In this document: positions 1 through 5,220 of the stretch, in pieces | How positions within the stretch are numbered: the stretch's first letter is position 1 | Layout: each line of letters opens with the position of its first letter | Source: a virus | Taxonomy: Duplodnaviria; Heunggongvirae; Uroviricota; Caudoviricetes | Virus record (IMG/VR): IMGVR_UViG_2778261344_000016 | Span: 1 to 5,220 of that record | Strand: one strand, 5' to 3' | Length of the DNA stretch: 5,220 nt | The notes under the pieces: generated by a model | The model's input: only the letters and a program-made list of their open reading frames with translations | Told to the model about the DNA's origin: nothing | The model's database searches: none | Made by a program: the position numbers and the translations under genes

Positions 1-61
1 GCTGGTAGTGACGCGCCCAGCTCTGAGCCTCAAGACGATCCTGAATGTAATAAGCGTTCAT
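1..61 (-). CDS. gam: Gam (host RecBCD inhibitor), short GamS form; 3' end lies beyond the window start
   Basis: Reverse-strand translation from the ATG at 61..59 reads [20 protein letters not shown]..., matching the lambda GamS N-terminus as I recall it. AGGAG Shine-Dalgarno 7 nt upstream. The upstream GamL-type extension (ATG at 180..178, [18 protein letters not shown]...) is out of frame with this start; see findings. Confidence 0.7.
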
Positions 62-134
62 GGCTGAACTCCTGAAATAGCTGTGAAAATATCGCCCGCG
101 AAATGCCGGGCTGATTAGGAAAACAGGAAAGGGG

Positions 135-278
135 TTAGTGAATGCTTTTGCTTGATCTCAGTTTCAGTATTAATATCCATTTTTTATAAGCGTCGACGGC
201 TTCACGAAACATCTTTTCATCGCCAATAAAAGTGGCGATAGTGAATTTAGTCTGGATAGCCACAAGTGTTTGATCCAT
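135..278 (-). CDS. kil: Kil (host cell-division inhibitor), 47 aa
   Basis: The internal Met of ORF 135..404 gives [47 protein letters not shown], which matches lambda Kil as I recall it. It overlaps the 3' end of cIII by 32 nt, as in lambda. Confidence 0.8.
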
Positions 279-411
279 TCTTTGGGACTCCTGGCTGATT
301 AAGTATGTCGATAAGGCGTTTCCATCCGTCACGTAATTTACGGGTGATTCGTTCAAGTAAAGATTCGGAAGGGCAGCCAGCAACAGGCCACCCTGCAATG
401 GCATATTGCAT
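247..411 (-). CDS. cIII: CIII (FtsH/HflB inhibitor that stabilises CII), 54 aa
   Basis: The internal Met of ORF 247..483 gives [54 protein letters not shown], near-identical to lambda CIII as I recall it. Strong AAGGAG Shine-Dalgarno about 7 nt upstream of the ATG at 411..409. Confidence 0.85.
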   Translation of the reverse strand: MQYAIAGWPVAGCPSESLLERITRKLRDGWKRLIDILNQPGVPKNGSNTCGYPD

Positions 412-483
412 GGTGTGCTCCTTATTTATACATAACGAAAAACGCCTCGAGTGAAGCGTTATTGGTATGCGGTAAAGCCGCAC

Positions 484-852
484 TCAGGCGGCCTTGATAG
501 TCATATCATCTGAATCAAATATTCCTGATGTATCGATATCGGTAATTCTTATTCCTTCGCTACCATCCATTGGAGGCCATCCTTCCTGACCATTTCCATC
601 ATTCCAGTCGAACTCACACACAACACCATATGCATTTAAGTCGCTTGAAATTGCTATAAGCAGAGCATGTTGCGCCAGCATGATTAATACAGCATTTAAT
701 ACAGAGCCGTGTTTATTGAGTCGGTATTCAGAGTCTGACCAGAAATTATTAATCTGGTGAAGTTTTTCCTCTGTCATTACGTCATGGTCGATTTCAATTT
801 CTATTGATGCTTTCCAGTCGTAATCAATGATGTATTTTTTGATGTTTGACAT
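484..852 (-). CDS. ea10: Ea10-like early protein, 122 aa
   Basis: ORF of 122 aa, the same length as lambda Ea10 and in the equivalent position just beyond cIII on the pL transcript. GAGGAT Shine-Dalgarno 8 nt upstream of the ATG. Identity rests on size and synteny; I do not reliably recall the lambda protein sequence. Confidence 0.6.
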   Translation of the reverse strand: MSNIKKYIIDYDWKASIEIEIDHDVMTEEKLHQINNFWSDSEYRLNKHGSVLNAVLIMLAQHALLIAISSDLNAYGVVCEFDWNDGNGQEGWPPMDGSEGIRITDIDTSGIFDSDDMTIKAA

Positions 853-870
853 CTGTTCATATCCTCACAG

Positions 871-897
871 AAAAAAACCGCCCTCACATTAGAGGGC
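871..897 (-). terminator. Intrinsic terminator on the leftward (pL) transcript, upstream of ea10
   Basis: Hairpin GCCCTC / ACATTA loop / GAGGGC at 880..897, followed on the minus strand by a run of seven U (plus-strand A7 at 871..877). Confidence 0.55.
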
Positions 898-1014
898 AAA
901 GAAGATTTCCAATAATCAGAACAAGTCGGCTCCTGTTTAGTTACGAGCGACATTGCTCCGTGTATTCACTCGTTGGAATGAAAACACAGTGCAGTGTTTA
1001 TTCTGTTGTTTATG

Positions 1015-1042
1015 CCAAAAATAAAGGCCGACTATGCGGCCT
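1015..1042 (-). terminator. Intrinsic terminator immediately 3' of the membrane-protein gene
   Basis: Hairpin AGGCCG / 6-nt loop / CGGCCT at 1025..1042, followed on the minus strand by UUAUUUUUGG. It sits 5 nt after the stop codon of ORF 1047..1496. Confidence 0.5.
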
Positions 1043-1046
1043 GAAA

Positions 1047-1496
1047 TTACTTAACCAATGATGCTGCATATTCGATAAGGTAAAGCTTTGGGGCCAGCCA
1101 AATTTTTAACCAAGTCATATTGGTTACTACACCAATAATAAAAATCCCCCACAGAGTCAAAACTCCAACCAATGGCATGATAAGAAGATTAATATCACCT
1201 TTGCTATCCCAAACCATTGTCGGCCTGTATTTGGGATTTCCTTTCTCCCATGAATATCCTTCATCACCGATTTTACCTGTCTCAACTCTTTGGCACTGCT
1301 TCTTCATAAACCAGAAAACCAGTGGGATTGTTAGAATGGCCATTAATGTTTTAATCAGACTGTCAACCATATTCCATAGCAGCAACTGATGAACAACATC
1401 AGGAATCTGTGCCTGGCTAAATGAAACAGCCGCGTCTATTCCATTACTGGCTTTTTGCAGTAGTTCTACGAGAATCTTGTTTGCTTGTTCTTCCAT
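1047..1496 (-). CDS. Small hypothetical inner-membrane protein, 149 aa, two predicted transmembrane helices
   Basis: GAGGTG Shine-Dalgarno 4 nt upstream of the ATG at 1496. Two hydrophobic stretches (LIKTLMAILTIPLVFWFM and INLLIMPLVGVLTLWGIFIIGVV). It lies between N and ea10, where lambda carries sieB and ral. I do not recognise it as any named protein. Confidence 0.6.
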   Translation of the reverse strand: MEEQANKILVELLQKASNGIDAAVSFSQAQIPDVVHQLLLWNMVDSLIKTLMAILTIPLVFWFMKKQCQRVETGKIGDEGYSWEKGNPKYRPTMVWDSKGDINLLIMPLVGVLTLWGIFIIGVVTNMTWLKIWLAPKLYLIEYAASLVK

Positions 1497-1554
1497 ATAT
1501 CACCTCAAATAAGTGGTTTGCTGCCTAATTTCATTTTCTGGCGACCAACACAAG

Positions 1555-1863
1555 TCACCTTGCTGTCAGTTGTTTTGATTTCCTGTAGCCTGCCGCGTAA
1601 AGAGCTACATTTGGAAGACAAATACTTCCACTGCATTCATCGGTATTTTGGTTACGAATGTTGCTGAGTGATATTGCTTTTTCAGAAAGATTTAAATGCT
1701 TTCTCGGATCTTCCTGAACAGGTTCCTCACTGTCTGTGCCGAAGATCGAATCGATGATGTTGCAGATGGAATCACGCTCGATGGCCAGCTTTCTGCGCCG
1801 CTCATGACGGCGAGTTTTGGCATTTCCTGCAAATGTTGATTTTCCGTACACGATTACCGTCAT
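1555..1863 (-). CDS. N: N-type transcription antiterminator, P22 gene 24 type, 102 aa
   Basis: Contains GNAKTRRHERRRKLAIER, the arginine-rich boxB-binding motif of P22 N. I place the start at the ATG at 1863..1861 (MTVIVYGKSTFAGNAKTRR...), which has a GAGGAA Shine-Dalgarno and puts the motif at residues 13-30; the longer ORF beginning at 1947 is probably an artefact. It lies directly downstream of pL and nutL. Confidence 0.75.
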   Translation of the reverse strand: MTVIVYGKSTFAGNAKTRRHERRRKLAIERDSICNIIDSIFGTDSEEPVQEDPRKHLNLSEKAISLSNIRNQNTDECSGSICLPNVALYAAGYRKSKQLTAR

Positions 1864-1982
1864 GATGTTTTCCTCATGTGAAATGGCTTTGGTGGTGATG
1901 CGCAAGATGCTGATCTTCTGGTTGCTGTCGTTGCAGCTGCAATTCACATCACTGCCAAATCCATCTCGTTTGGTATCTGTTC

Positions 1983-2017
1983 GCGCTTTGTCAGCGCACC
2001 ATCGAAGTTAAAGAGCC
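1983..2017 (-). promoter_or_regulatory. nutL site: boxA followed by a P22-type boxB
   Basis: On the minus strand, GCTCTTTAA (boxA-like, plus 2008..2016) is followed by GCGCTGACAAAGCGC (plus 1983..1997), which is the P22 boxB hairpin with a GACAA loop. It sits between pL and N. Confidence 0.7.
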
Positions 2018-2062
2018 TGCCAATCTGTTCCGTTTGGCTGCCAGCGTCCTGCTGATGTGTTT

Positions 2063-2125
2063 AGTATCACCGCTAGTGGTATATGTGTCAACACCGCCAG
2101 AGATAATTTATCACCGCAGATGGTT
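2063..2125 (-). promoter_or_regulatory. OL1-OL2-OL3 operators and pL promoter, lambda type
   Basis: Three 17-bp operators: TATCACCGCTAGTGGTA (2065..2081), CAACACCGCCAGAGATA (2089..2105) and TATCACCGCAGATGGTT (2109..2125). On the minus strand, TTGACA (-35, plus 2086..2091) and GATACT (-10, plus 2063..2068) give the pL arrangement. Confidence 0.85.
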
Positions 2126-2282
2126 ATCTGTATGTTTTTTATATGGATTTATTTTTTTGCAGGGGGGCATTGTTTGGTAGGCGAGGGATCAGAATTGCAC
2201 TGTTTAGCAAGTTGTATCTATCAATTTTTCAATAAATACAATTGGTTATGGTGTTATTAGGTGTGGGGATCGTGAGGCAAAG

Positions 2283-2310
2283 AAAACCCGGCTCGGTGGC
2301 CGGGTTTTTC
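2283..2310 (-). terminator. t_imm-like intrinsic terminator ending the cI-cassette transcript
   Basis: Hairpin CCCGGC / CGGTG-type loop / GCCGGG at 2287..2304, flanked by A-runs and T-runs on both sides. It is at the position of the lambda terminator that follows rexB. Confidence 0.7.
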
Positions 2311-3086
2311 TAGGCTACCAGAGACTCAATCCAAGAGTCTCTGGTATGGAATGGCAACACTCGTGCGGTATCATTAAATAGTAGTGATAGTTGCTGTAGC
2401 TCAGGTGTTAACCCATCGCTGTCAACTATTACAAATCTATTGTTTATGTCAGGAACGACCTGACTTAAGTCAACAATCTTCCCAACTGTTGAGTGGGCAG
2501 TATTCCATCCCTTACTGCTGGCAAGGCTTACCGTAAACCCGCGTTTTGGTGGTATTAGTCGAGACTCATTCCTTAGCGTTAACGGAACAGTAATGTTATG
2601 CCCACTAATACCTTTCACTTTTTCCTTTAAAGCTAGTCGCTTCCCAAGCCCTGCTGATTTTAAGTAGCTGATTACACATTTTTCGAACTTATCGTCTTTG
2701 ATCTCAGCATACCAATCAGCAGTTTGGGCGGATGCAAGAATCCCACCACGAATAACATTTGCAGTTACCTGTCCAACGGACGACTCATCTGCCCACGCAG
2801 ATATCTCTCCAGAGTCATTTAATGAAATTCCTTGCGAAGCGAGCGATGACCTGATTAGATCAATTTTCTTTTTAGTCAGGTGGATGCCGCGTGATTCAAT
2901 ATTCATCAATGTATCGCAGTAGTCTGTAACCCTATACTGACCACTCATCTCTTGAACGAATACACTTATCTGCTCACAATCATCGTAGTATGTGAAGGGA
3001 CTAATAACGCGCAGCAACGTGTCGCTCATTGGGTGGCATTCAAACCCGAGCTTAGATATGACTGTTGAACACGTTACATTTCCCAT
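2310..3086 (-). CDS. Hypothetical protein, 258 aa; distal gene of the two-gene cassette in the rexAB slot
   Basis: Long ORF with no internal stops and no long hydrophobic segment. Its ATG (3086..3084) overlaps the 3' end of the upstream ORF by 13 nt, and it has only a weak Shine-Dalgarno, consistent with translational coupling. No family recognised. Not RexB, which is about 144 aa and membrane-embedded. Confidence 0.65.
   Translation of the reverse strand: MGNVTCSTVISKLGFECHPMSDTLLRVISPFTYYDDCEQISVFVQEMSGQYRVTDYCDTLMNIESRGIHLTKKKIDLIRSSLASQGISLNDSGEISAWADESSVGQVTANVIRGGILASAQTADWYAEIKDDKFEKCVISYLKSAGLGKRLALKEKVKGISGHNITVPLTLRNESRLIPPKRGFTVSLASSKGWNTAHSTVGKIVDLSQVVPDINNRFVIVDSDGLTPELQQLSLLFNDTARVLPFHTRDSWIESLVA
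2316..2346. repeat. Perfect 12-bp inverted repeat with 7-nt loop inside the last codons of the 258-aa ORF
   Basis: TACCAGAGACTC (2316..2327) / AATCCAA loop / GAGTCTCTGGTA (2335..2346). It lies just upstream of t_imm on the minus-strand transcript. Confidence 0.6.
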
Positions 3087-3616
3087 GATAGCTGACCTGA
3101 TTTATCTTGATTAGGTAAAGGTGGGCTGCCTTCATATATGATATTAAGCGCCTCGCAAAAATAATTCCAGTAGCCAAAAAAATCATCTGGCTTGATGTTC
3201 GTTTCAAGCTTAAGTGCAATTTCTTCCCCAGCTGATTCGAAGTACATGTGATAGTGAGGACCTCGAGCCACCTCAACAAAATCTGGATGGTTCACTATAG
3301 ATTTATTACGGTGTGGCTTGTTATCCGCAGGGTACGGGTCAAGCGCGTAAATGCGCCTGTCATGAAGAAACATCACAAATGAAATCTTCACTATATCCAC
3401 CCCTTCAACGATAGGAGGACGCCAGTGAAGCATAAATTTTATGCCTGTGATTGGGTTGCCAATTTCATCAAAAGCTTTGAGATCCAATTTAAACCAGATT
3501 GGGGTTCGTCCCTCACTTCCGGTCCATGTAACTCCGCTAAAAGTTACTTTTTTCAAGCGAGTAATAGCTTGGTCAACCTCTTTCTGGGTAGGCTTAAAGT
3601 CGCCTTTTTTAGCCAC
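3074..3616 (-). CDS. Hypothetical protein, 180 aa; proximal gene of the two-gene cassette in the rexAB slot
   Basis: ORF begins with GTG at 3616..3614 (an in-frame stop lies three codons upstream) with a GGTGA Shine-Dalgarno-like element about 9 nt upstream. It starts 46 bp after the cI stop with no intervening terminator, so it is probably co-transcribed with cI from PRM. No family recognised. Not RexA, which is about 279 aa. Confidence 0.65.
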   Translation of the reverse strand: MAKKGDFKPTQKEVDQAITRLKKVTFSGVTWTGSEGRTPIWFKLDLKAFDEIGNPITGIKFMLHWRPPIVEGVDIVKISFVMFLHDRRIYALDPYPADNKPHRNKSIVNHPDFVEVARGPHYHMYFESAGEEIALKLETNIKPDDFFGYWNYFCEALNIIYEGSPPLPNQDKSGQLSWEM

Positions 3617-3662
3617 TGATTCGTATCACCATGAAAGTTATTGTTAATACCTGTGCTTCTTG

Positions 3663-4379
<717 letters not shown>

Positions 4380-4382
4380 TTA

Positions 4383-4460
4383 AATCTATCACCGCAAGGA
4401 ATAAATATCTAACACCGTGCGTGTTGACTATTTTACCTCTGGCGGTGATAATGATTGCAT
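4383..4460. promoter_or_regulatory. OR3-OR2-OR1 operators with divergent PRM (leftward) and PR (rightward) promoters
   Basis: OR3 TATCACCGCAAGGAATA (4387..4403), OR2 TAACACCGTGCGTGTTG (4410..4426), OR1 TACCTCTGGCGGTGATA (4434..4450). PR -35 TTGACT (4424..4429) and -10 GATAAT (4447..4452). PRM -35 TAGATA and -10 TAGATT on the minus strand (plus 4406..4411 and 4383..4388). Confidence 0.95.
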
Positions 4461-4476
4461 GTACTAAGGAGGTTGT

Positions 4477-4677
4477 ATGGAACAACGCATAACCCTGAAA
4501 GATTATGCAATGCGCTTTGGTCAAACCAAGACGGCTAAAGATCTCGGTGTATATCAAAGCGCGATCAACAAGGCCCTTCATGCAGGCCGAAAGATTTTTT
4601 TAACTATAAACGCTGATGGAAGCGTTTATGCGGAAGAAATAAAGCCCTTCCCAAGCAACAAAAAAACAACTGCATAA
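4477..4677 (+). CDS. cro: Cro repressor, 66 aa
   Basis: Translation [66 protein letters not shown] is near-identical to lambda Cro as I recall it. TAAGGAGG Shine-Dalgarno at 4466..4473. Confidence 0.95.
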
Positions 4678-4684
4678 GTAACAC

Positions 4685-4719
4685 CGCTCTTTATCAATCT
4701 GCACCGCCGACAACGCGGT
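4685..4719 (+). promoter_or_regulatory. nutR site: boxA followed by a boxB-like hairpin
   Basis: CGCTCTTTA (boxA, 4685..4693) followed 9 nt later by ACCGC-CGACAAC-GCGGT (4703..4719), a 5-bp stem with a GACAA-containing loop, which is the P22 boxB type. It is immediately downstream of cro. Confidence 0.55.
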
Positions 4720-4731
4720 AACTAATTAAGC

Positions 4732-4765
4732 ACTCATCGAAAGATGAGTATTAGTGATTATTTAC
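4732..4765 (+). terminator. Candidate tR1-like hairpin between nutR and the cII-like gene
   Basis: 7-bp stem ACTCATC / GAAA loop / GATGAGT (4732..4749) followed by an A/T-rich tract. The U-run is interrupted, so it may be a weak or rho-assisted terminator, as tR1 is in lambda. Confidence 0.3.
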
Positions 4766-4783
4766 CTATGGAAATAGTAAGAA

Positions 4784-5002
4784 ATGGAACAAACAAGTTA
4801 CAGCAAACTATCACAGCGCGACGTTGATCGCGCAGAAACAGATTTACTTATCAACCTGTCAACGCTTACCCAGCGCGGTCTGGCAAAGATGATTGGCTGT
4901 CATGAATCGAAGATAAGCAGAACGGACTGGAGGTTTATTGCTTCGGTCCTGTGTGCTTTTGGAATGGCATCAGACATCAGTCCGATTAGCAGGGCTTTTT
5001 GA
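4784..5002 (+). CDS. CII-like transcriptional activator, apparently truncated at 72 aa by the IS insertion
   Basis: It occupies the cII position after cro and nutR. The segment DLLINLSTLTQRGLAKMIGCHESKISRTDWR resembles the CII helix-turn-helix region (lambda CII has ...GVDKSQISRWKRDW...). The ORF stops at a TGA (5000..5002) that is the first three bases of the IS terminal repeat, and CII-family proteins are usually about 90-100 aa. Confidence 0.55.
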   Translation: MEQTSYSKLSQRDVDRAETDLLINLSTLTQRGLAKMIGCHESKISRTDWRFIASVLCAFGMASDISPISRAF

Positions 5003-5047
5003 ACCGCCCCGGGTTTCCTGGAGTGAACCGCCCCGGGTTTCCTGGAG
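5000..5047. repeat. Two exact tandem copies of a 24-bp IS terminal repeat
   Basis: TGAACCGCCCCGGGTTTCCTGGAG at 5000..5023 is repeated exactly at 5024..5047. The sequence begins with TG and resembles the terminal inverted repeats of the IS629/IS1203/IS3411 group as I recall them. Confidence 0.7.
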
Positions 5048-5065
5048 AGTATTTTATCTGTGAAC

Positions 5066-5220
5066 TCAGGCTGCCAGATCATTATTTCCGATGGAAGCAT
5101 AATAAGCTTTTTCTGCTTCTGCCGGAGGAATATGGCCCAGCCTTTCCAGCAATCGTCGATTGTTATACCAGTCCACCCACGTGAGTGTGGCCAGTTCCAC
5201 TTCTGCACGGTTTTTCCAGC
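5066..5220 (-). CDS. IS3-family transposase (OrfB, DDE integrase core), C-terminal fragment
   Basis: Reverse-strand translation ends ...WKNRAEVELATLTWVDWYNNRRLLERLGHIPPAEAEKAYYASIGNNDLAA with the stop at 5068..5066. This is a typical IS3-family OrfB C-terminus (WVDWYNN.RL....G..PP.E.E motif). It is in a different frame from the listed ORF 4900..5208. Confidence 0.75.
   Translation of the reverse strand, partial: WKNRAEVELATLTWVDWYNNRRLLERLGHIPPAEAEKAYYASIGNNDLAA

Follow-up and report, generated by a model that had tools for sequence, protein, structure and literature searches.

In a lambda-type prophage of Escherichia coli O103:H2, two overlapping genes (here termed A and B) form a module unrelated to rexA and rexB that sits in exactly the slot in which lambda carries those genes. 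Among temperate phages of Proteobacteria, the A-B family is a widespread module, located just downstream of Cro/CI-type repressor genes. Lambda's rex slot is the textbook case of a prophage protecting its host. On balance, we lean toward reading A-B as a lysogen-expressed exclusion or abortive-infection pair directed against superinfecting phages.

Replacement of lambda rexA-rexB

The window, by which we mean the whole stretch of DNA analyzed (5,220 nucleotides of IMG/VR record IMGVR_UViG_2778261344_000016), contains the following features.

2044-2130, minus strand: OL operators and PL promoter (-35 TTGACA at 2091, -10 ending at 2063), from a promoter scan and blastn to lambda
2279-2309, minus strand: intrinsic terminator matching lambda t_imm (CCCGGC-N6-GCCGGG plus TTTTCTTT), directly 3' of the B stop; left breakpoint relative to lambda
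2310-3086, minus strand: gene B, 258 aa, ATG start, WP_000528774.1, DUF1828 plus predicted DUF1829-type domain
3074-3086, minus strand: 13-nt A/B overlap, in which the A stop overlaps the B start
3074-3616, minus strand: gene A, 180 aa, GTG start, WP_001074606.1, probable divergent DUF6978 relative
3617-3662, minus strand: 46-nt spacer between cI and A; right breakpoint relative to lambda at the cI stop codon (blastn)
3663-4376, minus strand: lambda-type cI repressor, 237 aa, HTH_3 plus Peptidase_S24 (Pfam); presumed first gene of the PRM transcript
4377-4476, no strand assigned: OR/PRM/PR control region in the cI-cro interval, with PR hexamers at 4424-4452 (plus strand), from a promoter scan and blastn to lambda

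Blastn alignment to lambda gave 95.7% nucleotide identity from cI through cro (3663-4691) and 89.9% across OL/PL, t_imm, and the last bases of rexB (2044-2311). Lambda-like versions of cI, OR, cro, OL/PL, and the t_imm hairpin are present, and the substituted segment is 2312-3662 only, which takes the place of lambda rexB-rexA with a stop codon at each breakpoint. These alignments bear out the original prediction that cI, its operators, and t_imm are present with two non-rex genes between them. The open reading frame (ORF) coordinates likewise agree with its description of two overlapping genes of 180 aa (with a GTG start) and 258 aa, and its statement that neither product is related to RexA or RexB holds, the best BLASTP match having an E value of 0.89.

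The cI stop lies at 3663 and the start of A at 3616. The spacer between them folds weakly (-5.6 kcal/mol), lacks a T-run, and contains no terminator-like structure, as had been claimed. From this layout alone, we infer constitutive expression of the cassette from PRM. Positions 2310-3616 constitute a two-gene operon, A followed by B, that ends at the t_imm hairpin; a 56-nt stretch containing this hairpin folds with -19.9 kcal/mol, and conservation of its flank extends to 103 phage records. A consensus terminator scan did not pick up the hairpin at 2279-2309, a probable reason being that the A-run and T-run on either side of it can pair with each other and consume the T tail. Overlap of the two reading frames by 13 nt implies translational coupling; in homologues, the overlap is 4 nt (ATGA). 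We judge A and B to be real genes because enterobacterial homologues share a MAK... N terminus, which supports the GTG start, because dN/dS of B is 0.06 to 0.10 among the E. coli alleles compared, and because both genes are annotated in RefSeq.

IS3 insertions have cost this decayed prophage exo and cII as well as the genes lying between cII and the gene for terminase, which in lambda are replication, late-control, and lysis genes. The cassette is intact.

A survey of the cargo between cI and t_imm in lambda-type phages, which the original prediction had proposed, revealed varied contents. Lambda has rexAB and phage 2B8 an NYN-domain gene; HK544 and BP-4795 carry two and three hypothetical genes, respectively, and AU5Stx1 has only a 48-aa ORF. 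The rex slot is thus a variable cargo site.

Linkage of the pair to repressor genes across hosts

Gene A lies directly 5' of B, with an overlap, at all 10 loci examined in enterobacterial phages and prophages and on 43 of 46 IMG/VR viral contigs, and the same order and overlap recur in a Pseudomonas phage, in Burkholderia phage phi644-2, and in a Helicobacter prophage. Apparent A-B fusion ORFs on two viral contigs were rejected as ORF-calling artifacts, A being in another frame there. The pairwise identities of A and of B across loci are tightly correlated (Pearson r = 0.98), which is expected for two co-inherited genes and is not independent evidence of an A-B interaction.

A repressor with helix-turn-helix (HTH) and S24 domains is encoded on the same strand, no more than 1.3 kb upstream, at 36 of 41 viral loci, and the identity of the repressor was confirmed with Pfam in 10 of 10 sampled viral loci. 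Among the five exceptions, one reflects an over-extended A ORF call with a repressor match present, one has an HTH-only repressor, two carry an extra Endonuclease_1 cargo gene with a repressor-like match much further upstream, and one is unexplained. Scanning a genome collection with a narrower alignment of B returned 8 loci, 7 of them enterobacterial and one on a 518-base contig labeled Actinomadura. At 7 of 7 enterobacterial genome loci, inspection by eye identified an upstream ORF of ∼210 to 280 aa on the same strand with a repressor-like HTH at its N terminus.

Repressor synteny persists in the Pseudomonas, Burkholderia, and Helicobacter phages, whose B proteins share only 22 to 27% identity with the window protein. 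Such near-constant travel with a Cro/CI-type repressor, even at this divergence, would be explained if A-B were an accessory of the lysis-lysogeny switch that modulates repressor function, induction, or commitment, and RexA, encoded in the same slot, is reported to bias the lambda switch (PMC11077077). However, the same types of repressor occur without the pair (lambda, AU5Stx1), cassettes that are ∼99% identical follow two different repressors in E. coli, and other cargo (DUF3024, Endonuclease_1) separates the repressor from A at some loci. Given these pair-less repressors, repressor swaps, and intervening cargo, shared transcription fits better than a specific partnership with the repressor, and we regard a role as switch accessory as unlikely.

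Besides trailing repressor genes in phages whose hosts are very different, the pair is common in E. coli: 61 + 241 of 5426 complete E. coli genomes (∼5.6%) carry one or the other of two alleles. Carriers include O104:H4 outbreak strains, the type strain ATCC 11775, and commensal, animal, and environmental strains. Expected expression in lysogens and presence in the pathogenic lineages O103:H2 and O104:H4 would suit lysogenic-conversion cargo that helps the host outside the phage context, for example in stress tolerance, DNA metabolism, or virulence. We consider this quite improbable, since the type strain and strains of commensal, animal, and environmental origin are carriers as well, the pair occurs in phages of unrelated hosts, and A and B have neither secretion signals or membrane segments nor a match to a metabolic or virulence family.

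Predicted folds and conserved residues of A and B

Both proteins are predicted to be soluble, as originally proposed, with no 19-residue Kyte-Doolittle window above 1.6 in either. The earlier remark that neither could be placed in a known family was only partly borne out by profile searches: B passes the Pfam cutoff for DUF1828, A has a subthreshold match to DUF6978, and each protein matches a PHROG family and, weakly, its counterpart in the candidate defense system PDC-M24 (PDC-M24A and PDC-M24B, respectively). For A, comparison of an AlphaFold model (pLDDT, 86.5) identified no structural relative and no recognized catalytic fold. Neither protein had a match in NCBIfam, and searches of Pfam and NCBIfam revealed no known toxin, antitoxin, metabolic, or virulence family for either. 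Sequence searches of all PDB chains with both family profiles returned nothing meaningful.

Residues 98-159 of A match DUF6978 (PF22398) with 23.6 bits, below the cutoff of 29.6. Since three close homologues carry a precomputed DUF6978 annotation, A is probably a divergent relative of this family. Across 58 unique homologues, R88, H121, H123, and F153 are invariant, and K22, W31, D93, H102, N104, N158, P168, and Q175 are nearly so. The pattern formed by R88, H121, and H123 together with D93, H102, and N104 looks like a metal or catalytic center. Conservation of the C-terminal tail of A may stem from the ribosome binding site of B and not from contact between proteins.

Several specific assignments of A were considered, the first three of them prompted by its H-x-H motif. 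A cupin (H-x-H-x3-E) was dropped, there being no cupin among the matches listed in the fold comparison, and a HIT-like protein was dropped because the third histidine is not conserved and no HIT protein is among the fold matches listed. The beta-beta-alpha arrangement around H121/H123 is suggestive of an HNH or His-Me finger nuclease, yet it has no fold or sequence match, and we make no such claim. An ImmA-like repressor protease was rejected because A lacks HEXXH and the neighboring repressors have their own S24 domain.

Residues 30-112 of B match DUF1828 (PF08861) with 40.9 bits (cutoff, 22), and this N-terminal domain is predicted to adopt a type III secretion chaperone-like fold. The window protein itself has no match to DUF1829 (PF08862) at an E value of ≤1; full-length homologues pass the cutoff of 22.2 (phi644-2, 23.4 bits; Helicobacter prophage, 29.1 bits), and HHpred assigns DUF1829 with 98.8% to the B protein of a sister allele that is 50% identical (PMC13092281, Table S5). 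For this C-terminal DUF1829-type domain, a restriction-endonuclease-like fold is predicted, with the alpha-beta-beta-beta-alpha-beta core of the PD-(D/E)XK superfamily. Residues conserved in the B family include D36, D55, G159-x-S161-G162-H163, K203, and D206. With catalytic positions mapped from predicted secondary structure, not from structural superposition, no acidic residue or Lys on predicted strands 2 and 3 is as much as 60% conserved in an alignment of 77 B sequences. At the expected strand-3 position, distant homologues have Tyr-Ile-Gln/Glu-Pro-Val by eye. Because the canonical catalytic residues are not conserved, nuclease activity of B appears doubtful.

Two small overlapping genes that are always co-inherited, the weak GTG or TTG codon with which A homologues often begin, the occurrence of DUF1829 in the putative antitoxin-like partner of HipAD, and the survival of the cassette within a decayed prophage could all indicate a toxin-antitoxin-like addiction module that stabilizes the prophage or immunity region and has no primary role against phages. 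We find this rather unlikely: no family of known toxins or antitoxins matches either protein, B exceeds the usual size of an antitoxin and lacks a recognized DNA-binding HTH domain, and an integrated prophage would gain little from addiction. Many toxin-antitoxin modules also defend against phages, so the addiction reading overlaps with the exclusion or abortive-infection reading that we prefer.

Candidate defense role and comparison with known systems

A candidate role in defense is suggested by genomic context, weak PDC-M24 matches, and a machine-learning prediction. The match of A to PDC-M24A is weak and partial (E = 3.7e-4, 18.9 bits, residues 98-160 only), as is that of B to PDC-M24B (E = 5.9e-7, 27.3 bits, residues 5-106 only), and in phage relatives of B the match covers nearly the full length of PDC-M24B, with E values down to 4.5e-13. 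A precedes B, adjacent and on the same strand, which is the PDC-M24 gene arrangement. PADLOC candidate (PDC) systems are described as putative and never experimentally verified, and two of them, PDC-M63 and PDC-S04, gave no defense when tested (PMC12409345).

For the sister allele, DefensePredictor labels both A and B "Predicted novel defense gene" (log-odds, 4.9 to 6.3; PMC13092281, Tables S5 and S10). The sister proteins (WP_001062368.1 and WP_000968518.1) share ∼41% (A) and 50% (B) identity with those of the window, and their genes fill the same slot of phages ev207 and PhiR63_2 and of strain ATCC 11775. The DefensePredictor cluster representative for A, WP_001074607.1, is the O104:H4 copy and is one residue from window A. 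The pair is absent from the 94 tested units in Table S6 of that source, which gives a figure of only 45% for tested units conferring defense (PMC13092281). Literature searches by domain names, PHROG, Pfam, and protein accessions returned no functional study of the pair. The sister allele is carried by PhiR63_2, PhiR57_1, and ev207, all of which are cultivable phages; PhiR63_2 and PhiR57_1 reportedly originate from Brenes and Laub in 2025.

The original prediction pointed to the slot as the canonical one for anti-phage or abortive-infection modules; two independent computational screens (PADLOC PDC-M24 and DefensePredictor) had already flagged the pair as a defense candidate. New here are the constant adjacency and overlap of A and B, the repressor linkage across hosts, the predicted folds of B, and the invariant residues of A.

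If A-B is an exclusion or abortive-infection pair, both proteins would be translated in the lysogen from the repressor mRNA that starts at PRM; PRE should not contribute, since cII is truncated in this prophage. A and B would act together as a complex against superinfecting phages. The invariant and near-invariant residues of A look like a metal or catalytic center, so A would be the effector. Secretion-chaperone-like folds are known to bind extended peptides, and the chaperone-like domain of B, together with a predicted DUF1829-type domain of endonuclease fold bearing a conserved patch of Gly-x-Ser-Gly-His/Lys/Arg, Lys, and Arg, would suit a regulator or sensor that binds nucleic acid, protein A, or both. 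Infection would then release or activate the effector, much as in toxin-antitoxin-type defenses such as HipAD (DS-6). This mechanism is the weakest step of the interpretation, and the assignment of effector and sensor is a guess. Possible, although we hold it only tentatively, is a bolder version in which the pair is a new kind of abortive-infection system embedded in the repressor operon, A is the first member of an unseen enzymatic fold with a center built from R88, D93, H102, N104, H121, and H123 and is restrained by B, and the coupling to the repressor is functional and goes beyond shared transcription, for example in guarding lysogeny against superinfecting or heteroimmune phages. Were the defense role true, a widespread defense family, probably with new effector chemistry, would be added to those known, and the plating of therapeutic or typing phages on carrier strains would be affected.

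Comparison with known systems places A-B near several of them. PD-(D/E)XK nucleases such as Can2/Card1, NgoMIV, PspGI, and NucC have the canonical Asp...(Asp/Glu)-x-Lys, whereas the B family conserves Gly-x-Ser-Gly-His, Lys203, and Asp206 instead. PDC-M24 is, like A-B, a two-gene system with the same gene order, to which the window proteins are only weakly and partially matched. DS-6 (HipAD) is a validated E. coli defense system; both partner binding and DNA binding have been proposed for its DS-6B protein. DS-6B carries DUF1829, the domain type predicted for the C terminus of B, but it has an N-terminal DUF3037 and a HipA-like kinase as partner, in contrast to the N-terminal DUF1828 and the probable DUF6978-like partner of B. 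Lambda RexA and RexB differ from A and B in size (279 and 144 aa versus 180 and 258 aa) and share no sequence similarity with them. RexB is a small, polytopic membrane protein, in contrast to A and B, both of which lack hydrophobic segments. Unlike rexA and rexB, the A and B genes overlap and look translationally coupled. Like A-B, however, rexA-rexB consists of two genes on the repressor strand that fill the slot between the cI stop and t_imm, and for both pairs expression in the lysogen is expected.

Cassette at the rexA-rexB position

Downstream of cI, where lambda carries rexA and rexB, the window encodes two overlapping genes, A (DUF6978-like) and B (DUF1828 plus a probable DUF1829-type domain):

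3074 to 3616, minus strand: gene A, 180 aa, GTG start (ORF list and sequence)
2310 to 3086, minus strand: gene B, 258 aa (ORF list and sequence)

By blastn, lambda cI through cro matched window positions 3663 to 4691 (95.7%), and lambda OL/PL, t_imm, and the last rexB bases matched positions 2044 to 2311 (89.9%), with no lambda match between these blocks. Because the blocks end at stop codons and the gap is unmatched, the replacement is exact: it begins at the stop codon of cI and ends at that of the final gene preceding t_imm. This confirms the original prediction that a two-gene cassette stands in place of rexA-rexB downstream of cI. Its description of overlapping 180-aa (GTG start) and 258-aa genes beginning 46 nt past cI with no terminator also held: the overlap is 13 nt, and the 46-nt spacer from the cI stop at 3663 to the A start contained no terminator-like structure (fold, −5.6 kcal/mol; no T-run). 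Directly 3′ of the B stop codon is a strong hairpin followed by TTTTCTTT (2279 to 2309), and the 56-nt stretch containing it folds at −19.9 kcal/mol. We found no hydrophobic segment in A or B and no likeness of either to RexA or RexB, consistent with the claim that both are soluble and unlike the Rex proteins. The rex slot, the interval from cI to t_imm, is a cargo site that held different genes in different phages among those compared; that it can hold other lysogen-expressed cargo would not surprise a specialist. From the layout, A and B are expected to be expressed in lysogens as part of the repressor transcript, like lambda rexAB.

The window is identical to positions 1258536 to 1263755 of the E. 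coli O103:H2 strain 129 chromosome, within a lambdoid prophage and adjoining its integrase. The 35-kb region around the window (L001) showed that the prophage is heavily decayed and cryptic: an IS3-family element splits exo, the genes between cII and the terminase gene are gone, and the terminase and tape-measure genes carry frameshifts. cI, A, and B are all intact in this otherwise decayed prophage.

At window positions 4784 to 5220, a second IS3-family element, starting near 5001, leaves only 72 aa of cII, and therefore PRE should be inactive; the 24-nt terminal sequence TGAACCGCCCCGGGTTTCCTGGAG is present in two tandem copies at 5001 to 5048. The Rfam lambda cIII thermoregulator element RF01804 matched at 366 to 424 (minus strand; 88.5 bits). 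The N antiterminator (Pfam N_peptide; 1555 to 1863, minus strand) contains the arginine-rich motif GNAKTRRHERRRKLAIER. The N region had no blastn match to lambda, whereas cI, OR, and OL are lambda-type, indicating that the immunity and antitermination modules are mosaic. One further ORF lies nearby:

1047 to 1496, minus strand: 149-aa ORF matching phrog_3054, function unknown (ORF list, PHROG match)

It is located between N and an ea10 homolog, the lambda sieB/ral position, and has at least one strongly hydrophobic segment (Kyte-Doolittle maximum, 2.45) and, judged by eye, two likely membrane helices. This position makes it a candidate membrane protein for superinfection exclusion.

Gene order, repressor linkage, and spread

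Outside the window, A lies directly 5′ of B with overlapping stop/start codons in all 10 enterobacterial phage or prophage loci (Escherichia phages, Pantoea, Providencia, Yersinia, Xenorhabdus, Thorsellia, and Izhakiella). A ∼210- to 280-aa ORF with an HTH-repressor-like N terminus, called by eye, is upstream on the same strand in 7/7 genome loci among them. Pseudomonas phage phPA-G, Burkholderia phage phi644-2, and a Helicobacter pametensis prophage encode distant B relatives (22 to 27% identity with the window protein), each with a 150- to 170-aa partner that can be aligned with A and retains the G-x-H-x-H motif of A. An annotated repressor gene is upstream in phPA-G and the Helicobacter prophage; none is annotated upstream of the pair in phi644-2. 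In Pseudomonas phage VB_PaD_phPA-G (L012), an unannotated 172-aa A homolog at 3486 to 4004 (plus strand) fills an apparent annotation gap before the DUF1828 gene.

A profile built from distant B proteins picked out 46 loci in viral contigs, and in 43 an A homolog terminates where B starts. Forty-one loci extend far enough upstream to be checked for a repressor, and 36 encode an HTH plus S24 repressor on the same strand ≤1.3 kb upstream; Pfam confirmed it in 10/10 sampled loci. Among the five exceptions, one was an artifact of the A ORF being called too long and has a repressor match, one has an HTH-only repressor, two carry an extra Endonuclease_1 cargo gene with a repressor-like match much further upstream, and one is unexplained. 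The contigs have a G+C content of 48 to 63% and so derive from hosts unlike E. coli. Extra cargo genes can occupy the repressor-A interval, including an Endonuclease_1 plus Excalibur gene in two viral contigs (L061 and L062, about 2400 to 3385) and a DUF3024 gene in Providencia and Izhakiella prophages (L005, L006, and L010, about 5050 to 5390).

This tight link to the repressor, together with the second role reported for RexA (PMC11077077), prompts a rival reading of the pair as an accessory of the lysis-lysogeny switch, which we regard as unlikely.

Across loci, A and B identities correlate tightly (r = 0.98), as expected for co-inherited genes. A profile search of 1.84 billion representative proteins recovered 213 clusters for B, the best-scoring being mostly ∼250 aa and matching over nearly full length. 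The A-B junction on a 518-base contig of an Actinomadura rugatobispora assembly (L011; B part, residues 3 to 101, 57% identity with the window protein) may be contamination rather than true presence.

Among 5426 complete E. coli genomes, 61 carry the window allele, O104:H4 outbreak strains among them, with both genes every time. A sister allele (A ∼41% and B ∼50% identical to the window) is found in 241, including type strain ATCC 11775, and is also carried by phages ev207, ev017, PhiR63_2, PhiR57_1, and one Stx1 phage, between cI and N in every case examined. The PhiR phages reportedly come from Brenes and Laub (2025). Two different repressors precede ∼99%-identical copies of the cassette.

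As evidence that A and B are genuine genes, enterobacterial homologs have a common MAK... N terminus, which supports the GTG start assigned to A; several homologs also begin with GTG or TTG. Between E. coli alleles, dN/dS was 0.06 to 0.10 for B and 0.6 to 0.7 for A (window versus loci L021 and L022; counts very small), with 7 to 8 amino-acid differences in A versus 2 in B (small counts). All A differences fall within residues 20 to 109, which, on very small counts, may be a faster-evolving specificity region.

Family placement and conserved residues

B exceeded the Pfam DUF1828 threshold, and A scored 23.6 bits against DUF6978, below the threshold of 29.6. Each falls in a PHROG family of unknown function, and neither had an NCBIfam match. 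PADLOC matched A to PDC-M24A and B to PDC-M24B, weakly and partially but in the correct gene order; full-length B relatives in other phages match PDC-M24B across nearly its entire length and also match Pfam DUF1829.

Across 58 unique A homologs, R88, H121, H123, and F153 are invariant and K22, W31, D93, H102, N104, N158, P168, and Q175 nearly so, a pattern that looks like an active or metal-binding site. The C-terminal ten residues of A are disordered in the model yet conserved (G174 and Q175). This may reflect contact with B or, equally, the B ribosome-binding site, which lies in the same bases.

The B model (pLDDT, 81.9) has two domains, and residues 132 to 257 have a secondary-structure order that fits the endonuclease core. 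A canonical nuclease would have (Asp/Glu)-x-Lys, whereas the B family conserves a different set: G159-x-S161-G162-H163 (Lys or Arg in place of His in some members), W194, Y198, G202-K203, D206, and R217. Predicted strands 2 and 3 contained no family-conserved acidic or lysine residue, and by eye distant homologs have Tyr-Ile-Gln/Glu-Pro-Val at the expected position. D36 and D55 are conserved in the N-terminal domain. We infer that the conserved residues form a putative site for binding phosphate or nucleic acid and not the active site of a canonical nuclease.

Predicted role of the pair

Two computational screens had already flagged the pair. PADLOC candidate (PDC) systems are described as putative and never experimentally verified, and PDC-M63 and PDC-S04 gave no defense when tested (PMC12409345). 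DefensePredictor, a machine-learning screen, labeled sister-allele A and B both "Predicted novel defense gene" (log-odds, 4.9 to 5.4 for WP_001062368.1 and 5.6 to 6.3 for WP_000968518.1 and WP_000968517.1); its cluster representative for A is WP_001074607.1 (PMC13092281), the O104:H4 copy, one residue apart from the window protein. Just 45% of tested DefensePredictor units gave defense, and the 94 tested units tabulated in PMC13092281 do not include the pair. Searches of the literature at the domain, family, and accession levels found no functional study of the pair.

Based on these two predictions, the retention in a decayed prophage, the transfer between immunity types, and the presence of DUF1829, a domain type also in B relatives, in the validated defense system HipAD, our best reading, held with moderate confidence, is that A-B is a lysogen-expressed exclusion or abortive-infection system. 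A pure addiction module and host-benefit cargo unrelated to phages are each unlikely. In the exclusion or abortive-infection system, A would be the effector and B a regulator or sensor, the weakest step of the proposal. New here are the exact replacement, the near-universal repressor link across distant phages, the predicted fold assignments, and the conserved residues.

Follow-up and report, generated by a model that had tools for sequence, protein, structure and literature searches.

Gene content of the window

The window (the whole 5220-bp stretch of DNA analyzed here) comprises the immunity region of a lambdoid prophage from Shiga-toxin-type E. coli and ends within an insertion sequence (IS) of the IS629/IS1203 type. 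Its open reading frames (ORFs) and Pfam matches span the early-left and immunity genes (Table 1). The promoter ahead of the lambda-type cro gene and the cII remnant is the predicted driver of both. An Rfam scan of the window returned the cIII thermometer alone, with no match within the coordinates of cII or the IS. All 5220 bases are 100% identical to positions 1258536-1263755 of the E. coli O103:H2 strain 129 genome (NZ_AP038976.1), which allowed the locus to be followed beyond the window. The window itself corresponds to a complete draft contig (NKML01000083.1, assembly GCA_002514585.1), the end of which falls inside the IS.

Table 1. Features of the window in gene order, with positions, strands, and the basis of each assignment
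Feature	Position	Strand	Basis and remarks
kil			First gene in the gene order of the window
cIII RNA thermometer	366-424		Rfam
DUF2528 (ea10-like) gene and gene for a 149-aa protein without an assigned role			After kil and cIII
N antiterminator gene			Intact; after the DUF2528 gene and the 149-aa ORF
Two-gene cassette (DUF1828 protein and DUF6978-like protein)			ORFs intact, at 2310-3616; in the position of lambda rexAB
cI, lambda type			Intact, 237 aa; after the cassette
pR-like promoter, TTGACT-17-GATAAT	4424-4452	+	Consensus scan, 10 of 12 matches; upstream of cro
cro	4477-4677	+	Intact, 66 aa; ORF list; Pfam Cro, E=3e-34
cII-family remnant, first 72 of 99 codons	4784-4999 (ORF including stop to 5002)	+	Pfam; protein and DNA alignments
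Orphan 24-bp tip of the IS right end (IRR)	5000-5023	.	Perfect tandem repeat, period 24, two copies
Right-end 197 bp of a complete 1310-bp IS629/IS1203-type IS	5024-5220	-	Identical to the copy in exo
IRR of the complete IS	5024-5048	.	22 of 25 bases match the left repeat; starts TG
Transposase orfB 3' end, last 50 codons	5066-5220 (stop 5066-5068)	-	ORF list, Pfam, identity

Truncation of cII

The cII-like ORF encodes 72 residues followed by a stop codon. Its product matches the Pfam family Phage_CII (PF05269) with E=3e-24 and a score of 85 bits (cut-off 21) over profile positions 1-71 of 91, and it also matches PHROG 191, “CII-like transcriptional activator” (E=8e-27). The nearest intact allele, WP_000438538.1 from strain STEC299, has 99 residues and covers Phage_CII from position 1 to 91 of 91. 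Aligned as DNA, the window and the STEC299 gene show a single mismatch through 4999 and no similarity from 5000 onward. The tip of the IS terminal repeat, TGAACCGCCCCGGGTTTCCTGGAG, starts at base 5000, and the TGA stop of the remnant (5000-5002) is therefore derived from the IS. Alignment to the intact homologue identifies the 27 missing C-terminal residues as KYALDGLTNKKRPVCKTERSEQIQMEF, a tail that ends in TERSEQIQMEF, a motif common to lambda CII.

The original prediction, made from the letters of the window, held that an IS had truncated the cII-like gene and removed the C-terminus of CII. Both points are confirmed by the exact stop of identity at 4999 and the loss of 27 of 99 residues. 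It also read the TGA as the first bases of the IS terminal repeat. The bases are indeed those of the repeat, but they belong to an orphan tip, and the complete IS begins only at 5024.

We could rule out a CII protein that is naturally short. No homologue ending naturally in ...ISRAF was seen among 322 phage records with a cII homologue, and at least 80% of the 99-residue query was covered in 320 of them. Residue 99 was reached in all 30 homologue rows sampled down the ranking, including 933W, VT2-Sakai, HK97, and lambda. Identity to intact alleles ends at the IS boundary, and the truncation withstands this comparison of lengths. As a CII family member, the product retains the profile match and lacks the full length, including the C-terminal oligomerization helix and tail. 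The cII-like ORF is a gene remnant.

The comparison with lambda CII (PF05269; PDB 1xwr, 1zpq) indicates what was lost. The full-length homologue aligns over lambda residues 9-97 and shares the C-terminal TNKKRP...TERSEQIQMEF motif, with an identity to lambda CII of about 30% overall. Like lambda cII, the remnant lies downstream of cro and under pR. Unlike lambda CII, it stops at the equivalent of lambda A71, and the distal part of helix 4 and the tail are gone. In lambda, work by Kobiler in 2002, Datta in 2005, and Parua in 2010 reportedly placed tetramerization in helix 4 and the proteolysis signal in the C-terminal tail. Full-length CII activates pRE, pI, and paQ-type promoters as a tetramer, whereas a lambda CII fragment that stops near residue 69 reportedly forms dimers and fails to bind DNA. 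Judged by this homology, the remnant is very probably inactive because the distal tetramerization helix and the C-terminal degradation tag have been removed.

Identity of the insertion sequence

In strain 129, the complete IS extends 1113 bp past the end of the window. It is 1310 bp long with TG...CA ends, and its imperfect 25-bp terminal repeats begin and close the element as TGAACCGCCCCGG... and ...CCGGGGCGGTTCA. A complete identical copy encodes OrfA (108 aa; PF01527 HTH_Tnp_1, E=3e-12) and OrfB (295 aa; PF00665 rve, E=2e-26), and scores 312 bits with NCBIfam NF033516, “IS3 family transposase”, for which the cut-off is 160. RefSeq annotates the strain 129 element with a programmed frameshift and a pseudoknot. 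The 50 C-terminal OrfB residues encoded in the window are identical to the end of the 295-aa protein; their Pfam matches to rve_3 and rve_2 lie below the curated cut-offs because the window contains only a fragment of orfB. Consequently, an IS3-family element with the 3' end of its transposase on the minus strand, as originally proposed, is what lies at the locus. Its orientation is opposite to pR transcription.

The same prophage contains a second copy, identical at 1310 of 1310 positions, that splits exo and is flanked by the 3-bp duplication CAG. There are approximately 36 matches to the IS in strain 129. Near-identical copies elsewhere are named “IS3-like element IS1203 family transposase” in RefSeq, and IS1203v and IS629 are handled together in the literature; on the basis of these labels and the literature, the IS is here called IS629/IS1203 type. 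The IS resembles the IS629/IS1203 elements of EHEC and Shigella in its length, TG...CA ends, imperfect 25-bp repeats, and orfA/orfB arrangement with a -1 frameshift. These elements are generally present in many copies per genome, concentrated in prophages, and ordinary copies carry 3-bp target duplications.

Two of the traits that define the IS3 family, orfA/orfB with a programmed -1 frameshift and TG...CA repeats, are present at this locus. The third, a target duplication of 3-4 bp, is not: the IS is bordered by TTT toward cII and by GCC at its far end. Sister copies have 3-bp duplications, with ATA, CAC, ATT, ATC, GAG, and ATG found in addition to CAG. The missing duplication reflects a secondary rearrangement and not another IS family. 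Unlike ordinary IS629/IS1203 copies, the copy in cII thus lacks a target duplication and is preceded by an orphan 24-bp tip.

Deletion beyond the insertion sequence

The original prediction placed the IS between cro/cII and intact replication and late-regulation genes, and attributed the expected defect of the prophage to a block or strong polarity on pR transcription. Strain 129 contradicts both ideas. Past position 5220, the other end of the IS is found without a target duplication and without the rest of cII, O, P, or Q. Instead, it joins nucleotide 120 of the terminase large-subunit gene, numbered by an intact copy of the gene in another genome. The RefSeq order is cII “missing C-terminus”, IS3 transposase, and terminase “missing N-terminus”, and the terminase fragment is also marked as frameshifted. 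The 3' end of cII, O, P, ren/nin, Q, the lysis genes, and nu1 are all absent from the locus. In relatives, the interval from cII to terminase holds a small DUF2740 gene, either O and P or a DnaB-type replication pair, ren, nin, and Q, and Q is followed by cargo genes, holin, lysozyme, spanin, and nu1. From the layouts of 64EVA and FORC 064, we estimate that about 11 kb is missing. The corresponding interval in lambda is approximately 10.8 kb by lambda coordinates.

The joint between the IS and terminase marks a deletion of about 11 kb, comprising replication, late-control, and lysis genes, in strain 129. This right-hand joint is documented in strain 129 alone, and in the draft isolates its presence is inferred from sequence identity. 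The counterpart junction that an undisturbed insertion would have (IS left end, TTT, and the rest of cII) was found in none of 5426 complete genomes, and neither the left nor the right junction occurred in any complete genome other than strain 129. A displaced copy of the rest of cII and its downstream genes within strain 129 was not among the best 60 full-length matches, which reached down to 91.5% identity; this is a weak result, since it depends on what the ancestral downstream mosaic was.

The gene set of a functional prophage (O/P-type replication, Q, lysis, both terminase subunits, and cos) is incomplete in strain 129. We infer that the prophage is dead and would be incapable of replication, late-gene activation, lysis, and packaging, because the replication genes, Q, the lysis genes, the small terminase, and the start of the large terminase are gone. 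Nor is it likely that the prophage could be packaged from its own cos site with the aid of a helper. Its int and xis genes are intact, however, and excision may therefore still be possible. The expected defect is thus borne out, with the loss of essential genes in strain 129 as its cause. The argument from polarity becomes moot because the genes that would be subject to it are missing, and the loss of CII activity would hardly matter in a prophage that already cannot give phage. If pR transcripts were made after loss of the repressor, they would run antisense through the IS into the terminase fragment.

In O157 Sakai, frameshifts, deletions, and IS insertions have rendered the majority of the lambdoid prophages defective (PMC2669165). 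The prophage described here resembles that pool in being lambdoid, in carrying all three kinds of lesion, and in having type III effector genes at its right end. It is unlike the pool in that the whole block of replication, nin, Q, lysis, and nu1 genes is missing.

Distribution of the lesion

The exact 72-aa product is recorded from many contigs. Among the ten places listed, five share the identical junction of cII, tip, and IS, namely the window and four further draft contigs (L022, L027, L028, and L030), and two of these five contigs are identical to the window over 4.9-5.2 kb. The other five places were rejected as examples of the lesion: in four of them an intact cII gene runs off the end of a contig, and in the fifth a scaffold gap interrupts the sequence. 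With strain 129 included, the left junction and its orphan tip are identical in six assemblies (the window, strain 129, and at least four further drafts). The presence of the same junction in several assemblies indicates that the lesion is passed down within a clonal lineage rather than being peculiar to a single isolate. The dead prophage appears, from these shared sequences, to be carried vertically in the lineage.

Disruption of cII by IS629 is commonplace. In the same cII allele family, other, independent IS629 events lie at nucleotides 125, 204, 249, and 263 and at 53 bp downstream of the gene, and four of these are simple insertions with O and P kept. In all, six distinct positions in or just after cII are known, all in one orientation, from a search that joins same-strand pieces only. 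We considered whether cII might be a special hot spot and rejected this, as a rough estimate did not rise above the known general bias of IS629 for prophages.

The orphan repeat tip

The 24-bp right-end tip occurs twice in perfect tandem, at 5000-5023 and at 5024-5047. Since the 1310-bp IS is complete without 5000-5023, the sequence that abuts cII is an orphan tip and not part of the IS proper. The identical second IS copy, along with the recurrence of the junction in five other assemblies, shows that this pattern is not due to chance.

A search for tip-IS junctions revealed orphan tips ahead of complete IS629-type copies at six other loci, all unrelated and in other strains. These tips are 24 bp (L005 and L006), 26 bp (L007, L008, and L009), or 22 bp (L016) long. 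In L008 and L009, the outer tip has T14 and the inner repeat has G14, and the T14 variant is the normal repeat of other copies (e.g., L013). The outer tip of L016 belongs to the left-end type. Where the outer tip differs from the inner repeat in this way, it must have come from a different IS copy rather than from slippage. Target duplications were absent from all five tip-bearing complete copies, versus present in five of six ordinary copies examined, and each of the five tip-bearing copies lies between truncated genes that are not neighbors. This association between tips and missing duplications argues that self-targeting and deletion are coupled.

Some ordinary insertions also bear on target choice. 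Upstream of the insertions in pckA (L020, duplication GAG) and in an IS4 element (L017, duplication ATG), the flank resembles positions 8-26 of the IS629 repeat. IS629 may thus at times favor targets that resemble its repeat, and the repeat itself would be the best such target. The flanks of the cII-region insertions were also compared with the IS repeat and showed no resemblance, so repeat-like targeting does not account for those insertions.

We found no microhomology at either joint between the IS and its flanks or at the boundary of the duplication, and the same was true of the essD joint of L008. At the terminase joint, the native sequence is ...TATCT|GCC, compared with ...GGTTCA at the end of the IS. 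Microhomology end joining was rejected for this joint, as the 3-base extension of the BLAST alignment into the IS end consists of TC and a mismatch.

Discussion

Taken as a whole, the best explanation of the locus is that an IS629-type IS truncates cII next to a deletion of about 11 kb, in a dead and inherited prophage whose orphan tip probably reflects two IS copies. We regard this account as highly probable. Every component of it is already known, and the locus is an example of ordinary IS629-driven prophage erosion in Shiga-toxin-type E. coli. IS629/IS1203 has been described as the dominant IS of these strains and as a main driver of their prophage variation and deletion (PMC4587872, PMC9943667), and RefSeq already annotates the strain 129 locus as a partial CII gene beside an IS3-family transposase.

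The tandem tips are most simply read as the result of one IS629 copy having entered the terminal repeat of a second copy, at nucleotides 22-26. At this locus, a first copy would have inserted in cII, where its tip would survive as 5000-5023, and a second would then have landed at nucleotide 24 of the terminal repeat of the first. The 11 kb or so between cII and terminase may have been lost at the moment of that second insertion, through attack by an IS copy or IS junction located on the same chromosome, or may have been lost later, when like-oriented IS copies recombined with one another, a route that would involve three copies. One of these two routes has to be assumed because recombination between adjacent copies would preserve the target duplication, which is absent here. 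Neither precursor state, the simple insertion at codon 72 or the nested IS pair, was found in the 5426 complete genomes, so the order of events is a proposed one. When the nested intermediate was sought at large (IS left end, GAG, and right repeat from nucleotide 22), only two-piece matches were returned, which were internally deleted IS remnants. The stronger proposal, that the orphan 24-bp tip is the footprint of IS629 inserting at nucleotides 22-26 of an IS629 repeat, with self-targeting on the same chromosome directly giving large deletions without target duplications, is one we hold tentatively, at somewhat short of an even chance.

There are partial parallels for such an event. IS911, another IS3-family member, and IS30 also land in or near sequences that resemble their own terminal repeats, and targeted-insertion studies of IS911 reportedly found insertion beside repeat-like sequence. 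Unlike IS911, the joint here lies 22-26 bp inside the repeat. We found no reports of IS629 inserting in its own repeat in a limited search of the literature.

The duplicated tip could instead be a scar of a single IS copy, left by slippage or end joining, for example through the polymerase of the IS-excision enhancer. The two 24-bp copies in the window are identical, as such copying would predict. The enhancer has microhomology-mediated end-joining activity (PMC9943667) and promotes deletions beside IS629 (PMC9943667, PMC8860574), and O103:H2 strains carry it on an SpLE1-like element (PMC9397093). As in the IS-adjacent deletions ascribed to the enhancer and IS3 transposase, the break falls exactly at the IS end and the IS is kept (PMC9943667, PMC9397093, PMC8860574). 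Unlike enhancer-promoted deletions, however, the joints here have no microhomology, and end joining by the enhancer is consequently unsupported for them. In addition, the outer tips at other loci, being of variant or left-end type, could not be produced by copying the same end. We consider a single-copy scar unlikely.

We also weighed the idea, put forward in the original prediction, that the lesion reflects domestication. Under this explanation, it would have been selected because it locks the repressor and the cI-linked cassette in place as an immunity and defense module of the host. The lesion spares the cI side of the immunity region, and intact cI, cro, N, and cassette ORFs are compatible with a retained module of this kind, as far as gene content can indicate. 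The original prediction also expected the cassette to remain expressed, which its intact ORFs would allow. Both cassette proteins weakly match PDC-M24, a candidate defense system in PADLOC, and the cassette strongly matches two PHROGs without an assigned function. The lesion has also been inherited unchanged in several isolates. However, nothing separates this explanation from neutral decay. In strain 129, exo is split by the second IS629 copy and the annotation marks frameshifts in both the terminase and the tape-measure gene, which fits undirected decay. Retention of the prophage is explained equally well by the effector genes nleG and espJ, which lie at its right end adjoining torT and could account for it alone. 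Elsewhere, IS629 disrupts cII at many positions without loss of downstream genes. Domestication therefore seems improbable to us, and somewhat more so than a single-copy scar.

A simple insertion, with the rest of cII, O, P, and Q lying beyond the window and polarity crippling the prophage, is compatible with the window taken alone, as the contig ends inside the IS. It would also have precedent at other positions in the same cII allele family, where simple IS629 insertions are flanked by 3-bp duplications and O and P remain. However, the sole complete genome identical to the window has no duplication and joins the IS to terminase, the counterpart junction is absent from the complete genomes, and an orphan tip accompanies deletion joints at every other locus examined. 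These observations leave a simple insertion very improbable. Least probable of all, by a slight further step, is an assembly artefact, in which reads mis-joined across a multi-copy IS created the junctions or the 24-bp duplication: 1.3-kb repeats with dozens of matches in the strain are a classic source of such errors, and RefSeq places frameshift marks in neighboring genes, but the left junction and duplicated tip are the same at every base in six assemblies made independently, other laboratories have produced six further genomes with tips of 22, 24, or 26 bp, and the displaced counterpart junction that a mis-join would leave was not found.

With these alternatives set aside, the truncation of cII within an eroded, inherited prophage has a direct consequence for annotation. 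The short cII of the window should be annotated as a gene remnant of a defective prophage and not as a regulatory variant. For transposon specialists, the more interesting feature may be the tip, as its recurrence at deletion joints is a possible marker of a self-targeted IS629 deletion route. If the self-targeting proposal is true, orphan tips of 22, 24, and 26 bp would be a readable scar for one class of IS-driven genome reduction. They would also offer a clue to how the IS629 transposase chooses its targets, which may include sequences resembling the inner portion of the IS629 repeat.

IS629 insertions around cII

Within the family of cII alleles represented in the window, six independent IS629-type insertion positions were found in different strains, in the gene or just past it, and at all six the transposase lies antisense to cII. 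Four of these positions are simple insertions, with duplications of ATC, ATT, CAC and ATA; the insertion at L012 adjoins an inverted gam-bet-exo block. Four contigs carrying an intact cII, from unrelated assemblies and metagenomes, also break within two bases of the IS site of the window. In these four (comparison loci L023–L026), the contig ends at cII nucleotides 216–218, giving rise to spurious “72-aa” partial gene calls; these breaks probably mark an assembly-graph branch where a variable 3' segment of cII starts.

In some cases elsewhere, the flank upstream of an ordinary IS629 insertion with its 3-bp duplication is similar to positions 8–26 of the IS terminal repeat, which suggests that the element occasionally targets repeat-like sequence. 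The flanks of the cII insertions were checked and showed no likeness to the terminal repeat.

Orphan terminal-repeat tips

At seven unrelated loci, a complete IS629 copy is directly preceded by an orphan terminal-repeat tip of 22, 24 or 26 bp. A target duplication was present in none of the five complete examples, all of which are located at deletion or rearrangement joints. The outer tip is sometimes another sequence variant, or even a left-end tip, and these sequence differences indicate that the orphan tip derives from a second IS copy.

The prophage and its immunity region

In E. coli O103:H2 strain 129, exo of the prophage is split by a second, identical IS629 copy flanked by the duplication CAG. 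Frameshifts are annotated in the terminase and tape-measure genes, and the right end, adjoining torT, carries nleG and espJ.

As the match to the Rfam model Lambda_thermo is full-length, early-left regulatory elements are conserved. The 149-aa ORF occupies roughly the position of sieB/ral in lambda; it matched PHROG 3054 (unknown function; E = 4e-64), with no match in Pfam or PADLOC. Ahead of the hairpin between cro and cII lies CGCTCTTTA, at about 4685, and together they make a plausible boxA and boxB of nutR for the non-lambda N protein encoded here.

The two-gene cassette, in the position of rexAB in lambda, encodes two proteins, one DUF6978-like (180 aa) and one of DUF1828 (258 aa), from genes that overlap by 13 bp. 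Both are strong matches to PHROGs of unknown function (2017 and 1960). PDC-M24, a candidate defence system in PADLOC, is matched weakly in each of its two components (E = 4e-4 and 6e-7). In other prophages, variants of the cassette adjoin different repressors.

Features in the window and in comparison loci (L-numbers, own coordinates)
Feature	Locus	Position	Strand	Remark
cIII translational RNA thermometer	window	366-424	minus	88.5 bits
149-aa ORF	window	1047-1496	minus	between N and ea10-like gene
Two-gene cassette	window	2310-3616	minus	downstream of cI
Perfect hairpin	window	4729-4748		ACTCATC-GAAA-GATGAGT
IS629-type insertion, cII region	L014	3151
IS629-type insertion, cII region	L013	3230
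IS629-type insertion, cII region	window	5000
IS629-type insertion, cII region	L012	3275
IS629-type insertion, cII region	L004	4289
IS629-type insertion, cII region	L003	4378
Orphan tip + IS repeat	window	5000-5047
Orphan tip + IS repeat	L005, L006	2501-2548 (each)
Orphan tip + IS repeat	L007, L008, L009	2501-2552 (each)
Orphan tip + IS repeat	L016	1601-1648
Repeat-like upstream flank	L020	1594-1613		in pckA
Repeat-like upstream flank	L017	1600-1619		in IS4
Repeat-like upstream flank	L018, L019
Strain 129 prophage, further damage and right end	L001	4735-6044; 13636-15443
Strain 129 prophage, further damage and right end	L015	2-2580

Follow-up and report, generated by a model that had tools for sequence, protein, structure and literature searches.

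In Shiga-toxin-producing E. coli, small-scale diversification of the genome is driven mainly by IS629. Deletions that start beside its copies have been described in enterohaemorrhagic strains (Ooka 2009; Kusumoto 2011). As summarized in two sources, these deletions depend on the transposase and are enhanced by IEE, and the model of Kusumoto 2011 is a 'sloppy' strand transfer of one IS629 end (bioRxiv 10.1101/2023.06.07.543989; PMC9943667). According to the same sources the deletions take away anything between a few nucleotides and over 40 kb, start exactly at the tip of the element and have prophages as their usual victims.

A second related behavior is the targeting of resident IS ends. It has been described for IS911 (Loot 2002; Loot 2004; Turlan 2004; Rousseau 2008) and, as IR-targeting, for IS30 (PMC9333248, PMC7986276). 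In the account of these last two sources, the reaction is taken to be a single-strand transfer whose branched intermediate is resolved by the host (RecG). The product is an IRL-IRR junction with the tips face to face, 2-3 nt outside the tip. In vitro, the IS911 transposase can also bring right ends in direct orientation into synapsis, and it bends both of them (Pouget et al. 2006, PMC1636345). Only pairing was seen in that study; its authors expected no productive reaction, and earlier IS911 work had not detected strand transfer between ends in direct repeat.

Here we describe a head-to-tail doubled IS629 terminus in a decayed prophage of E. coli and place the event that produced it with the IS629-adjacent deletions and with the known targeting by IS3-family transposases of their own ends. 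As in the IS629-adjacent deletions, the IS is intact, the deletion runs from its exact tip and the flanks are collinear with an undeleted relative. Unlike them, the far endpoint is the inner edge of another IS629 repeat and not arbitrary DNA. As in the IS911 and IS30 reactions, the target is a resident repeat of the IS's own kind, at a rate far in excess of chance. The product, however, is not tip-to-tip. It is head-to-tail, lies 13-44 nt inside the repeat and mostly joins ends of the same type; the transferred-strand joint of the present locus and most of its IS629 relatives falls at 22-26 nt inside the repeat, whereas IS911 and IS30, in the accessible accounts, attack outside the tip. The direct-orientation pairing of right ends seen with the IS911 transposase is the pairing that this joint needs. 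Where pairing alone was observed in vitro, the genomic scars may represent rare in vivo products.

Nested IS insertions and solo repeat remnants likewise leave an IS fragment beside a complete IS of the same kind. They differ from the structures described here, in which the fragment is always the tip-proximal piece, in direct orientation and abutting the tip, the breakpoints cluster and the rest of the old copy is absent. In the accessible literature, to which Kusumoto 2011 itself did not belong, we found no description of a class of deletion endpoints with a head-to-tail doubled end. The head-to-tail joint at the inner edge, its recurrence across phyla and its breakpoint hot spots are likewise undescribed there, some key primary papers lying outside that literature. 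We regard the scar as modestly novel and the underlying IS3-family behavior as known.

The doubled terminus and the intact IS629

The window, that is the whole stretch of 5,220 nt that was analyzed, matches E. coli O103:H2 strain 129 (NZ_AP038976.1) at 100% identity. It covers the immunity/early region of a lambdoid prophage, with N, a two-gene cassette, the repressor, cro and cII. Coordinates prefixed L001 refer to the longer record of the same locus. The features that bear on the junction are as follows.

3663-4376, minus strand: S24/HTH repressor
4477-4677: cro
4784-5002, plus strand: truncated cII, 72 of ~99 codons (from the list of open reading frames)
5000-5023, no strand assigned: outer 24-mer, equal to positions 1-24 of the IS629 right terminal repeat (IRR, GGGTTT type), outside the intact IS
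5024-5047, no strand assigned: inner 24-mer, the genuine IRR end of the intact element, exactly 1310 bp to the tip of the left terminal repeat (IRL)
5024-5220, minus strand: right-end 197 bp of IS629, the element running 1113 bp past the window
5066-5220, minus strand: 3' end of the transposase (orfB part of OrfAB), located by tblastn of OrfB; the CDS occupies L001 6367-7580

The exact tandem duplication noted in the preliminary description is present. The sequence TGAACCGCCCCGGGTTTCCTGGAG occupies both 5000-5023 and 5024-5047, its two copies following each other head to tail with 100% identity. Tandem Repeats Finder reports a single array at 5000-5047 with a period of 24, 2.0 copies, 100% matches and a score of 96. 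The 24-mer was found, with up to 3 mismatches, in 0 of 200 dinucleotide-preserving shuffles of the 12.5-kb locus. The junction reads ...GCAGGGCTTTT / TGAACCGCCCCGGGTTTCCTGGAG / TGAACCGCCCCGGGTTTCCTGGAG / AGTATTTTATCTG..., and past the inner copy come the IS interior and then the 3' end of orfB. The borders (CTTTT/TGAA..GGAG/TGAA..GGAG/AGTA) are without microhomology at either joint, and the joint sits exactly at the IS tip (TG...).

The framing of the observation needs one correction: of the two copies, the inner one alone is part of the canonical 1310-bp element (L001 6325-7634). Because that element is already complete from 5024, the outer 24-mer lies outside it. The outer copy has the orientation of the IRR of the adjoining intact IS629 and is of the IRR type rather than the IRL type (24/24 matches to the adjacent IRR vs 21/24 to the intact IS629's IRL). 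Comparison with the other end of the element and with another copy, also suggested in the preliminary description, found single termini in both cases: the IRL of the intact IS629 (TGAACCGCCCCGGAAATCCTGGAG) and the IRR of a neighboring IS629. Tandem ends are rare in general and occur at ~0.03% of IS629 places in complete E. coli genomes.

The intact element is a complete IS629/IS1203-type member of the IS3 family, 1310 bp long, from 5024 of the window to L001 7634. The orfB product scores 315 bits against the NCBIfam model NF033516 (IS3 family transposase; cut-off 160) and orfA matches profile positions 1-86 of the same model. RefSeq annotates an IS3 family transposase with programmed frameshift together with a frameshift pseudoknot feature. 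The annotation of sister copies reads 'IS3-like element IS1203 family transposase'; IS1203 is an isoform of IS629. The element has the traits of the family: a DDE transposase from orfA/orfB, a length of ~1.3 kb and imperfect TG...CA terminal repeats. Its IRL and IRR match at 22 of the first 25 positions, with mismatches at 14-16. The 3-4 bp target-site duplication typical of the family is absent around it (CTTTT on one side, GCCTA on the other). It is a bona fide IS3-family member, though not a simple insertion.

The prophage and its missing interval

The point of insertion within cII had been called ambiguous. The homology to cII in fact ends at 4999, where intact alleles read on (...CTTTT|AA). 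The truncated gene takes its stop codon, TGA, from the first bases of the outer 24-mer. Its product matches Pfam Phage_CII with 85 bits over profile positions 1-71 of 91, and RefSeq labels it 'CII family transcriptional regulator, incomplete, missing C-terminus'.

The other side of the element does not fit a simple insertion in cII, as first assumed. Beyond the left IS end lies not cII but the gene for the terminase large subunit (terminase A), which lacks its first ~119 nt, and the prophage has lost ~13 kb. In the intact relative PhiR12_1 the cII and terminase A breakpoints are collinear and ~13.4 kb apart. Between them lie O, P, ren, the nin genes, Q, the lysis genes and Nu1. With cII and terminase A as flanks and the interval gone, the structure is that of an IS next to a deletion. 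What is left of the prophage is crippled. It retains the repressor, cro and a truncated cII and has lost its genes for replication, late control, lysis and the start of packaging. The terminase gene (L001 7636-9443) is not only startless but also annotated as frameshifted with an internal stop, so packaging is disabled in more than one way.

Presence of the junction in independent assemblies

An assembly artefact had been offered as one explanation of the doubling. A contig that reached 24 nt into the repeat and was concatenated with the contig of the repeat itself would yield precisely a partial end followed by a full end, with identical copies. One IS3-family tandem end with a 111-nt remnant (L203, 126-249) has an N exactly at the joint; it is probably a contig-joining artefact and was discarded. 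Some metagenome cases have remnants as long as common k-mer sizes (21, 33, 39), and among the metagenome cases with identical copies some could be joining artefacts. Non-identical remnants, which are found at other loci, cannot arise from overlap artefacts.

The present locus was traced through the 72-aa truncated CII, which is a unique marker of the junction and is encoded in many public assemblies (42 index blocks). The identical cII/24/24/IS sequence occurs in GCA_002016275.1, in GCA_001191035.1 and in a Logan contig of run SRR32982923. Among the matches listed, at least 3 contigs extend beyond the cII stop, and 12 more similar places exist; the other contigs listed carry intact cII genes that end at the contig edge. 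In the Logan contig, which was assembled from raw reads, the 48-nt junction is internal. As the same junction is present in three independent assemblies, the duplication is in the DNA and is not the product of one assembly, and for this locus we hold an artefact to be refuted, its probability being negligible. Annotators may take tandem ends as a warning: a doubled IS terminus is not necessarily an assembly error, nor the IS beside it necessarily a simple insertion.

Other IS629 loci with tandem ends

A set of 5,426 complete E. coli genomes was searched with a 60-nt query whose full length can be matched by a tandem alone. It recovered six further loci at unrelated sites, with remnants of 24, 24, 26, 26, 26 and 22 nt. 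A pattern scan unbiased as to spacing added a tandem end in E. ruysiae with a 26-nt remnant. Among viral contigs, no tandem end was found at spacings of 13-43; at spacings of 44-133 there was one IS629 case, with a 44-nt remnant, and one probable scaffold artefact. Beyond strain 129 there are thus eight IS629 loci of the same layout. In complete E. coli genomes 7 tandem events were seen, against at most 0.07-0.5 expected under random insertion (P <= 9e-7). The IRR tip of the intact element is involved in 9 of 9 IS629 events (p = 0.004).

The remnants are not always copies of the adjacent end. At two loci (L006 and L007) the remnant has GGTTTT and the adjacent IS end GGGTTT. GGTTTT is a common IRR variant, present at >=99% identity in 1,079 records. 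At a third locus (L008) the remnant is of the IRL type. These three remnants are therefore not local copies, and slippage is ruled out there.

The nine IS629 remnants (L001, L003-L008, L033 and L170) are all of even length: 22, 24, 24, 24, 26, 26, 26, 26 and 44 nt. Eight of the nine end after a G of the motif CTGGAGAG, which may reflect a cutting preference or chance. The L008 locus, on a plasmid of E. coli SY033, has a further peculiarity. Its positions 2501-3934 hold the 22-nt left-end repeat, a complete reversed IS629 and a 102-nt left-end fragment oriented like the left end of the complete copy, an arrangement that implies at least two further IS629 ends.

A before-and-after pair in O145

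For one of the tandem-ended loci, O145 relatives show the state before the remnant appeared. In RM9154-C1 (26-nt remnant) the left junction is unique, and the IRL/essD junction is common to 19 O145 genomes. The resident IS629 at intD'|IS|essD' in RM8988-C1 and RM11626-C1 is identical to that of RM9154-C1 over all 1310 bp. In RM9154-C1 alone, 232 bp of intD' beside the IRR tip are swapped for 26 nt of a GGTTTT-type IRR. No position of the resident IS has changed, and the DNA next to its tip has been replaced by the terminus of another copy. Since only DNA outside the tip was altered, the intact element stayed in place. A second IS629 would have landed 232 bp away in the same orientation, and the tip of the resident would have been joined to position 26 of its repeat with the loss of everything between, the body of the second copy included. 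Like the loss between cII and terminase, this case conforms to the pattern of IS629-adjacent deletions.

Another O145 strain, RM9872 (L221, 789-820), has a different irregularity. Its resident right end carries the left-end AA at positions 15-16 (GGGAAT) and continues as right-end interior; sister strains read GGGTTT at the same locus. This end may have arisen by conversion between the two ends of the element.

Flanks and target-site duplications

In every complete E. coli case the flanks of the tandem-ended element are non-contiguous and lie in different genes. For three of the pairs, reference phages have the two genes in collinear order: cII/terminase, antirepressor/tailspike, and intD/essD of DLP12. 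The fourth pair, an OLD-family gene and a transporter gene, is likewise non-matching. Target duplications surround 0 of 7 tandem-ended IS629 copies vs 23 of 41 ordinary copies taken as controls from viral contigs (Fisher one-sided p = 0.0065). With other IS3 members added, the count is 1 of 20 tandem-ended elements (p = 7e-5).

These data bear on a 1334-bp variant of IS629 with a doubled right end that would be mobile as a unit by its outer tip and would have entered cII with the tandem already formed. Such a unit could account for remnant lengths that recur across sites (24 nt three times and 26 nt four times among the IS629 loci, 33 nt in both L019 and L042, 24 nt in both L054 and L062), and a remnant of 24-26 nt holds essentially an entire terminal repeat. 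It should, however, leave a target duplication around remnant and IS together, and this is found in none of the seven. The flanking genes also differ in each complete case, the O145 element was intact and in place before its remnant appeared, and the outer and inner ends of L006 and L007 are different variants. That L006 and L007 share the GGTTTT remnant is explained by how common this variant is. We have rejected movement as a unit and consider such a variant highly improbable.

At ordinary IS629 insertions in viral contigs (L083-L202) a C stands at -5 outside the IRR tip in 65 of 115 distinct flanks, and the targets do not resemble the terminal repeat. IS629 thus apparently prefers certain target sites, a bias that the joints of the tandem ends are without.

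Tandem ends of IS3-family elements in other bacteria

The 13-nt tip TGAACCGCCCCGG is common to IS3-family elements of Actinomycetota, Burkholderiaceae, Sphingomonas, Moraxellaceae and others. Searching for pairs of it in direct orientation at spacings of 13-43 nt gave 74 loci. These were dereplicated, micro-tandem repeats were removed and an IS3 transposase downstream was required (tblastn). Transposase orientation in GC-rich loci was taken from tblastn, calls based on open reading frames being unreliable there. This left 45 distinct events, including seven E. coli loci, with 38 coming from unbiased scans. The tandem-end layout is present at ~36 IS3-family loci in other phyla. Right ends are involved in ~13 of the IS3-family events and left ends in ~12.

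The breakpoints are non-uniform. Positions 16-17 nt (12 events), 22 nt (8 events) and 24-26 nt (7 events) dominate, and the clustering is significant by the largest bin (P = 9e-4) and by the sum of squares (P < 2e-5). Where the two ends of the element can be distinguished, 13 remnants are of the type of the adjacent end and 3 match the opposite end perfectly. Two of the loci, L018 and L030, have remnants that match the opposite end at 30/30 and 28/28 positions.

A local tandem duplication, whether it came from replication slippage or from unequal exchange involving sister copies of a single IS, would need no second IS copy and would be expected to give identical repeats. The two 24-mers of the present locus are identical, and the remnant equals the adjacent end in 30 of the 45 validated events. 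The remnants of L006, L007, L008, L018 and L030 are, however, unlike the adjacent end and must derive from a different copy or end. The traits of slippage, border homology and copies identical at birth, are not found: microhomology is absent from the borders, and the duplicated unit starts exactly at the IS tip in every case. Slippage also predicts that target duplications are retained, and none is present. Nor does it account for the simultaneous loss of 232 bp in the O145 case. We therefore disfavor a local duplication as quite improbable. At the present locus, where the 24-mers are identical, its exclusion rests on the sister loci.

Origin of the doubled end

We favor, with moderate confidence, an origin by fusion of one IS629's tip to a second copy, at the inner edge of the latter's terminal repeat, with deletion of the interval between them. 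A second IS629 would once have stood in cII at codon 72, oriented as the present element. The present IS629 would originally have been located downstream, in the terminase large-subunit gene that its left end still adjoins. The 3' tip of its IRR would have been covalently joined to position 24 of the IRR of the cII copy. The body of the cII copy would have been lost together with the ~13 kb that hold O, P, ren, nin, Q, lysis, Nu1 and the start of terminase A. In this best reading the doubled end is the sole trace of the second IS629 formerly in cII. The preliminary description had listed an aberrant junction event and the solo end of an earlier insertion as separate options. Each comes close, the first for the joint and the second for the source of the outer copy, while the simple cII insertion assumed with them falls away. 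Had imprecise excision left a solo end that was targeted again afterwards, isolated 24-mers would be its counterparts; there were 0 of these among 125 occurrences in viral contigs.

The chemistry proposed is the normal first step of IS3-family transposition, in which one strand would be cleaved at one end and transferred to the same strand. The recipient would be the directly repeated terminal repeat of the other copy instead of the element's own opposite end. The product would be one strand with the deletion, which replication would fix. That the joint was made by the transposase is suggested by the exact tip, the lack of microhomology, the strong bias to genuine terminal repeats and the clustering of breakpoints. 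The step agrees with the published transposase-dependent deletions beside IS629 and with the pairing and bending of right ends by the IS911 transposase. Against it stand the tip-to-tip geometry of the IS911 and IS30 products and the failure of earlier IS911 work to detect strand transfer between directly repeated ends. Within the repeat, the inner edge is possibly a preferred target, perhaps because the DNA there is bound and bent by transposase.

Neither the cII/IRR junction nor the IRL/terminase junction was found in any other of the 5,426 complete E. coli genomes. With no single-copy ancestor of strain 129 among those genomes, we infer the two-copy precursor, and with it the former IS629 in cII of the ancestor of strain 129, by analogy with O145.

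The same product could have been formed in two steps. A circle of IS629 would be pasted into the repeat of a resident cII IS629 at position 24, and homologous recombination with a neighboring IS629 in terminase A would then remove the body of the old copy and the interval. At the level of sequence, the one-step joint and a nested insertion followed by recombination look alike. Direct repeats of 1.3 kb recombine readily, and the identity of the final IS to the resident in O145 is as expected if the incoming copy derived from the resident. Two-ended IS629 insertions that follow IR-like sequence also exist. In L208 (1698-1713, in pckA, with the target duplication GAG) and L210 (1701-1719, in an IS4, with ATG), simple IS629 insertions with 3-bp duplications directly follow native sequence that mimics terminal-repeat positions ~10-26 in the tandem-end orientation (for example, CCAGGTTTCCGGAGAG vs CCGGGTTTCCTGGAGAG). 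The pckA match has, as a rough estimate, p ~0.03 after allowing for the number of sites. A preference of IS629 for IR-like targets was, however, not found over 115 distinct flanks of ordinary insertions (p = 0.63), so the pckA and IS4 cases are only suggestive.

Three further observations weigh against the two-step route. Collapse with the adjacent nested partner should be its commonest outcome and would keep the old target duplication, yet 0 of 7 have one. A contiguous nested junction (IRL tip followed by the IS from position ~22 onward) was sought with a query that reached 80% coverage in 61 genomes; among the 25 matches listed there was none, all of them being two-piece. Finally, two steps need three IS copies or events, and the one-step joint needs two. 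We consider the two-step route unlikely, though it is the strongest competitor of the direct joint between two copies.

If the direct joint is taken beyond IS629, the tandem ends could be the footprint of a general, hitherto undescribed side reaction of the IS3 family. The cleaved tip would attack the transferred strand of another copy at ~16-17, 22 or 24-26 nt and so directly make IS-to-IS deletions. We put this forward tentatively. If true, the breakpoint spectrum would reveal how the transposase-end complex is built in different phyla, and every remnant would testify to an IS copy now gone. Should the breakpoints reflect the grip of the transposase on the second end, they would offer a cheap comparative readout of transpososome geometry, and fixed breakpoints would predict a specific reaction testable on plasmids. 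A recognizable scar of deletions that end in another IS copy also aids the reconstruction of prophage decay, and should be of use to students of IS elements and of prophage decay alike.

A variant in which the recipient repeat is bound in reverse, a 'flipped partner', so that the attack at the usual fixed distance would strike its inner side, was considered and set aside. The strand and orientation fit, but the distances do not suit a binding site centered beyond position ~12, and the model is speculation only.

Other features of the prophage

A second IS629 lies at L001 1-44, ~1.3 kb upstream of the start of the window, where it truncates an exonuclease gene. Its transposase protein is identical, its orientation is inverted and its single IRR faces the window. 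Two inward-facing IS629 right ends thus bracket the surviving early region from exo' to cII' (~6.3 kb).

The two-gene cassette (2310-3616, minus strand) encodes a 258-aa DUF1828 protein and a 180-aa DUF6978-like protein, whose genes overlap by 13 nt. It sits between N and the repressor, the position of rexAB in lambda. Both proteins show weak similarity to the two components of PDC-M24, a candidate defense system of PADLOC (B: E = 6e-7; A: E = 4e-4). The cassette may be a prophage-encoded exclusion or defense module.
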